Shown piece after piece: positions 1 through 64,000 of a stretch of DNA of 64,000 nt (within the stretch, counting starts at the first letter, position 1; each line of letters opens with the position of its first letter). Under the pieces are notes generated by a model, which had not been told where the DNA came from, searched no databases, and saw only the letters and a list, made by a program, of their open reading frames with translations. The position numbers and the translations under genes were made by a program. Source of the stretch: Methanobacteriota archaeon (GTDB taxonomy: Archaea; Halobacteriota; Bog-38; Methanoflorentales; Methanoflorentaceae); the NCBI GenBank assembly GCA_963720465.1, contig OY970393.1:800001-864000 (forward strand). Direction: 5' to 3'.

Positions 1-1148
1 ACGCTGCTTATGGTAACCACTTTCGCCCCACTCGTGCCAACGGAGCCTGCGAGCGAAGCGTAGGACTCATCGACTACCACGATCACTGCCGCGATTGCAA
101 AAAAGAACGCAATCTGCCAGCTGAAGGGGTAGCGACTTCCATAAAAAATGAATGCGACAAACTCCAAAAAAACTATTGAGGGCACAAGCGCGACGGCCAA
201 GTACGGCACTGCCCTATTTATCTTGCGAAAGAGCGCCTCCCTATCGCTGCTCTTTGACGCATAGGGAAAGAAGCTTGTGTTAAAAATACCCCACAGCATG
301 AGGGCTACGGTTATGGACGGCAGGAAGTACGCGTTGTAGATGCCGACGTTCGCTGTCGTCGTGAATGCATTGATCAGCAATCTGTCGACGCCCAGAAATG
401 CGGCTGCGAAAGCACCGGGAGCAGCGAAGAGCGAGTAGTTGATTATTTTCTTCGCCCAAAACCGGTCAAATTGAAGCCTCAGGTAGGTGCGAAGGTACAC
501 GACCAAGATGAGGCCAATGACCGCGTACGAGACATACGATGAGTACGCAGCTACCTGCCACGACCTCATATCGTCGCTCACAAGTGTGAGAAACACGGCG
601 AGCAATATGACTGATTGAAAAGCATTAGCAAGGGCGTATGCCTTCATTCTTGATAGGATTCTGAGAGGGCTCATCATGAGCGCAAAAAACGCAGAGATAA
701 CGGCGTACGCGATCGAGAAGAGGAATAGTGCCGAAGAAATCCCGAACAGCCGGGATAATTGCGGGGTGAGTAGAACGTAGATGGCCGTGAGAGCGGCAGT
801 GAGCAATGCGATTTGAATGCTGGAAGTGGAGATGATTCGAACCCGAATGGCATCGTTTTGCGCCCCTGAAGCGTATTTTATCATCGGCGCCATACTTAGC
901 CCCATAAGCACGGCGAGGATAACACTCACCGTCACGATGATGCTGAAGCTGCCGAACTCGCCTGGGCCCAGTGCGCGTGCCGCTACAATGCTGAATACAA
1001 GCGTCACTAGTGCTCCGGCAAGCGTGCCGACCGCCACCTGCGAGGTGCTCACGAAGAACCTTTGAGCTTCGCGGCCCATCTCTTCCTTGAAGATAAGTCC
1101 GTAGGGCGCGCTGAGCAGACGATAGCCGAATTGCCTAAGGTTTGCCAC
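1..1148 (-). CDS. Wzx-like oligosaccharide/polysaccharide flippase (MOP superfamily), runs off window start
   Basis: Hand translation of minus strand from GTG 1148/ATG 1079: ...VFSIVAARALGPGEFGSFSII..., VDRLLINAFTTTANVGIYN; many hydrophobic helices. Confidence 0.85.
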   Translation of the reverse strand, partial: MANLRQFGYRLLSAPYGLIFKEEMGREAQRFFVSTSQVAVGTLAGALVTLVFSIVAARALGPGEFGSFSIIVTVSVILAVLMGLSMAPMIKYASGAQNDAIRVRIISTSSIQIALLTAALTAIYVLLTPQLSRLFGISSALFLFSIAYAVISAFFALMMSPLRILSRMKAYALANAFQSVILLAVFLTLVSDDMRSWQVAAYSSYVSYAVIGLILVVYLRTYLRLQFDRFWAKKIINYSLFAAPGAFAAAFLGVDRLLINAFTTTANVGIYNAYFLPSITVALMLWGIFNTSFFPYASKSSDREALFRKINRAVPYLAVALVPSIVFLEFVAFIFYGSRYPFSWQIAFFFAIAAVIVVVDESYASLAGSVGTSGAKVVTISS

Positions 1149-1423
1149 GAGTGGAACCGAGACAGAATTGGCTTTGTTTGGTATATAATTTGAGCAGCAT
1201 CGACTCTTCAAGACTAGCAAACACTATTATTTGACATGGGCAATCTCGTCAAAGTAGCCTCTCTCGTGCATGCCCTCCCATTCTCCCGCGTGCCAGCGCA
1301 TTCGTCTGACGGCTAGAATCTTTATCTGTTGCCCTTCACGATCACTGCAACGCTCGCTCATGTCCGTGCCGCATAGCGAATAACTGGACGCACGCTGCCT
1401 TCTGCATTACAATGCGTTAGTGC

Positions 1424-1812
1424 CTAGATCACGTGCAGCCCGAGAGAGAAGACCCCTGGGTATTCGAGCGTACCCGTTATGAAGAGACAATCGCCCTTGC
1501 TGGGGACGCCGGAAGCGATGAACGCAGCACCCAAGTAGCCAGACCGGGCGTATTGGAGCAAGTATGTCGCGCCGGGCATCATCCCGTGGTCATAGCAGAC
1601 GCACACGAAGTGACCGTTATAGGTGTCAACGATTATTATGCCGCCGACTTTGCCATCTGGAGCGATAACGGTGAAAATGGAAATGGGCGATTTGCTTGCC
1701 TGCACTCTTTTGGGGCGACCGGCACAGCACCCGCAGGGATCGCACCAACGGTGGTTACCAGCAGTAGACACACGATGCCTGCCAGTGCTGCGGTTCTCAT
1801 CTTAATTCTCAT
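1424..1812 (-). pseudogene. Secreted hypothetical protein with a frameshift after the signal peptide (or sequencing indel)
   Basis: MRIKMRTAALAGIVCLLLVTTVGAIPAGAVPVAP signal-like segment in one frame; body (KRVQASKSPISIFTVIAPDG...) in another; junction at CCCCAAAAG near 1707-1715. Confidence 0.5.
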
Positions 1813-2189
1813 ATGCTTGCATCTCCGTTCGTCGTTTTTGAAACCGATTAGTGTAGGCTGTTATCAGATAAAGATTGCCCTTTTTGAAGCGCCTTATGTA
1901 CAGTGCCGAACGCGGGAGATTCAGCGTGAATCGCAATGGCTATGTTTAACGATTGTTCGGCAGTGCGTGTAACGATTTGCCGGTCTAAAAACTGACAGCG
2001 ACAGGCAAAGCGCAAATTGGTGAGGGATAATTTTGATGAGCAAGGTTGTGCGCGTTCTGCGTGCCGCTCCCCGATTCTGGTTCTAATCCCAGGGTCGCTA
2101 ACTCGACGATGTCAACGTTGATGCTCGTTCTTCCTTCTAGCAGGTGAAGGAAACGAGCACGCAAAACCAATGTGAGTATCTCGCAACGC

Positions 2190-2822
2190 CTATAACGTTG
2201 GGATGCGACGCGCGAGTTCGGCCCAGTCGCTGCCGACGGCCTTTTTGATGAGTTCCTTTGCTTCGGCGAAGGCAGGTGCCGGCATCACCATCTGCCAGAT
2301 ACGGGTCATGTTCTCACGATCGTCCTGTCCCATCAGCGGGAACATCCACGCCACCACTTCCGGGAACCGCTCCTGGGGAATCTCGCCGGCCATGATACCA
2401 ACCGCCTTCTCTTGCTCGGGCATAGGAACTCGTTCCCTGACAATCCGATAGAGGTGCGTATCTTCCTTGTTTAAGTGCATGTTAAGGTGAAAGCGAAATG
2501 CGGCGGTGGCCCTGGCGGTTCTTAATGGGTCATGCGCAGAATACGACGTATTCAACTCATCAAATGCCGCGTCCAAACCACGGTGGTCTTTCATATAGGC
2601 TTCAGCAACTAAAGGGGCGACTTTCTCGAGTGCCGGAAAGACGGCCAACTCTTCGCCGTGGGCGTGCCAGACCAATACTTCGTTGAACAACCAGAAACGC
2701 TCGACTGTGGCGTCAAGACCCTCCTTTCCCCGTGCTGAGCCCAACGCTGCAGCATCGATATGCTCCATGTCATTCCTGAACGCATTGTGAATGGCTAGTA
2801 TTGCATCTACAGGTTCTACCAT
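2190..2822 (-). CDS. Hemerythrin/HHE cation-binding domain protein
   Basis: HNAFR...HAHGEELAVFP...DHRGL...HLNKEDTHLY motif pattern; likely start MVEPVDAIL. Confidence 0.85.
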   Translation of the reverse strand: MVEPVDAILAIHNAFRNDMEHIDAAALGSARGKEGLDATVERFWLFNEVLVWHAHGEELAVFPALEKVAPLVAEAYMKDHRGLDAAFDELNTSYSAHDPLRTARATAAFRFHLNMHLNKEDTHLYRIVRERVPMPEQEKAVGIMAGEIPQERFPEVVAWMFPLMGQDDRENMTRIWQMVMPAPAFAEAKELIKKAVGSDWAELARRIPTL

Positions 2823-3497
2823 GACAATTCCCTCCGTGTTTTGGTTACAAAACATTACCTGTCTGAACAGGTAGATCCGATTCCCCACACTGAAACGTGA
2901 ACGTACGAGGTGTTGGCGAGAGTACTTTTTCTTGGCACGCCTGGGCCACGATAACACAGCATGTTCCTTTTCCCAATTCCGTAGCTCCTAGCTCATTATT
3001 TCTTGTGCCGTGGCGGATAATACAGTAAGAGCTATTACAGCCAGCCTGGAAGCACCCCAAAATACAGCCCTATGCCCCAAATGAAAAGAATCAGCACGAA
3101 ACCCAGCACGATTGCGTTCATCGCTTTTATCGACCTGTGATTCATCCCGACGTAGGTAATAGGCATACGTACTCTTGTTATCGCATCCGCTTGTCATAAT
3201 CCTGTGGGACGAACAAATGCAACAAACGCCTATCTTAACGAGCGAAACCCATTCGACTGCGCACAGCAGAATACTTATCTCGACCGCGGGAGCGCACTAC
3301 GTCCCTTGTCATCCGACCGACGTCCAAGCCGCACGTGCACGACATAGGTATCCCACCACAGAGGGCTTCCCTTACCTCAGCCGCCATCAGTTCGTCCGGT
3401 CATGCTGAGCAACTCGTGAATCTTATAGCGAGACTCGACAACTGCCTAAAAAGCAGGATAACAACTATAAACACAAAGACTGACGTACCAGATTATT

Positions 3498-3980
3498 ATG
3501 TCGATAGAGGAGAACAAAGCAGCCGTCCGCCACTTTTGGCAGGACCACTTGAACAAAGGTAACGCGACGATGTGCGAGAAGGACTTCGCTCCCGACGCCG
3601 TCAACCACGACCCAAGCAGCCCCGCGGTTCCGCCTGGCCCCGAGGGCATCGGACAGCTCATCACACTGTACCGCACCGCGTTTCCCGATCTCACCGCGAC
3701 CGTTGAGGACGTGATCGCCGAAGGCGACAAGGTCGCCTGCCGCCTTACGTTTCGCGGCACACACCAAGGTGAGCTCATGGGGATGCCAGCGACCGGAAAG
3801 CACGTGACCTACACGGGAATCGGCATCGACACGGTTGTCAATGGGACAATCATGGAGATGTGGCTCAATTTTGACGCTCTTGGGTTGTTGCAGCAGGTGG
3901 GAGCAGTCCCCTCGCCTGGGGCGATGGCAAAGAAGGCAGAATACTACTATAAGGGAAAAGAGGTCAAAGGACAGAAGTAG
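3498..3980 (+). CDS. SnoaL-like ester cyclase (NTF2 fold)
   Basis: MSIEENKAAVRHF...AFPDL...IAEGDKV...GTHQGELMGMPATGK. Confidence 0.9.
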   Translation: MSIEENKAAVRHFWQDHLNKGNATMCEKDFAPDAVNHDPSSPAVPPGPEGIGQLITLYRTAFPDLTATVEDVIAEGDKVACRLTFRGTHQGELMGMPATGKHVTYTGIGIDTVVNGTIMEMWLNFDALGLLQQVGAVPSPGAMAKKAEYYYKGKEVKGQK

Positions 3981-4258
3981 GGATCAGCATTACGGTTCCC
4001 AAATCTCCTCTTTCATTACTCCGTCCTCCATTTTTATGAAGCGAATGTCCGGCTGAAAGGGTGCTTAGAAGACCTGGGCTTGAGAGCGTTTCGTGTCGTC
4101 GACTTGCTGCCTCATCTACGTTAACCTAGAAGTTGGACACGTCATCCGGCCCGTCGTCAAACGCAAGAACGTCATGCGGACTGCTCTCGTCGTGTGACTG
4201 ATCGCTATCGCTTTCGGCATTAACATTTATCTCACAGTCTACTACGGGTGAGCAGATC

Positions 4259-5173
4259 ATGACCAAAACAGTCGACCCAGCTGTAGCTTATAGAGATTCA
4301 TCATCAGGATTCAACGTGCTAAACGAGCATATCCCTTCTTTGGCACACACCGCATTATCGGAGCGTTTATGCATCTCGCTACGAGCGCCGAGCAGCAATG
4401 GCCCATATACAACAAGCAAAATACAGAAAGGGCCAGTGCTCGTGCGCGGATCTGCTGACTTGTCTGGAGAAGGCGTTGGGCTAGGCGTGCCCGTCGCTAA
4501 GTTCGCGCATCGTGTCGTTTTTCCGGGAAAAGCGTGTCTAGTCGAGCAACGAAAGGACAATCACCTTTGTACGTGGGTTGTGGACTACGAACTCAACTTA
4601 GAAGAGCTGGTAACATTCAAAAGTGGTAAGAGCATTCGAAATGAGAACTTCTACCGGCTTAAGGAATGGTTCGCAGGCCTGCACAAAGCAATCCCTATCT
4701 CACGCGGTCTTGTAGAACGCGGTAACCGAGCGGTTCGGTTCACGTGGAGACTGACCACGACGTTCGAAACGACGCCTTCTGCTGGAAGCGTACGAGTTTC
4801 TTACACCGTCGACCGTGGCGAAGGCGTACTCCACATCAGCGTTGACGCAAGCCGCCTGGGCAAGACCAGATGCACGGAAGTGATCCTTCTTAACGAGCAA
4901 GATGGGAGCCTCTTCGATCGCTACAGCGATTCCAACGGCGTAGAGCTCGTCGGCAAGGAAATTGGAACGTGGGAAGAGACCGGTGCCGATTCGGTAACGC
5001 TCAGCGACTCCCGTCATAACATCACCCTCGCGCTTCGGAGCGTCGCTCAGTCCACGATGTACCGGGGAAGAGAAGTGGCGCCAGGACGGCTCTCCTGGAC
5101 GGGTGTCGCTTACGTCATCTCGCCACGCTGCGTCGACTTTGACTATGATATCACGATTCGCGAGGCAATATGA
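4259..5173 (+). CDS. Hypothetical protein translationally coupled to a radical SAM gene
   Basis: 304-aa ORF; ATGA stop/start overlap with the gene at 5170. Confidence 0.7.
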   Translation: MTKTVDPAVAYRDSSSGFNVLNEHIPSLAHTALSERLCISLRAPSSNGPYTTSKIQKGPVLVRGSADLSGEGVGLGVPVAKFAHRVVFPGKACLVEQRKDNHLCTWVVDYELNLEELVTFKSGKSIRNENFYRLKEWFAGLHKAIPISRGLVERGNRAVRFTWRLTTTFETTPSAGSVRVSYTVDRGEGVLHISVDASRLGKTRCTEVILLNEQDGSLFDRYSDSNGVELVGKEIGTWEETGADSVTLSDSRHNITLALRSVAQSTMYRGREVAPGRLSWTGVAYVISPRCVDFDYDITIREAI

Positions 5174-6552
5174 CGCGCGTTCTCCTCATTTATCCGTATT
5201 TCAAACCAAAGAACAGTCGGTCGATATTTCGTTTCCCCCCACTGGGGATCTGTTACGTTGCCGCAAGTCTGCAGCAAGCTGGACACGATGTGGATATTCT
5301 GGATTGCACCTTCAAGACGCAGAAAGCAGCGCTTGAACAAGCGGCTCGCGCCGACGCCGAAGTTGTAGGGATTTACAGTATGATCACGATGCGAGAAGAG
5401 AGCATTTTGTTCGCACAGCATCTGCGCTCCCGCACAAAGCTGCTCGTGGCAGGTGGTCCTCTCCCATCGTGTGACCCTACAGCGTTTTTAGATGATTTCG
5501 ACGTGGTCATTGTAGGAGAGGGAGAGCGCACCATGGTCGAGCTCGTGCGTGCGCGTGCTACGGGCGACGCCCTTACTGAAGTCGCGGGGATTGCATATCG
5601 TGACGACCTGAGTGGGGAAGAAAACGCTCGCAGTCACCATGGCCGCGTCGTAGTCACCTCGCCGCGCCCGCTCGCAGCCAATCTTGATCATCTGCCCTTC
5701 CCAGCGCGTGATCTGCTCCCCAACGAGCAGTATATCCAGTATGGACGCCAGAAGTTTGGATATAGCAAGACGACGGTGATGACCACGCGCGGGTGCCCTT
5801 TTCGGTGCGAATTCTGTAGTAACGCCGTCTTCGGAGTCTCGTATCGGGAGCGGTCAGCGGCGAACGTCGTTGACGAAGTAGAACAAGTTCTTTCGTTGGG
5901 CTACGATTACATCCACTTCGCTGACGACGTGTTTACGTTCAACAGAGAGCGTTTGCTCGACATTTGCGCCGAAATCAAAGAGCGGGGGTTATCTTTTGCC
6001 TGGGAGTGCCTGGGCAGGGTAGATTCGATGAGCGACGAGATCGCTTCGGCGATGAAGAGAGCAGGCTGCCGCCGCGTTTTCTTTGGTATAGAATCGGGCA
6101 ATGACGATATTTTAAAGCTGATGAACAAACATATTACCGTTAGGCAAGCGCGGTCTGCGGTAACTTCTGCGCGCGAGGCGGGACTCAATGTCGGCGCATT
6201 CTTTATTGTGTGTTATCCGGGAGAGACGAACGAAACAGTGCTTGACACGCTTCGATTTGCTTCCTCGCTCCCGCTCGATTACCTCTCTTTCACTATGCCG
6301 TATCCACTGCCGAATACGCCGCTCCACGAAAGAATAAAAGAGCGAATCAACAAATCGTGGAGGCCTCCCGAAAGCGGTTTCCTGGCGCACGTGTGCATCT
6401 TTGATGCGGATTTCTCGGAGACCAAGATGAAGTTCGCTATCGTTAAGGGCCAGATCGCCTTCGTGCTGAAAAGGAGGCTCGGAAAACACGCATACGTAGT
6501 GGTAAGACCATTCGAGGCAATAACAGACTTCTTGTTCCAGCGCATGAAGTGA
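5170..6552 (+). CDS. B12-binding domain radical SAM protein
   Basis: PPLGICYVAA, GGPLPS, GEGE, RGCPFRCEFC (CxxxCxxC), GIESG. Confidence 0.93.
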   Translation: MTRVLLIYPYFKPKNSRSIFRFPPLGICYVAASLQQAGHDVDILDCTFKTQKAALEQAARADAEVVGIYSMITMREESILFAQHLRSRTKLLVAGGPLPSCDPTAFLDDFDVVIVGEGERTMVELVRARATGDALTEVAGIAYRDDLSGEENARSHHGRVVVTSPRPLAANLDHLPFPARDLLPNEQYIQYGRQKFGYSKTTVMTTRGCPFRCEFCSNAVFGVSYRERSAANVVDEVEQVLSLGYDYIHFADDVFTFNRERLLDICAEIKERGLSFAWECLGRVDSMSDEIASAMKRAGCRRVFFGIESGNDDILKLMNKHITVRQARSAVTSAREAGLNVGAFFIVCYPGETNETVLDTLRFASSLPLDYLSFTMPYPLPNTPLHERIKERINKSWRPPESGFLAHVCIFDADFSETKMKFAIVKGQIAFVLKRRLGKHAYVVVRPFEAITDFLFQRMK

Positions 6553-6559
6553 CCTCAAG

Positions 6560-6800
6560 CGCAGTGCCGCCACTGCGTCCCGACTCTGCCCCTGATCTCA
6601 AAGTTTTGCGGATCGTTCATTGTACCGCGGGCATTGGCACGGTGATCTCAGGTAATGACGTTGTTTTCATCAGACAGAATATCTGCTGTGGCTGCGTAAT
6701 ATTCCCCGTCCCCGCCGGCAGCCGGGATCATCAGCAGCGGCTGTCCCTGTCCGCGCATTTCGTAGTACAGTTCATCGCGCGTCCAGATTTTCAACTTTCT
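6560..6800 (-). pseudogene. Alpha/beta-hydrolase N-terminal remnant
   Basis: Hand translation ELYYEMRGQGQPLLMIPAAGGDGEYYAATADILSDENNVIT*DHRANARG with internal stop and frameshifts. Confidence 0.65.
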
Positions 6801-7145
6801 TCTACATATAAAGGTCTTGACAGATTGGCCGCCTCACTAGGCAAATCGCACGTGCGCATATGGAGCGAAAATAACCTAGGCACTTCACGTGCTGATTTGT
6901 GCTTATTCGCCGACAGCACGTGAGGCTCTTTTGGCCTCGGAGGTGCGATCCGCCTGTTCATCTATCGTCTATTGTGGAACAGAGCCTCTGCTGTCAAACC
7001 TTCAGAGAACTCGCACAGCTGTAGCTAGACAGAAGTGATATCGCAGTCTCAAGATGGAGAACAGCGGCAGTCATGGTCAAGCCGCGTGAAGTGCTATGTC
7101 GCGCTACTTGTCGTAAAAACAAGGGGAAAAAGGGGGCGCGCCATT

Positions 7146-7388
7146 TCAGCGCTTTAGCCCCGTAAGTCGTTTGTTAACCTTTTCGAGATGAGCATTGAGG
7201 GCGTCTCTATACTCTTCCAGCATTTTGATTTCTTCATCGACATCCATCAATGGCACCGGCGGTTCCATGCTCATTCCCATGCCCATCCCGTGCCCGTGGT
7301 GCCCGTGGTGGTGATGCGTGCCGCAGTTGCAGCCACAGCTGCAGCCACAACCGCAACCCTCAAATGAACAACTATCTTGTCTGCACAT
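7146..7388 (-). CDS. Small Cys/His-rich protein with C-terminal coiled coil (DUF5320-like)
   Basis: CGCGCSCGCNCGTHHHHGHHGHG...EEIKMLEEYRDAL; strong GGAGGTGA RBS upstream. Confidence 0.8.
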   Translation of the reverse strand: MCRQDSCSFEGCGCGCSCGCNCGTHHHHGHHGHGMGMGMSMEPPVPLMDVDEEIKMLEEYRDALNAHLEKVNKRLTGLKR

Positions 7389-7409
7389 GTATCGTTCACC
7401 TCCTTTGCA

Positions 7410-7793
7410 CTACGGCCTAAAACGCCGTTCGTAGAACCCGATTAGATCATCAAAGAGTTGTTTTCTGCGTACAATCGCACTCAGCCCCGCCTTTAGGAAA
7501 GCAGCGCCCGTCTCGGTCACGGTATACACTCTCCTGTCAGGGCCGGAATTTCCTTTCTGCCACGTCGATGCCAGCAACCCCTTCTCCTCCATTCGTCGCA
7601 ACACGGTGTAGATGCCTCTTGGCTCGAGCTTGTGACAGCCGCAGCTTCGTTCGTCGATCTCGTTGAGGAGTTGATAGCCGTACGTCGGCGTTTCATGGAG
7701 GATTCGTAGGATGAGGAACTGTATCCAGCTCCGTTCCGGATATTGCCAACAGTTGCAGCTGCTTTGATTGTACATTGGGCGTACAAACTCCAA
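7410..7793 (-). CDS. PadR family transcriptional regulator
   Basis: ILRILHETPTYGYQL...IYTVLRRMEEKGLL...GPDRRVYTVTETG. Confidence 0.92.
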   Translation of the reverse strand: MEFVRPMYNQSSCNCWQYPERSWIQFLILRILHETPTYGYQLLNEIDERSCGCHKLEPRGIYTVLRRMEEKGLLASTWQKGNSGPDRRVYTVTETGAAFLKAGLSAIVRRKQLFDDLIGFYERRFRP

Positions 7794-7983
7794 ACATATG
7801 CAACATTGTTATATACGGCAATGTTATGTAAACATTCTCAGACTTGTTAAGCGCATAGAGTTAGAGGGATGAAACGAGAACTGTCGAAGTCATTACAGTT
7901 AGCAGATTAAGAAAACGATTCGAACTCCGTCCTTTTTCGACGTATCAAACGCGCGCAGCTCTCCAAGCTCTCCAGCTTAAGCC

Positions 7984-7991
7984 TTTATAAA
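7984..7991 (+). promoter_or_regulatory. Putative archaeal TATA box of the tbp gene
   Basis: TTTATAAA ending 23 nt before the ATG at 8014. Confidence 0.55.
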
Positions 7992-8013
7992 TCAACAGAG
8001 AAAGGGGAAGCGT

Positions 8014-8574
8014 ATGGTTGAACCGCGGGACACTATTAAAATTGTGAATGTGGTTGCATCCACCGGCATCGGACAAGAAATAGACCTCAAGCAAGTAACG
8101 CATGGGTTAGAAGGCGCAGATTATGATCCTAAACGGTTTCCGGGCGTCGTTTACCGCACAAAGGACCCGAAGACCGCTGCGTTACTCTTTCGGTCAGGAA
8201 AAATTGTCTGTACGGGTGCGAAGAGCATCGATGAGGCTCATGAAGGCATTAAAAACGTATTTCAAAGTCTACGAAATATCGGAATCGACGTGAAGGGAAC
8301 GCCGGAGATCACGGTTCAAAACATCGTCGCGTCAGCAGATCTGCACTCAGCTTTGAATTTGAACGCAATTGCCAACGGTCTGGGGCTTGAGAACATTGAG
8401 TACGAACCCGAACAGTTTCCAGGCCTCGTCTACCGGGTATCGGATCCTAAAGTGGTGATTCTTCTCTTTGGTTCCGGCAAACTTGTTATCACCGGCGGGA
8501 AAAAACCCGAAGATATGGTCAGCGCGGTCGATCGAATCGTTACGGAGCTTAAAAGCTTAAGCTTTCTTCGCTGA
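8014..8574 (+). CDS. tbp: TATA-box-binding protein
   Basis: Two TBP repeats: NVVAS...YDPKRFPGVVYR...LLFRSGKIVCTGAKS and NIVAS...YEPEQFPGLVYR...LLFGSGKLVITGGK. Confidence 0.97.
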   Translation: MVEPRDTIKIVNVVASTGIGQEIDLKQVTHGLEGADYDPKRFPGVVYRTKDPKTAALLFRSGKIVCTGAKSIDEAHEGIKNVFQSLRNIGIDVKGTPEITVQNIVASADLHSALNLNAIANGLGLENIEYEPEQFPGLVYRVSDPKVVILLFGSGKLVITGGKKPEDMVSAVDRIVTELKSLSFLR

Positions 8575-8599
8575 ATGATTCTCCCTGAATCAGAGCGCT

Positions 8600-8970
8600 C
8601 AACGCAACGATTGAGGGGGTTGCAAACCGCGTGAAGTTCCAAAAAGCAAGCGCTTCGGCTTACCTTTTGAAGCGGGATCATTCGATGCCGCGGTAAGCAA
8701 TCTGGTCTTTCATGAAGTGAGTGACACCAATGACAAGCGAGAGGTGATCAAGGAGGCATTGCGGGTCGTCAGGGAGGGCGGGGCGTTCGCCTTTTAAGAT
8801 CTGTTCCGGAAGCGTGTGTACGGCGACATCGAGGAGTTGCTCGAAGTAGTCAGGAGTTGGGCTATCGAACGCGTCGACTTTTTTCGAGACCGCTCATTCG
8901 GGCATGGTTCAAGGCGCTGAGGCTTCCCTTTATGCTCGGCACTATTGGCATTCTCTACGGGACAAAATAA
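8600..8970 (+). pseudogene. Class I SAM-dependent methyltransferase C-terminal remnant
   Basis: IEGVANRVKFQKAS..LPFEAGSFDAAVSNLVFHEV...EALRVVREGGAFAF*DLF; internal TAA, frameshifts, no N-terminus. Confidence 0.75.
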
Positions 8971-9134
8971 TACGGCGCACACCCTACTACTTCCGCACCT
9001 ACTACTCCCGCAGCACATTTGACGTCTTTACTGCGCAGCAATTGGCGAACGGCGTTCTCTAACGCGTCTCGTAACCGTATAAAATGTGAATATGACGGGC
9101 ACGAGCACGAATACGAAAAAACTTCCGATTGGAC

Positions 9135-9683
9135 TTATAAAAAAAGCGTGATTGCCATTAAAGCCAAAATTGGCAATGAGAGGTTCGATCGCTTGATCTG
9201 GTCTGCATAGGGCATCACCTTCTCAACTACGAACCCTTTTTTCGAGGCATAATACCAGTTGGCATACCATAAAAGACCTATAATGAGCATGTTTACATCA
9301 AATATGAGTTGCGCAAGCTGGAATTGGCCATATTTGCCGATAATTGACGTGGAAAATGGCACAATGGCAATTGACATTAGCCACAGGATATTTATCCAGA
9401 GAAGCGTGGTGTTGGTGTGTTTTATTATGTAGAATATGTGATGATTCATCCAAAAAACAGCCAGAAGGATGAAGCTGATCACGTAAATGAATATCTGAGG
9501 CAGAATGCTTGTTACGTACGCTCTGAATACAAGGGGAGTTACAACGCCCGTTAGGGTAGGTACTTCAATACTTAAAACCAGCAAAGTCATGGCTATGGCA
9601 AATATCCCATCGGTCAGCGTTTCAATTCTACCCGTAGGAATTTTCGGCGCGGGAATTTCGTGCTCGTGCATCGGCATCTTCAT
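9135..9683 (-). CDS. TMEM175/DUF1211 family potassium channel; last helix apparently frameshifted
   Basis: RIETLTDGIFAIAMTLLVL, FWMNHH, VPFST motifs; FISPIGSFFVFVLVPVIF continues in another frame beyond the homopolymer at about 9139-9145. Confidence 0.88.
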   Translation of the reverse strand: MKMPMHEHEIPAPKIPTGRIETLTDGIFAIAMTLLVLSIEVPTLTGVVTPLVFRAYVTSILPQIFIYVISFILLAVFWMNHHIFYIIKHTNTTLLWINILWLMSIAIVPFSTSIIGKYGQFQLAQLIFDVNMLIIGLLWYANWYYASKKGFVVEKVMPYADQIKRSNLSLPILALMAITLFL

Positions 9684-10357
9684 GCAAATCCTGTTAGCTT
9701 AATCTTGCGGATTTGATGCGACGCGCGGAGGAGACCAACTATAGAAAAATATTCACTACGCGAAGATGCCACTTCAACCATCTAACCTCAATACTTTGCG
9801 CACGTCAGAGATACAAATCGCCCTACGACTTGGAAACTGCCCTATCTATTAAAGGATGGTGGAATAGATACAAAACGTCTTCCAAAGGCCGTGCAAGCTA
9901 TCTTGATCAGCTATCGCGGAGCACGCGTTTCTTCCGTTCCAGAGAAAGCTATTCCCGATGTGGTAAGACTACTTGCGGAAGCTGCAGTAGCAAAGCAGGA
10001 TGCCCCATTAGGGTGAAACGGCAGAAGTGTATGAAATGCTCGCGTTAAAGCAAGTGGAGAGTTCATAGCGTGATAGAATGAGCGTTAGAGAGATCATTAG
10101 CGATTTTGTGTTTATAGCGCTTCTCTTCGCAGACGGGTTGTATCGGAAGTTGCGGGGGCTGCCGCCGCGGATCGACTAATTATAAAAAAGGATAGTATCT
10201 AAGCTATCGAAGAAACGGGGGATAAAAATCACGCGATGCGGACTAGGATTGCGAGAGATCGTTGACCGATATATCGACCGCAAAATCCAAAGATATATCG
10301 ACCATTAAACCCGTTCGAACGAACCCAAGCAGGAAAAAAAAAGGAGGTGAGCGTAAA

Positions 10358-10504
10358 ATGATAGTGCCTAAATCCATAATGTTTGTCAAAAATTGTGGCA
10401 GTTATAAGACTGGCGACGGCTTGAAACTCGATAGCGCGGACGCGGCTACATTCGTAGCCGCAGGGTACGCTGTATATCGTGAAGATGATCATGAAGGTCA
10501 ATAA
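10358..10504 (+). CDS. Small hypothetical protein (48 aa)
   Basis: AAGGAGGTGA RBS, then MIVPKSIMFVKNCGSYKTGDGLKLDSADAATFVAAGYAVYREDDHEGQ. Confidence 0.6.
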   Translation: MIVPKSIMFVKNCGSYKTGDGLKLDSADAATFVAAGYAVYREDDHEGQ

Positions 10505-10727
10505 TGACTAGTGGATAAGGGCGTCTTTTAAGGAATTGGAGGGCGCTCAAAGCTTCTTTTTCCCCATTCTCCTTCTCAGTACTAACAAACAGGCACACGG
10601 CAACTTTAAGTTGTTCGCAAGTGCCATACCATTGGAATTTCGAACGACCGACCTTTGCTCCCTTTTTTTGAGCCGCTCGTATGGGGGGGGGCAGTTCGTC
10701 GAATCGATGGCGCGTAAGGTAATGAGT

Positions 10728-11117
10728 ATGGCATTCACAGAGATTACTATCCTAAGCGTTGATTGTGCTCACGCCGAGGAGTCGTTGCGCTCAAGGAATG
10801 ACATGATTGTCCCCTATATTTTGTCTAACACGCCACCCGAAGAATGGAAGGGTTACTTCGAAGAGCAAGCCCCTGCAAGTGCCAACGTAAAGATTGTGGG
10901 CAACACAGTCCGCTATAAATGCCCCAAAGACAAAGTGGCGATACAAAGGGACGGAGCATGCTGGACGATGGTGGCTAGCTTGGTGGAGGACGCAAACCGA
11001 TACTATCTCGAGAGCGAATTGAGGCGAGCGCAAGATCGACAAAAAAAGGAACGTGAGGAAGAACAACAACCAAGGGAATTTGAGATGGAATGGGATCGCT
11101 ACATGAGCCGAGACTGA
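10728..11117 (+). CDS. Hypothetical protein with charged C-terminal coil
   Basis: Protein-like ORF from MAFTEITILSVD; no family recognised. Confidence 0.6.
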   Translation: MAFTEITILSVDCAHAEESLRSRNDMIVPYILSNTPPEEWKGYFEEQAPASANVKIVGNTVRYKCPKDKVAIQRDGACWTMVASLVEDANRYYLESELRRAQDRQKKEREEEQQPREFEMEWDRYMSRD

Positions 11118-11713
11118 ATTCCGGGCACGTATCAAAGAGCCACATGACAAGACGCTGTCATTGTGAGGTCGTTTCTGGACAAGACAATTTCGTTAGGCAC
11201 GTCTGACACTTTTACTATTTTTTCTGCTGAAGCGAGTTCCGTCAGGGGAAATAATCGTTTGCGACCTGCTTAGTTACAAACTGAATCATAACGATGAAGA
11301 GCATAGCGCTGACAGTGCCGCGTTACGGGCAGCTGAACGCTACCCTAACATTCCTGCTGACTTAGCACTGCTAAAACACGAGCTGCTGGAAGCGTATCGC
11401 TGTAAGTCTTCTCCTCGACGCGAAAGCAGGCTGCATTATCTGACAATACTATTACGCGGCGTTCTCAACGCTTACAGGGCCACAAGAACTATCAGACTGC
11501 GCACGATTACGAGCGATCTAAGTTGAATCGATCGGACTTCAAAGCGTCAATCAATTTCTCTACGATGTTCTTTGAATCCAACATTGCTGATACAGGTTCC
11601 AACCGGAATACTCCAATGTTTTCAGTCGATTTTTTACACCAGAACTATTTTCGGAGGATCAATATCTACTACTATAGGCGAGAATTACAGATCATCCAGT
11701 GCAGGTGGTGACT

Positions 11714-12061
11714 ATGAGTTACTTCTCCGAAGCGACCGAAACGATGGACCGAGGTGAACTAGACGCATTGGTTGACGAGCGCGTACGCTACACCGTCCAG
11801 TTTGCTGCGGAAAATTCTCCCTTTTATCACAAATGGTTCCGTACAAATAAGATTGTGCCCTCAACCATTAGAGAACACGAAGACCTACGCGATTTACCCA
11901 TTATATCCGGTAAACACGTCAGAAAGAGGCAGCTCCCTGAAACGCCCGAATTCGAGTTCAAGTGCACAGACTTGCCCGAGGACCTCGTGCACCTGGACGT
12001 TTACGACCCTGCACTTGACAAAGCGCTTAGTCGACCGTCGCTGAGACGAAATAAGAAGTGA
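11714..12061 (+). pseudogene. Coenzyme F390 synthetase / phenylacetate-CoA ligase family remnant with internal deletion
   Basis: ETMDRGELDALVDERVRYTV..AAENSPFY..HEDLRDLPIISG joined directly to PEDLVHLDVYDP; adenylation core missing. Confidence 0.75.
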
Positions 12062-12161
12062 AGCCCGGGTTCCAAAGCTATCGATCATAGAATTTAACGG
12101 CACTCATCACCTCAGCGAGGCGGAGGTCAGATCTCATCATTAGCAGGCTGGTCGGTTGAGT

Positions 12162-13166
12162 TCATGGCGTCTCGCATGACCCTTCAACCAGCCAGTTTGT
12201 AATGGCAGAAAGGGCATCGGAATCGAGAACGCGACCCTCGGCATTGTAATGCGCTCCGACTTCAGCGGCGACAAGCTCCTCTCGCGGTCGAGGTTCGTAC
12301 TTGAGCACGTGATCGGCGTTGTCAGGGAACATGAAGATAGCATTGCCATTCTTAGCGGTGGCAGTTTGCAGCGGACCACCGTCAGCACGCCAGTCAACTT
12401 GGATGTCCTTCTTACCGATAAGAACCAGCATAGACTCCGATACCTGCGATGCGAGGTGCACCGGATTTTCGAGCCACAGCTCGCGAGCGAATGGTAGGTT
12501 TACCGGGACAGTTAAGCTGGCTAAAAGGCTTTTCATAACTTCAGGCAATGATGCATCAGGCACGATCGGTTTGCCAGCAACGAACGCAGCGATGCAGGTA
12601 TCATAGCGTTTCATTATTTCATCTCCGTTGGCAAGAGGCGAGACTTGTGCGAGCAATTGATCCCGCGCCACGAGGCCGATCGCACGACCCGGGGCGCCAG
12701 TCAGCACGAGACCTTTGAACCGCCGATGAGGTCCCCTGGCTTGATAGTTCAAAGCATGGATGACGCCTTCGCTACTCGCTAACACAAACAAACGCGATGC
12801 ATCTACGTCGCGTAGCGACACAAGCTTGGTGACAGCGTCGGTCAACTCGTCGAGGTGTCCTTGCATGCTTATCTTACCGATAAGCTGTGGGAGGTTTTCA
12901 CGCACACGTGGCCCCGCGGCTCGTTTGTCATATCGCAGCGTAATGAATCCCTTTTCAGTAAGAGCGTTAGCAAGGAGCCGACCACTGCAGTTCGTACCAG
13001 GCAGGAGTGGCGAGCACCAGTCTCGGTCAGTCGGTCCGCTGCCGGCGACAAAAACGACGACCGGATGCGGGCCGGTGTCGGTGGGGTGCGTTAAAGTCCC
13101 GTAAACTGCGATCCCATCGACGTCCCATGTGATCTCTTCACTCGTGCGTTCCAGTGTTTCAGTCAT
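12162..13166 (-). CDS. Alpha/beta fold hydrolase
   Basis: VFVAGSGPTDRD, LRYDKR, ASSEG nucleophile elbow, GKKDIQV, ADHVLK. Confidence 0.88.
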   Translation of the reverse strand: MTETLERTSEEITWDVDGIAVYGTLTHPTDTGPHPVVVFVAGSGPTDRDWCSPLLPGTNCSGRLLANALTEKGFITLRYDKRAAGPRVRENLPQLIGKISMQGHLDELTDAVTKLVSLRDVDASRLFVLASSEGVIHALNYQARGPHRRFKGLVLTGAPGRAIGLVARDQLLAQVSPLANGDEIMKRYDTCIAAFVAGKPIVPDASLPEVMKSLLASLTVPVNLPFARELWLENPVHLASQVSESMLVLIGKKDIQVDWRADGGPLQTATAKNGNAIFMFPDNADHVLKYEPRPREELVAAEVGAHYNAEGRVLDSDALSAITNWLVEGSCETP

Positions 13167-13565
13167 GTTTTTTTACCAGATACAAACTCGCCAGGAAGTC
13201 GCTTTAAACTTCATGGCGCAAGGACAGCATATATACCGACAGGGATAACCCAATTGAAAAACCTGCGGAAAGTAAAAGAATCTATGATGACAAGGCCAAA
13301 CATTAACACTGCCCGATATAGAACGGTACACGCTAGAGCAAAGGAGGCGATCAACAAATGGCAAAAAATGCCCTTACCACCATTACGGCAGAGCCAGGAG
13401 GACGAGAAATCGTCGTTTCTCGAATCTTTGACGCGCCGGGCGAGCAGACATTCAAGGCGTCTACAGATCCAAATCTTATGCCGCAATGGTGGGGCGTTAG
13501 TAGCCTGGGTATGTTATAGGTCACGTTCACTCTGAGATCAAAACGGCATGTTCGCTTGTGAGATT

Positions 13566-13790
13566 ATGGACACAGGAATTGAGAAGAATGGGATAAACTA
13601 CGATAGCGGTACCAACTTAGCTCAAGACGCAGCGACGCGTGTCGGCTTGCGCGCGGATGCGATGCGCCGCGAAATTGGGGTAACAAAAAACGACCTACAC
13701 TGTGATTCCATTCGGATCTATGGCGATAGCATCGATAAGCTGCGCAGTATGATCGTGATGCTGCCAGGCTCGTCCAAGGAGGATGGCTGA
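13566..13790 (+). pseudogene. N-terminal fragment of a putative TIM-barrel/glycoside-hydrolase-like protein fused to a foreign tail
   Basis: GINYDSG...MRREIGVTKNDLHCDSIRIYGDSIDKL; the reading frame then runs into the high-GC block. Confidence 0.55.
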
Positions 13791-14953
13791 TGATCAGCAA
13801 GGAAGTAATGCTAAAGGACCACCGCATGATCGTCGATCTGAACTGTCCAGTGGCGCGGTTCCCGGATAACCCCGTGCTTACGGCCAAAGACGTGAACCAC
13901 GTGTGGCAGGAACCGGGCCTTCAGGTAACGACCGTCCACAACGCGGGCATCGCGCTGCACGGTGGCGACATGGTCATGCTGTTCCGGTCGCATCTTCGTT
14001 GCGGCATGAGCGTGCTTGGGGTCGCCCGCAGCAGCAACGGCGTCGACGGCTGGCGTGTCGAGCCGCGACCTGCCATGGCGCCGGCCGCCGAGGGGGACGC
14101 CTTTGCCCTCGGCACCGATGCCAAGGCCCTCATCGAGAACGAGTCGGGCGGCGTCGAGGATCCGCGGATCACCCAGATCCGCGACACCTACTACATCACT
14201 TACAGCGCCTATCACGCGACGGTGAAGAACCGCGTGCGCGTCTCGCTGGCCACGACCCGCGATTTCTCCCACTTCATACGCCACGGCCCGGTGCTCGAGC
14301 GAGATATGCGAAACGTGGTGATTTTCCCCGAGCCCATCGGCGGCCGCTATGCGGGTCTGTTCCGACCCAATGACACCACGGCCGGCGAGGTCGGGGGCAT
14401 CTACACGCAGCTCAAACTCGGCTGGACGAACTCGGTCGAGTCCAATCGGTGGGAGATCCAGCCGGAGCCCGTCATGAGGACTGAAGGGGGCCCGAGCGCT
14501 TTCTCAGACAAGATCGGTCCTGGCGCGCCGCCCTTCAGGACCGCCAAGGGCTGGCTCAGCGTATTCCACGGGGTGCGCAACACCATGGACGGCAACCCGT
14601 ACGTACTCGGCGTGGCGCTACACGACCTGGCGGACCCAGCGCGGGTGAAGATGTCGAGCATCCCCATCCTGTTCCCATCCAGGGCTGACTGCCGCGTCGA
14701 GGAGGCAGACTACATTCACGTGCCGCAGGTCGTGTTCACCTGCGGGGCCGTGCACCGCGACGATGGCACCATCCTCATCTACTACGGCGGCAATGATACC
14801 GTCATGAACGTGGGCGTGACCCACGAGGACGTGCTCGTCGCGCTCTGCGAGAGCTACGGCCAAAACCCGCTGACCGGGCATCTCAGGTACGACATACGAG
14901 CCACCGAAGCTAAGGAGCTCGGAACCAGCGGCCATAAGGGCACCTGGAAGTAG
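13790..14953 (+). CDS. Glycoside hydrolase family 130 (DUF377-type) glycosidase/phosphorylase
   Basis: RFPDNPVL, HNAG, GVEDPRIT, YYITYSAY, KIGPGAPP, VVFTCGA, IYYGGND; markedly GC-rich. Confidence 0.9.
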   Translation: MISKEVMLKDHRMIVDLNCPVARFPDNPVLTAKDVNHVWQEPGLQVTTVHNAGIALHGGDMVMLFRSHLRCGMSVLGVARSSNGVDGWRVEPRPAMAPAAEGDAFALGTDAKALIENESGGVEDPRITQIRDTYYITYSAYHATVKNRVRVSLATTRDFSHFIRHGPVLERDMRNVVIFPEPIGGRYAGLFRPNDTTAGEVGGIYTQLKLGWTNSVESNRWEIQPEPVMRTEGGPSAFSDKIGPGAPPFRTAKGWLSVFHGVRNTMDGNPYVLGVALHDLADPARVKMSSIPILFPSRADCRVEEADYIHVPQVVFTCGAVHRDDGTILIYYGGNDTVMNVGVTHEDVLVALCESYGQNPLTGHLRYDIRATEAKELGTSGHKGTWK

Positions 14954-15069
14954 ACCGTTCGGTGCCTCGGGGGCAAGGTCGGTGTCAACACGATGATCCA
15001 GGTGGCGCTGGCTCAAAAAACAGTGCTGAGCGATCGCAAAATGGAGAAATAAGCGCCAAATCCCGCGTG

Positions 15070-15111
15070 TTCACACAGCGGAGGTCGCCGGTTCCAATCC
15101 GGCTGAGCCTA
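15070..15111 (+). mobile_element. 3' half of tRNA-Val(CAC); probable att-site remnant of an integrated element
   Basis: TTCACAC loop, AGCGG, AGGTC, T-arm GCCGG-TTCCAAT-CCGGC, acceptor strand TGAGCCT-A, then a T-tract; no D-arm upstream. Confidence 0.7.
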
Positions 15112-15134
15112 TCGTTCTTTTTTTGCAATGCGCA

Positions 15135-15377
15135 TCATTTCATAAATGGAAGCTGATGTTCAACAAACGTACGTGTCGTGGTGACCCCTTGAATGAGCTT
15201 TATGTCATCAACCGCGCGGGTCAATTCAGAAAGGTCTTTCGCTTCGATGATGGCGACATAATCAAACTCTCCAAAAACATGCACAGCTCTTGTTATGCCA
15301 CTAATCTTCACTAGTTCTTGCCACACGCCGTATTCTGCGCCCCGATTAACGTTCATCATTGTGAAACCAATTACCAT
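15135..15377 (-). CDS. Stand-alone Lrp/AsnC ligand-binding (RAM) domain protein
   Basis: VHVFGEFDYVAIIEAKDLSEL...IKLIQGVTTTRT. Confidence 0.88.
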   Translation of the reverse strand: MVIGFTMMNVNRGAEYGVWQELVKISGITRAVHVFGEFDYVAIIEAKDLSELTRAVDDIKLIQGVTTTRTFVEHQLPFMK

Positions 15378-15590
15378 TGATCATTCCCCTCTCGCAATCA
15401 TAGCACAACACCATCTTTTTTCAGCTTTTCACGCAGCAAAAGCCCGTAACTAAGTCGTTTGAAATGATCCTTAAATCTATTTGAATTCTGCGTCATCCAA
15501 CTTTGCGCATATTCATCAAAACAGGCACCGTGAATCGCATATTTCCGGATTAAGTTTCGAAAACGTCTTTTAACCTGGTGGCGGCAAAGG

Positions 15591-16295
15591 TTATCGCACT
15601 TCCAGCCTAGACGCTAGATCCAAACAATTCTTAGGCCCGTATGCATTGTGGTTCCAGTAGCCGAAAACGTCAGCCTCGCTTGAAAGCTCTCGGATTCGAC
15701 GCGCCCAGTAGTCTAGTTCTTCTGAAGAGTAAACGTCCAGATTTCTATCACGCGCGTGCCATCTGATGTAAGCAAAATTCTTAAAACAGTCGATGTTGTT
15801 GTCGAATTGTTCACCGAGCATAACCATAGCCAGATTGCTTCGATCTTTAAAACGGTCAAAAACATCCTCACTGAACCACGAATTGTGACGAAATTCAAAA
15901 GCAAAACGATGATCAGGCAAGAGTGAAAGAAACTCGTCTAGACGGTCTATATCTTTTTTAAAGCTCGCAGGGAGCCCTACGAGATACGGACCCAACTTGT
16001 ATTCCAATGCCTCACAGATCTCAAAGAAGTCGCTGAGAGCTCCACGCGTTTCGTGCAGCCTCTTTGTGTGTGTGATGTGCCTGTTCATCTTTACAGAAAA
16101 AATAAAGTCGTCAGGAGTAGCGTTGTACCATTTTTTTAGCTGACCTTCCTTCGGAAATTGATAAAACGTCGAATTGACTTCGACTGAGTGGAAAAATTGC
16201 GCGTATTGCTCCAGCTAGCGACTACGCGAGTTATAAAGGACGCCTAGCCAATGATCATAATGCCACCCGCTGCAACCCAGATAAATGCTTGCCGT
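15591..16295 (-). pseudogene. DUF72 family protein, disrupted
   Basis: IYLGCSGWHYDHW...VEVNSTFY...FSVKMNRHITH...FEFRHNSW; start codon reads ACG; in-frame TAG at 16215-16217. Confidence 0.85.
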
Positions 16296-16502
16296 TTACT
16301 CACCTTGCCCCTGTCGCGGCTCGTCTAATTCTTCTAGAAACGCGTTCATATCATTACGAAGGTTTATAATGCGTTCGCGGAGTTCGCCCGCATGCACGTG
16401 ACATAGTAATTTAGATACGGGTCTATTTGGCTCCAGTTGAAATACAACAATCGGACTAAGATAAGAGCAGTTATATGAACAAGCCAGCGGTATTTCCCGT
16501 GG

Positions 16503-16974
16503 ATGCTCGATGCTCTTTCTGATGATGCAAAACTGATCGCGCCGTGCGGTATGAACTGCTCGGTGTGCAGTCGTTATCTCGCGCGCCAACACGACGTAAG
16601 ACGCAAAGGGGTGAGGATGGCGTACTGCGCGGGATGTCGCCCCCGTGATAGGAAGTGCGCCTTTCTAAAGAAACGCTGTGATCTACTTCTGAATCACAGA
16701 GTTCGGTTTTGTTATGAATGTGGCACTTTCCCGTGCAGGAACTTGGAGCGAATCGACGCACGATATCAAAAACAATACCGAACGAGTTTCATCGAGAATC
16801 TCACCTTTATCAAGCGGCATTCGCTTGCCGCTTTTGTAGAGCGTGAGAATGCAAAGTGGCGGTGTACGCAGTGCGGAGCAGGTCCTGTGCTGCCATAATG
16901 GAATCTGTTTCAATTGCAGCGTTGATCGCTTGCAAACAAGGAAGAATTTGTACAGGTGGGAAGACGAACAATGA
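16503..16974 (+). CDS. DUF3795 family Cys-rich protein, frameshifted near 16878
   Basis: IAPCGMNCSVC...CAGCR...FCYECGTFPC; C-terminal VLCCHNGICFNC lies in another frame. Confidence 0.8.
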
Positions 16975-17530
16975 AGTTGACCCTATCTAAACGTCAACAA
17001 TCCGCCAGCCTATATCAAGCCGAGGCTTCCGATTCGACCACAGGGTCATGATTTTTTTTTCCAAGCGGCTTACATACCATTTCTGTTGAGCGTTGGCGCA
17101 TCTATCGATAAACTACAATTGAACTTTTTTAAACAGACCTGCAAGTCTACCGTTACTGTAGCTTTTTACTACGATAAATCCACTGGCTTTGTTCAGAAAA
17201 AACGAAGGGTTTCGGTGGTGGATAAAAGGAGAAACAAAAAAGTGCTCCGATCGCCATGAGACATGAACCAGTGAGACACCATTTTCTTTTTCCGCTTTTT
17301 TGAGCCCTCAGTAAGACCTTTTCGTGCCACAACTCTGTCGAAACACTCGTCGCAAGTATGGTGTAAAGGTAGGATGAAAAAAGCTTGTAAAGAATCTGTT
17401 CTCACCTATTTCTGACTGAAGTGCACGGATAAAGGTTGAATTTGTGCTGAAGGCAATAATCTCGCCTCTCGAGATCTGTCATTCGCCTCCACAGAAAAAA
17501 CTAAGTGCGCACAAGTCGCTTGCTTCGCGC

Positions 17531-18151
17531 ATGAACAGGCTGAACGTCGCTGGCGCGCTGTTTTTCATCGCAGGAACGCTCATCCTCTTAGGAATCGTTA
17601 CGGCGGAAACCACATATCCCGGCTATAGCGTCTCGCAGAACTATATAAGCGATTTGGGGGGCGCGAGAAACGGCGTAATTATGCAGCCGGCCGCCGCCGT
17701 CATTGATACGACGTTAGTCGTTGGAGGGCTCTTGATCATCGGAGGGGCGTACGCGCTTCATCGCGCGCTTGATAAACGCGTTTTTCCCTCAGCACTTCCA
17801 TTGCTTATCGCTCTCGCTGGCATAGGCTCCGTTGGAGTCGGCGTCTTCAACGAGACCTTTGGTGTTATACACTGGCTGTTGTCGGCGCTCACGTTCATCG
17901 CCGGGGGCTTCGCCGCAATCGCGGCCTTCAGCCAACAAAAGGCACCCCTCCGCTATTTCTCGGTGATTCTGGGGATCATCACGATGGTTTTTGCCATAGG
18001 TCCATACATAACTCCCGCCGTCGCGTTCCTCGGCGTCGGAGGAGCAGAGCGATGGGTGGTATACCCTATCGTGCTTTGGCTTATAGGGTTTGGCGGGTAT
18101 CTGATGGGGACGTCGTCCGGCACGATGTCCTCTCAATTAGTAACCTCCTAG
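17531..18151 (+). CDS. DUF998 family membrane protein
   Basis: YPGYSVSQNYISDLG, GVGVFNE, H in TM segment, GGAERWVVYP. Confidence 0.88.
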   Translation: MNRLNVAGALFFIAGTLILLGIVTAETTYPGYSVSQNYISDLGGARNGVIMQPAAAVIDTTLVVGGLLIIGGAYALHRALDKRVFPSALPLLIALAGIGSVGVGVFNETFGVIHWLLSALTFIAGGFAAIAAFSQQKAPLRYFSVILGIITMVFAIGPYITPAVAFLGVGGAERWVVYPIVLWLIGFGGYLMGTSSGTMSSQLVTS

Positions 18152-18562
18152 TAGAGAAGAGGAACGATTAAGCGTGGTTTCATTTGCCTTGAAAAAAAGC
18201 GAAGGCACGGGCCGGCGCTCTAAGAAGAGTAGATTGACAGTGAAAGCGAACAATACTGTTACTGTGCACTTACGCGCACGCTCTAGTTTTGGATCGTCGA
18301 AACCTAAGTTCGTTTAGAACGAGGAGCGAGAAGTTTAATGCAAAATGATCAAAAAATTACTCAAGTTAGTTAGCCGCAGCGACAACGCCGCGCGTGCTAA
18401 CAGATTATGTCGAGGGAGACTACCAACAACAATTTGCCAAGACGACACGGTGGGCTTCCCCTATGCAAAAAACGGAACCCAAGCGGCACGTCATAGAACC
18501 GGAGTGCTGGCATTTGAAGCCGAGGTGATAAAATAAGGGAGTCCTTTGTTCAGGGGCTGTTT

Positions 18563-18772
18563 TTGGGGCTATTTTTAGTCCTCGGCTTCTGGCTGCTTGT
18601 AGTCGCTGTGCTTATCATTTCCGCTATGTTTGCAGTGCTAGGGCCTGTTGGAGGAATCATAGTCGCTATCGTGCTTCTTGGCCTGTGCTCTTTGACGCTG
18701 TATAGGATTTTAATAAGATTCCGAGCAGCCTGGAAAGCTGCGAAGAAGGCGAACGAACTACCCTCTCCATAG
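18563..18772 (+). CDS. Small two-helix membrane protein
   Basis: Two hydrophobic segments plus a basic tail. Confidence 0.55.
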   Translation: MGLFLVLGFWLLVVAVLIISAMFAVLGPVGGIIVAIVLLGLCSLTLYRILIRFRAAWKAAKKANELPSP

Positions 18773-18999
18773 CTCCCAGTTCACATGCTTTTTTTAAGCC
18801 GGTTCATTTGCCGTGTCCGGATCAATAAGTGAGGGCCAAATTATCCCTTGCCTTTTGCGGACTGCCACATAAGAGCGTGGTGCAAAGGGGTCGCGCACAT
18901 TTGTTCGGTGAGCCTTTCAAAACCATTGTGTGTTCTTTTCGCTCGTTCCTTAGCTCGTAGCTCGTTGTTTCTTTTCCTTACTGCTTCTTGGGCGTGGTT

Positions 19000-19608
19000 T
19001 TACGAATTTTCTCGGCCGCCGGTTTCCCTTGTTGTGCGGTTGGTCTTCGGATCTATCGCAAGCGCCTTGTCAAAACACTGAAGCGCCTCTTCGTGGCGGT
19101 CTAACATGTCAAGCGCGTCTCCTTTGTAGTTCCACGCGTCAACATCCTGCGGGTTTATCGCGAGCGCCTTGTCGAAGCACAGAAGCGCCTCTTGGTGGCG
19201 GTCTACTTTCACAAGCGCAGTTCCTTTGTCGTTCCACGCCTTAGCATACCGCGGGTCGAGCTCGAGCACCTTATCGAGGCACTGAAGCGCCTCTTCGTGG
19301 CGGTCTAACATCCCAAGCGTAGCTCCTTTCAGAGCCCACGCCTTAGCATCCTTCGGATCGATCTCGAGCGCCTTGTCGAGACACTGAAGTGCTTCTTCGT
19401 GGCGGTCTAACATCCCAAGCGTAGCTCCTTTCAGAGTCCACGCTAAAGCATATTGCGGATCTATCGCAAGCGCCTTGTCGAAGCACAGAAGCGCCTCTGG
19501 GTGGCGACCTGACTTTGCAAGTGCATCTCCTTTGTCACACCATTCCTTCGCTGTCAACTCTTTCTGCGTTGGGGCAGTGCTCGACTTGAACCTGTCAAAT
19601 AATCCCAT
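19000..19608 (-). CDS. Tetratricopeptide repeat protein
   Basis: Five 34-aa TPRs (AWxxKGxxL...EALxCFDKALxIDP); start MGLFDRFK. Confidence 0.9.
   Translation of the reverse strand: MGLFDRFKSSTAPTQKELTAKEWCDKGDALAKSGRHPEALLCFDKALAIDPQYALAWTLKGATLGMLDRHEEALQCLDKALEIDPKDAKAWALKGATLGMLDRHEEALQCLDKVLELDPRYAKAWNDKGTALVKVDRHQEALLCFDKALAINPQDVDAWNYKGDALDMLDRHEEALQCFDKALAIDPKTNRTTRETGGRENS
19050..19545. repeat. 102-bp tandem DNA repeats encoding TPR units
   Basis: Near-identical units recur at about 19076, 19178, 19280, 19382 and 19484. Confidence 0.85.
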
Positions 19609-19948
19609 GTTGGTCGCCCAGTACATCCACGCAGGCATATTTATAATTCCTCTTTGAATTGGCAACACTGGTAGCTCACTTGCCCTCTCGGCGGATCCTT
19701 TAGCTGCTTCGCTGGGCATAAGAGAGCTTGCGCTTGTTTTCGGTCGTCCGAAGCCCAAAAAATAAGATAGATTAAGAAGTTAGGGAGTTATCAGAAACTA
19801 CCTTAGCGTGCTCGTGGCGGCTTTAGTCATTTCTCAAATCGATCATTCGTAAACAGAAACGTCCTCACGTTTACGCTCCATTATATGCTTTCGTCTAGCG
19901 CACTGGCAGCCTAATCCCGAGGGGGTCGACTTGAACCACATCAGTACA

Positions 19949-20493
19949 GTATCTCTTCAGGAGAAGCAACACGACAAGGGTGATTACGCTAGAGGAGTAT
20001 TTTCAGGAAGGGTTGCTGAGCAACATCCACTAAAACAACGATTGAAACTTGAGGGAGACAAGGCGCACATTCTACGATTAGTAAAAGACTCTGGAATGTG
20101 GGCTCTTGAACTTGTGAGACAGGAGATACTTATATTTCGTCAACGAAGGATTAAATGCCGACGATCAATACAAAAAGTTGTGGGCAATGAGCCCTGGTTT
20201 AAAAAAGGCAACGCAATAAGACCTTGACAAATCGAAGAAGTAATAGCTGACTGTTACAAGCACTGCTGATTATGAAAGGTGAATAAATGAAAGAGAGGTT
20301 ATTAGAGGTTCTTGAATTGCTCGACCATGAGAAGGAAGACCTAGACCAACTTTGTACAGACGTTTCGTTCCCTGAAACGACGCTGGCACGTTCTGCTGCG
20401 ATGACCAATAGACGGGTGCGAGAGATCGTAGAAGAAGTTCTTGAAGGTATTGAGAATGAGTGAATAAATGTAGCGATGCTGCAAAGCAATATC
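19949..20493 (+). CRISPR. Orphan CRISPR locus A: leader, 37-bp repeat (20012-20048), 429-bp insert, degenerate 5' repeat fragment (20478-20493)
   Basis: GTTGCTGAGCAACATCCACTAAAACAACGATTGAAAC, 33/37 identical to the repeat at 23620; downstream GCTGCAAAGCAATATC; leader homologous to 23556-23619. Confidence 0.7.
20287..20463 (+). CDS. Small acidic helical protein (58 aa) inside the CRISPR insert
   Basis: AAAGGTGA RBS; MKERLLEVLELLDHEKEDLDQLCTDVSFPETTLARSAAMTNRRVREIVEEVLEGIENE; too short for the supplied ORF track. Confidence 0.65.
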   Translation: MKERLLEVLELLDHEKEDLDQLCTDVSFPETTLARSAAMTNRRVREIVEEVLEGIENE

Positions 20494-20513
20494 GTGGTTG
20501 TTTACGAGAAAAC

Positions 20514-20531
20514 GAGCAGTTGCGCTTATTT
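20514..20531 (-). repeat. Dispersed 18-bp core, copy 1 (inverted orientation)
   Basis: GAGCAGTTGCGCTTATTT = reverse complement of AAATAAGCGCAACTGCTC at 29348 and 30087. Confidence 0.8.
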
Positions 20532-20917
20532 TAGTCAGCACACCTTCACCATTCACCGCCCGGCTAATAACGCTTAGACACGGCAGGCAACGCACAACCG
20601 TCAATCTGCCGCGCGGCGCGGACGGCGATAATACTCGCAGCGCGGGATGCGCTCATCATCGCCACGAAGCTTATGCCGACGAATTTGACGCACCTACGAC
20701 AGTCAATCATTGACGGCTAGTTTGATTCGCCCGTTGCATTCGTTACTATGTCCAGAGAAACTAATGATAGCTACGACTGCTTATACCGAGATTATGCCAA
20801 AAAACCACAGGCGTAGGTGCGGCTCCATTTCAGTGAGCGAATAGCAGCCGGAGGCGTTGATCTTTGCGGTCGCCTCATGCTATGTGCACAAACAACGCCC
20901 TCGCTCGCGTTTCTGGG

Positions 20918-30080: not shown

Positions 30081-30114
30081 AGCGACAAATAAGCGCAACT
30101 GCTCACTTTTTTTT
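30081..30114 (+). repeat. Dispersed repeat copy 3
   Basis: AGCGACAAATAAGCGCAACTGCTCACTTTTTTTT. Confidence 0.85.
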
Positions 30115-30260
30115 ATAAACAAAAGGTCTTCTGCATGCGGGCCTGTCTATACACTTCTTGTATTCATTTTGCGACTTTCAGGCTAAAAAAATGAAGACGC
30201 TTGTCAAGAAGTTGGGTAGAGTTATCCTTCATCTAGGTGGAGCATTCGCGTGTAAGAAGG

Positions 30261-30980
30261 ATGTCTTTTAAAGACTTGAACGGAATGAGTGCCCCCCTCG
30301 TCAGAAAGATTGGACTGCTTAAGGACTACTTAAAGGTACGTCCACACCACTCACTTCGAGAAGGCAGCAAAGTCATAGACATCGGGGGGATCTGTGAATA
30401 TTATGATTTGCTACGATCTGCAGTTAGTCCTGGTGAGCTGTACCTACTTAATATCGAACGACATAGTGTCAGAGCGTGTCAATCGATAGTCGCAAATGCG
30501 TTACAACTGCCGTTTTGCGACGAAACCTGGGATGCGGTCATATCGTTCGAGCTGGTCGAACACTTGACAGAGCCGGCAAGCTTGCTTTCGGAGGTCTCTA
30601 GAATCCTCCGAAGTGATGGATTGTTCGTTCTGTCCACCCCAAACTTGGCTGACATATACAGCCGCATTACATTTCTTTTTGGGTACAATCCTTTTAACTA
30701 TGATCCGAGCGCCTACAAATTTGGATCCCTTTCCAAGGTTGAAATTGCAGACCGAGGACACAAAAGCGTGTTAACCTTCAAGGGAATGAAAGGGCTCCTC
30801 GGCCATTATGGGTTCCGCATAGAGAAGTCCTATGGCTACTCTTATATCGAATCGCTGTACCGCAGATTAGATCCCCAAAAGGAAGAAAGGATCGGTTTCA
30901 GTAATCTACGGAGAGTACTTGGGTCAGTATTGCCCGTCTCGTTAAGTGATGGGATACTCTTCATTTGCAAAAAGGTTTGA
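30261..30980 (+). CDS. Class I SAM-dependent methyltransferase (type 11)
   Basis: VIDIGG, LPFCDETWDAVISFELVEHL, LSTPN. Confidence 0.88.
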   Translation: MSFKDLNGMSAPLVRKIGLLKDYLKVRPHHSLREGSKVIDIGGICEYYDLLRSAVSPGELYLLNIERHSVRACQSIVANALQLPFCDETWDAVISFELVEHLTEPASLLSEVSRILRSDGLFVLSTPNLADIYSRITFLFGYNPFNYDPSAYKFGSLSKVEIADRGHKSVLTFKGMKGLLGHYGFRIEKSYGYSYIESLYRRLDPQKEERIGFSNLRRVLGSVLPVSLSDGILFICKKV

Positions 30981-31719
30981 AAGAAGCTCCCGTTTGTTCA
31001 AAGGCACGCTGACCGCTCCTGCAGCGAATTACGATCAGATCGATGCAACTAGACAGAGCTTGAATCAGCTGCGAGGAACGTTATTTCTAGAATCCAAGGA
31101 CTTTATGGTTCCCAATGGAGGAGCGCATTCGTTACCGGGGGGGGGAGGGGAGAGACATTACCTTCTTAAGGTTAATTAGCCGCACGCCTGGATATCGAGA
31201 GCACGCTTTTGGTCTACGCAGCGTATGCGCTGCACCGATCTGACAGCGCATAGCGCACCGATTCTTTTCTAGTACAGCTCAATCCGCGCCGCTTCTCCAA
31301 AAAAGACGCAGAAACCCTTCTCGTTGCAGTTTACGCCGTGTCCTTCGCGCCGAGCTTCTGAAGAGCCTCTTCCACCGTCTAATGCGGCATTTTGCTTTGT
31401 TCACTCAGCAAGGCTTTAATAAGCGGCTGCACGGCTCCTGTATCTCCGATCTGGTCAAGGCATACGATCCGTTTTTAGGGCGATTCGCAGGCAGCGGCGT
31501 GCCTCAAGCGAACGTTCTCAATATGGACGCAGGCCTATAAAGTACGGTCAGAAAGCCCAAGAATTTGAGTACAATTCGAAATCGTTTAAAAAAGAGTGAT
31601 CGTTAAAGGAAAAACTGATGGAAAAACAACATCCTCGTCAATTACCAGAGGCCAAAACCCCACAACAACAACAATGCAGTCGATCCATCTCCAAAAACAA
31701 CGCAGATAGATAATCGAGG

Positions 31720-32010
31720 TTACTCGACCTCCCCTAAGGATTCTACTTCCTCAGGAACTTCGACGACCTCAGCGACCGCACAGTTGCGCTTTATAGATTT
31801 GATTTCAATCTTAACTGAGTCGTTGACCTTTGTGTTTGGCACAAAAATCACAAGACCGCTAATGCGCGCAATGCCATCCCCTTGTCTGGCAGTGTCTTCA
31901 ATCTTCACATCGTATTGTTTGCCGACGTCCACAGGAGCATCGTTAAACGATCCGCTGCCGTACTTGTTAAAACTGCTGCTGCCAAAAGAGCTTTGATTTG
32001 ATCTATACAT
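31720..32010 (-). CDS. Single-TRAM-domain protein (archaeal RNA chaperone/cold-shock type)
   Basis: APVDVGKQYDVKIEDTARQGDGIARISGLVIFVP; GGAGGTGA RBS. Confidence 0.92.
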   Translation of the reverse strand: MYRSNQSSFGSSSFNKYGSGSFNDAPVDVGKQYDVKIEDTARQGDGIARISGLVIFVPNTKVNDSVKIEIKSIKRNCAVAEVVEVPEEVESLGEVE

Positions 32011-32170
32011 GTTTCACCTCCCTTTTTGTTGTCAGAGACTATATGTTTCAATCATATAAGGTCTTATGCAGCGTGGCTTGAGCCGCACGACGTATGATCA
32101 TCGCATATTGGCCACGCCAAACAGTATACGTCGACCAAAAGCGGCGACTGTCGGCTCAGGTAACAACAAC

Positions 32171-33328
32171 TCAACGTTTGAGGAGCCTTCTCACAACCGG
32201 AGTGGATACGGTAATAGCACCCTCCGGACATAGTTCCTGACAGCAATAGCAGCGTATGCATTTGCCGTAATTTATCGTCGGCCCTGCGGCTTTTGCAAAC
32301 GTTATTGCTTTCGGCGGGCAGTCCTTGAAGCATTCTCCGCACCGTATACATTTGGAGGCGTTGACGACGGGTTTTACAGCTATGAACCTCTTCAAGCTGT
32401 TGACGAGAAACGGCGGTGCTCTCGAGAGTGACGTGGTTAACGTTTTATTAAAATCACCCATAATGAGCGGCTCAATCTGCTCTCCAAACAGTTCGATGTC
32501 TTGTAAGCGTGCCGGCCCGACGCTTCGCTCATGTGCCAATTTCACCGTCGGGACCGACATAGGATCGAAGCCTGCGATTGTTACCGCCGCATAGTCGAGC
32601 GCCGTACAGCTCTTGCTCGCAAGGACTAACCCGATTTTGCGCGGATCCCCGTTAGAGGGGCCATCGCCCTCCATACCCACGATCGCATCCATAATCGTGA
32701 GAGCTGGGGGGTACGTTTGGTGTAAGTCAAGCAGCAGATCAGCAAACAGGTTTAAGTCCCGGGCGGTGTGCAGATGAAACTCGGTCTTGAACATTCCCGG
32801 TATATAGCCATACAGGAGCTTGACGGCCCCGGTGTAGTACGTAAGGTTGTGCGTCTTAAGCTTCGGGAGACCGATTATCACGTCTGCTTCGGTAACTGCT
32901 TTAGCCAGCGTGAGTTTCTTAAACGTCTTTGCTGTGTCTGAGGCAACCTCCACTGTGGCCTCGTCAAATCGGACCCATTCGCAGCCGGTGTCCTCAACCA
33001 CCTGCCGAATTCCCGTCTTCTCGAGCAGCTTCTTATACGACGCACGGGTGCTTCCGCCGCCGGGAGAATCCCCGACCACCGGCGTGGCTCCCAGCTCTTG
33101 GACTAGCTTAATCGTCGCCCTTACTATTGCAGGGTGCGTGGTCACAGCAGCTTCAGGTGGTTTCGCCGACAACAGATTCAGCTTGATCAGCACGCGATCG
33201 GTCGCCTTGACGACCGACTCGAGCCCCCCTAAAGGCGCGAGGCTGGCTTCGACCGCCTTGCTGACCCTCTGATCATCGTAAGAGTCGCATCTGTGGATCG
33301 ATACTTTGTATGGCATGCTGACGCTCAT
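32171..33328 (-). CDS. DUF362 domain protein with two C-terminal 4Fe-4S motifs
   Basis: VLIKLNLL, TTHP, LPKLKTH, GMEGDGP, CIRCGECFKDCP, CIRCYCCQELCP. Confidence 0.92.
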   Translation of the reverse strand: MSVSMPYKVSIHRCDSYDDQRVSKAVEASLAPLGGLESVVKATDRVLIKLNLLSAKPPEAAVTTHPAIVRATIKLVQELGATPVVGDSPGGGSTRASYKKLLEKTGIRQVVEDTGCEWVRFDEATVEVASDTAKTFKKLTLAKAVTEADVIIGLPKLKTHNLTYYTGAVKLLYGYIPGMFKTEFHLHTARDLNLFADLLLDLHQTYPPALTIMDAIVGMEGDGPSNGDPRKIGLVLASKSCTALDYAAVTIAGFDPMSVPTVKLAHERSVGPARLQDIELFGEQIEPLIMGDFNKTLTTSLSRAPPFLVNSLKRFIAVKPVVNASKCIRCGECFKDCPPKAITFAKAAGPTINYGKCIRCYCCQELCPEGAITVSTPVVRRLLKR

Positions 33329-33425
33329 TTGTTTGTGTGTCGAGACTCAAATAGATTCTCTCCAGCCCACCAAGGCCCTAAGCAAACGTTTTATTCAAAG
33401 ACGTCGACGTACTGTGTCGAGACAG

Positions 33426-33818
33426 ATGCTTCGAGCCAAAAAGAAAACCAGCGTCAACACGTGCGTAATCGTCGGCGACAGCTTATCGCAGGCGGATACC
33501 ACGCACGAGGAGGAGATAACGAAGGCGGCTCAGCTCGAGAGAGACGATCTCAAGAAGCTCCAAGAGATGAGCAAGCTCCAGCTGGCAATACTAACAGAGC
33601 TGATGCCGGTCAGCCCTCGTGCGATACACTCAGAGGTCTTGCTTGAGGTCTTAACTCCTTTCTTAAAGGCGCAACGCAAGAAAGACCGGAGGCGCGAATT
33701 CGAAGCCGCGGTCGCTCCTCTAGTACAAGAAGGATTCGTAAGATATTTCTGTTGTTTCATCGACAGCTACGCCATTAATCCACAGCGCACAAGCATTGCC
33801 CCCCACTTGACGGTATAG
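33426..33818 (+). CDS. Hypothetical protein
   Basis: Helical protein-like ORF; start uncertain. Confidence 0.4.
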   Translation: MLRAKKKTSVNTCVIVGDSLSQADTTHEEEITKAAQLERDDLKKLQEMSKLQLAILTELMPVSPRAIHSEVLLEVLTPFLKAQRKKDRRREFEAAVAPLVQEGFVRYFCCFIDSYAINPQRTSIAPHLTV

Positions 33819-34149
33819 CCACGAATTACTCGCCCCAGCAATCAACATAGCACGAGAGACTGTAAACTCAAATCGAACGCTGTCACGCAGCGCGGCAGGA
33901 CGTGGCGAGCGAGCTGCTAAACTATCTAAAACGGCGCAAGATCTTGTAGGGAAAGTGAAGCGATGTGTCTCGACGAATTCAGCAAATCGCACGTAGCGAC
34001 GCGCGAAACGACGGACGCCTGGTTTTTCTGTGACTGGTCAAACGCACGAGTTCAATCCAGAGCTTTTGGACGACCGTATTGCAGACAAATGGCGCACCTG
34101 AGAAGGATGCATAAGGACGTCCCGTGGCCAGGCGATAGTGGCGTGCATA

Positions 34150-34620
34150 ATGATTAACAAGGAACGCTGCTTTACTGTAAAGGAGGCTGCCAAACTCCTG
34201 GGCGTTTCGACTGCGACCGTAAAGCGTCGGATCAAGAGCAAAGAGCTTATCACCGAGGAACGTATCGGTCGCCGCGGGCTTGAACTTGTTATACCGCAGC
34301 GGGCATTAAACTTAGAGATCATGAGCTTCGTTCCTACCATAAACCAGCTTACTCTTTCTGATTTTGAAGCTATCGTGGTCAAGCGTTTTGAGGCGATGGC
34401 CGCAGGAAGCGACCAACGTGTCTCCAAGGCGCTCAAAGAGTTGCGCAAAGAGTATGCGCAACTTACGGCCGAACTCAATGGCTTCCAAACGGTTTTTAGC
34501 GAAGCTGCCGCGTTGCCGGCTGCAGAACGCAAAGCAGATTCGTCTGAAGCAGGACCGGAGAGTAACACAATCATCGCCGCCCCACCGCGCTCGGCGCGCT
34601 TTCCGATTCTCAGAAAATGA
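34150..34620 (+). CDS. Excisionase/MerR-like HTH protein with coiled coil
   Basis: FTVKEAAKLLGVSTATVKRRIKSKEL. Confidence 0.8.
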   Translation: MINKERCFTVKEAAKLLGVSTATVKRRIKSKELITEERIGRRGLELVIPQRALNLEIMSFVPTINQLTLSDFEAIVVKRFEAMAAGSDQRVSKALKELRKEYAQLTAELNGFQTVFSEAAALPAAERKADSSEAGPESNTIIAAPPRSARFPILRK

Positions 34621-35054
34621 ATGAAGCCGGTCATGGGGTTGCATAAACTGCCGCTCAACTCACGGATCTGTGTTCACGATCTACGCTGTGGTGTTGTCCC
34701 ACGGCGGCTTCTGCGAGCAACTTCGTCGCCACGTGCGTAACCAGTTCTGGCGCTGGCAGCGCATTCGGTGCGGCGGTATTCGGCGCGTTCATTTGCCCTC
34801 TCGTGACATCGTCCACAGACACGACATAGATCGGCTACTATTAGGCTTCGCGGGCGGGTTCGGGTCTATCACTATCGCACGGAAGAAGCCAAGATCAACC
34901 GAAAGGTGGTCTTCGATATTTGGTCCAACGGACCTTGTTTTAGGGTGAACAAGGTAAAAAAAGCGCGCTACTAAGTCTGCTTCAGATTCCTGTATCTCCA
35001 TAACGTCTGCTAACGTCGACCGCACGATTTCAACGTTGCGAGGTGACGGGCTGA

Positions 35055-35225
35055 CTAGAACTGTATTGAACCATCCTTGACGATAAGCAGGTGCTGCATG
35101 CAGCTTTGGCAGAAAACGTGTACGTGCCCGTCAGTAAATATAGATCTGCTCGCTGTGTCCGCGCTTAATGCAGTGCCGCACTTCTCACAAGACAGTTCAA
35201 TATCATCGCTTTTGTTCATGTTCAT
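35055..35225 (-). CDS. Small zinc-finger protein (56 aa)
   Basis: Hand translation MNMNKSDDIELSCEKCGTAL...HVFCQSCMQHLLIVKDGSIQF. Confidence 0.6.
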   Translation of the reverse strand: MNMNKSDDIELSCEKCGTALSADTASRSIFTDGHVHVFCQSCMQHLLIVKDGSIQF

Positions 35226-35479
35226 AAACCACACGATGCACTAATATTTTTTCCAGTAGTCTAGATTATGGCGATTCTCGAACATCGATATGCTTCCGGC
35301 ACGGATAAGCCTTGTTAACTCGTTGCTGGGTGCAATGACTGTTGAGAACTCACGTGAGCCACCCATATATCACCCGCTCAGACGCCGCTGCGCGTGACTT
35401 GAGCGACAGCGCGATGAATGCTCACCAGTTTTGCCGCCATCTAAATCACGGTCTAACGATAATCTATGCAAAGGATTCG

Positions 35480-36007
35480 TCACCCAACAAAGTCACTCGC
35501 CGCGAACAGGGCATCAAACAGATAACCGCTCGACTCTATCCGCTCTTTCGCGCCGCTCTCGCGATCCAAAATGCACATCACTTTTGCAATCGTGCAGCCA
35601 AGCTGCTCAATTGCAGCTATTCCCGATAGCACTGATTCCCCGCTTGTCGTAACGTCCTCAACGAACCCAACGACATCCCCGTGCAGTATACATCCCTCTG
35701 TGCGCTGCATCCGTCCGTGTTTCTTCTCCGCTTTTCTCACAAAAAAAGCGCGCACCGTGCCTGATTTAAGGGCGATTGCTGTAGCGATGGGTATCGCACC
35801 GCTCTCCATTCCCCCTACAGCGTCCACGCTACCCAACCGCTCTAACATGAGTTCGGAAACCAAAGACGCGCCGCGAGGGTGCATCGTGACGCGGCGCAAG
35901 TCGAAGTAAAAATCGCTCAGCTCCCCTGCCGACAATCGGTAGGGGCCGTCAGAGAAGAAGGCGTATTTCTTAACTAGATCCTTTAAATCTTCGTACGCTT
36001 TTTGCAC
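35480..36007 (-). CDS. pyrE: Orotate phosphoribosyltransferase
   Basis: LSAGELSDFYFDLR, VRKAEKKHG, VEDVTTSGES PRPP loop. Confidence 0.92.
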   Translation of the reverse strand: MQKAYEDLKDLVKKYAFFSDGPYRLSAGELSDFYFDLRRVTMHPRGASLVSELMLERLGSVDAVGGMESGAIPIATAIALKSGTVRAFFVRKAEKKHGRMQRTEGCILHGDVVGFVEDVTTSGESVLSGIAAIEQLGCTIAKVMCILDRESGAKERIESSGYLFDALFAASDFVG

Positions 36008-36169
36008 GATTACCTCCTGTCAGGCGTCGCTGCCGAAAGCTCTGCAAGCCGTGGATTTGGCTTTTTAGCTCATAAGCATATAGGTATCCTCCCTTCCACA
36101 GAGTAAAAAAAGCAGCACGCCACAACCACGGATACTTATAATAGCGCTTGAGTCAAACTAGAGGCGGGA

Positions 36170-38578
36170 ATGCGAGACTACGTTGACCATAAACTAATCG
36201 TCCATAATTCGGTGGAGGCCCGAGCATATCAACTCGCGCTTGCCGAATCTGCCGCGCGCGCCTCTACTATGATTGTGCTGCCGACGGGGCTTGGCAAAAC
36301 CATCGTAGCGCTGCTCGTCATCGCTAAACGCCTCGAAAACGATGGGCGGGTTCTATTTCTGGCACCAACAAAGCCCCTTGTCGAGCAGCACGCTGCGTTC
36401 TTGCGTTCACACCTACTCGCAGAGACGACCATCTTCACAGGGGAGATTCTTCCCGATAAGCGAAGAGAACTATGGAAGCAGAAACAGCAAGCGATCGTTT
36501 CGACGCCTCAAGTCATTGAAAACGATCTCAAAAAGGCGAGGATCGATCTTTCTGAAGTGAAACTCATCATCTTTGACGAGGCACACCGCGCGGTGGGCAA
36601 CTATGCGTATCGCTTTATCGCCAGCAAGTATGTCAAGCAGGCACCAGATCCCCTTATTCTTGGGATGACCGCCTCTCCTGGCGGCACCGTTGAGAAAATC
36701 CACGAAGTGAGCGAGAGCCTGTTCATTGATAATATCGAGATCCGCACCGAGTCTGATCCTGATGTATATCCGTACACGCACGAGAAGAATGTAGAGACGC
36801 ATAAACTGTCATTGCCGGCCCAGATGGAGACCATTCAGCGGAATCTCAAGCAAGCAGCGACGCAGCGGCTGCGCCAGCTTATGAAGTTGAAAGTCGTGTT
36901 CAGCGAATGGGTCTCCACGTCCGAATTGATCAAAATACAGCACAAAGTCGCCACCGATAGGAACTACAGAGCGATGTCTCTGGTTGCTGAGGTGATCAAG
37001 TTACGGCACGCTATTGGATTGATTGAGACACAGGGCATCGTGCCGACGCGCAAGTACTTTGAGCGGCTGAACAGAGAAGCGCAGTCAAAAAAGGGCAGCA
37101 AAGCAGCGCGAAGCCTCGTCGCCGATGATCACGTAAAGGCGGCTATGACGCTTTCAAACCGTCTGGACGAAATGCATCCAAAGCTTGACGCCTTGAAAGA
37201 CGTCGTCGCGCAGCAACTGGCGCGCAAACCCGATTCACGAATCATCGTTTTCACGAACTACCGCGATACCGCCGAAGTCGTCAGAAATACGCTCAACGCG
37301 ATCCGGGACATCCGGGCAGAGAAATTCGTCGGCCAAGCAAAGAAGGACGGGCAAAAAGGCCTCTCGCAGAGGGAACAGGTGCAGCTCGTAACAGACTTCG
37401 TAAATGGGACATACAACGTCCTCGTCGCTACAAGCGTTGCAGAGGAGGGCTTGGACATTCCTGCTACTGACATGGTTGTATTCTACGAGCCTATTCCTTC
37501 TGCAATTCGCAGCATCCAGCGAGAGGGCCGCACGGGAAGAAGACGAGCCGGTCGTATAGTAGTTTTGGTGACCAAAGGTACGCGGGACGAGACGTACAGC
37601 TTTTCGAGCACCCGAAAAAAGCGCGTGATGAGTGCCGAAATGAAGCGTATGAGCGCCAAGCAGGCTCAGGTCGCGGAGCTCGTTCAAATTGATGCCGAAA
37701 GCGGGCGCGGACAATCAGCTCGTCGAACGCCTCTGCGTGACGCAGACGATCTCGCATCAACGCACGCACGATTGGAGACCCAATGCAGCTTCCACGCGGA
37801 AGATGATGTTCGAGGCACTCAAAATCAAGGACGAGATCCAGACACGGTAAACAGCCTGGCGGGCACTCTCTCTGAAGAGCAACAAAAGACGCTGCTGGAC
37901 TTTGATTCCCACGAAAAAAAGATAGACACAAGTGCTATACGGATTGTCGCCGACCATCGAGAAGCTCGATCAGGGGTCATAGAAGAGCTTCAAGCGCTTG
38001 GGGCTATCGTTGACTGTCGTGCGCTTCCTGTCGCCGACTACATTCTGAGTGACCGAGTCGCTGTAGAGCGGAAAACTGACCGTGACTTCGCTGCATCGCT
38101 GACGGGCCGTGATCTTCTAACTCGAATCCAAGAGCTCGCTACAAACTACGAACGCCCCCTCATCGTCATCGAAGGACCTGACCTCTTCACGCGGACAGAC
38201 GTGCACCCTAATGCGATCCGTGGCATGCTAGCTGCTATCACTGTGGATCTGGGGGTGCCGATAATATGCTCGCGCGACGCCGCCGAAACGGCCCTGCAAC
38301 TTTTTGTGATCACAGAACGAGAACAGCTGGACAAAAAGCGAACCCCTCGAGTGCACGGAAAGAAGATCCTAAAGACGTTTCAAGAGCAGCAAGAATATGT
38401 ACTCGCCGCAATTCCCTCGATAGGGCCAACTACTGCCCGCGCCCTTTTGGAACATTTCGGCTCCGTTGAAACCATTTTTTGCGCGGAGACTCAAGAGCTC
38501 ACGAAGGTGCGAGGCGTCGGCAAACAGACCGCACAGACGATTCGCAAACTCGCATCGGCATATTACGAGACCAGCTAG
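36170..38578 (+). CDS. hef: Hef helicase/nuclease (SF2 DEAH helicase + ERCC4 + HhH)
   Basis: LPTGLGKT, DEAH, TASPG, QREGRTGR, VERKT, tandem HhH. Confidence 0.95.
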   Translation: MRDYVDHKLIVHNSVEARAYQLALAESAARASTMIVLPTGLGKTIVALLVIAKRLENDGRVLFLAPTKPLVEQHAAFLRSHLLAETTIFTGEILPDKRRELWKQKQQAIVSTPQVIENDLKKARIDLSEVKLIIFDEAHRAVGNYAYRFIASKYVKQAPDPLILGMTASPGGTVEKIHEVSESLFIDNIEIRTESDPDVYPYTHEKNVETHKLSLPAQMETIQRNLKQAATQRLRQLMKLKVVFSEWVSTSELIKIQHKVATDRNYRAMSLVAEVIKLRHAIGLIETQGIVPTRKYFERLNREAQSKKGSKAARSLVADDHVKAAMTLSNRLDEMHPKLDALKDVVAQQLARKPDSRIIVFTNYRDTAEVVRNTLNAIRDIRAEKFVGQAKKDGQKGLSQREQVQLVTDFVNGTYNVLVATSVAEEGLDIPATDMVVFYEPIPSAIRSIQREGRTGRRRAGRIVVLVTKGTRDETYSFSSTRKKRVMSAEMKRMSAKQAQVAELVQIDAESGRGQSARRTPLRDADDLASTHARLETQCSFHAEDDVRGTQNQGRDPDTVNSLAGTLSEEQQKTLLDFDSHEKKIDTSAIRIVADHREARSGVIEELQALGAIVDCRALPVADYILSDRVAVERKTDRDFAASLTGRDLLTRIQELATNYERPLIVIEGPDLFTRTDVHPNAIRGMLAAITVDLGVPIICSRDAAETALQLFVITEREQLDKKRTPRVHGKKILKTFQEQQEYVLAAIPSIGPTTARALLEHFGSVETIFCAETQELTKVRGVGKQTAQTIRKLASAYYETS

Positions 38579-38964
38579 GTTCTCGTTCAGAGCTCGGGTC
38601 GCACCGTCCAATAGCGCATATTCTTTTTGCGTCGCAACCGAAAAAAAAATGCGTGCGGAGGCTTCTCTCGTCTGATGCGACGATCCATCTCAGTTCTCTT
38701 GACTCAAGGACGTGGGATGCACAGCCGCGCAAAATCGATCAACAGCAAAGGCGTCGAATGCAAAGCGAGCGCACTATGCGCGCGTTGAATCCGCTCGATC
38801 GTTTCAGTGAAACGCTTCGGATCCGGCCGCTAAGCAACGCGCGTCCGACGCTCGGCAACCGGTGCCGAAACGCGGCACTGCTCCATCGATTACTTTATCC
38901 CGTCCACCAGCACAGCTCAGTCGACCTAACATTGCGGCTAGTAGAATCAATAAACAAGATCGGT

Positions 38965-39594
38965 CTAGAAGGCTTCCGTCTCCCCTACCGAAAGCACGGT
39001 GACCCGATGACCTGCTTTTTCCGCTAGTTGCTTGAATCGCTGCGGATCTGCTTTGATCTGACTGAAGGTGTTGAAGTGCATCGGAATAGCGACATCGGGC
39101 TTAATGATGTCGAGAGCTTCAAGTGCCTCTTCTACGTCCATCGTGAAAAAGCCGCCTATTGGAATGAATAGCACGGCGACGTTCTCCAAAGGTTGAACGC
39201 CATCCAAATAGGTGTCGCCGAGATGTGCGAATCGAACGCCCCCAAGTTCAAAGACGTAGCCGGTTGGATACTTGCTCTGATGATGGCTCGCAGCGACCAT
39301 GGACACGCGAACCCCTTCAACAAGCCTAGTTTGCCCGCGTTCCATCACAACCGCCTTACGGAATCTTCCTGCCATAGTTGGCGGCACGACTACCGTCGCG
39401 CTAAACCTCTCGGCGGTCGTGTGGTCAAAGTGCTCGTGCGTGATAAGCACGATATCGGGTTTTCCGGCGTAACTAGGCGCGTATGGGTTTTCTTTGCTAA
39501 AAAATGGATCAATCAAGAGAGTGTGATCGACGTCTTGCACCTCGAAACACGAGTGGCTCAGGTACGTCACGCGAACAGAGAGAGCTTCTTCCAT
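38965..39594 (-). CDS. Metal-dependent hydrolase, MBL fold (UPF0173-like)
   Basis: LLIDPF, THEHFDH, HLGDT, PIGGFFTM, IPMHFNTF. Confidence 0.92.
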   Translation of the reverse strand: MEEALSVRVTYLSHSCFEVQDVDHTLLIDPFFSKENPYAPSYAGKPDIVLITHEHFDHTTAERFSATVVVPPTMAGRFRKAVVMERGQTRLVEGVRVSMVAASHHQSKYPTGYVFELGGVRFAHLGDTYLDGVQPLENVAVLFIPIGGFFTMDVEEALEALDIIKPDVAIPMHFNTFSQIKADPQRFKQLAEKAGHRVTVLSVGETEAF

Positions 39595-39745
39595 ACAAGT
39601 ACGTCAAGCAGAGAGAATATAATACTTTGGCGTCACAAGTAGGGCGTCCCGAGCCCGACCTTGCAGTGAACCCCCCCTCCTCATGCGGCAAAGGCAAGCA
39701 CCTCAGGGAGGTTAAACGAATGCAACACGGAACGCTCGACGCAAA

Positions 39746-40540
39746 TTACCGCTTCGAGAACAGTTGGTCGGCCCTCATTCGAAGAACGTGTTGCGCATCT
39801 GAGTCAGATACGTCGAACACACGGTAACTAACTGACCGTGTAGCGGTCCAGATGCGAATATCCGGATCTTCGGAAAACGTGAGCCTGGCATTGCCCATTG
39901 TAGCCCTTGACACGCCAACGAGACCGTCAGCCAAGTGAGGATTCACGCTGCGCGGAAGCCGGAGACGGATATCGCGCACGCTTGCTTCAAGCGCCTGCGC
40001 AGCATCGTACGCGATCTTCGCTGAAACTGCTATCGCTGCGCATTTCTCCCCGTGAAAATTGAACCCTTCTCGGAAAAGTTCCGCGAGCACGTCCCCCTCT
40101 TCCATGTGTTGCGTGATATACGCAGAGTGCGTGTCTCTTGCCCAAAAAATCGCGTCCCATCCGGCTGAATACGGCTTTATGTCCACGACCGGCGATCCGT
40201 CGATAAGATCAAGCGGTTCGACGTAAAGGAGGGGACCGTCTACCTTTACTAGATGTGTGGCAGTGAGTGACAGTGGATTTGGCCGTGCAGGCGAGCGTAG
40301 AGAAAAAACGCCGCGTTTTTCGAGCTGAGGGTTTATTTTTCGCGGCCTTACCATCAGTGGCGCTCGATCAGCCTTGTCAAACCAGCCGATGACATTTATG
40401 TGTGTATCGCTCTCTATGCCTGTCAGCCCCTCCATAAACTCATCAAACACTTTGATGACTGCCGGAACGCCCTGCAGCGGCATATCGCGTGATTGCATCA
40501 CTGGCGACTGCACCGTGCCAATGGCCTTTAGGTCGTACAT
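39746..40540 (-). CDS. TrmO/TsaA-family domain fused to an FmdE-like domain
   Basis: GVFSLRSPARPNPL...DLIDGSPVVDIKPY followed by FHGEKC...DGLVGVSRATMGNARL. Confidence 0.8.
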   Translation of the reverse strand: MYDLKAIGTVQSPVMQSRDMPLQGVPAVIKVFDEFMEGLTGIESDTHINVIGWFDKADRAPLMVRPRKINPQLEKRGVFSLRSPARPNPLSLTATHLVKVDGPLLYVEPLDLIDGSPVVDIKPYSAGWDAIFWARDTHSAYITQHMEEGDVLAELFREGFNFHGEKCAAIAVSAKIAYDAAQALEASVRDIRLRLPRSVNPHLADGLVGVSRATMGNARLTFSEDPDIRIWTATRSVSYRVFDVSDSDAQHVLRMRADQLFSKR

Positions 40541-40622
40541 AACACCCCCCTCACTTCGTTAAGGCAGTTCTGGTCGGCGAGCCACCGGCGGCTACGTGAT
40601 CTTACTGGCAAGCGGAAGCACG

Positions 40623-41156
40623 TTACTTTGGAAAGTACTTTGCGATATCTCGATCGACCGCTTCAGTAATGCCTGCGTAGCGGTCAATGAGCTCTGTCAG
40701 CTCTTTGACTTTTGACTCGTATCCTTCTTTTTCTTTTAAGAGGCTCTTTTGGTGCCGATCTCGAGCGTAGGCAATGTGTAAGAAGGCAGTTTGTTGGTCA
40801 AGAGACAATGCAGCGCGATACTCCCGCGTGGCAACATCAATATTGCCCTGTTGCTCATAGACAACGCCTAAGCCGCTGTGTGCAATAACATCGTCAGGAG
40901 CAGCTTTTAGCGCTTTTCGGTAACAATCTATCGCGCTTTCGAGCTCTCCTGACTCGTCGAGTGCAGCCCCAAGTCCGGTCAATGCCGTAGGATCGCTCGG
41001 GTCTAGTTTAAGCGCTTCGCGATACATCTGAATCGCCGCGCCTATGTCGTCGCTGTTCAAGCGGTCAATCGCTTGCGCTATGTAATTGTCGACTGAAGCC
41101 ATGAGCGAGAAGTGCTCTGCTGACTTATAAAGCCCTTTCGTATGCGCCTGAGTCAA
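40623..41156 (-). CDS. Tetratricopeptide repeat protein
   Basis: YREALKLDPSD, AHSGLGVVYEQQG. Confidence 0.85.
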   Translation of the reverse strand: MTQAHTKGLYKSAEHFSLMASVDNYIAQAIDRLNSDDIGAAIQMYREALKLDPSDPTALTGLGAALDESGELESAIDCYRKALKAAPDDVIAHSGLGVVYEQQGNIDVATREYRAALSLDQQTAFLHIAYARDRHQKSLLKEKEGYESKVKELTELIDRYAGITEAVDRDIAKYFPK

Positions 41157-41171
41157 CCCCCTCGCGCGATC

Positions 41172-41957
41172 CTAACGGAGCAGTTCCTTAATGTTTTCCG
41201 AAAATACCCGACTCAGAGACGTTTCCGGTAATCCCGCCCGCAGAATCGTCGCTATTTCATCCAGTTGCGAACCGTAAGGTGTATCAGAGCCAAACAACAC
41301 CCTGGTATCCCCAATAACCTGAACGGCTTTGGCAATGCACGAGGCAAGCATAACGCGAGAGGTCTCTAAGTAAACGTTGTCGTTGCTGCACGCGACCTGA
41401 ATGGCTTCTTCGACGCCGGTTGGCGTACAAACTTCGGAGCAACCCATGTGGCCCATAATAATCGAGAGCTCGGGAAAGCTTTGCGCCACTTGAGCAATCA
41501 TAGGTGGAATCGGATCGTATGCGTAGCCAGAATGAAACAGTATCGGTACATGGAGCCCTACACACGCCTCAAGTAGAGGAAGCGTTTGCTCATCGGATGG
41601 ATTGAACAGCTGGCTGCGCGGATGGAGTTTCAACCCTTTCAATCCAAGCTGCTTGACCGCTCGCTGGACCTCGTCGACTGCGAGTGGATGCTGAGGATCG
41701 GTACGGGCAAATCCGATGAATTTTTCAGGGTGAGCTGCGACGACTTTCGCTATGTAATCATTTGCAGTCGAAAACGCTTTCCCAGGCTTAATCTCGTTGA
41801 ACGGGAAGATTATGCACTTTTGAACGTGCGATTGTTCCATCTTACGCAGAAGGGATTGGGGCAGCTGTGTGACTCCCTCTAAGTCCATGCCTATGTGATT
41901 ATGTGCATCGATTATCGCCCCGTTATACAGAAGCCGTGAGCGGTGTGGTGAGCCCAT
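41172..41957 (-). CDS. Amidohydrolase family (Amidohydro_2) protein
   Basis: IIDAHNH, GLKLHP, ILFHSG, GHMG, LFGSDTP. Confidence 0.92.
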   Translation of the reverse strand: MGSPHRSRLLYNGAIIDAHNHIGMDLEGVTQLPQSLLRKMEQSHVQKCIIFPFNEIKPGKAFSTANDYIAKVVAAHPEKFIGFARTDPQHPLAVDEVQRAVKQLGLKGLKLHPRSQLFNPSDEQTLPLLEACVGLHVPILFHSGYAYDPIPPMIAQVAQSFPELSIIMGHMGCSEVCTPTGVEEAIQVACSNDNVYLETSRVMLASCIAKAVQVIGDTRVLFGSDTPYGSQLDEIATILRAGLPETSLSRVFSENIKELLR

Positions 41958-41990
41958 CTTAGAGCGCGTAGCCATCTGTGCGTGTGCCAT

Positions 41991-42122
41991 CCAATCAAGA
42001 GTCCTATGAAGAGACGCCCTCATAAACCTAGCGTCTTGGGCCGCATAACGGCTCCCGAAGCGCAGGAAAAAAGATATGGAACAATCCAGCGGCCCAAGAT
42101 CGCCGCGAGGGCGGCTTGATGG
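41991..42122. ncRNA. Candidate structured RNA element (nested stems)
   Basis: CCAATCAAG/CTTGATGG, CGCCCTC/GAGGGCG and TCTTGGGCCGC/GCGGCCCAAGA nested in order. Confidence 0.4.
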
Positions 42123-42168
42123 GGTCACTTTCATGCGAGTAAGTAGTCGACACAGCGCTCGAAGCTGT

Positions 42169-44559
42169 TCAGTCGAGCTTGTATCGTTTGAGGCGCAGTG
42201 AGTTTGCGACTACTGATACCGAACTCATCGCCATAGCCGCTGCTGCCAATTCAGGACGTAGAAACCCCAGCGCCGCTATCGGGATACCGATTGAATTGTA
42301 AACAAGCGCCCAGCCGAAGTTCTGACGAATCGTTGTCATCGTCCTTTTTGAGAGCTTAATGCTCGCTACGACGCCGCGCAAGTCAGCTTGCAGCAGTGTG
42401 ATATCTGATGCTTCAATGGCAACATCGGTACCAGTGCCAATTGCGATGCCGATATCAGCCTCAGCGAGCGCAGCTGCGTCGTTGATGCCGTCACCCACCA
42501 TCGCCACGACATTGCCGCCCTCCATAAAACGTGCAATTTCAGTGGTTTTGCCCTGCGGGAGCACTTCAGCGCGCACGCTTCGGATTCCGATCTGAGTTGC
42601 GATTGCAAGCGCGGCCGTTTGATTGTCGCCTGTCAGCATGCCTGATTGGATTCCCATGTCCTGCAGTTCCATAACGACGCCGGCGGCTTCGCCTCGAACT
42701 CTGTCAGCTAGCGCAATGCCTCCTGCTAGCGTACCGTTGACCGCAAGCAGCATGACGGTCTTCCCTTCCGCCTCTAATTCGCGGACCGTGGCACCTTGTT
42801 TGACTTCTATACCGCGCACATCCATGAGCGCCTTGTTGCCAAGGGTAACCTCGTCGCCATTTACCGACGCTGTAACCCCCTGCCCCCCCACAGCTTCAAA
42901 ATCCTTTGGAGGGCTTGATGCTATGCCCATTTCCGCGGCACGACGTAATACTGCTCGCGCGAGTGGATGTTCGGAGCCCCGCTCAGCGCTGGCAGCGAAC
43001 CGCAGGATATCTGCTTCCGACAATGCCGCGTCGCCAAAGACGTTTGTCACGGTAAGAACGCCTTCGGTAAGCGTGCCGGTCTTATCAAACACGATTGTGT
43101 TAATATCTTCGGCACGCTCAAGGTATTCACCCCCCTTGATCAAAATGCCATTTTCGGCACCGAGACCTGTTCCGACCATCACTGCGGTTGGCGTCGCCAG
43201 CCCCAACGCGCACGGACAGGCGATAACAAGTACAGCGATCGTGCGCAAGAGGACATCGTTGGACGGGAGCCCCAAAGAGGTCCATACCGCGAACGTGAGA
43301 AGAGCTGCTGCTACGACGCCCGGAACAAAATAGCTTGCCGCTCGATCTGCAAACCGCTGTATGGGCGCTTTTGACGTTTGTGCCATATCGACAAGCTGGA
43401 TAATCTGTGCTAGCGCGGTGTCTGCCCCGACATTCGTCGCTCTTATTTTCAGCAGTCCTTCACGATTGATCGTTGCACCGATCACTTCATCCCCCGGCTG
43501 TTTATCGACGGGTACAGCTTCGCCGGTAAGTAAAGACTCATCAACGGCAGACTGCCCCTCAACGACGACACCGTCAACCGGAATCTTGTTACCCGGGCGA
43601 ACGAGAACAGTATCACCGACCCGGACTTCATCAGCCGGGACGGACTGCTCCTCCCCCTCAATAATGACGATGGCAAATTCCGGCTTCAGCTGCAAAAGCG
43701 TTCGGATTGCCTCAGACGTGCTGCCCTTCGCGCGAGCTTCAAGATAGCGGCCGAGGAGCACGAACGCGAATATGAACACAGAGGTGTCGAAATACGTGTA
43801 CCCAGGAATGAAAAAGGTGGTCGCCGTGCTGTACGCATATGCAGCGATCGTCCCTAACGAAATAAGAACATCCATATTCGCCCCTCTGTGCGCGACCGAA
43901 ATAATGGCCCTCCGGTAAAATCCATAACCAACGATAATCATGACGGGAGTCGTGACAAAAAACTGGAACACAGGGTTCATAAAGAACACCGGGATGGAAG
44001 CAACGTACGGAGAGAGCATCCCCAACAGTAGAGGTATGCCGAAGGCTATCGTGAAAATGAAGCGATTTCGATACTGTGCGATTTCGCGTTCTCGAGACGC
44101 CCGTTCCCGGTCAAGCCGTGCCGTTTCCGCTGTTCGTGGGACTTCCGTGACGTCATAGCCTGTGTTTCGTATTGTTTGTATGAGCTTGTCAACCGTCACG
44201 GTCGACGGATCATAGTCGATGACCGCCTTGGCAGTTACCGGGTTCACACTCGCATCGATGACGCCTGGAATTTCTTTCAAGGCTTTCTCTATCGCCGTAA
44301 CGCACGAGACGCAGACAATGCCCGCGACTTCAAGTTCTGCCCGCTCCGTGTCTACGTCGTAGCCTACATCTCGTATAGCCTGCACGAGCTGCTTAGCGGC
44401 AACCATATCAGCATCGTACGTTATCGTAGCTTGTCCCAGTGCAAAGTTGACGTTGGCACTTGCAACCCCGCGTTGATCTAGGAGTTGTTTCTCAATCGTG
44501 AGTGCACACATGGTGCACGTCATGCCAAGTATCCTCAAAGTTACAGTGCTCTCGCGCAT
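42169..44559 (-). CDS. copA: Copper-translocating P1B-type ATPase with two HMA domains
   Basis: [40 protein letters not shown]...MAMSS. Confidence 0.95.
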
Positions 44560-44818
44560 GTTCTGCCAGACGTTTTCTGCCTTACCAATACGATTTGAAG
44601 TCTATTGAAAGTATCTTGCCGGGCGCACGGCCATTTTCGCTCGCATAATTAGAACTCAGCAGCTGCCGTTAACACGCGCCGCGGACAGCAGCGCCGATCA
44701 CTTAGACGCTGCGACAACCCGTCACACGCTCCTTTCGGTGGCTTTGAAGCAGTCTATGGATCTCCGACGCCGCAACTTTTCTCCATAGAACTTTTGTAAA
44801 TCGAGGCAACCAGCTGAA

Positions 44819-45625
44819 TCACGCTTGGGCGAGATTACTGAGGGCGCCAGCCATGATGATGGCATCGCCGAACGCAGCTCCAGACCGAGAAGTGTCAACA
44901 AACGTGTAGGGGATGCCAAAAAAAGGCGCCCCGTGTCCTTTGCCGCCTCCTAGAAACACGAGCGTGCGAAAAATTAGGTTGCCGCTGACCCCGTCTGGCG
45001 CAACGAGTATGTTCGATGATTCTGTCGCGTCTTCAATGAGAATGTTGTAATTCGTTGCGTCAATGCCGGCGCCGCAGAGCTGCTCAGTTAACGCCTCTGC
45101 GCTTGCAAGTGTCCGATCAACGGCCTCCGTCCTGCCTTTATCCTCAGATCTTCCGCCTGACAAAACACCTACTTTCGGACGCACGTTGAGCTCGGTTAGG
45201 AGCTGTGCTGTCTCCGTGACGAGATGCGCTCGTGCGATGGTTGATGTGCCTTCATCGATACCTACCGGAAGCAAAAAGAATTGCTTACCAGCTGTGGTCG
45301 AGAGCAGCGCCGACCGACATATATCGCGGGCTCCAGTCTGCAGTTTGAGGTATTGCAGCGTCTTTCGTGCACTTGTCGTACCCCTTACAGCTGCGTCAAT
45401 CGCACCATCGACAAGCATTTCGACGAGTTTTCGCTCTGGTTCAGACGTTTTTACGACGTCTCGCCCCGCATTTTCAACATTCCCGACGAGCACAACATCA
45501 GAGAAGCGGACGGCCCTCGTGACTCCGCGCATCAGCCTCGAATTTGCATCTCCGACTCCGATGCCAACTCGGCTCCGCGATTGCGCAGCACAGCGCTCAA
45601 GCTTCCTCAAGATATCGTGCGCCAT
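44819..45625 (-). CDS. mtxX: Methanogenesis marker protein 4 (MtxX)
   Basis: IDAAVRGT, PVGIDEG, VLSGGRSEDKGR, APDGVSGNLIFRTL, FVDTSR. Confidence 0.9.
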   Translation of the reverse strand: MAHDILRKLERCAAQSRSRVGIGVGDANSRLMRGVTRAVRFSDVVLVGNVENAGRDVVKTSEPERKLVEMLVDGAIDAAVRGTTSARKTLQYLKLQTGARDICRSALLSTTAGKQFFLLPVGIDEGTSTIARAHLVTETAQLLTELNVRPKVGVLSGGRSEDKGRTEAVDRTLASAEALTEQLCGAGIDATNYNILIEDATESSNILVAPDGVSGNLIFRTLVFLGGGKGHGAPFFGIPYTFVDTSRSGAAFGDAIIMAGALSNLAQA

Positions 45626-45786
45626 CGTTACACCCTAACAATAGCTTCTTTGTATTGCATGAGCGCCGATAGGCTGATAAATCCTTTTCTATCGCTCCGC
45701 TACGAAGGCCGTCGCAGCGAAAAGCGGACAATACGTATATAAGGCAAGGCCGCAAATCTTGGCTAAAACAGGCAAAAGGTGACGGG

Positions 45787-46236
45787 ATGCGCATCGATGA
45801 CATAAATAAGAAGATTTTGTACTTGCTCCAAAAAGACGCTCGCATGACGTATAAGGACATTGCAAGAGCTCTCAACCGATCAGAATCTACGATACGTGAT
45901 CGTATCTCCATCATGGAAGACGAGGGCGTGATCAAGGGTTACTCCGCTGTGATAAACAAGGAGAAAGTTGGACTCAACTGCAATGCCCGCACGTTTGCAA
46001 AAATCGATCCGAAAAATCTGGACGCCTGTATTAAGGAGCTTCAAAAGGTAGAATCGGTGTATCAAATCAACCAGATTTCAGGCGACCACAACCTAGAATT
46101 CTCAATCGCCGCAACGGATTACGACCACTTGCGGAGCATATTGAAAGAACAGATATCACAGTTAGGGATCAACGACCTAACGATCAATATCATTATGAAT
46201 TCGGTCAAAGAAGAGGGGCCAATACAAATCCCGTAA
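45787..46236 (+). CDS. Lrp/AsnC family transcriptional regulator
   Basis: DDINKKILYLLQKDARMTYKDIA...EDEGVIKGY. Confidence 0.93.
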   Translation: MRIDDINKKILYLLQKDARMTYKDIARALNRSESTIRDRISIMEDEGVIKGYSAVINKEKVGLNCNARTFAKIDPKNLDACIKELQKVESVYQINQISGDHNLEFSIAATDYDHLRSILKEQISQLGINDLTINIIMNSVKEEGPIQIP

Positions 46237-46293
46237 GCTACGGAGCCTTCAAAAAGCTTCCCACCAACTTTTTTGACGGCGCCGACGAACGCT

Positions 46294-48042
46294 TCAGGAG
46301 GACGTCCTATCAAATCCGTGCACAAGCATCCCACGCAAGACGTCCGCTAGGGATTCAATGGAGCTCCGCACCTGTTTTGTCGTGTCTCTGTCCCTGATGG
46401 TCACCGTAGAATTTTCGGTAGTTTCGTGATCGATAGTAACTGCGAACGGTGTTCCGATCTCGTCTTGTCTTCGATACCGTCGCCCAATCGTGCCTGAGTC
46501 GTCGTACTCGACCAAAAGACCCGCACGTCGAAGGAGGCGAAAGACCTCAAAAGCTTTTTCGTTCAGCGCTTTCACCAAGGGAAATACCGCTACTTCGATA
46601 GGAGCTATATCAGGCGATAACCGCAGCACGATTCGCCTTTCGCCGTCGATTGTGTCTTCATCGTAAGCGTGTTCAAGAATAGTGTAGATCGATCTGTCGA
46701 TGCCAAACGATGGTTCGATAACATGTGGGGTCACGAAGTCCCCTGAGATGGACTGTCTAACAGTTTCGATCGCGTAGCCCTCGGGGTCTACGACGTCCCC
46801 GTCGAAAACGATAGGGCCTTCAGTATCATGGATCGTTGAGAGAAAAGCGGCTACCTGTTTTGCTTTGCCCTTATATTTTGGACCCAAATATCCCATGTTT
46901 GGACGAACGACGATCCGCTCCACTTCTTTAGGTTCTTCATAAGGCACCAAAACTGCCATTTGGAGGCCACTTTGCCGCTCATGTTGTTTCAGATCGTAGT
47001 CCGTTCGGTCTGCGATTCCTGCAAGCTCAATCCAGCCGTGTTGCGTAAGTCCCTCCGCATCCCAGCAGTCAACCGCATAATGTGCCATCTCATCGGGCAA
47101 GTGCTGTCTGAACCTCAGTCGCGATTCCCGCACGCCCACGCGGGTAAAAAACTCCTGGCAGCGGGCGATGTGGTAGGCCAAATACTCGTGCGCGATGATG
47201 TTTCGTTCGCACGCAGCTTTGACTGAAGCCGTGCCTGCGAAATCCTTTGACAGAATATTGATTTCCACGTCAGCTACTTCATCGAACCGAGGATGGTGGT
47301 TCTTTTCGCGTGGATCCACAAACACTTCGACTTCGGCTTGGGTAAATTCTCGTAATCTGATTACGCCTTGACGTGGCGATATTTCGTTTCTGTATGACTT
47401 TCCAATCTGCGCGACGCCAAAAGGCAATCGGTCTCTGTAAAATCTCAGAAGCCTCGGAAAGTCAGCAAAAATCCCTTGTGCTGTTTCAGGTCGAAGGTAC
47501 CCATTTCGCTGGGTCCCCGGCCCTATATGAGTCGTAAACATCAAATTGAAATCGTGCACTTTCCCCAAAGGCCCTCCGCAATCCGGGCACATAATGCCGT
47601 AAGAGTCTATCAGTTCCTGGGTCTTTTCGCTCGATGGCACGCACGCATCGGCAATGTCGGGATCGCAGAGATCGGCAGCGATTCCCCTGCTTTTGAGATA
47701 CTCTGTAACGACGTGATCTGCTCTCAAAGCCGTCTGACAGTTCACACATTCAACGATGAGATCCACGAAGTTTGATAAGTGCCCGGAGGCGAGGAAAACC
47801 TCTTCGACCCCGATAGTGGGCGTTTCAATCGGGAGGGCGCTCTCGCCCACGACAAAGATGTCTCGCCACGCGCTTTCGACTCTGTGTTTTAGCATCGCAC
47901 CAAAAGGGCCGTAATCCCACAGTCCTGCAACCCCTCCATAGATCTCATACGAGGGCCAGAGAAATCCGCGTCTCTTTGCCAACTCCAAGACGCGGCCCTT
48001 TAAGCCATCGATGGAAAGGTCCTGACGTTTGTCAAGCTGCAT
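46294..48042 (-). CDS. glyS: Glycine--tRNA ligase (archaeal/eukaryal alpha2 type)
   Basis: LRPETAQG, RNEISPR, REFTQAE, VIEPSFGIDR, GRRYRRQDEIGTP. Confidence 0.96.
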   Translation of the reverse strand: MQLDKRQDLSIDGLKGRVLELAKRRGFLWPSYEIYGGVAGLWDYGPFGAMLKHRVESAWRDIFVVGESALPIETPTIGVEEVFLASGHLSNFVDLIVECVNCQTALRADHVVTEYLKSRGIAADLCDPDIADACVPSSEKTQELIDSYGIMCPDCGGPLGKVHDFNLMFTTHIGPGTQRNGYLRPETAQGIFADFPRLLRFYRDRLPFGVAQIGKSYRNEISPRQGVIRLREFTQAEVEVFVDPREKNHHPRFDEVADVEINILSKDFAGTASVKAACERNIIAHEYLAYHIARCQEFFTRVGVRESRLRFRQHLPDEMAHYAVDCWDAEGLTQHGWIELAGIADRTDYDLKQHERQSGLQMAVLVPYEEPKEVERIVVRPNMGYLGPKYKGKAKQVAAFLSTIHDTEGPIVFDGDVVDPEGYAIETVRQSISGDFVTPHVIEPSFGIDRSIYTILEHAYDEDTIDGERRIVLRLSPDIAPIEVAVFPLVKALNEKAFEVFRLLRRAGLLVEYDDSGTIGRRYRRQDEIGTPFAVTIDHETTENSTVTIRDRDTTKQVRSSIESLADVLRGMLVHGFDRTSS

Positions 48043-48146
48043 GGCGAATCCTTCTTTGTCTCCATTTGCTTCGCTGGAAACCACGCGCTTTGAGAATCCT
48101 CACTTCGTAATGCTCGCCTTGCCGCCGCGACTGGTGCAGGCTCAGC

Positions 48147-48558
48147 CTACTCGTGGCGCGCATCGCTGGCGAGAAAATCGATTCCACGGATAAGCTGAAT
48201 GATTCGGAGCCCGCGCTCTATGCATTCGAGTTGCATGTGGATTCGCGTTAAGTCCGTTTCCGCTCTCATCTCGATCGCCAAGTTTGATATTACTTCGGTT
48301 ATCACGTCGTCCAAAGGCACACGTTGACGCGTGCTCTCTGATTGCGTCGATTGAACCGCTTTTGTTGAAACCTCCGCGGGGCTTTTTGATGTCTGAATAG
48401 CGTCTTGCATCGCTCTGTACCGTACAAACAGGACACGTCGTCTTGCCTTCAAACTTGAATAGTGGGGACTTACAGACGACGCAGTGATCGGCAAGCATCT
48501 TGCCACCGCGTTCGAGCATCTTTGATATTTGCTCCAGCTCTCGATCATCTAAGGGCAT
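48147..48558 (-). CDS. UPF0148/SSSCA1-family Zn-ribbon protein, frameshifted near 48420
   Basis: GGKMLADHCVVCKSPLF...CPVC; helical C-terminus (ETDLTRIHMQLECIERG) in adjacent frame. Confidence 0.8.
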
Positions 48559-48665
48559 ACGAGTTCTACATAGCGATTATCGTTGAAAAGCTTTGTGAAG
48601 GGCGCCAAACGACTGCCGCGCTCCGCGCGAGCCTCGTACCTGACAGCGCTCACGCTCGCCTATAT

Positions 48666-49412
48666 TCACGTCATAGCAGCGCGACTGAAAACATCAAGGA
48701 GTGCCAGAACGTGGTTGTTTCCTGGATTTAACTTCTCGGCAAGCTTGAGGTCGAAAAGACCCTCGTTGATTTCACCAAGCGCCAGAAAACAGAGACTGCG
48801 CAAAGCGTAGACTGACCAGTTTATACCATGGGCGGAAATACAACGATCAGTAGACGTCAAAGCTGCCGTAACGTCGCCCAGTGCGATCAACGAGATGGCC
48901 TTGTTGTTTGAGATCTCAAACAAGCCGGCTTGAATCGATTCTGCTGCATCAAAGCACTCGATCGCGACGTCGAACTTATCCAGCCTCTGCAACGTGCAGC
49001 CTTTATTGTTGTGCGACTCGACGTTTCGTGAATCGAGTGCGCTAGCTTTGTCAAAACATTCGATGGCCCTTGCATAGCTCCCTAGGAAATAGTTACACAG
49101 TCCCTTCTGATTCCACGCGTGCACGTACGATGGCTCAAGCCTGATGACCTCATCAAATCGCGCAAGACTTTCGAGATATTTGCCCGACAGCGCCAATGCA
49201 TAAGCCTCGCGGTAGACCCAACCGACTCGCCTATCTGACAGTTTCTTGCTTGCGTAGACGTGGGGTGCGGGCCGATGCTTCCTTACAGTAGCGACACTAG
49301 ATACAAGAAAGCACGTGTCACGGGCAATGATTCTGAAATCGATACAGAAGTGCCGTTTAAGATTTCCGATGCCTTGAAAGTCCTCTCGAGGCGGCGTTTG
49401 CATATGGTTCAC
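48666..49412 (-). CDS. Tetratricopeptide repeat protein
   Basis: AWNQKG...AIECFDKA repeats; start uncertain. Confidence 0.8.
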   Translation of the reverse strand: MNHMQTPPREDFQGIGNLKRHFCIDFRIIARDTCFLVSSVATVRKHRPAPHVYASKKLSDRRVGWVYREAYALALSGKYLESLARFDEVIRLEPSYVHAWNQKGLCNYFLGSYARAIECFDKASALDSRNVESHNNKGCTLQRLDKFDVAIECFDAAESIQAGLFEISNNKAISLIALGDVTAALTSTDRCISAHGINWSVYALRSLCFLALGEINEGLFDLKLAEKLNPGNNHVLALLDVFSRAAMT

Positions 49413-49493
49413 GCGCGAGCTGCGATTAGCTATTGCTTTTCGCTTTCTTATGAAGTCCCAAACGACTTTAAAGCCACAAATAGAGACGTCTGG

Positions 49494-49658
49494 TCACGTT
49501 CCGTTCGAAAATACGTCGCCAAAGTCTGAACTCCAATAATCGATGCCCATTTTCTTAAAGTCCTTTTCCGTCATCTTGTGAAGAGGCACGATCAGAGCGG
49601 CATTCATGACATTGCAACCGTTGCACCCGTCGGTACTGGCCTTTCTTGAGCGTGCCAT
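49494..49658 (-). CDS. Small hypothetical protein (possibly frameshifted)
   Basis: AGAGGT RBS; MARSRKASTDGCNGCNVMNAALIVPLHKMTEKDFKKMGIDYWSSDFGDVF. Confidence 0.4.
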   Translation of the reverse strand: MARSRKASTDGCNGCNVMNAALIVPLHKMTEKDFKKMGIDYWSSDFGDVFSNGT

Positions 49659-49671
49659 ATGTTACCTCTGA

Positions 49672-50070
49672 TCAACTAACCACATGCGGGCGATCTCCTA
49701 TCATGAATATGAGCCAATTTTTCGGATCTTTCAAACGAATGAGCTCGTAGACGCCCTCAAGCTTCTTGCCGAGCAGGACGACCTTGATCTTTTCTTCGTT
49801 CTTTTCAAGCAAATAATAATCCCCGGCATCGTATATGCGGACTATCCCGGCGCCATAGTCACCTTCCGCGATCTCTCCCTCGAACCCTATGTAGTTCAAA
49901 TCGTGATCCTCAACCTGCACCGCGAGACGCCTGACTTTCTTCTCGCGAGGAACTTCCTTGGGAATCGCCCAGCTCTTCAATGTTCCATCCATCTCCAAGC
50001 GGAAGTCGTAATGATGGTGCGACGAAAAATGCTCCTGGACGACAAAACGATTGCGCGGATACCGTATCAT
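49672..50070 (-). CDS. Stand-alone LigD 3'-phosphoesterase (PE) domain protein
   Basis: FVVQEH...HYDFRLEMDGTLKSWAIPK...RLAVQVEDH...YGAG. Confidence 0.92.
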   Translation of the reverse strand: MIRYPRNRFVVQEHFSSHHHYDFRLEMDGTLKSWAIPKEVPREKKVRRLAVQVEDHDLNYIGFEGEIAEGDYGAGIVRIYDAGDYYLLEKNEEKIKVVLLGKKLEGVYELIRLKDPKNWLIFMIGDRPHVVS

Positions 50071-50328
50071 ACGCATAAGGGCAATGTGCACTAAACACGT
50101 TGCTGTAAAGAGTCTATTAGTGCAGTAGGCAATAAATGTTGCCTGGCAGCTGCTTCCAACTTTGTGCGCCTCTATAACGCCCCAATAAGCCTCAACACGC
50201 TCGATGTTCTATACCGTTTGCTGAGAGGCCGCGTCGACAGAATGAGCGATTTTACGGCCTTTTGTGAAACAGAAAGCTATAATAACGGACGACGCTAAGG
50301 ACTGCTAAAGAATGTTGGAAGGTTTCAA

Positions 50329-51237
50329 ATGAAGGTAAACGGCGTAAAGATTGACGATACCTACGCAGAGGCATTCCCAGTATATGCCGCGCGTGTTTTA
50401 ATCACAGGCGCAACGACCGCGCTTGCCGAAACTGCCGCAACGGTTGCAACCGGATTTGCCACTTCAGTCATCGGCTGCAGCGCCGAAGCGGGAATTGATC
50501 GCTATGTGCTGCCGGGTGAGACTCCCGATGGCAGACCAGGGGTTATATTTATGGTTGTTCACCCATCGAAGAAACAGATAAAGAGCAACCTTATTGAAAG
50601 GATAGGAGAATGCGTTCTCACCGCAGCAACGACTGCCGTTTTCAACGCGCTGGAATCTGAGGAAACCGTGCCCGTCAAACTCCATTTCTTTGGCGACGGC
50701 TACGAGTATCAGACCACGGTCGGCGGACGAGACGTGTGGGCAATCCCCATACTCGAAGGAGAGTTCATCTGTGAGGAGACTTATGGCGTGCAAAAAGGGG
50801 TCGCAGGGGGCAATTTCTTCATTTACGGCGAAACGCAAGGTTCAGCCCTACTGGCTGCCCAAGCAGCTGTTGGGGCAATTAAATCAGTTGATGGAACCAT
50901 AACCCCATTTCCGGGTGGAATTGTTGCGTCAGGGTCCAAGGTGGGTTGTCCAACGTATTCCACGTTTATGAAAGCTTCTACGCACCACCGACTTGCCCCG
51001 ACCCTCAAAGATAAGATACCAGATTCGTTCGTCCCAGACGGCGTAAAGTCGATTTACGAAATAGTAATATGCGGCCTAAGCGAAGAGGTCATCGCAGAAG
51101 CGATGAAGCGGGGGATGCTTGCCGCGGCGCACGCAAAAGGAATAGTGGAGATCTCAGCAGGCAACTATGGTGGGGAGCTTGGACCGTTCAAGTTCAACCT
51201 TCATGAAATACTGAGCGATTACGCAGATTCAAAATAA
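50329..51237 (+). CDS. ftr: Formylmethanofuran--tetrahydromethanopterin N-formyltransferase
   Basis: NGVKIDDTYAEAF, TPDGRPG, GVAGGNF, FPGGIVASGSKVG, AGNYGG. Confidence 0.97.
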   Translation: MKVNGVKIDDTYAEAFPVYAARVLITGATTALAETAATVATGFATSVIGCSAEAGIDRYVLPGETPDGRPGVIFMVVHPSKKQIKSNLIERIGECVLTAATTAVFNALESEETVPVKLHFFGDGYEYQTTVGGRDVWAIPILEGEFICEETYGVQKGVAGGNFFIYGETQGSALLAAQAAVGAIKSVDGTITPFPGGIVASGSKVGCPTYSTFMKASTHHRLAPTLKDKIPDSFVPDGVKSIYEIVICGLSEEVIAEAMKRGMLAAAHAKGIVEISAGNYGGELGPFKFNLHEILSDYADSK

Positions 51238-51385
51238 TCGCTGCGAGCTCCGTTTGTCAATACCGGCTTGGAAGAGCCTCAGTCTTGGCGGCAACCAAAA
51301 GAGATAAGTATAGTCTCCCTTAACTTACGAAAGATAATGGTTCATGGGAACCACAGATTAGTTCTAAGGTGACAGGTGAAGGAAA

Positions 51386-52207
51386 ATGGTGAAATTAGGA
51401 ATCGCGAAAATAGGTAATATCGTTAGCGGTTTGATGACTGATTTGCTGCTCGACGAGCGCGCAGACCGCGAGGACTTCGAAGCAGTGACCGTAACGAGCG
51501 GCACGAAGATGAAAGAGGAAGATGCAGAGAAGGTCGTCGAAGCGCTGCTGAAATTTGAGCCAGACTTGTGCGTCGTGGTGTCTCCTAATGCGGCTCAGCC
51601 AGGCCCGACAAAGGCACGAACATTGCTGAAAAATGCCGGGAAGAAAGTTGTTGTCATCACAGACTCAGGCAAGCTTAAAGACAAGCTTGAAGAAGAGGGG
51701 GGGTTCGGATACATTCTTATAAACGCCGACGCGATGATTGGTGCTCGGAGAGAATGGCTTGACCCCATAGAGATGGCCATTTACAATGCCGACCTGATGA
51801 AGGTTCTGGCCGCGACCGGTACTTTTAGGGTGCTCCAAACTGCGCTCGACACGTGCCTTACAGCTATCAAAGAAGGCAAAGAATGCGAGCTACCCAAGAT
51901 TGTGATGACGGCGGAAAAAGCGACGATCAATGAGTTCAGTAACCCGTACGCCCGCGCGAAGGCGATAGCGGCGTACGAAATGGCCGCTAAAGTTGCCGAT
52001 GTCAACGTTAAAGCCTGCTTCATGACGAAAGAGTGGGAAAAGTACGTCCCGCTTACGGCTGCATCTCACGACATGATGCGCACTGCCGCTAAGCTCGTCG
52101 ACGAAGCTCGTGAAATGGAAAAGGCTGACGACACCGTAAAGAGAGCACCTCACTCGAAAGACGGTGCTATTCTTAGCAAGACCAAGCTGATATCAAAGCC
52201 TGAGTAA
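51386..52207 (+). CDS. mtd: F420-dependent methylene-H4MPT dehydrogenase
   Basis: KIGNI...LLDERADRED, SPNAAQPGP, MIGARREWLDPIEMA. Confidence 0.97.
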   Translation: MVKLGIAKIGNIVSGLMTDLLLDERADREDFEAVTVTSGTKMKEEDAEKVVEALLKFEPDLCVVVSPNAAQPGPTKARTLLKNAGKKVVVITDSGKLKDKLEEEGGFGYILINADAMIGARREWLDPIEMAIYNADLMKVLAATGTFRVLQTALDTCLTAIKEGKECELPKIVMTAEKATINEFSNPYARAKAIAAYEMAAKVADVNVKACFMTKEWEKYVPLTAASHDMMRTAAKLVDEAREMEKADDTVKRAPHSKDGAILSKTKLISKPE

Positions 52208-52212
52208 TAGCC

Positions 52213-52240
52213 TTTTCTATTACTCACTTTTTTCTTTTTT
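52213..52240 (+). terminator. Oligo-T terminator after mtd
   Basis: TTTT...TTTTTTCTTTTTT directly after the stop codon. Confidence 0.55.
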
Positions 52241-52312
52241 GACCGCGCCGGAGAGGCTATCTTCGCTTTTTTGGCGATCTAGTTTTGATCGGAAGCGTTG
52301 CTAGATAGCGCG

Positions 52313-53089
52313 CTAGTCGAGTATGAACGGGCTCACGTAGAGTCCGTCGATCCGTATCAGACGTTTTAAAGAATCAGCTTTAAACGGGATTATCCAGGCG
52401 TGTTCCGCGCTGTCCCAGTGAGACCCGGGCACTTGCTTTAGCTTGTCCTCGATCTCGTGCGTATCCCCGAATACCTTGACCCACTTCTTATTGCGCGTTC
52501 CCACGGCCCACGTATTTTGCGAAGACGTGCACAAACAGTGCACGGTCGGGTGCAATACGACGCCTCCGTTCTTCAGGCTCTCAATCGATGCTCGATTGAT
52601 CGGAAATCGCCATACCCTTTCTTCTTTGTCCCAGAACCCGCCTTCTGCAGCGCTTGGCCTATTACGTGCGCTTAGAGTGCTTCCGCGCACAATCAACGTG
52701 GTGCAGTCTTCATCCAGTTCGCACAGAAGTCTACCCTCTACGTGGTGTTCTCGCAGCGGCTTCTGCATCGAGTTTCTTTTTGCATCCTGATGCTGCGAGC
52801 CGTTGTTTCGGTCAATCTTCTGGATTTGATCTTCTTGAGAGGTGTCAAGAGTTTTTAGGGCGATCCTCGCGTGCAGCCTGACGTCTTCGTGCGCGCTCTG
52901 CATTGCCGCGTGAGCCAAGATGTCGCGCGCCGCCGAATCCGCGTTGCCAGAGGCGAGCGCAACCGCTTCGAGCGCATCGACGGCTTTAAATCGCTGGTGC
53001 TCATTTTCATCATCGAGTGCCTTTGAAAGCACGTCCACTCTCTTGTAACGGGTCAGCCGGTCGAAGTCATATTCACCCATTTCTGTCAC
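52313..53089 (-). CDS. Hypothetical: HEAT-repeat N-terminus plus two HARP/DUF5710-like modules
   Basis: VLSKALDDENEHQRFKAVDAL; GGFWDKEERVWRFP and PGSHWDSAEHAWIIP. Confidence 0.7.
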   Translation of the reverse strand: MTEMGEYDFDRLTRYKRVDVLSKALDDENEHQRFKAVDALEAVALASGNADSAARDILAHAAMQSAHEDVRLHARIALKTLDTSQEDQIQKIDRNNGSQHQDAKRNSMQKPLREHHVEGRLLCELDEDCTTLIVRGSTLSARNRPSAAEGGFWDKEERVWRFPINRASIESLKNGGVVLHPTVHCLCTSSQNTWAVGTRNKKWVKVFGDTHEIEDKLKQVPGSHWDSAEHAWIIPFKADSLKRLIRIDGLYVSPFILD

Positions 53090-53256
53090 CAGCGATTCGT
53101 CTCTTATCTTAATATGTACGGGAGCAAAATATAAATATCTACCTAAACTATGAGCGGGACACGCTCACAGGCCTTCCTAACAGCCTAGGACGCGATATTG
53201 AAAATCGTCGCCGCCAACGCAGTCGTATTGTCGCACATTTCAAGCAAAAAAAGCAC

Positions 53257-53682
53257 CTACAGTGAGTCTTGGCTCGAATTGGTTGGATTGTCTACGTCAG
53301 CATTCGCGGTCAGTCCTTCAGACGACTCTGGCGTTTTATAGTTGGGAAACGTCCATTCATCCTTTTCGATTGCGCGCATTTGTTCGCACTTTGCTTTTGC
53401 AGCCTTTAAAGCGCCGCGCCACGAGCTATAGTCTTTGACCGCTTTGTTGTACACGTCCGGATGTTCTGCTTCGGCGCTGATTGCCGTCATATCAGACCGA
53501 TTTCGGTACAGCGCAATAATGTCGTCAACCACGTCGTAGTTCAGGGCTGCGTCGAGAGCTCTTTCAAGGGTCCCATAAATGAGTTCAGCTACGAGCGTCA
53601 ATTTCGGATTGTCATATAATCCGTCCACCCCCAGCTGCCGAATTTTCTCTCGGATAAAGTTTTCGAGCTCAGCGTCCGACAT
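53257..53682 (-). CDS. Hypothetical protein with homing-endonuclease-associated-repeat-like motifs
   Basis: IYGTLERALDAA and YSSWRGALKAA. Confidence 0.6.
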   Translation of the reverse strand: MSDAELENFIREKIRQLGVDGLYDNPKLTLVAELIYGTLERALDAALNYDVVDDIIALYRNRSDMTAISAEAEHPDVYNKAVKDYSSWRGALKAAKAKCEQMRAIEKDEWTFPNYKTPESSEGLTANADVDNPTNSSQDSL

Positions 53683-53796
53683 TCACAGTTAATATGCCCT
53701 ATGAGTATAGAAGCGTTACGGTGTTAAAAACCATCCTAAGCGACGGCCAGCGCTTTGAACTGCGCGTGTCAGCAGAACGTTGATATTAGACGGCAG

Positions 53797-54039
53797 TCAC
53801 TCGCTTTCGCTGACGTACTCTCTGGCGGCTTCTAAGGCTCTTGTAAGCTGATCGAGTGTCGCGGGCGTAACCTGTATCGCGAAACCGTCTTTCGTCGGAT
53901 AACTCTCAGTGCCGCGCCGGATCCACTTGCGAATGCTGAGTATCTTGGTCCCGGTGTCTTCCCTCTCTGAGACGCTGATCCTTAGGGCGACGCTTTTTGA
54001 AGTCTCAATCTCAACGCCCCACAGTTCTTTCCACTCCAC
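53797..54039 (-). CDS. PC4/Sub1-like ssDNA-binding protein
   Basis: LRISVSE...ILSIRKW.......PTKDGFAI. Confidence 0.78.
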   Translation of the reverse strand: MEWKELWGVEIETSKSVALRISVSEREDTGTKILSIRKWIRRGTESYPTKDGFAIQVTPATLDQLTRALEAAREYVSESE

Positions 54040-54059
54040 ATGACCCTCCGTTTGCCGTT

Positions 54060-54910
54060 ATGACCATTACGTTCTATTCTCACAATTATGCGCCTCTTGA
54101 TCGTGACGCTTTGCGAGTTCTAGCGGATCAGCAGCTGTCTCAGCGAAATGAATTCAATGCCTATCACGACGAGTACCTGTTGGCGTCTCCGTATTTGACA
54201 TCAAGACACGGAGGAATCCGCTTTGTGAGCATCAGTGTGAGTAGTGCTGCACTTATTTAAAGCACGTTGCATCCGTGGTCTTGGGGCAACACGAAAAACT
54301 CTGATGCGCGATCGTCGATCTCGGCGTAAGCTTTTTTTGAGCCAACGACCAGAGCAGAGATGGCAAAAGCTGCTCTAAATACAAGCCGGCCGAACGTCTC
54401 GGCCTCAGCGATGGCAACGCCGCTGCCTACCATATCAAACGTCTTAGGACGCGGGCAGTTCTCGCGCGATATACGATTCAAATCGATTGGCAGAAAATCG
54501 GTTTTCCCGCAGATTTTGTCATTCTTGCTGAATCGGATGAAAAAGCGGCGCTGCTTGCGTTGGAACGGTACCTCATCCTTCTTCAGGACTATTACCAAAA
54601 GCACTTTGGCAACGTGCTTTTACTACCAACCTCTTCAGGATACGTACTGCTTAGGGACATAAGTCACTGTTACGGTGATAAAACGATGCTTGTAATCACC
54701 GGCAGTGGGACACGCGATCTCGATATTGCCTTCTTTCGGGAGAACTACATAACCCGAGCATTCGAGGGCATACGAACGACGCTTATGACGACGCGATACA
54801 GAACTGTAGACAACTTCGTGATACAGAGCGATGCACTCGACACATTACGCGCCATCTTCGAGGGCACAGGCGCGTCTGAAGAAGAGATCAGTCGAATGTC
54901 AAAGTGTTGA
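54060..54910 (+). pseudogene. Hypothetical gene broken into several frames
   Basis: Consecutive same-strand protein-like segments (MTITFYSHNYAPLD..., ...RYLILLQDYYQKHFGNVLLLP...) in shifting frames. Confidence 0.45.
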
Positions 54911-54922
54911 ATCCCAACCACG

Positions 54923-55801
54923 TTAACTAATCGTGCTTTCCCCGAAAACCAGACGGAAGTTTCTGATTCTTGGAGTGATGAACCGAACAAACAAGTAAAA
55001 GACGAAGACGACGGTTGTTATAAAGAAGCTCACTGGGTACGGCTCAAAAAAAGCAATAAAGAGCCCCAACCACGTTGCTATCACAGCAATGACTACCGAA
55101 ATAATTATGACTCGCCCCGGTCGTTTTGCCAATAGCTGAGCCGTCGCAGCTGGCGTGACCATCAATGAGAAAATGAGGAGGACACCAACTACTTGAACCG
55201 CAAACGACGTTGCGACCGCGACTAGGAGCATGAAAATTATGCCGAGCAAAACTACGGGCATTCCCTTTGCTTCCGCCACATCTTCATCGAGCGATGCAAA
55301 CAAGAGAGGTCTATATACAAGCGAGATGACAACCAGAATTACCACGCCGGCAACGAGGGTTAAGAGGACATTGCTGAAACTGACGCCCAGTATTTCTCCA
55401 AACAAGATGGAGTACGCTTCAGTTGCATAGCCGGTGTAGAGGCTGAGGAACAACACGCCTAGGCCAAGCATGAAAGCGAGAACTATTCCGATTTCGGCGT
55501 CGCGATTGGCGGCGCGTCGGCCTAGCGCGGCTATCCCAAGTCCGCCTACGCTTGTGAAAAGGAGAAGACCGTAAATTGGGTTGACCCCGATCAATACGGC
55601 CGCCGCTGCCCCAGAGAAACCGATGTGGGAGAGCGCGTGTGCCGCAAATGAAGAACGGCGCAACACAACGAAGTAGCCAACAATGCCTGCGAGGATTGCG
55701 ACTACTGTTCCTGCCTCGAAGGCGTGCTGCATGAACTGGTACTGAAGCATCTGTTGCAGGTCGATCCATGGATTAATGCTGAAGGTCATTCTGGTTGACA
55801 C
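54923..55801 (-). CDS. Zn/Mn ABC transporter permease (ZnuB/ABC-3)
   Basis: FAAHALSHIGFSG, LFGEIL, VGVLLIFSLMVTPAATA. Confidence 0.93.
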   Translation of the reverse strand: MSTRMTFSINPWIDLQQMLQYQFMQHAFEAGTVVAILAGIVGYFVVLRRSSFAAHALSHIGFSGAAAAVLIGVNPIYGLLLFTSVGGLGIAALGRRAANRDAEIGIVLAFMLGLGVLFLSLYTGYATEAYSILFGEILGVSFSNVLLTLVAGVVILVVISLVYRPLLFASLDEDVAEAKGMPVVLLGIIFMLLVAVATSFAVQVVGVLLIFSLMVTPAATAQLLAKRPGRVIIISVVIAVIATWLGLFIAFFEPYPVSFFITTVVFVFYLFVRFITPRIRNFRLVFGESTIS

Positions 55802-56583
55802 CCGTGGTAATCTTCAATACCTGCAACTGCAATGTTGCCCCTAGAGTCCCGAAGAACCTCAACTTGAACCCCGAACAAAGCCGAGAGACTTGCTGACGTC
55901 AGAACCTCTTTCGGCGTCCCGGTCGCCACCTTGCCGTTAGCGATGTAAACCACTTTATCGAGATACGGCAAAAGAGGGTTGATGTTGTGAGCGATCAAAA
56001 GTGCAGTCACGTTGCGCGATCGAACTACACCATTTATAAGCTGAAGCAATTCTCTTTCGCGCCTCATGTCAAGATTCGACAAGGGTTCATCGAGCAAAAG
56101 GAGAGTGGGTTCGCTTACCAGCGCCCCGGCCAGAAATATCCTCTGCAGTTCTCCGCCCGACAATACGCCGAGAGACCGATGGGCCAAGTCCGTAGCTCCA
56201 ACGTCTTTCAGCACGTCAAGAGCTGCTTTGCGGTCTTCGTGGGAAAACAGGCCCAGACCCCATTTTTTGCCGGAGAATCCTAGTCTCACAAGTTCAAGGG
56301 ATTCAACATTTGTGTGATCGTCGAATGTGTGACGCTGAGGCACGTAACTAATCTGTGGATTACCACGTTTGGGCGCTGCATCGAATATCTTGATCGTGCC
56401 GCTGACGGGTTGCTGCAAACCAAGGAGCAAACGAAACAGAGTTGTCTTGCCCGCTCCGTTAGGGCCGATAACCGCTACAAACTCGCCTCGATTGATTGAG
56501 AGACTTGCGTCTCGCCAAACTATGTTGTCTGGGTAGCCCGCTACTAGGTTCTTGGACGTGATGATCTCGTACTGTGCACTCAT
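55786..56583 (-). CDS. Zn/Mn ABC transporter ATP-binding protein
   Basis: GPNGAGKT, LSGGELQR, LLLLDEP. Confidence 0.95.
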   Translation of the reverse strand: MSAQYEIITSKNLVAGYPDNIVWRDASLSINRGEFVAVIGPNGAGKTTLFRLLLGLQQPVSGTIKIFDAAPKRGNPQISYVPQRHTFDDHTNVESLELVRLGFSGKKWGLGLFSHEDRKAALDVLKDVGATDLAHRSLGVLSGGELQRIFLAGALVSEPTLLLLDEPLSNLDMRRERELLQLINGVVRSRNVTALLIAHNINPLLPYLDKVVYIANGKVATGTPKEVLTSASLSALFGVQVEVLRDSRGNIAVAGIEDYHGCQPE

Positions 56584-56586
56584 TCG

Positions 56587-57522
56587 TTATTTCCCAAGGG
56601 TTTGTTGGTTAAGCGCGTTCTGAAGAATGATTAACTGCGCATTCATCCAGACTTGGAACGAGACATCCGGCGGTTGGATGGTCTCAGTCACTGGAACGAT
56701 CGGAATGTTATGTTGAGAGGCCAATGCTTTGGTGCTCTGAGTAAGCGGCGTCACCGTTTGCTCATTGTAGACCAGCACTTTAACGGTTCCATTCGTGATG
56801 AGCTGATCGAACTGCACGATGCTCTGCGCTGGGGGATCGTTTCCTTCGCCGACAGCTTCCATAAATGCGGGAGGAGACACAAGGTCAAGACCAGTGGCGT
56901 TCGCCAGATACGCGAAGATGCTCTCTGTTGATGCTACTTTCACGCCTCCAAACTGTTGCTTTATCTCAGCGATACGCCCATTGTATGCCGCAAGCGATGC
57001 TTTCAATGCATCAAACTGTTGTGTATAGTACAAAGCATGAGAGGGATCTATAGAAACAAGATCCTGATACATAGCCTTCACTGTTTCATTCACATAAGTA
57101 GGACTGTACCAGAAGTGAGGATTGGCACCAACCGTCTGGTTAATGAGTTCCTGCACGTTTAAGACCACTTGATGTGGAGTATTGCTTGATGCTATAAGCT
57201 GCTGAGCCCAAGTGTCATATCCAGCTCCGTTAATAATTACGAGCTGGGCATTTGCTATTGCAATGGCGTTAGCGGCATTGCTTTCGTATTCATGAGGGTC
57301 AGCATTGGGGTCTGAAACGATGCTCGTCACACTAACCCGTGTTCCGCCAAGCTGAGTTATCAGACTGCCCCAGAAATTTTCGGCGGCAACTACGCGTATC
57401 ACTCCATTAGAACTTGCAGTGCTGGAAGTTGCATAGTTTAAGAGATAAATGCCTGCGAAGGCTCCCGAGACAATTAGCGCAACCAAAACTGTTGCAATAA
57501 TTACATAACTAGTTTTCCTCAT
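56587..57522 (-). CDS. Zn/Mn ABC transporter substrate-binding protein (ZnuA/TroA)
   Basis: VAAENFWG, DPHEYE, NPHFWY; N-terminal membrane anchor. Confidence 0.93.
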   Translation of the reverse strand: MRKTSYVIIATVLVALIVSGAFAGIYLLNYATSSTASSNGVIRVVAAENFWGSLITQLGGTRVSVTSIVSDPNADPHEYESNAANAIAIANAQLVIINGAGYDTWAQQLIASSNTPHQVVLNVQELINQTVGANPHFWYSPTYVNETVKAMYQDLVSIDPSHALYYTQQFDALKASLAAYNGRIAEIKQQFGGVKVASTESIFAYLANATGLDLVSPPAFMEAVGEGNDPPAQSIVQFDQLITNGTVKVLVYNEQTVTPLTQSTKALASQHNIPIVPVTETIQPPDVSFQVWMNAQLIILQNALNQQTLGK

Positions 57523-57764
57523 TGTCTGACCCTCTCTGCATATGCATTGTAGTTAGCCAAGACTCCGCTCACGAACGGCACGTTTACCTGAAAGATCGCA
57601 AATGATGCTGCTGCCACCATCGCCGTGATACTGAGCCGCTCTGCGTTGACGATCTGCCGGCGTGCGAGGAGGAGGGCTGTCGTAACGAGCACGGCCACAA
57701 GGATCCAACAAAAGATTAGAAACAGGATCGAAAAGGCCCCGTCCGGCAAATGAATATGCGCCAT
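57519..57764 (-). pseudogene. Truncated CbiM/NikM ECF S-component (N-terminus only)
   Basis: MAHIHLPDG...AAASFAIFQVNVPFVSGV then an unrelated tail; ATGA overlap with the binding-protein gene. Confidence 0.75.
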
Positions 57765-57902
57765 TGACAACTCCCGCGCGGTGCGGCGCCACATAGTGCG
57801 CCACCTGACACGTGAATGTCTTATCCTACTCTATACATATAAACATGCCCTTTTTATTAGAGTAAGACTCCGCAATACCATAGCCCTGTATTCGCGAGGA
57901 AC

Positions 57903-58343
57903 TCACTCAGGAGGTTGTACCAGCAATTCGACTTCCTGCCGTAGCGCTTTAAGAGCAGCGTCAAGCTTTGCCGCATGCGCTTGGAGCATTTCATCGATTT
58001 CCCGTTGCTTTTTCCAGTCTGCGATGCCCTGCCGCACTTCGCTGAGCCGTTCCTTGGGTACGTAGCGCCACTTCCCGTGCTGCCGTGAGGGTTCAAAATA
58101 GTAGTACGGGCCGTGCAACGCGCCAGACCTACAACGACAGCTCCGCTTGCCGCATCGCAGGTGCCGCTTTCGGAGTGAGCCTGGAAGCGGATTCAGCACA
58201 GCGCGCTTGTCGGTTAGCGCGGCAATATTATTGATGAGTTCATTACTCTGGTGCAACAAGCGTCTCACGCTGGCGATCTCTGTGCCGGCACCAATCGCAT
58301 CCCCCAGCGCCTCAGTCAAGCCCCCGCGATCGTCTGTCATCAT
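57903..58343 (-). CDS. DUF6788-like protein
   Basis: GSL......CGKRSCRC.SGALHGPYYY motif plus coiled coil. Confidence 0.75.
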   Translation of the reverse strand: MMTDDRGGLTEALGDAIGAGTEIASVRRLLHQSNELINNIAALTDKRAVLNPLPGSLRKRHLRCGKRSCRCRSGALHGPYYYFEPSRQHGKWRYVPKERLSEVRQGIADWKKQREIDEMLQAHAAKLDAALKALRQEVELLVQPPE

Positions 58344-58557
58344 GATAGCATTGCATTACCTATACTAAACTTATTTCAATCAGTTGCCCACTAAGTTTCG
58401 ATTGCACGTCTCAGCCGTTCAAATCGATCCTCTCGAAAACTGTGAAACTGCGCTTAAACACGTCTGGGTTACATATTGCGAGCTCGGATATCGAATAGGG
58501 GCGAACAAAAGCGTTATAAAGCTACGGGAGCTAGTCCTAAGAGAGAGTCCCAACGTT

Positions 58558-59085
58558 ATGCGCGCGTTTTACATCGGCCGCTTTCAGCCGTATCACTTCG
58601 GACATCAAGAAGTCCTCGAAGAAATAGCCCACCAATGCGAGGAGATCATCATCGGTGTCGGTAGTGCTCAGCTGAGTCATACGTTTTCGGATCCGTTTAC
58701 GGCCGGCGAACGAATACTAATGATCACGCGCTCGCTCAGAGATCTTGATGCCTTACTGTACGTGATACCAATCGAAGATATCCGCAGAAATGCGGTATGG
58801 GTATCTCACGTGATGACTATGACGCCTCTCTTTGACGTCGTTTACACCAACAATCCGTACGTTATCCGGCTTTTCAATGAGGCGCGATTTGAGGTCAAGT
58901 CGTCTCCGCTCTATCAACGTGAAGTCTACTCGGGCTCAGAGATTCGAAAAAGGATGCTGCGTAACGAACCCTGGCAACATCTCGTCCCGCAAGCTGCCGT
59001 AGAAGTCATTGAACAGATAGACGGCGTGAATAGGCTAAAAGAAGTTTCTAGAGAAGATAAAACGTCTGATCTTGGCACGCTGTAG
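58558..59085 (+). CDS. nadM: Nicotinamide-nucleotide adenylyltransferase
   Basis: [29 protein letters not shown]. Confidence 0.95.
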
Positions 59086-59486
59086 GCGCGTCTGTCTTGT
59101 TTTTCACGGGGCCATCGCGCGAGCACACGCTTAGAGGTATCAAATTCAAGTGTGGCCACTGTCAAAAGCGGGCCCGGCGCAGTGTAAAATCGTTGATGGG
59201 CTAGATTTCCGACGAGTGGCCGGTTCGCTAGACGAAATTCCTCTCTCGCTTTCGATGGTTTTGTCGGAGGTATATAGTTCACAAAGCGCAAAAGGTTCGC
59301 TTGCCGCACGGACTGCAGAGAATGCAATTGGCTTGTCCTCATTTTCCGCAAACGTACAAAAAAAGAAGTAGTGATACTTTGGCAAGGTTCCTGCAAGGCA
59401 ACAAAAACACTCGCAAAATGCTGAAAAACATGTTCTGCGCTCACGCAGAAACGCTGCTCACTTCCAATCTAAGCGCCTCGTCGGGG

Positions 59487-59687
59487 TCAGCGTTGCATTA
59501 TGTTAACCAAGCGAACGATGTAATTGTTGCCAATGTGCTCCCATTTGTAATTGTATTTGTACTGAGGGAACCTGTTTTCGAGTTCCTTCAGCTCGGTGAG
59601 TCGTTGGTCCAAGCACCGCTCTGATTTGCAGACGAATACAAACCTCCATTTTGGAAGAGCCCGCGGATCGTCAATAAGTTTCGTCAT
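59487..59687 (-). CDS. Small hypothetical protein
   Basis: MTKLIDDPRALPKWRFVFVCKSERCLDQRL...; protein-like, no family. Confidence 0.5.
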   Translation of the reverse strand: MTKLIDDPRALPKWRFVFVCKSERCLDQRLTELKELENRFPQYKYNYKWEHIGNNYIVRLVNIMQR

Positions 59688-60052
59688 ACGAAAAGGCGTT
59701 ATTGAATCACCACGCAGTGCTGGGTGACAACGCGTCACTAGAGTCTTCAACGTGCAACTGCGGGCGGGGCGTTCTTTCGCAATCTCCACGTGTAGATGGT
59801 AGCTTTTGCAAGATAACGGTTATGGGAAATCGTGGAGCCTTCTTGGAGCCGGCTCGTGCTAACTCTGTTGCGTCAGCGAGAGTAAACGGTAAGCACTTGA
59901 CGCCAGACTTTAAAAAAAATTCTTGCGTCATGCCCGGGCTGGCTGGCCGGCGTCGCAGCACGCAGTCGATCGGATTTTCCGTATATGCCTCATATTCGGG
60001 CTCTAAATACTTGCAGCTAGTTTTTATAGTAATGTGAAGATATATACCCACA

Positions 60053-61177
60053 ATGCACCTTACTCGAGATGAGGAGGATATCCTCGCGGGCGAATCGGGC
60101 GCCGTCAAACAAAAAGCGATGGAAATCTTAGTCGCACTCGGCGATATCTACAACGCTGAAAGACTTATCCCAATCGAGAGTGCGCAAATCGCCGGTGTGT
60201 CCTACAAAACAATTGGCGAAGCTGGGCTAGAGTACCTTACAGACCTTAGCGGAAAAGTCGTCGTTCCGACAATGCTCAATCCCATGGGCATGGACCGATA
60301 TAAATGGAGACAGATGGGAATCGACGAAGCCTTCGTAGAAAGGCAACTGGCCATAATCAGACGATACGAACTACTCGGAATCGATGCCCAGTGCACTTGC
60401 ACACCTTACTATGTTAATGCTCCACGAGCTGGTGCCCATTTGAGCTGGGCTGAGTCCTCTGCGGTATCGTATGCAAACTCCGTTCTTGAGGCGCGCACCA
60501 ATCGAGAAGGAGGGCCTAGCGCACTTGCTGCTGCCCTCGTCGGGAAGACCCCTAACTACGGCTACCACCGCGACGAGAACAGAGTTCCAGATATCTCAGT
60601 GAGAATAGATTTTCCCTTGGCCGGAAGTGATTTTGGCGCACTTGGATACGTAGTTGGCAAGATGGTCAAATCACGGGTGCCACAGTTTTCCTTTGTTGCC
60701 CCACCTAACGCTGATGAGCTGAAAGCTCTGGGCGCCGCAATGGCCGCCTCAGGCTCTGTGGCGCTTTTCTTTCCCAAGAAACGAGCGATGCCACGTGAAA
60801 TGCTCGAACTAGACCGTTCAGACATTGACATCTATTCATCGAGCGAACCCGACGTCGTCGTGCTGGGGTGCCCACACTGCTCTCGCTCAGAACTCGCAGA
60901 TATCGCGCACCTTTTAGAAGGACGCATGGTCGCGCGGCCTCTCTGGATCTGCACTTCGCGGTTCGTGGCGGATCGTTGCAGCTCAGTGATATCTAGTATT
61001 GAAGCGAGCGGGGCTCGAGTGATCTGTGACACTTGCATGATCGTCTCGCCGGCGTTTGAAAAACAAAGAATGATGGTTAATTCCGGAAAAGCTCTTGAAT
61101 ACGGGCCAAGCTTGTGCAATTCGCATACATTCATGGGAACGACGGCGAACTGCATCACGGCCGCGTGTACCGCGTGA
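60053..61177 (+). CDS. Aconitase X catalytic subunit (phosphomevalonate dehydratase large subunit)
   Basis: GVSYKTIG, CTCTPYY, WAESSAV, ARTNREGGP, GCPHCS, DTCMIV. Confidence 0.92.
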   Translation: MHLTRDEEDILAGESGAVKQKAMEILVALGDIYNAERLIPIESAQIAGVSYKTIGEAGLEYLTDLSGKVVVPTMLNPMGMDRYKWRQMGIDEAFVERQLAIIRRYELLGIDAQCTCTPYYVNAPRAGAHLSWAESSAVSYANSVLEARTNREGGPSALAAALVGKTPNYGYHRDENRVPDISVRIDFPLAGSDFGALGYVVGKMVKSRVPQFSFVAPPNADELKALGAAMAASGSVALFFPKKRAMPREMLELDRSDIDIYSSSEPDVVVLGCPHCSRSELADIAHLLEGRMVARPLWICTSRFVADRCSSVISSIEASGARVICDTCMIVSPAFEKQRMMVNSGKALEYGPSLCNSHTFMGTTANCITAACTA

Positions 61178-61201
61178 ACCTGCATCGCGACGGGGTTACC
61201 C

Positions 61202-61609
61202 ATGCTCAAGCGCATAAAAGGACGAATAATAGCGAAAGGAATTGGTGAAGGGCCTGCCGTGGTTACGAGTCAACCGCTCTCGTTCTTAGGAGGCGTAGAC
61301 CCCAAAGAGGGAGTTATAACGGATCCACATCACGAGCTGCGCGGCACGTCAATTGCAGGAACGGTTCTCGCTTTTCCGCAGGGCAAGGGATCGACCGTCG
61401 GATCTTATGTACTTTACCAGCTCAAAAGAAACGACAAGGCTCCGGCCGCAATTATTAACGCCTTGAGCGAAACTATTGTTGCTGTCGGGGCGATCATATC
61501 AAACATCCCGCTCATCGACAAGCTTGAGGTAGACCCGATCGTCGCAATCAAGCCCGGATCACACGTTCTCGTAAACTGCGTCGAAGGTTTTGTTGAGGTG
61601 GAAAAGTGA
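61202..61609 (+). CDS. Aconitase X swivel subunit (DUF126; phosphomevalonate dehydratase small subunit)
   Basis: LSFLGGVDP, GKGSTVGSY, APAAII. Confidence 0.92.
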   Translation: MLKRIKGRIIAKGIGEGPAVVTSQPLSFLGGVDPKEGVITDPHHELRGTSIAGTVLAFPQGKGSTVGSYVLYQLKRNDKAPAAIINALSETIVAVGAIISNIPLIDKLEVDPIVAIKPGSHVLVNCVEGFVEVEK

Positions 61610-62667
61610 CCGAACAAGGCGATTTAGACCGAATCAACGCTGTGTTCCAAGTGTACCAGGTACGAACCAGTGGGTCTATCATCAAGTATTACGGCGAACC
61701 TAAGGTTGACAGCAAAACGCTTTTCACGCATCTTTGGAGCGACTTCGCCCAGAGAGGTTACAATATCGAACTGCGGCGCGAACACGGCGAGTATGTGCTC
61801 CTGGCTATGCCTGTGAGCAACGCCGACGAAAAAAAGCACGTCAACGTCATTCTTGCAATCGCCACCGTTTTTGCCACAATGCTCACCGGCGCTGTCCTGT
61901 TTTACGGCGTCAACCCTTTTACGCAGCCCTTGCTCATCTACAAGGGCTTGCCCTTCGCGGCTGCGGTCATGTTTGTGCTAGGCTCGCACGAGCTGGCTCA
62001 CTATTTGGTCGCAAAGCGGCGTGGAATGAGGGCAAGCTTGCCATTCTTCATACCGCTACCGTTTATTTCGCCGGTCGGAACTCTCGGCGCACTCATACAG
62101 CTCAAGGGGGCTATTCCGGATCGAAAGTCACTTTTTGACGTGGGAGTAGCCGGTCCACTCGTAGGCCTTACAGCAGCTGTCGTCGTCACAATAGTCGGAT
62201 TGCTGCTCCCCCCCATCACCCCCGGTACCGCGCTAATGCCTACAGTGGCGCTGGGCGTCCCGATTCTCTTTGCGTTGATCGAAAAAGTTGTTCCAGTCGC
62301 ATCAACAAGCTTGCATCCAATCGCGTTTGCGGGATGGGTGGGCATGCTAATAACCAGTTTAAACCTCCTCCCAGTAGGACAGCTCGACGGCGGGCACATC
62401 GCCAGGGCCCTGTCCGGAGAGAAGACGACGTACATCTCGGCGGCGGTTCCGCTCATGCTCATGACCGGTGGCATTTACTACTCTTTGAACGGTTTGAACG
62501 GAGAAATGCTCCTATTTTGGGGGCTCTTCACGTTGTTGTTCGCAGCCGGGGGGCATCCGCAGCCGATCAACGATATGAAGAAGCTCGATACTAAGCGCGT
62601 GGTCTTAGGAATCATAGCTTTCGGCCTATGCATAGCTTGTTTCACCCCAATCCCGTTTCAAGCGTGA
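61606..62667 (+). CDS. Site-2 protease (M50 family)
   Basis: HELAH, AGPLVG, NLLPVGQLDGGH. Confidence 0.95.
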   Translation: MTEQGDLDRINAVFQVYQVRTSGSIIKYYGEPKVDSKTLFTHLWSDFAQRGYNIELRREHGEYVLLAMPVSNADEKKHVNVILAIATVFATMLTGAVLFYGVNPFTQPLLIYKGLPFAAAVMFVLGSHELAHYLVAKRRGMRASLPFFIPLPFISPVGTLGALIQLKGAIPDRKSLFDVGVAGPLVGLTAAVVVTIVGLLLPPITPGTALMPTVALGVPILFALIEKVVPVASTSLHPIAFAGWVGMLITSLNLLPVGQLDGGHIARALSGEKTTYISAAVPLMLMTGGIYYSLNGLNGEMLLFWGLFTLLFAAGGHPQPINDMKKLDTKRVVLGIIAFGLCIACFTPIPFQA

Positions 62668-63806
62668 CTATACGCTTTGACAAGAAGAATATGTTTAGCT
62701 TGGCAGCCATCCAAGCAATACTCCTCTCGCGGGGCATTGAGGTCAAGTTTTCATTAAGACCGGTCGATGGCATAATGATTTACAGCCTAGCAACGCCGCA
62801 GGCGACCGACGCCTATCGAGAGGTAGCAAACTCACGCACTCGGTCGATATTCATCGCCGGCGGCCCTCATCCTTCAGCAAGAGCGACCGAAGCACTGGAG
62901 CACTTTGACTTCGTCGTGATCGGTGAGGGCGAAGAAACGCTCCCTGAGCTAATCCTTGCGCTTAGAGGCGATGGCGATGTGGACGAGGTGCGAGGCATTG
63001 CGTTCAGAAGCCCCGATGGAATCCGCAAAACCGACCCAAGGCCTCACGTAGATCTCGACGCTTATCCGCCCTTCATCGAGAACTTGCGGGCCCCCATCGA
63101 GATCAGCCGTGGCTGTCCACACAACTGTAAGTACTGTCAAACACCGCGCTTATTCGGCACGAAAATGCGGCATCGCAGCGCGGCGACTATCGATTTCTAC
63201 AGCAATTATCTTTCAGATGTCAGATTTATCTCGCCTAACGCGTTTGCGTACGGATCAAACGGGCGTCACGCCGCACTCGGCCGCGTCACCGAGCTCCTCA
63301 CGTCGCTGCGTGGTCGGGTGTATTTCGGCACCTTCCCTTCCGAAGTGCGGCCAGAATTTGTTACAGATGAGCTTCTTGAGATCCTCAAGGAGCACTGCGC
63401 AAATAGTTCAATCCACATCGGAGCGCAGTCGGGAAGCGACGCTGTACCAAGAGAAGTACACCGAGGACACTCCCGTCACGACGTTGAAGTAGCGCTTGAA
63501 ACATGCCGCGCTCACAGCGTCACTCCAGTTGTGGATTTTATCTTCGGACTTCCGACCGAGGTCGCGGCAGATCAGCTGCAGAGCCTCGAGCTTGTTGACT
63601 CAATCGTCGCGATGGACGGACGAGCACGTGCTCACTACTTCACCCCTCTACCAGGGACGCCGTACGAAGATGCGGAACCCTCACCAGTGTCAAATAAGGT
63701 AGGAAAAAGACTTGGCAAGCTCGCGCGCGACGGCAAGGTTTCTGGACGATGGGAGCCTCCGCGTTCGCGACACAAAAAGGCAAACAATTTAAAACAGAGG
63801 CCGTAA
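62664..63806 (+). CDS. B12-binding/radical SAM protein (TIGR04013-like)
   Basis: AGGPHPS, GEGEE, EISRGCPHNCKYCQTP, GTFPSEVRPE. Confidence 0.9.
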   Translation: MTIRFDKKNMFSLAAIQAILLSRGIEVKFSLRPVDGIMIYSLATPQATDAYREVANSRTRSIFIAGGPHPSARATEALEHFDFVVIGEGEETLPELILALRGDGDVDEVRGIAFRSPDGIRKTDPRPHVDLDAYPPFIENLRAPIEISRGCPHNCKYCQTPRLFGTKMRHRSAATIDFYSNYLSDVRFISPNAFAYGSNGRHAALGRVTELLTSLRGRVYFGTFPSEVRPEFVTDELLEILKEHCANSSIHIGAQSGSDAVPREVHRGHSRHDVEVALETCRAHSVTPVVDFIFGLPTEVAADQLQSLELVDSIVAMDGRARAHYFTPLPGTPYEDAEPSPVSNKVGKRLGKLARDGKVSGRWEPPRSRHKKANNLKQRP

Positions 63807-63834
63807 TACGTACTGGCAAGGTCTGTGACAGCTT

Positions 63835-64000
63835 ATGAAGTTTTTAGCCCTTTCGGATGCACATGGGGTCTATTCTCATATCGCCCAATTGTTATTTAAG
63901 GCGGGAGACGTCGACGCCGTTTGCGTAATAGGAGATATTACAGATTTCGGACCCAACACCCTCGTCCAAGAGCTGCTTTCGCTCATCGGGGAAGACGTGC
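63835..64000 (+). CDS. Metallophosphoesterase (partial, runs off window end)
   Basis: MKFLALSDAHG...VCVIGDITDFG. Confidence 0.8.
   Translation, partial: MKFLALSDAHGVYSHIAQLLFKAGDVDAVCVIGDITDFGPNTLVQELLSLIGEDV

What the first reader, a model, noticed from the sequence alone, without database searches (positions are those of the whole stretch)
20012..20493. Locus A: insert looks like a slice of a compact virus-like operon
Seen: after the repeat comes a decayed reading frame (...KVVGNEPWFKKGNAIRP*QIEEVIADCYKHC*), then an AAAGGTGA RBS and an intact 58-aa acidic ORF (20287-20463). A 16-bp degenerate repeat start lies 14 bp after its stop, almost the same stop-to-repeat distance as locus B (15 bp). 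The insert appears more AT-rich than the core genes. Inference: foreign DNA captured at the repeat, with a conserved stop-to-repeat geometry.
Basis: partly seen in the sequence, partly recalled or inferred. Interest (0 to 1): 0.7.

Follow-up and report, generated by a model that had tools for sequence, protein, structure and literature searches.

The report
Small genes lodged between CRISPR repeats
In a methanogen chromosome, a leftover CRISPR leader and repeat is followed not by a spacer but by a conserved 58-residue protein gene that ends 14 bases before a half repeat; it is one of several gene-bearing inserts in CRISPR arrays of this archaeal family, which hints that arrays can house small genes.

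Summary
20012-20048 is a true CRISPR repeat (Rfam CRISPR-DR7) preceded by a leader-like stretch. ORF58 (20287-20463) is intact, has a conserved RBS and is under purifying selection. 20478-20494 is the decayed 5' half of a second repeat, 14 nt after the stop codon. In relatives that half repeat is clean, and in 4 of 46 distinct metagenome loci it is a full 37-nt repeat.

ORF58 plus its trailing repeat forms a discrete cassette. It occurs in 10 of 17 other genomes of the genus, behind about ten different upstream sequences.

Locus B (23620-24106) has the same layout with an unrelated gene, ORF102. A sister genus holds arrays in which normal spacers alternate with 270-424-bp inserts that carry ORFs, beside a cas3 remnant.

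No viral homologue of either protein was found, and no intact upstream gene except one 41-codon read-through, so 'slice of a virus-like operon' is not supported. 'DNA lodged at the repeat with a fixed stop-to-repeat geometry' is supported.

Only this genome of the 24 searched keeps Cas6b. It belongs to a type I-B system with a ~60-repeat array 1.26 Mb away.

Best reading: a relic or exapted mini-array that houses a small-gene cassette. The protein's function is unknown. The closest known geometry is the acr-racr operon.

The parts
19880..20011 (+). Leader-like sequence of locus A. The proximal ~70 nt (19940-20011) are homologous to locus B's leader and to genuine array leaders. A TATA-like TTATATG lies near 19885.
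   Evidence: Alignment with locus B and with the leader of the genuine array. 19940-20061 matches 23547-23668 at 80%. A homologous leader heads a canonical 16-repeat array in G007. The promoter is inferred, not shown.
20012..20048 (+). R1: full 37-nt CRISPR repeat ending in the 8-nt handle ATTGAAAC.
   Evidence: Rfam CRISPR-DR7, 37.8 bits. 31 of 37 identical to the repeat of the genome's own ~60-repeat type I-B array.
20049..20126 (+). 78-nt segment after R1. It is conserved only in loci with this leader-R1 arrangement and holds a 10-nt inverted repeat (20063-20072 / 20094-20103).
20127..20286 (+). 5' part of the ORF58 cassette. It holds the remnant of a short upstream ORF (ATG at 20155, frameshifted here) and the RBS AAAGGTGA at 20275-20282.
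   Evidence: Homology with copies in other contexts starts near 20127. Conservation is about 0.72, and 0.90 for the RBS region. The upstream ORF is 10-41 codons in 27 of 53 copies and shows no codon periodicity.
20287..20463 (+). ORF58: a 58-aa acidic (pI 4.43) two-helix hairpin protein of unknown function.
   Evidence: Intact in 9 of 9 genomes aligned. 38 clusters at 78-97% identity, all of one lineage. Only its own family was found among 1.84 billion representatives. AlphaFold pLDDT 89.7, helices 2-25 and 32-56. Codons changed from the consensus: 255 synonymous, 253 not.
20464..20477 (+). 14-nt linker between the stop codon and the repeat.
   Evidence: The offset is 14 nt in 25 of 29 loci that have a downstream repeat.
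20478..20494 (+). Decayed 5' half of a second repeat (the hairpin half, GUUGC-NNN-GCAAC in the consensus). The 3' half with the cleavage site is missing.
23550..23619 (+). Locus B: proximal leader.
   Evidence: Pairwise identity 0.73 over 9 genomes, against 0.41 for the sequence upstream of it.
23620..23656 (+). Locus B: R1, full repeat.
   Evidence: Rfam 37.9 bits. Its 3' half has pairwise identity 0.90. The last 8 nt are ATTGAAAC in 8 of 9 genomes, while the first 10 nt are decayed in 5 of 9.
23694..24002 (+). ORF102: a 102-aa acidic alpha/beta protein with no known family. GTG start here, ATG in relatives.
   Evidence: 49 clusters at 69-98% identity. Conservation by codon position 0.93 / 0.95 / 0.82. 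pLDDT 82.6. No clear fold match.
24018..24054 (+). Locus B: R2, a degenerate full repeat 15 nt after the stop codon.
24055..24087 (+). 33-nt spacer-like sequence, conserved in 4 species.
   Evidence: Alignment of G000, G009, G002 and G011. No target found.
24088..24106 (+). Locus B: R3', a terminal half repeat followed by a T5 run.
   Evidence: In G014, G002, G001 and G010 the same half repeat plus trailer follows ORF58.

Best explanation
Locus A is a CRISPR-derived mini-array remnant of a type I-B repeat family: leader, first repeat, and a terminal half repeat. The place of the spacer is taken by a ~430-bp insert that carries a self-contained small-protein gene, ORF58.

The conserved unit is the gene with its RBS, a 14-nt linker and a trailing repeat. 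This cassette sits behind many different upstream sequences in the genus. It is one of several unrelated ORF-bearing inserts between CRISPR repeats in this archaeal family (ORF102 in locus B; three in a sister genus; two more inserts with open frames in another genome of it).

Inferred origin: the genes were installed between repeats while the arrays were active. This happened either by recombination at repeats (excision of insert plus one repeat, then re-entry at another repeat) or by integration of oversize fragments. The arrays later decayed as cas genes were lost.

Inferred working: the locus is transcribed in the array direction, from the leader promoter or from a promoter inside the cassette. 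In this genome, the only one of the 24 searched in which Cas6b was found, R1 should be cut 8 nt from its end. That would give an ORF58 mRNA with a crRNA-type 5' handle. The trailing half repeat, a hairpin, would serve as the 3' handle or 3' end. In relatives where no cas genes were found, the leader and repeat would act only as promoter and 5' UTR.

The protein is an acidic helical hairpin of unknown function. My guess is a small regulator or anti-defence factor.
For: SHOWN
- A true repeat with a leader homologous to genuine array leaders.
- ORF58 is under purifying selection and has a conserved RBS.
- The trailing repeat lies at a fixed 14 nt. It is full-length in 4 of 46 distinct loci, and in one of them it is followed by a 36-nt spacer and another repeat.
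- The cassette is present in 10 of 17 other genomes of the genus.
- About ten different upstream sequences occur among 22 aligned loci.
- Neighbours are diverse in the 10 loci annotated.
- Locus B has the layout leader-R1-ORF102-15 nt-R2-33 nt-R3', conserved in 4 species.
- In locus B the leader, R1 and 5' UTR are far better kept (pairwise identity 0.73-0.90) than other intergenic DNA there (0.41-0.54).
- Decay is complementary. Upstream repeats keep their 3' end: ATTGAAAC in 8 of 9 genomes, while the 5' 10 nt are decayed in 5 of 9. Downstream repeats keep only their 5' half. This is the pattern described for processed crRNA-like CreA genes (PMC8501985, passages read).
- The sister genus G022 has arrays of the form R-36-R-37-R-[67-aa ORF]-R-37-R-[123-aa ORF, stop 14 nt before the repeat]-R, beside a cas3 fragment. 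It also has R-37-R-35-R-[33-aa peptide]-R-34-R. G021 has R-[59-aa membrane ORF]-R.
- This genome has a complete type I-B operon including Cas6b, and an array whose repeat shares the last 19 nt with the family consensus; R1 itself differs from it at 2 of its last 20 positions, and the 8-nt handle is identical.
- Metatranscriptome contigs of 4 runs from 4 studies cover locus A of a 90-95% relative. DNA carry-over is not excluded.
Against: - Cas6b was found in 1 of 24 family genomes and Cas1 in 2 of 24. In most hosts, therefore, no Cas6 processing can occur and the layout may be a fossil. Most of those genomes are incomplete, but G011 and G022 are single contigs.
- In this genome the trailing repeat is only a 17-nt half with 4 mismatches to the consensus. 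17 of 46 distinct copies have no detectable repeat.
- No repeat remnant could be detected at the cassette's 5' boundary: nhmmer hit 2 of 53 copies, against 4.15 in shuffles. A simple repeat-to-repeat excision model is therefore not demonstrated.
- The hairpin's energy is not unusual (z -1.6).
- Transcription start, processing and translation are all unobserved.
- Terminal repeats of ordinary arrays also decay at their 3' end, so the complementary decay is suggestive only.
- Orientation by longest ORF alone is not decisive, because antisense frames of 69-96 aa are open here.
Confidence: 0.5

Rival explanations
1. An anti-CRISPR cassette of mobile-element origin, of the acr-racr type. ORF58 would be a small acidic Acr-like protein. 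The repeat right behind it would be an RNA anti-CRISPR (a solitary repeat unit) that soaks up Cas6 and Cas7 of the type I-B system. The chromosomal copies would be fixed or decaying remnants.
For: - Geometry: in the described acrIC5-racr operon the solitary repeat lies 11 nt after the acr gene and the two are co-transcribed (PMC10651486, passages read). Here the gap is 14 nt.
- ORF58 is 58 aa, has pI 4.43 and is a lineage-restricted ORFan.
- The cassette is AT-rich, lies behind many different upstream sequences and is multi-copy in some genomes: G004 has 2 copies and G010 has 3.
- The repeat matches the subtype of the system this genome carries.
- Viral contigs do carry solitary repeats of this repeat superfamily: 23 loci with an exact 24-nt match, 20 of them single.
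Against: - No viral or PHROG relative of ORF58.
- Neighbours are chromosomal genes in the 10 loci annotated, with one weak integrase hit.
- Most hosts had no cas genes that I could find.
- In most copies the repeat is cut down to the 5' half and lacks the cleavage site and handle.
- The leader plus R1 upstream is not part of any described acr-racr locus.
- The viral solitary repeats differ in their 5' halves by 5-11 mismatches, except one with 3.
Confidence: 0.2
2. Neutral debris. An old second CRISPR array decayed after cas loss. Unrelated small genes and other DNA were inserted or juxtaposed by ordinary rearrangement in a highly variable region. The repeats have no present role.
For: - The region is a rearrangement hot spot relative to G011 and G002. 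It has several indels and multi-copy repeated segments at 20560-20804 and 20833-20900.
- Cas genes were not found in most of the family.
- 17 of 46 distinct copies have lost the repeat.
- In 4 of 9 genomes R2 and R3 of locus B have collapsed into one.
Against: - The fixed 14-nt spacing in 25 of 29 loci, and the same spacing for two unrelated genes.
- The cassette's homology ends at the repeat in different contexts.
- The leader, R1 and 5' UTR of locus B are much better conserved than neighbouring intergenic DNA.
- At least six different ORF-bearing inserts lie between repeats in three genomes.
Confidence: 0.17
3. A CreTA-like addiction module. The small ORF would be a toxin. A crRNA-like RNA from the neighbouring R-spacer-R' mini-array would guide Cascade to repress it, so that loss of cas genes kills the cell.
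For: - Locus B has a two-repeat mini-array (R2-33 nt-R3') whose 'spacer' is conserved in 4 species. That is unlike an adaptive spacer.
- One ORF58 copy (L099) is followed by R-36 nt-R'.
- The complementary repeat decay matches creA genes.
- Some array-embedded ORFs in the sister genus are short hydrophobic peptides of 33 and 59 aa.
Against: - No seed match of the 33-nt sequence to either locus: best 9 of 12, the same as in random regions.
- No genome-wide seed hit near a relevant promoter.
- The loci lie 1.26 Mb from the cas operon, and cas genes were not found in most hosts that keep the cassettes. An addiction module should not survive there.
- Locus A of this genome has no mini-array.
Confidence: 0.06

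Closest known systems
acr-racr operons: an anti-CRISPR protein gene followed by a solitary CRISPR repeat (Camara-Wilpert et al. 2023, PMC10651486; passages read)
   Same: A small protein gene is followed within 11-15 nt by a CRISPR repeat of the host's subtype on the same strand. The protein is small, acidic and lineage-restricted.
   Different: Those loci are on prophages and plasmids. Here the cassettes are chromosomal, conserved across a genus, mostly in hosts where I found no cas genes, often with only half a repeat, and in this genome preceded by a leader and a first repeat. No anti-CRISPR activity has been tested.
CreTA, and creA 'minimal CRISPR' genes of type I-B haloarchaea (Cheng et al. 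2021, PMC8501985; passages read)
   Same: A degenerate two-repeat unit derived from a CRISPR. The upstream repeat keeps the 8-nt handle end and the downstream repeat keeps its 5' part. The subtype is I-B. Locus B has a conserved 33-nt spacer-like sequence.
   Different: creA spacers are about 30-40 nt, pair by a seed with the toxin promoter, and lie in or beside the cas operon. creA genes have no leader. The toxin is a tiny RNA. Here the sequence between the repeats is a 360-430-nt protein gene, no target was found, there is a leader, and the loci are far from cas.
Regulatory mini-arrays and standalone repeats in cas loci (Shmakov et al. 2023 preprint, PMC10120712; passages read)
   Same: Repeat-like sequences outside the main array that are conserved between related genomes.
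   Different: That survey defined mini-arrays as two repeats 15-60 bp apart, within or next to cas loci. Inserts of hundreds of bases with ORFs, far from cas genes, fall outside its definition.
Virus-borne mini-CRISPR arrays and solitary repeat units (Medvedeva et al. 2019, PMC6858448, seen in a search listing only; Faure et al. 2019, recalled)
   Same: One or two repeats away from cas genes. Viral contigs carry solitary repeats with the same 24-nt 3' end.
   Different: No sign that loci A or B lie on a virus. The proteins have no viral relatives.
Integron gene cassettes (an analogy from general knowledge)
   Same: Small genes, each with a recombination-site-like element at its 3' end, lined up in one orientation behind a common promoter-bearing platform and found in varying contexts.
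   Different: There is no integron integrase and no attC. The repeated element is a CRISPR repeat. Mobility is inferred from the contexts only.

Membership tests
Canonical CRISPR array | Direct repeat that matches a curated CRISPR repeat family | tested here: met
   Rfam CRISPR-DR7, 37.8 bits against a gathering score of 37.
Canonical CRISPR array | Leader upstream of the first repeat | tested here: met
   Homology to the leader of the genome's genuine array and to that of the G007 array.
Canonical CRISPR array | Three or more repeats separated by unique spacers of about 30-40 nt | tested here: not met
   Locus A has one full repeat, a 429-nt insert and a half repeat. The genuine array's spacers are 33-39 nt in 55 of 58 cases.
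Canonical CRISPR array | Adjacent cas genes | tested here: not met
   The cas operon lies at C1:2.07-2.08 Mb and the locus at 0.82 Mb. I did not scan the ORFs beside loci A and B for cas fragments.
acr-racr operon | Small protein gene with a solitary repeat a few nt downstream on the same strand | tested here: met
   A 14-nt gap in 25 of 29 loci. The published case has 11 nt.
acr-racr operon | Carried by a virus, prophage or plasmid | tested here: inconclusive
   No viral relatives. Chromosomal neighbours, with one weak integrase hit among the 10 loci annotated.
acr-racr operon | The repeat is intact enough to be bound and cut by Cas6, and it inhibits interference | not testable with these tools
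   The repeat is full-length in only 4 of 46 distinct loci. Activity needs an experiment.
CreTA | Two degenerate repeats flanking a spacer-like sequence | tested here: inconclusive
   Met in locus B (24018-24106) and in L099. Not met in locus A of this genome.
CreTA | Spacer seed (nt 1-5 and 7-11) pairs with the toxin promoter | tested here: not met
   The best seed match in either locus is 9 of 12, as in random regions. No relevant genome-wide hit.
CreTA | Located in or next to the cas operon and dependent on Cascade | tested here: not met
   1.26 Mb from cas. The cassettes persist in genomes where no Cas6b, Cas1 or Cas7 was found.
MITE or IS element | Terminal inverted repeats, or a transposase | tested here: not met
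   No inverted repeats at the insert ends. No transposase in the Pfam hits.

The most novel reading that the evidence does not exclude
In this methanogen family, CRISPR arrays serve as integron-like platforms for small protein genes. The genes are installed as oversize 'spacers' in the array's direction of transcription. They are expressed from the leader as part of the pre-crRNA and released by Cas6b as repeat-bounded mRNAs (8-nt 5' handle, ORF, hairpin 3' handle). This couples their expression to the CRISPR system. After cas loss, the leader and repeat survive as an exapted promoter and 5' UTR.
Probability: 0.2. Interest if true: 0.85.

Novelty: new variant of a known kind. Interest (0 to 1): 0.6.

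Why it matters
Orphan arrays, solitary repeats and mini-arrays are known. Conserved protein-coding genes sitting where spacers should be are not something I found in print. These genes have a fixed stop-to-repeat spacing and complementary decay of the flanking repeats, and they recur with unrelated genes in two genera.

I ran five full-text searches and read passages of three papers. The library is incomplete and I did not read supplements.

If the arrangement is functional, it would add a new use of CRISPR leaders, repeats and Cas6: expression or processing of mRNAs. It might also add a new route of gene capture. It would give a handle on two ORFan protein families that may act in defence or counter-defence in uncultured peat methanogens.

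If it is only debris, it still shows how arrays decay after cas loss, and it warns that array finders miss such loci.

Tried and rejected
1. Family searches. Pfam and PHROGs for ORF58, ORF102, the upstream frame and ORF244 gave no hit. Pfam for five array-embedded or repeat-adjacent small ORFs of G022 and G021 gave none above threshold.
2. Fold searches. Foldseek against PDB: best E 0.25 for ORF102 and 0.76 for ORF58. VIA-align wide for ORF102: best Z 3.3. No fold assignment follows.
3. ESM Atlas. For ORF58: its own cluster, then a viral 62-aa cluster at 0.86 and TscA at 0.76. These are leads below the trust level. ORF102 gave nothing.
4. Complex prediction of ORF58 with Cas7, Cas5 and Cas6b of this genome gave no verdict (score 0.00). 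It counts neither for nor against binding.
5. A decayed repeat at the 5' boundary of the ORF58 cassette (the AAGGATT at 20146-20152 looked like one). nhmmer with a repeat profile hit 2 of 53 copies, against 4.15 in shuffles. Rejected.
6. Targets of the 33-nt sequence 24055-24087, and of the first 36 nt after each R1. There is no seed hit of note. One 25-of-33 match at genome 302279-302311, inside a 486-aa ORF, has my own estimate of E about 0.01 and remains unexplained.
7. Spacers of the genuine array against the genome. None hits loci A or B.
8. Terminal inverted repeats around the inserts: none.
9. RNA evidence. Contigs from 4 metatranscriptomes cover the locus of a relative, but they cannot show starts, ends or processing, and DNA carry-over is possible.
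10. Hairpin stability of the repeat 5' half is not different from shuffles.
12. Codon periodicity alone could not separate ORF58 from its antisense shadow ORF, because the third positions coincide. Stop-codon counts settled it.
Full report
SETTING

The window is G000:C1:800001-864000 of a single-contig genome of 2.31 Mb with GC 0.517. The organism is a methanogenic archaeon. The window encodes TBP, TFE, Hef, formylmethanofuran-H4MPT formyltransferase and methylene-H4MPT dehydrogenase. Sources name the relatives' proteins 'Halobacteriota archaeon'.

THE OBSERVATION

20012-20048 and 23620-23656 both reach Rfam's gathering score for CRISPR-DR7, at 37.8 and 37.9 bits against 37. About 70 nt upstream of each repeat are homologous to each other at 80%. 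Both share the junction motif AAAGGAGTATTTTC with the leader of a genuine array.

That array lies at C1:2081485-2085915. It has about 60 repeats that are 31 of 37 identical to R1. 55 of 58 inter-repeat stretches are 33-39 nt. It follows a complete type I-B operon: Cas8b, Cas7, Cas5, Cas3, Cas6b, Cas1, Cas2 and Cas4, with Csa3 beyond the array.

ORF58 (20287-20463) is intact, with AAAGGTGA at 20275-20282.

20478-20494 matches locus B's terminal half repeat with 3 mismatches. That 17-mer with up to 3 mismatches hits the window 5 times, against 0.13 expected, and every hit is a repeat position.

The insert has GC 0.422, against 0.513 for the window.

COMPARATIVE ANATOMY OF LOCUS A

A DNA search of 40 relatives and local alignments show three things.

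- G009 is collinear with the whole region at 89% identity.
- A block equal to window ~20127-20493 recurs in 10 of 17 other genomes of the genus at 80-88% identity: G001, G002, G003, G004, G008, G009, G010, G011, G012 and G014. G004 has two copies and G010 has three.
- The homology ends at the half repeat.

A metagenome scan with an ORF58 alignment gave 75 loci. After dropping 8 unusable loci and 21 duplicates, 46 are distinct.

| State of the downstream repeat | Distinct loci (of 46) |
|---|---|
| Full 37-nt repeat | 4 |
| Half repeat, up to 3 mismatches | 20 |
| Half repeat, 4-5 mismatches | 5 |
| None detectable | 17 |

The gap between stop codon and repeat is 14 nt in 25 of the 29 loci with a repeat. 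L099 reads ORF58-R-36 nt-R'. The majority consensus after the stop codon is ATAAATGTATCGAT followed by GTTGCAGAGCAACATCC, which is the exact repeat 5' half.

Only 6 of 43 distinct loci have a full repeat within 400 nt upstream, as this genome does. The upstream sequences fall into about ten unrelated groups among 22 aligned loci (the middle of that output was cut). The neighbouring genes I annotated around 10 loci are diverse chromosomal genes, with one weak integrase hit.

IS ORF58 A GENE?

- Conservation is 0.94 in the ORF, against about 0.72 in the flanks.
- The sense frame has a stop in 1 of 51 ungapped copies. The antisense 96-aa frame has a stop in 45 of 51.
- Codons changed from the consensus split 255 synonymous to 253 non-synonymous.
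- All 38 homologous clusters are 78-97% identical and belong to one lineage.
- A profile search of 1.84 billion representatives found only the family itself, 4 hits.
- The model is a two-helix hairpin (pLDDT 89.7). The pI is 4.43.

THE 'DECAYED FRAME'

Relatives show a short ORF starting at the ATG that corresponds to 20155. It has 10-41 codons in 27 of 53 copies, and a 23-codon form is the commonest. This genome and three near-identical metagenome copies have it cut to 11 codons by one extra base. All four RNA-run contigs of relatives lack that base (table 4).

One copy (L062) reads through for 41 codons to a TAA that overlaps ORF58's ATG. There is no codon periodicity: 0.66/0.63/0.63 and 0.59/0.54/0.51, against 0.93/0.94/0.84 in ORF58. 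At most a tiny upstream ORF has decayed. There is no sign of a larger gene.

LOCUS B AND THE 'EMPTY SITE'

Locus B reads leader, R1, a 37-nt 5' UTR with an RBS, ORF102, 15 nt, R2, 33 nt, R3' and a T-run.

ORF102 is clearly coding. Conservation by codon position is 0.93/0.95/0.82, and 49 clusters at 69-98% identity belong to the same lineage.

In G000, G009, G002 and G011 all parts are kept, including the 33-nt 'spacer'. It is therefore not an adaptive spacer. In G010, G014, G001 and G013, R2 and R3' have fused.

In G011 and G002 the TPR gene and distal leader that flank locus A here run directly into a locus-B-type proximal leader, R1 and ORF102. ORF58 lies elsewhere: 230 kb away in G011 and on another contig in G002. 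There it is followed by the same half repeat and trailer that follow locus B here. So this genome and G009 carry about 3.6 kb (roughly 19950-23549) that is absent between leader and ORF102 in G011 and G002. The junctions lie in leader and repeat sequence. That points to rearrangement through leader or repeat homology. The direction of the event is not resolved.

CONSERVATION PATTERN

In locus B over 9 genomes, pairwise identity is as follows.

| Segment | Pairwise identity |
|---|---|
| Distal leader | 0.41 |
| Proximal leader | 0.73 |
| R1 5' half | 0.81 |
| R1 3' half | 0.90 |
| 5' UTR | 0.79 |
| ORF102 | 0.90 |
| Trailer | 0.54 |

R1 keeps ATTGAAAC in 8 of 9 genomes, while its first 10 nt are decayed in 5 of 9. 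The downstream repeats of both cassettes keep the 5' half and lose the 3' half.

This complementary decay is what Cheng et al. describe for creA genes, whose RNA is cut by Cas6 into an 8-nt 5' handle and a 3' handle (PMC8501985, passages). It is also how terminal repeats of ordinary arrays decay, so it is suggestive, not decisive.

THE WIDER FAMILY

The repeat's 19-nt 3' part, with up to 2 mismatches, occurs in 17 of 24 family genomes. A reversed-pattern control gave 0-1 per genome.

- G007 has a homologous leader heading a canonical 16-repeat array beside a true Cas3, at 241.7 bits.
- G022, a single-contig genome of the sister genus, has 28 hits, most of them solitary. It also has two small arrays in which normal 34-37-nt spacers alternate with long inserts.
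  - A ~270-nt insert has an RBS, a 67-aa CxxC...CxxC ORF and a hairpin.
  - A 424-nt insert has a 123-aa ORF whose stop lies 14 nt before the next repeat.
  - A 268-nt insert has a 33-aa hydrophobic peptide.
  - The first array lies beside a cas3 fragment.
- G021 has R-[59-aa membrane ORF]-R.
- Full solitary repeats also sit 24-74 nt upstream of ordinary genes in G022 and G018. An example is a SAM methyltransferase whose repeat and upstream 45 nt are conserved between the two species.

The inserts have no terminal inverted repeats.

CAS DISTRIBUTION

| Cas gene | Found in |
|---|---|
| Cas6b (protein query and PF17262) | 1 of 24 family genomes (this one) |
| PF01881 Cas6 | 0 of 24 |
| Cas1 | 2 of 24 (this one and G018) |
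| Cas7 (TIGR01595) | 0 of 5 chosen genomes |

Most of these genomes are incomplete, but G011 and G022 are single contigs at about 90% marker completeness. The cassettes therefore persist where no cas genes were found. This argues against any role that strictly needs Cas proteins in present hosts. It is compatible with exaptation of the leader and repeat as promoter and 5' UTR.

TESTS OF THE RIVAL READINGS

Virus or mobile element:
- No relatives of either protein in viral contigs or in PHROGs.
- Viral contigs do hold solitary repeats with the same 24-nt 3' end (23 loci, 20 with a single match). Their 5' halves differ by 5-11 mismatches, except one with 3.
- The acr-racr operon of Camara-Wilpert et al., in which a repeat lies 11 nt after acrIC5 and the two are co-transcribed (PMC10651486, passages), is the closest published geometry.

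CreTA:
- No seed complementarity of the 33-nt sequence.

Guide-like use of the first 36 nt after R1:
- No target found.

Self-targeting by the genuine array:
- None.

Binding of ORF58 to Cas7, Cas5 or Cas6b:
- No verdict.

RNA:
- Contigs of four metatranscriptomes from four studies cover locus A of a 90-95% relative. One contig spans 19940-22574. This shows neither ends nor processing, and it does not exclude DNA carry-over.

LITERATURE

Five full-text searches found no description of protein genes between CRISPR repeats. Shmakov et al. (PMC10120712, passages) defined mini-arrays as repeats 15-60 bp apart in or near cas loci. They call repeat-like sequences outside arrays in types I and III 'anecdotal'. 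I did not read supplements, and the library lacks most subscription papers.

VERDICT

The locus is a CRISPR-derived mini-array remnant that houses a conserved small-gene cassette. It belongs to a recurrent and, as far as I could find, undescribed pattern of ORF-bearing inserts in arrays of this family. The 'virus-like operon' reading is not supported. Whether the repeats still act, through processing or as 5' and 3' UTR elements, or are fossils, is open. The protein's function is unknown.

Noticed in passing
window 20514-20531 (+), 29348-29365 (-), 30087-30104 (-): An exact 18-mer (GAGCAGTTGCGCTTATTT) occurs three times in the genome, all within this window. One copy lies 20 nt after locus A's half repeat. 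The two reverse-strand copies at 29.3 and 30.1 kb are preceded, read on that strand, by an A-run; the second lies about 130 nt upstream of a methyltransferase gene (30237-30980). A reversed-pattern control gave 0 hits.
   Followed up: partly
window 20918-22196 (-): A secreted protein gene with an Ig-like (Big_3_5) domain is split into two overlapping ORFs (20918-21709 and 21408-22196). A close relative (L036:3638-4894) has one 419-aa ORF. It is probably a frameshifted pseudogene here. RNA-run contigs of relatives show single-base differences at 21672 and an 18-nt gap at 21222.
   Followed up: partly
window 20560-20804 and 20833-20900: Two short segments just after locus A are multi-copy in this genome (for example C1:1600032-1600277, 1163382, 1166879, 1445936) and in relatives. 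In G011 the first lies inverted just after locus B. They may be MITE-like elements.
   Followed up: no
window 24055-24087 and genome C1:302279-302311: The conserved 33-nt spacer-like sequence of locus B matches 25 of 33 positions inside a 486-aa ORF elsewhere in the genome. My estimate of the chance expectation is about 0.01 genome-wide. Its meaning is unknown.
   Followed up: partly
window 19045-19551 (TPR gene 19000-19758, - strand): The TPR gene beside the leader is built of four 102-nt tandem units at 75-79% identity. TPR paralogues with similar upstream regions flank related loci in relatives.
   Followed up: no
genome C1:2081815-2081938, 2082047-2082129, 2085668-2085732: The genuine type I-B array holds three oversize inter-repeat stretches (124, 83 and 65 nt) among 58. 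They may be spacers joined by a decayed repeat.
   Followed up: no
L112, L120 (G022) and L130 (G018): A full solitary CRISPR repeat with a conserved 45-nt upstream sequence lies 55-56 nt before a 267-aa SAM methyltransferase gene in two species. A second copy in G022 precedes a truncated gene. Other solitary repeats precede a PEMT-like membrane protein and secreted proteins.
   Followed up: partly
window 23382-23544: The stretch just upstream of locus B's proximal leader is repeated elsewhere (C1:948734-948895) and occurs in G022, G011 and G005. Its nature is unknown.
   Followed up: no
window 27874-27938: Three tandem copies of a 21-nt unit (GAAGATTGAGGAGCTTGAGGTGA family). I did not check whether they lie inside a coding region.
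   Followed up: no
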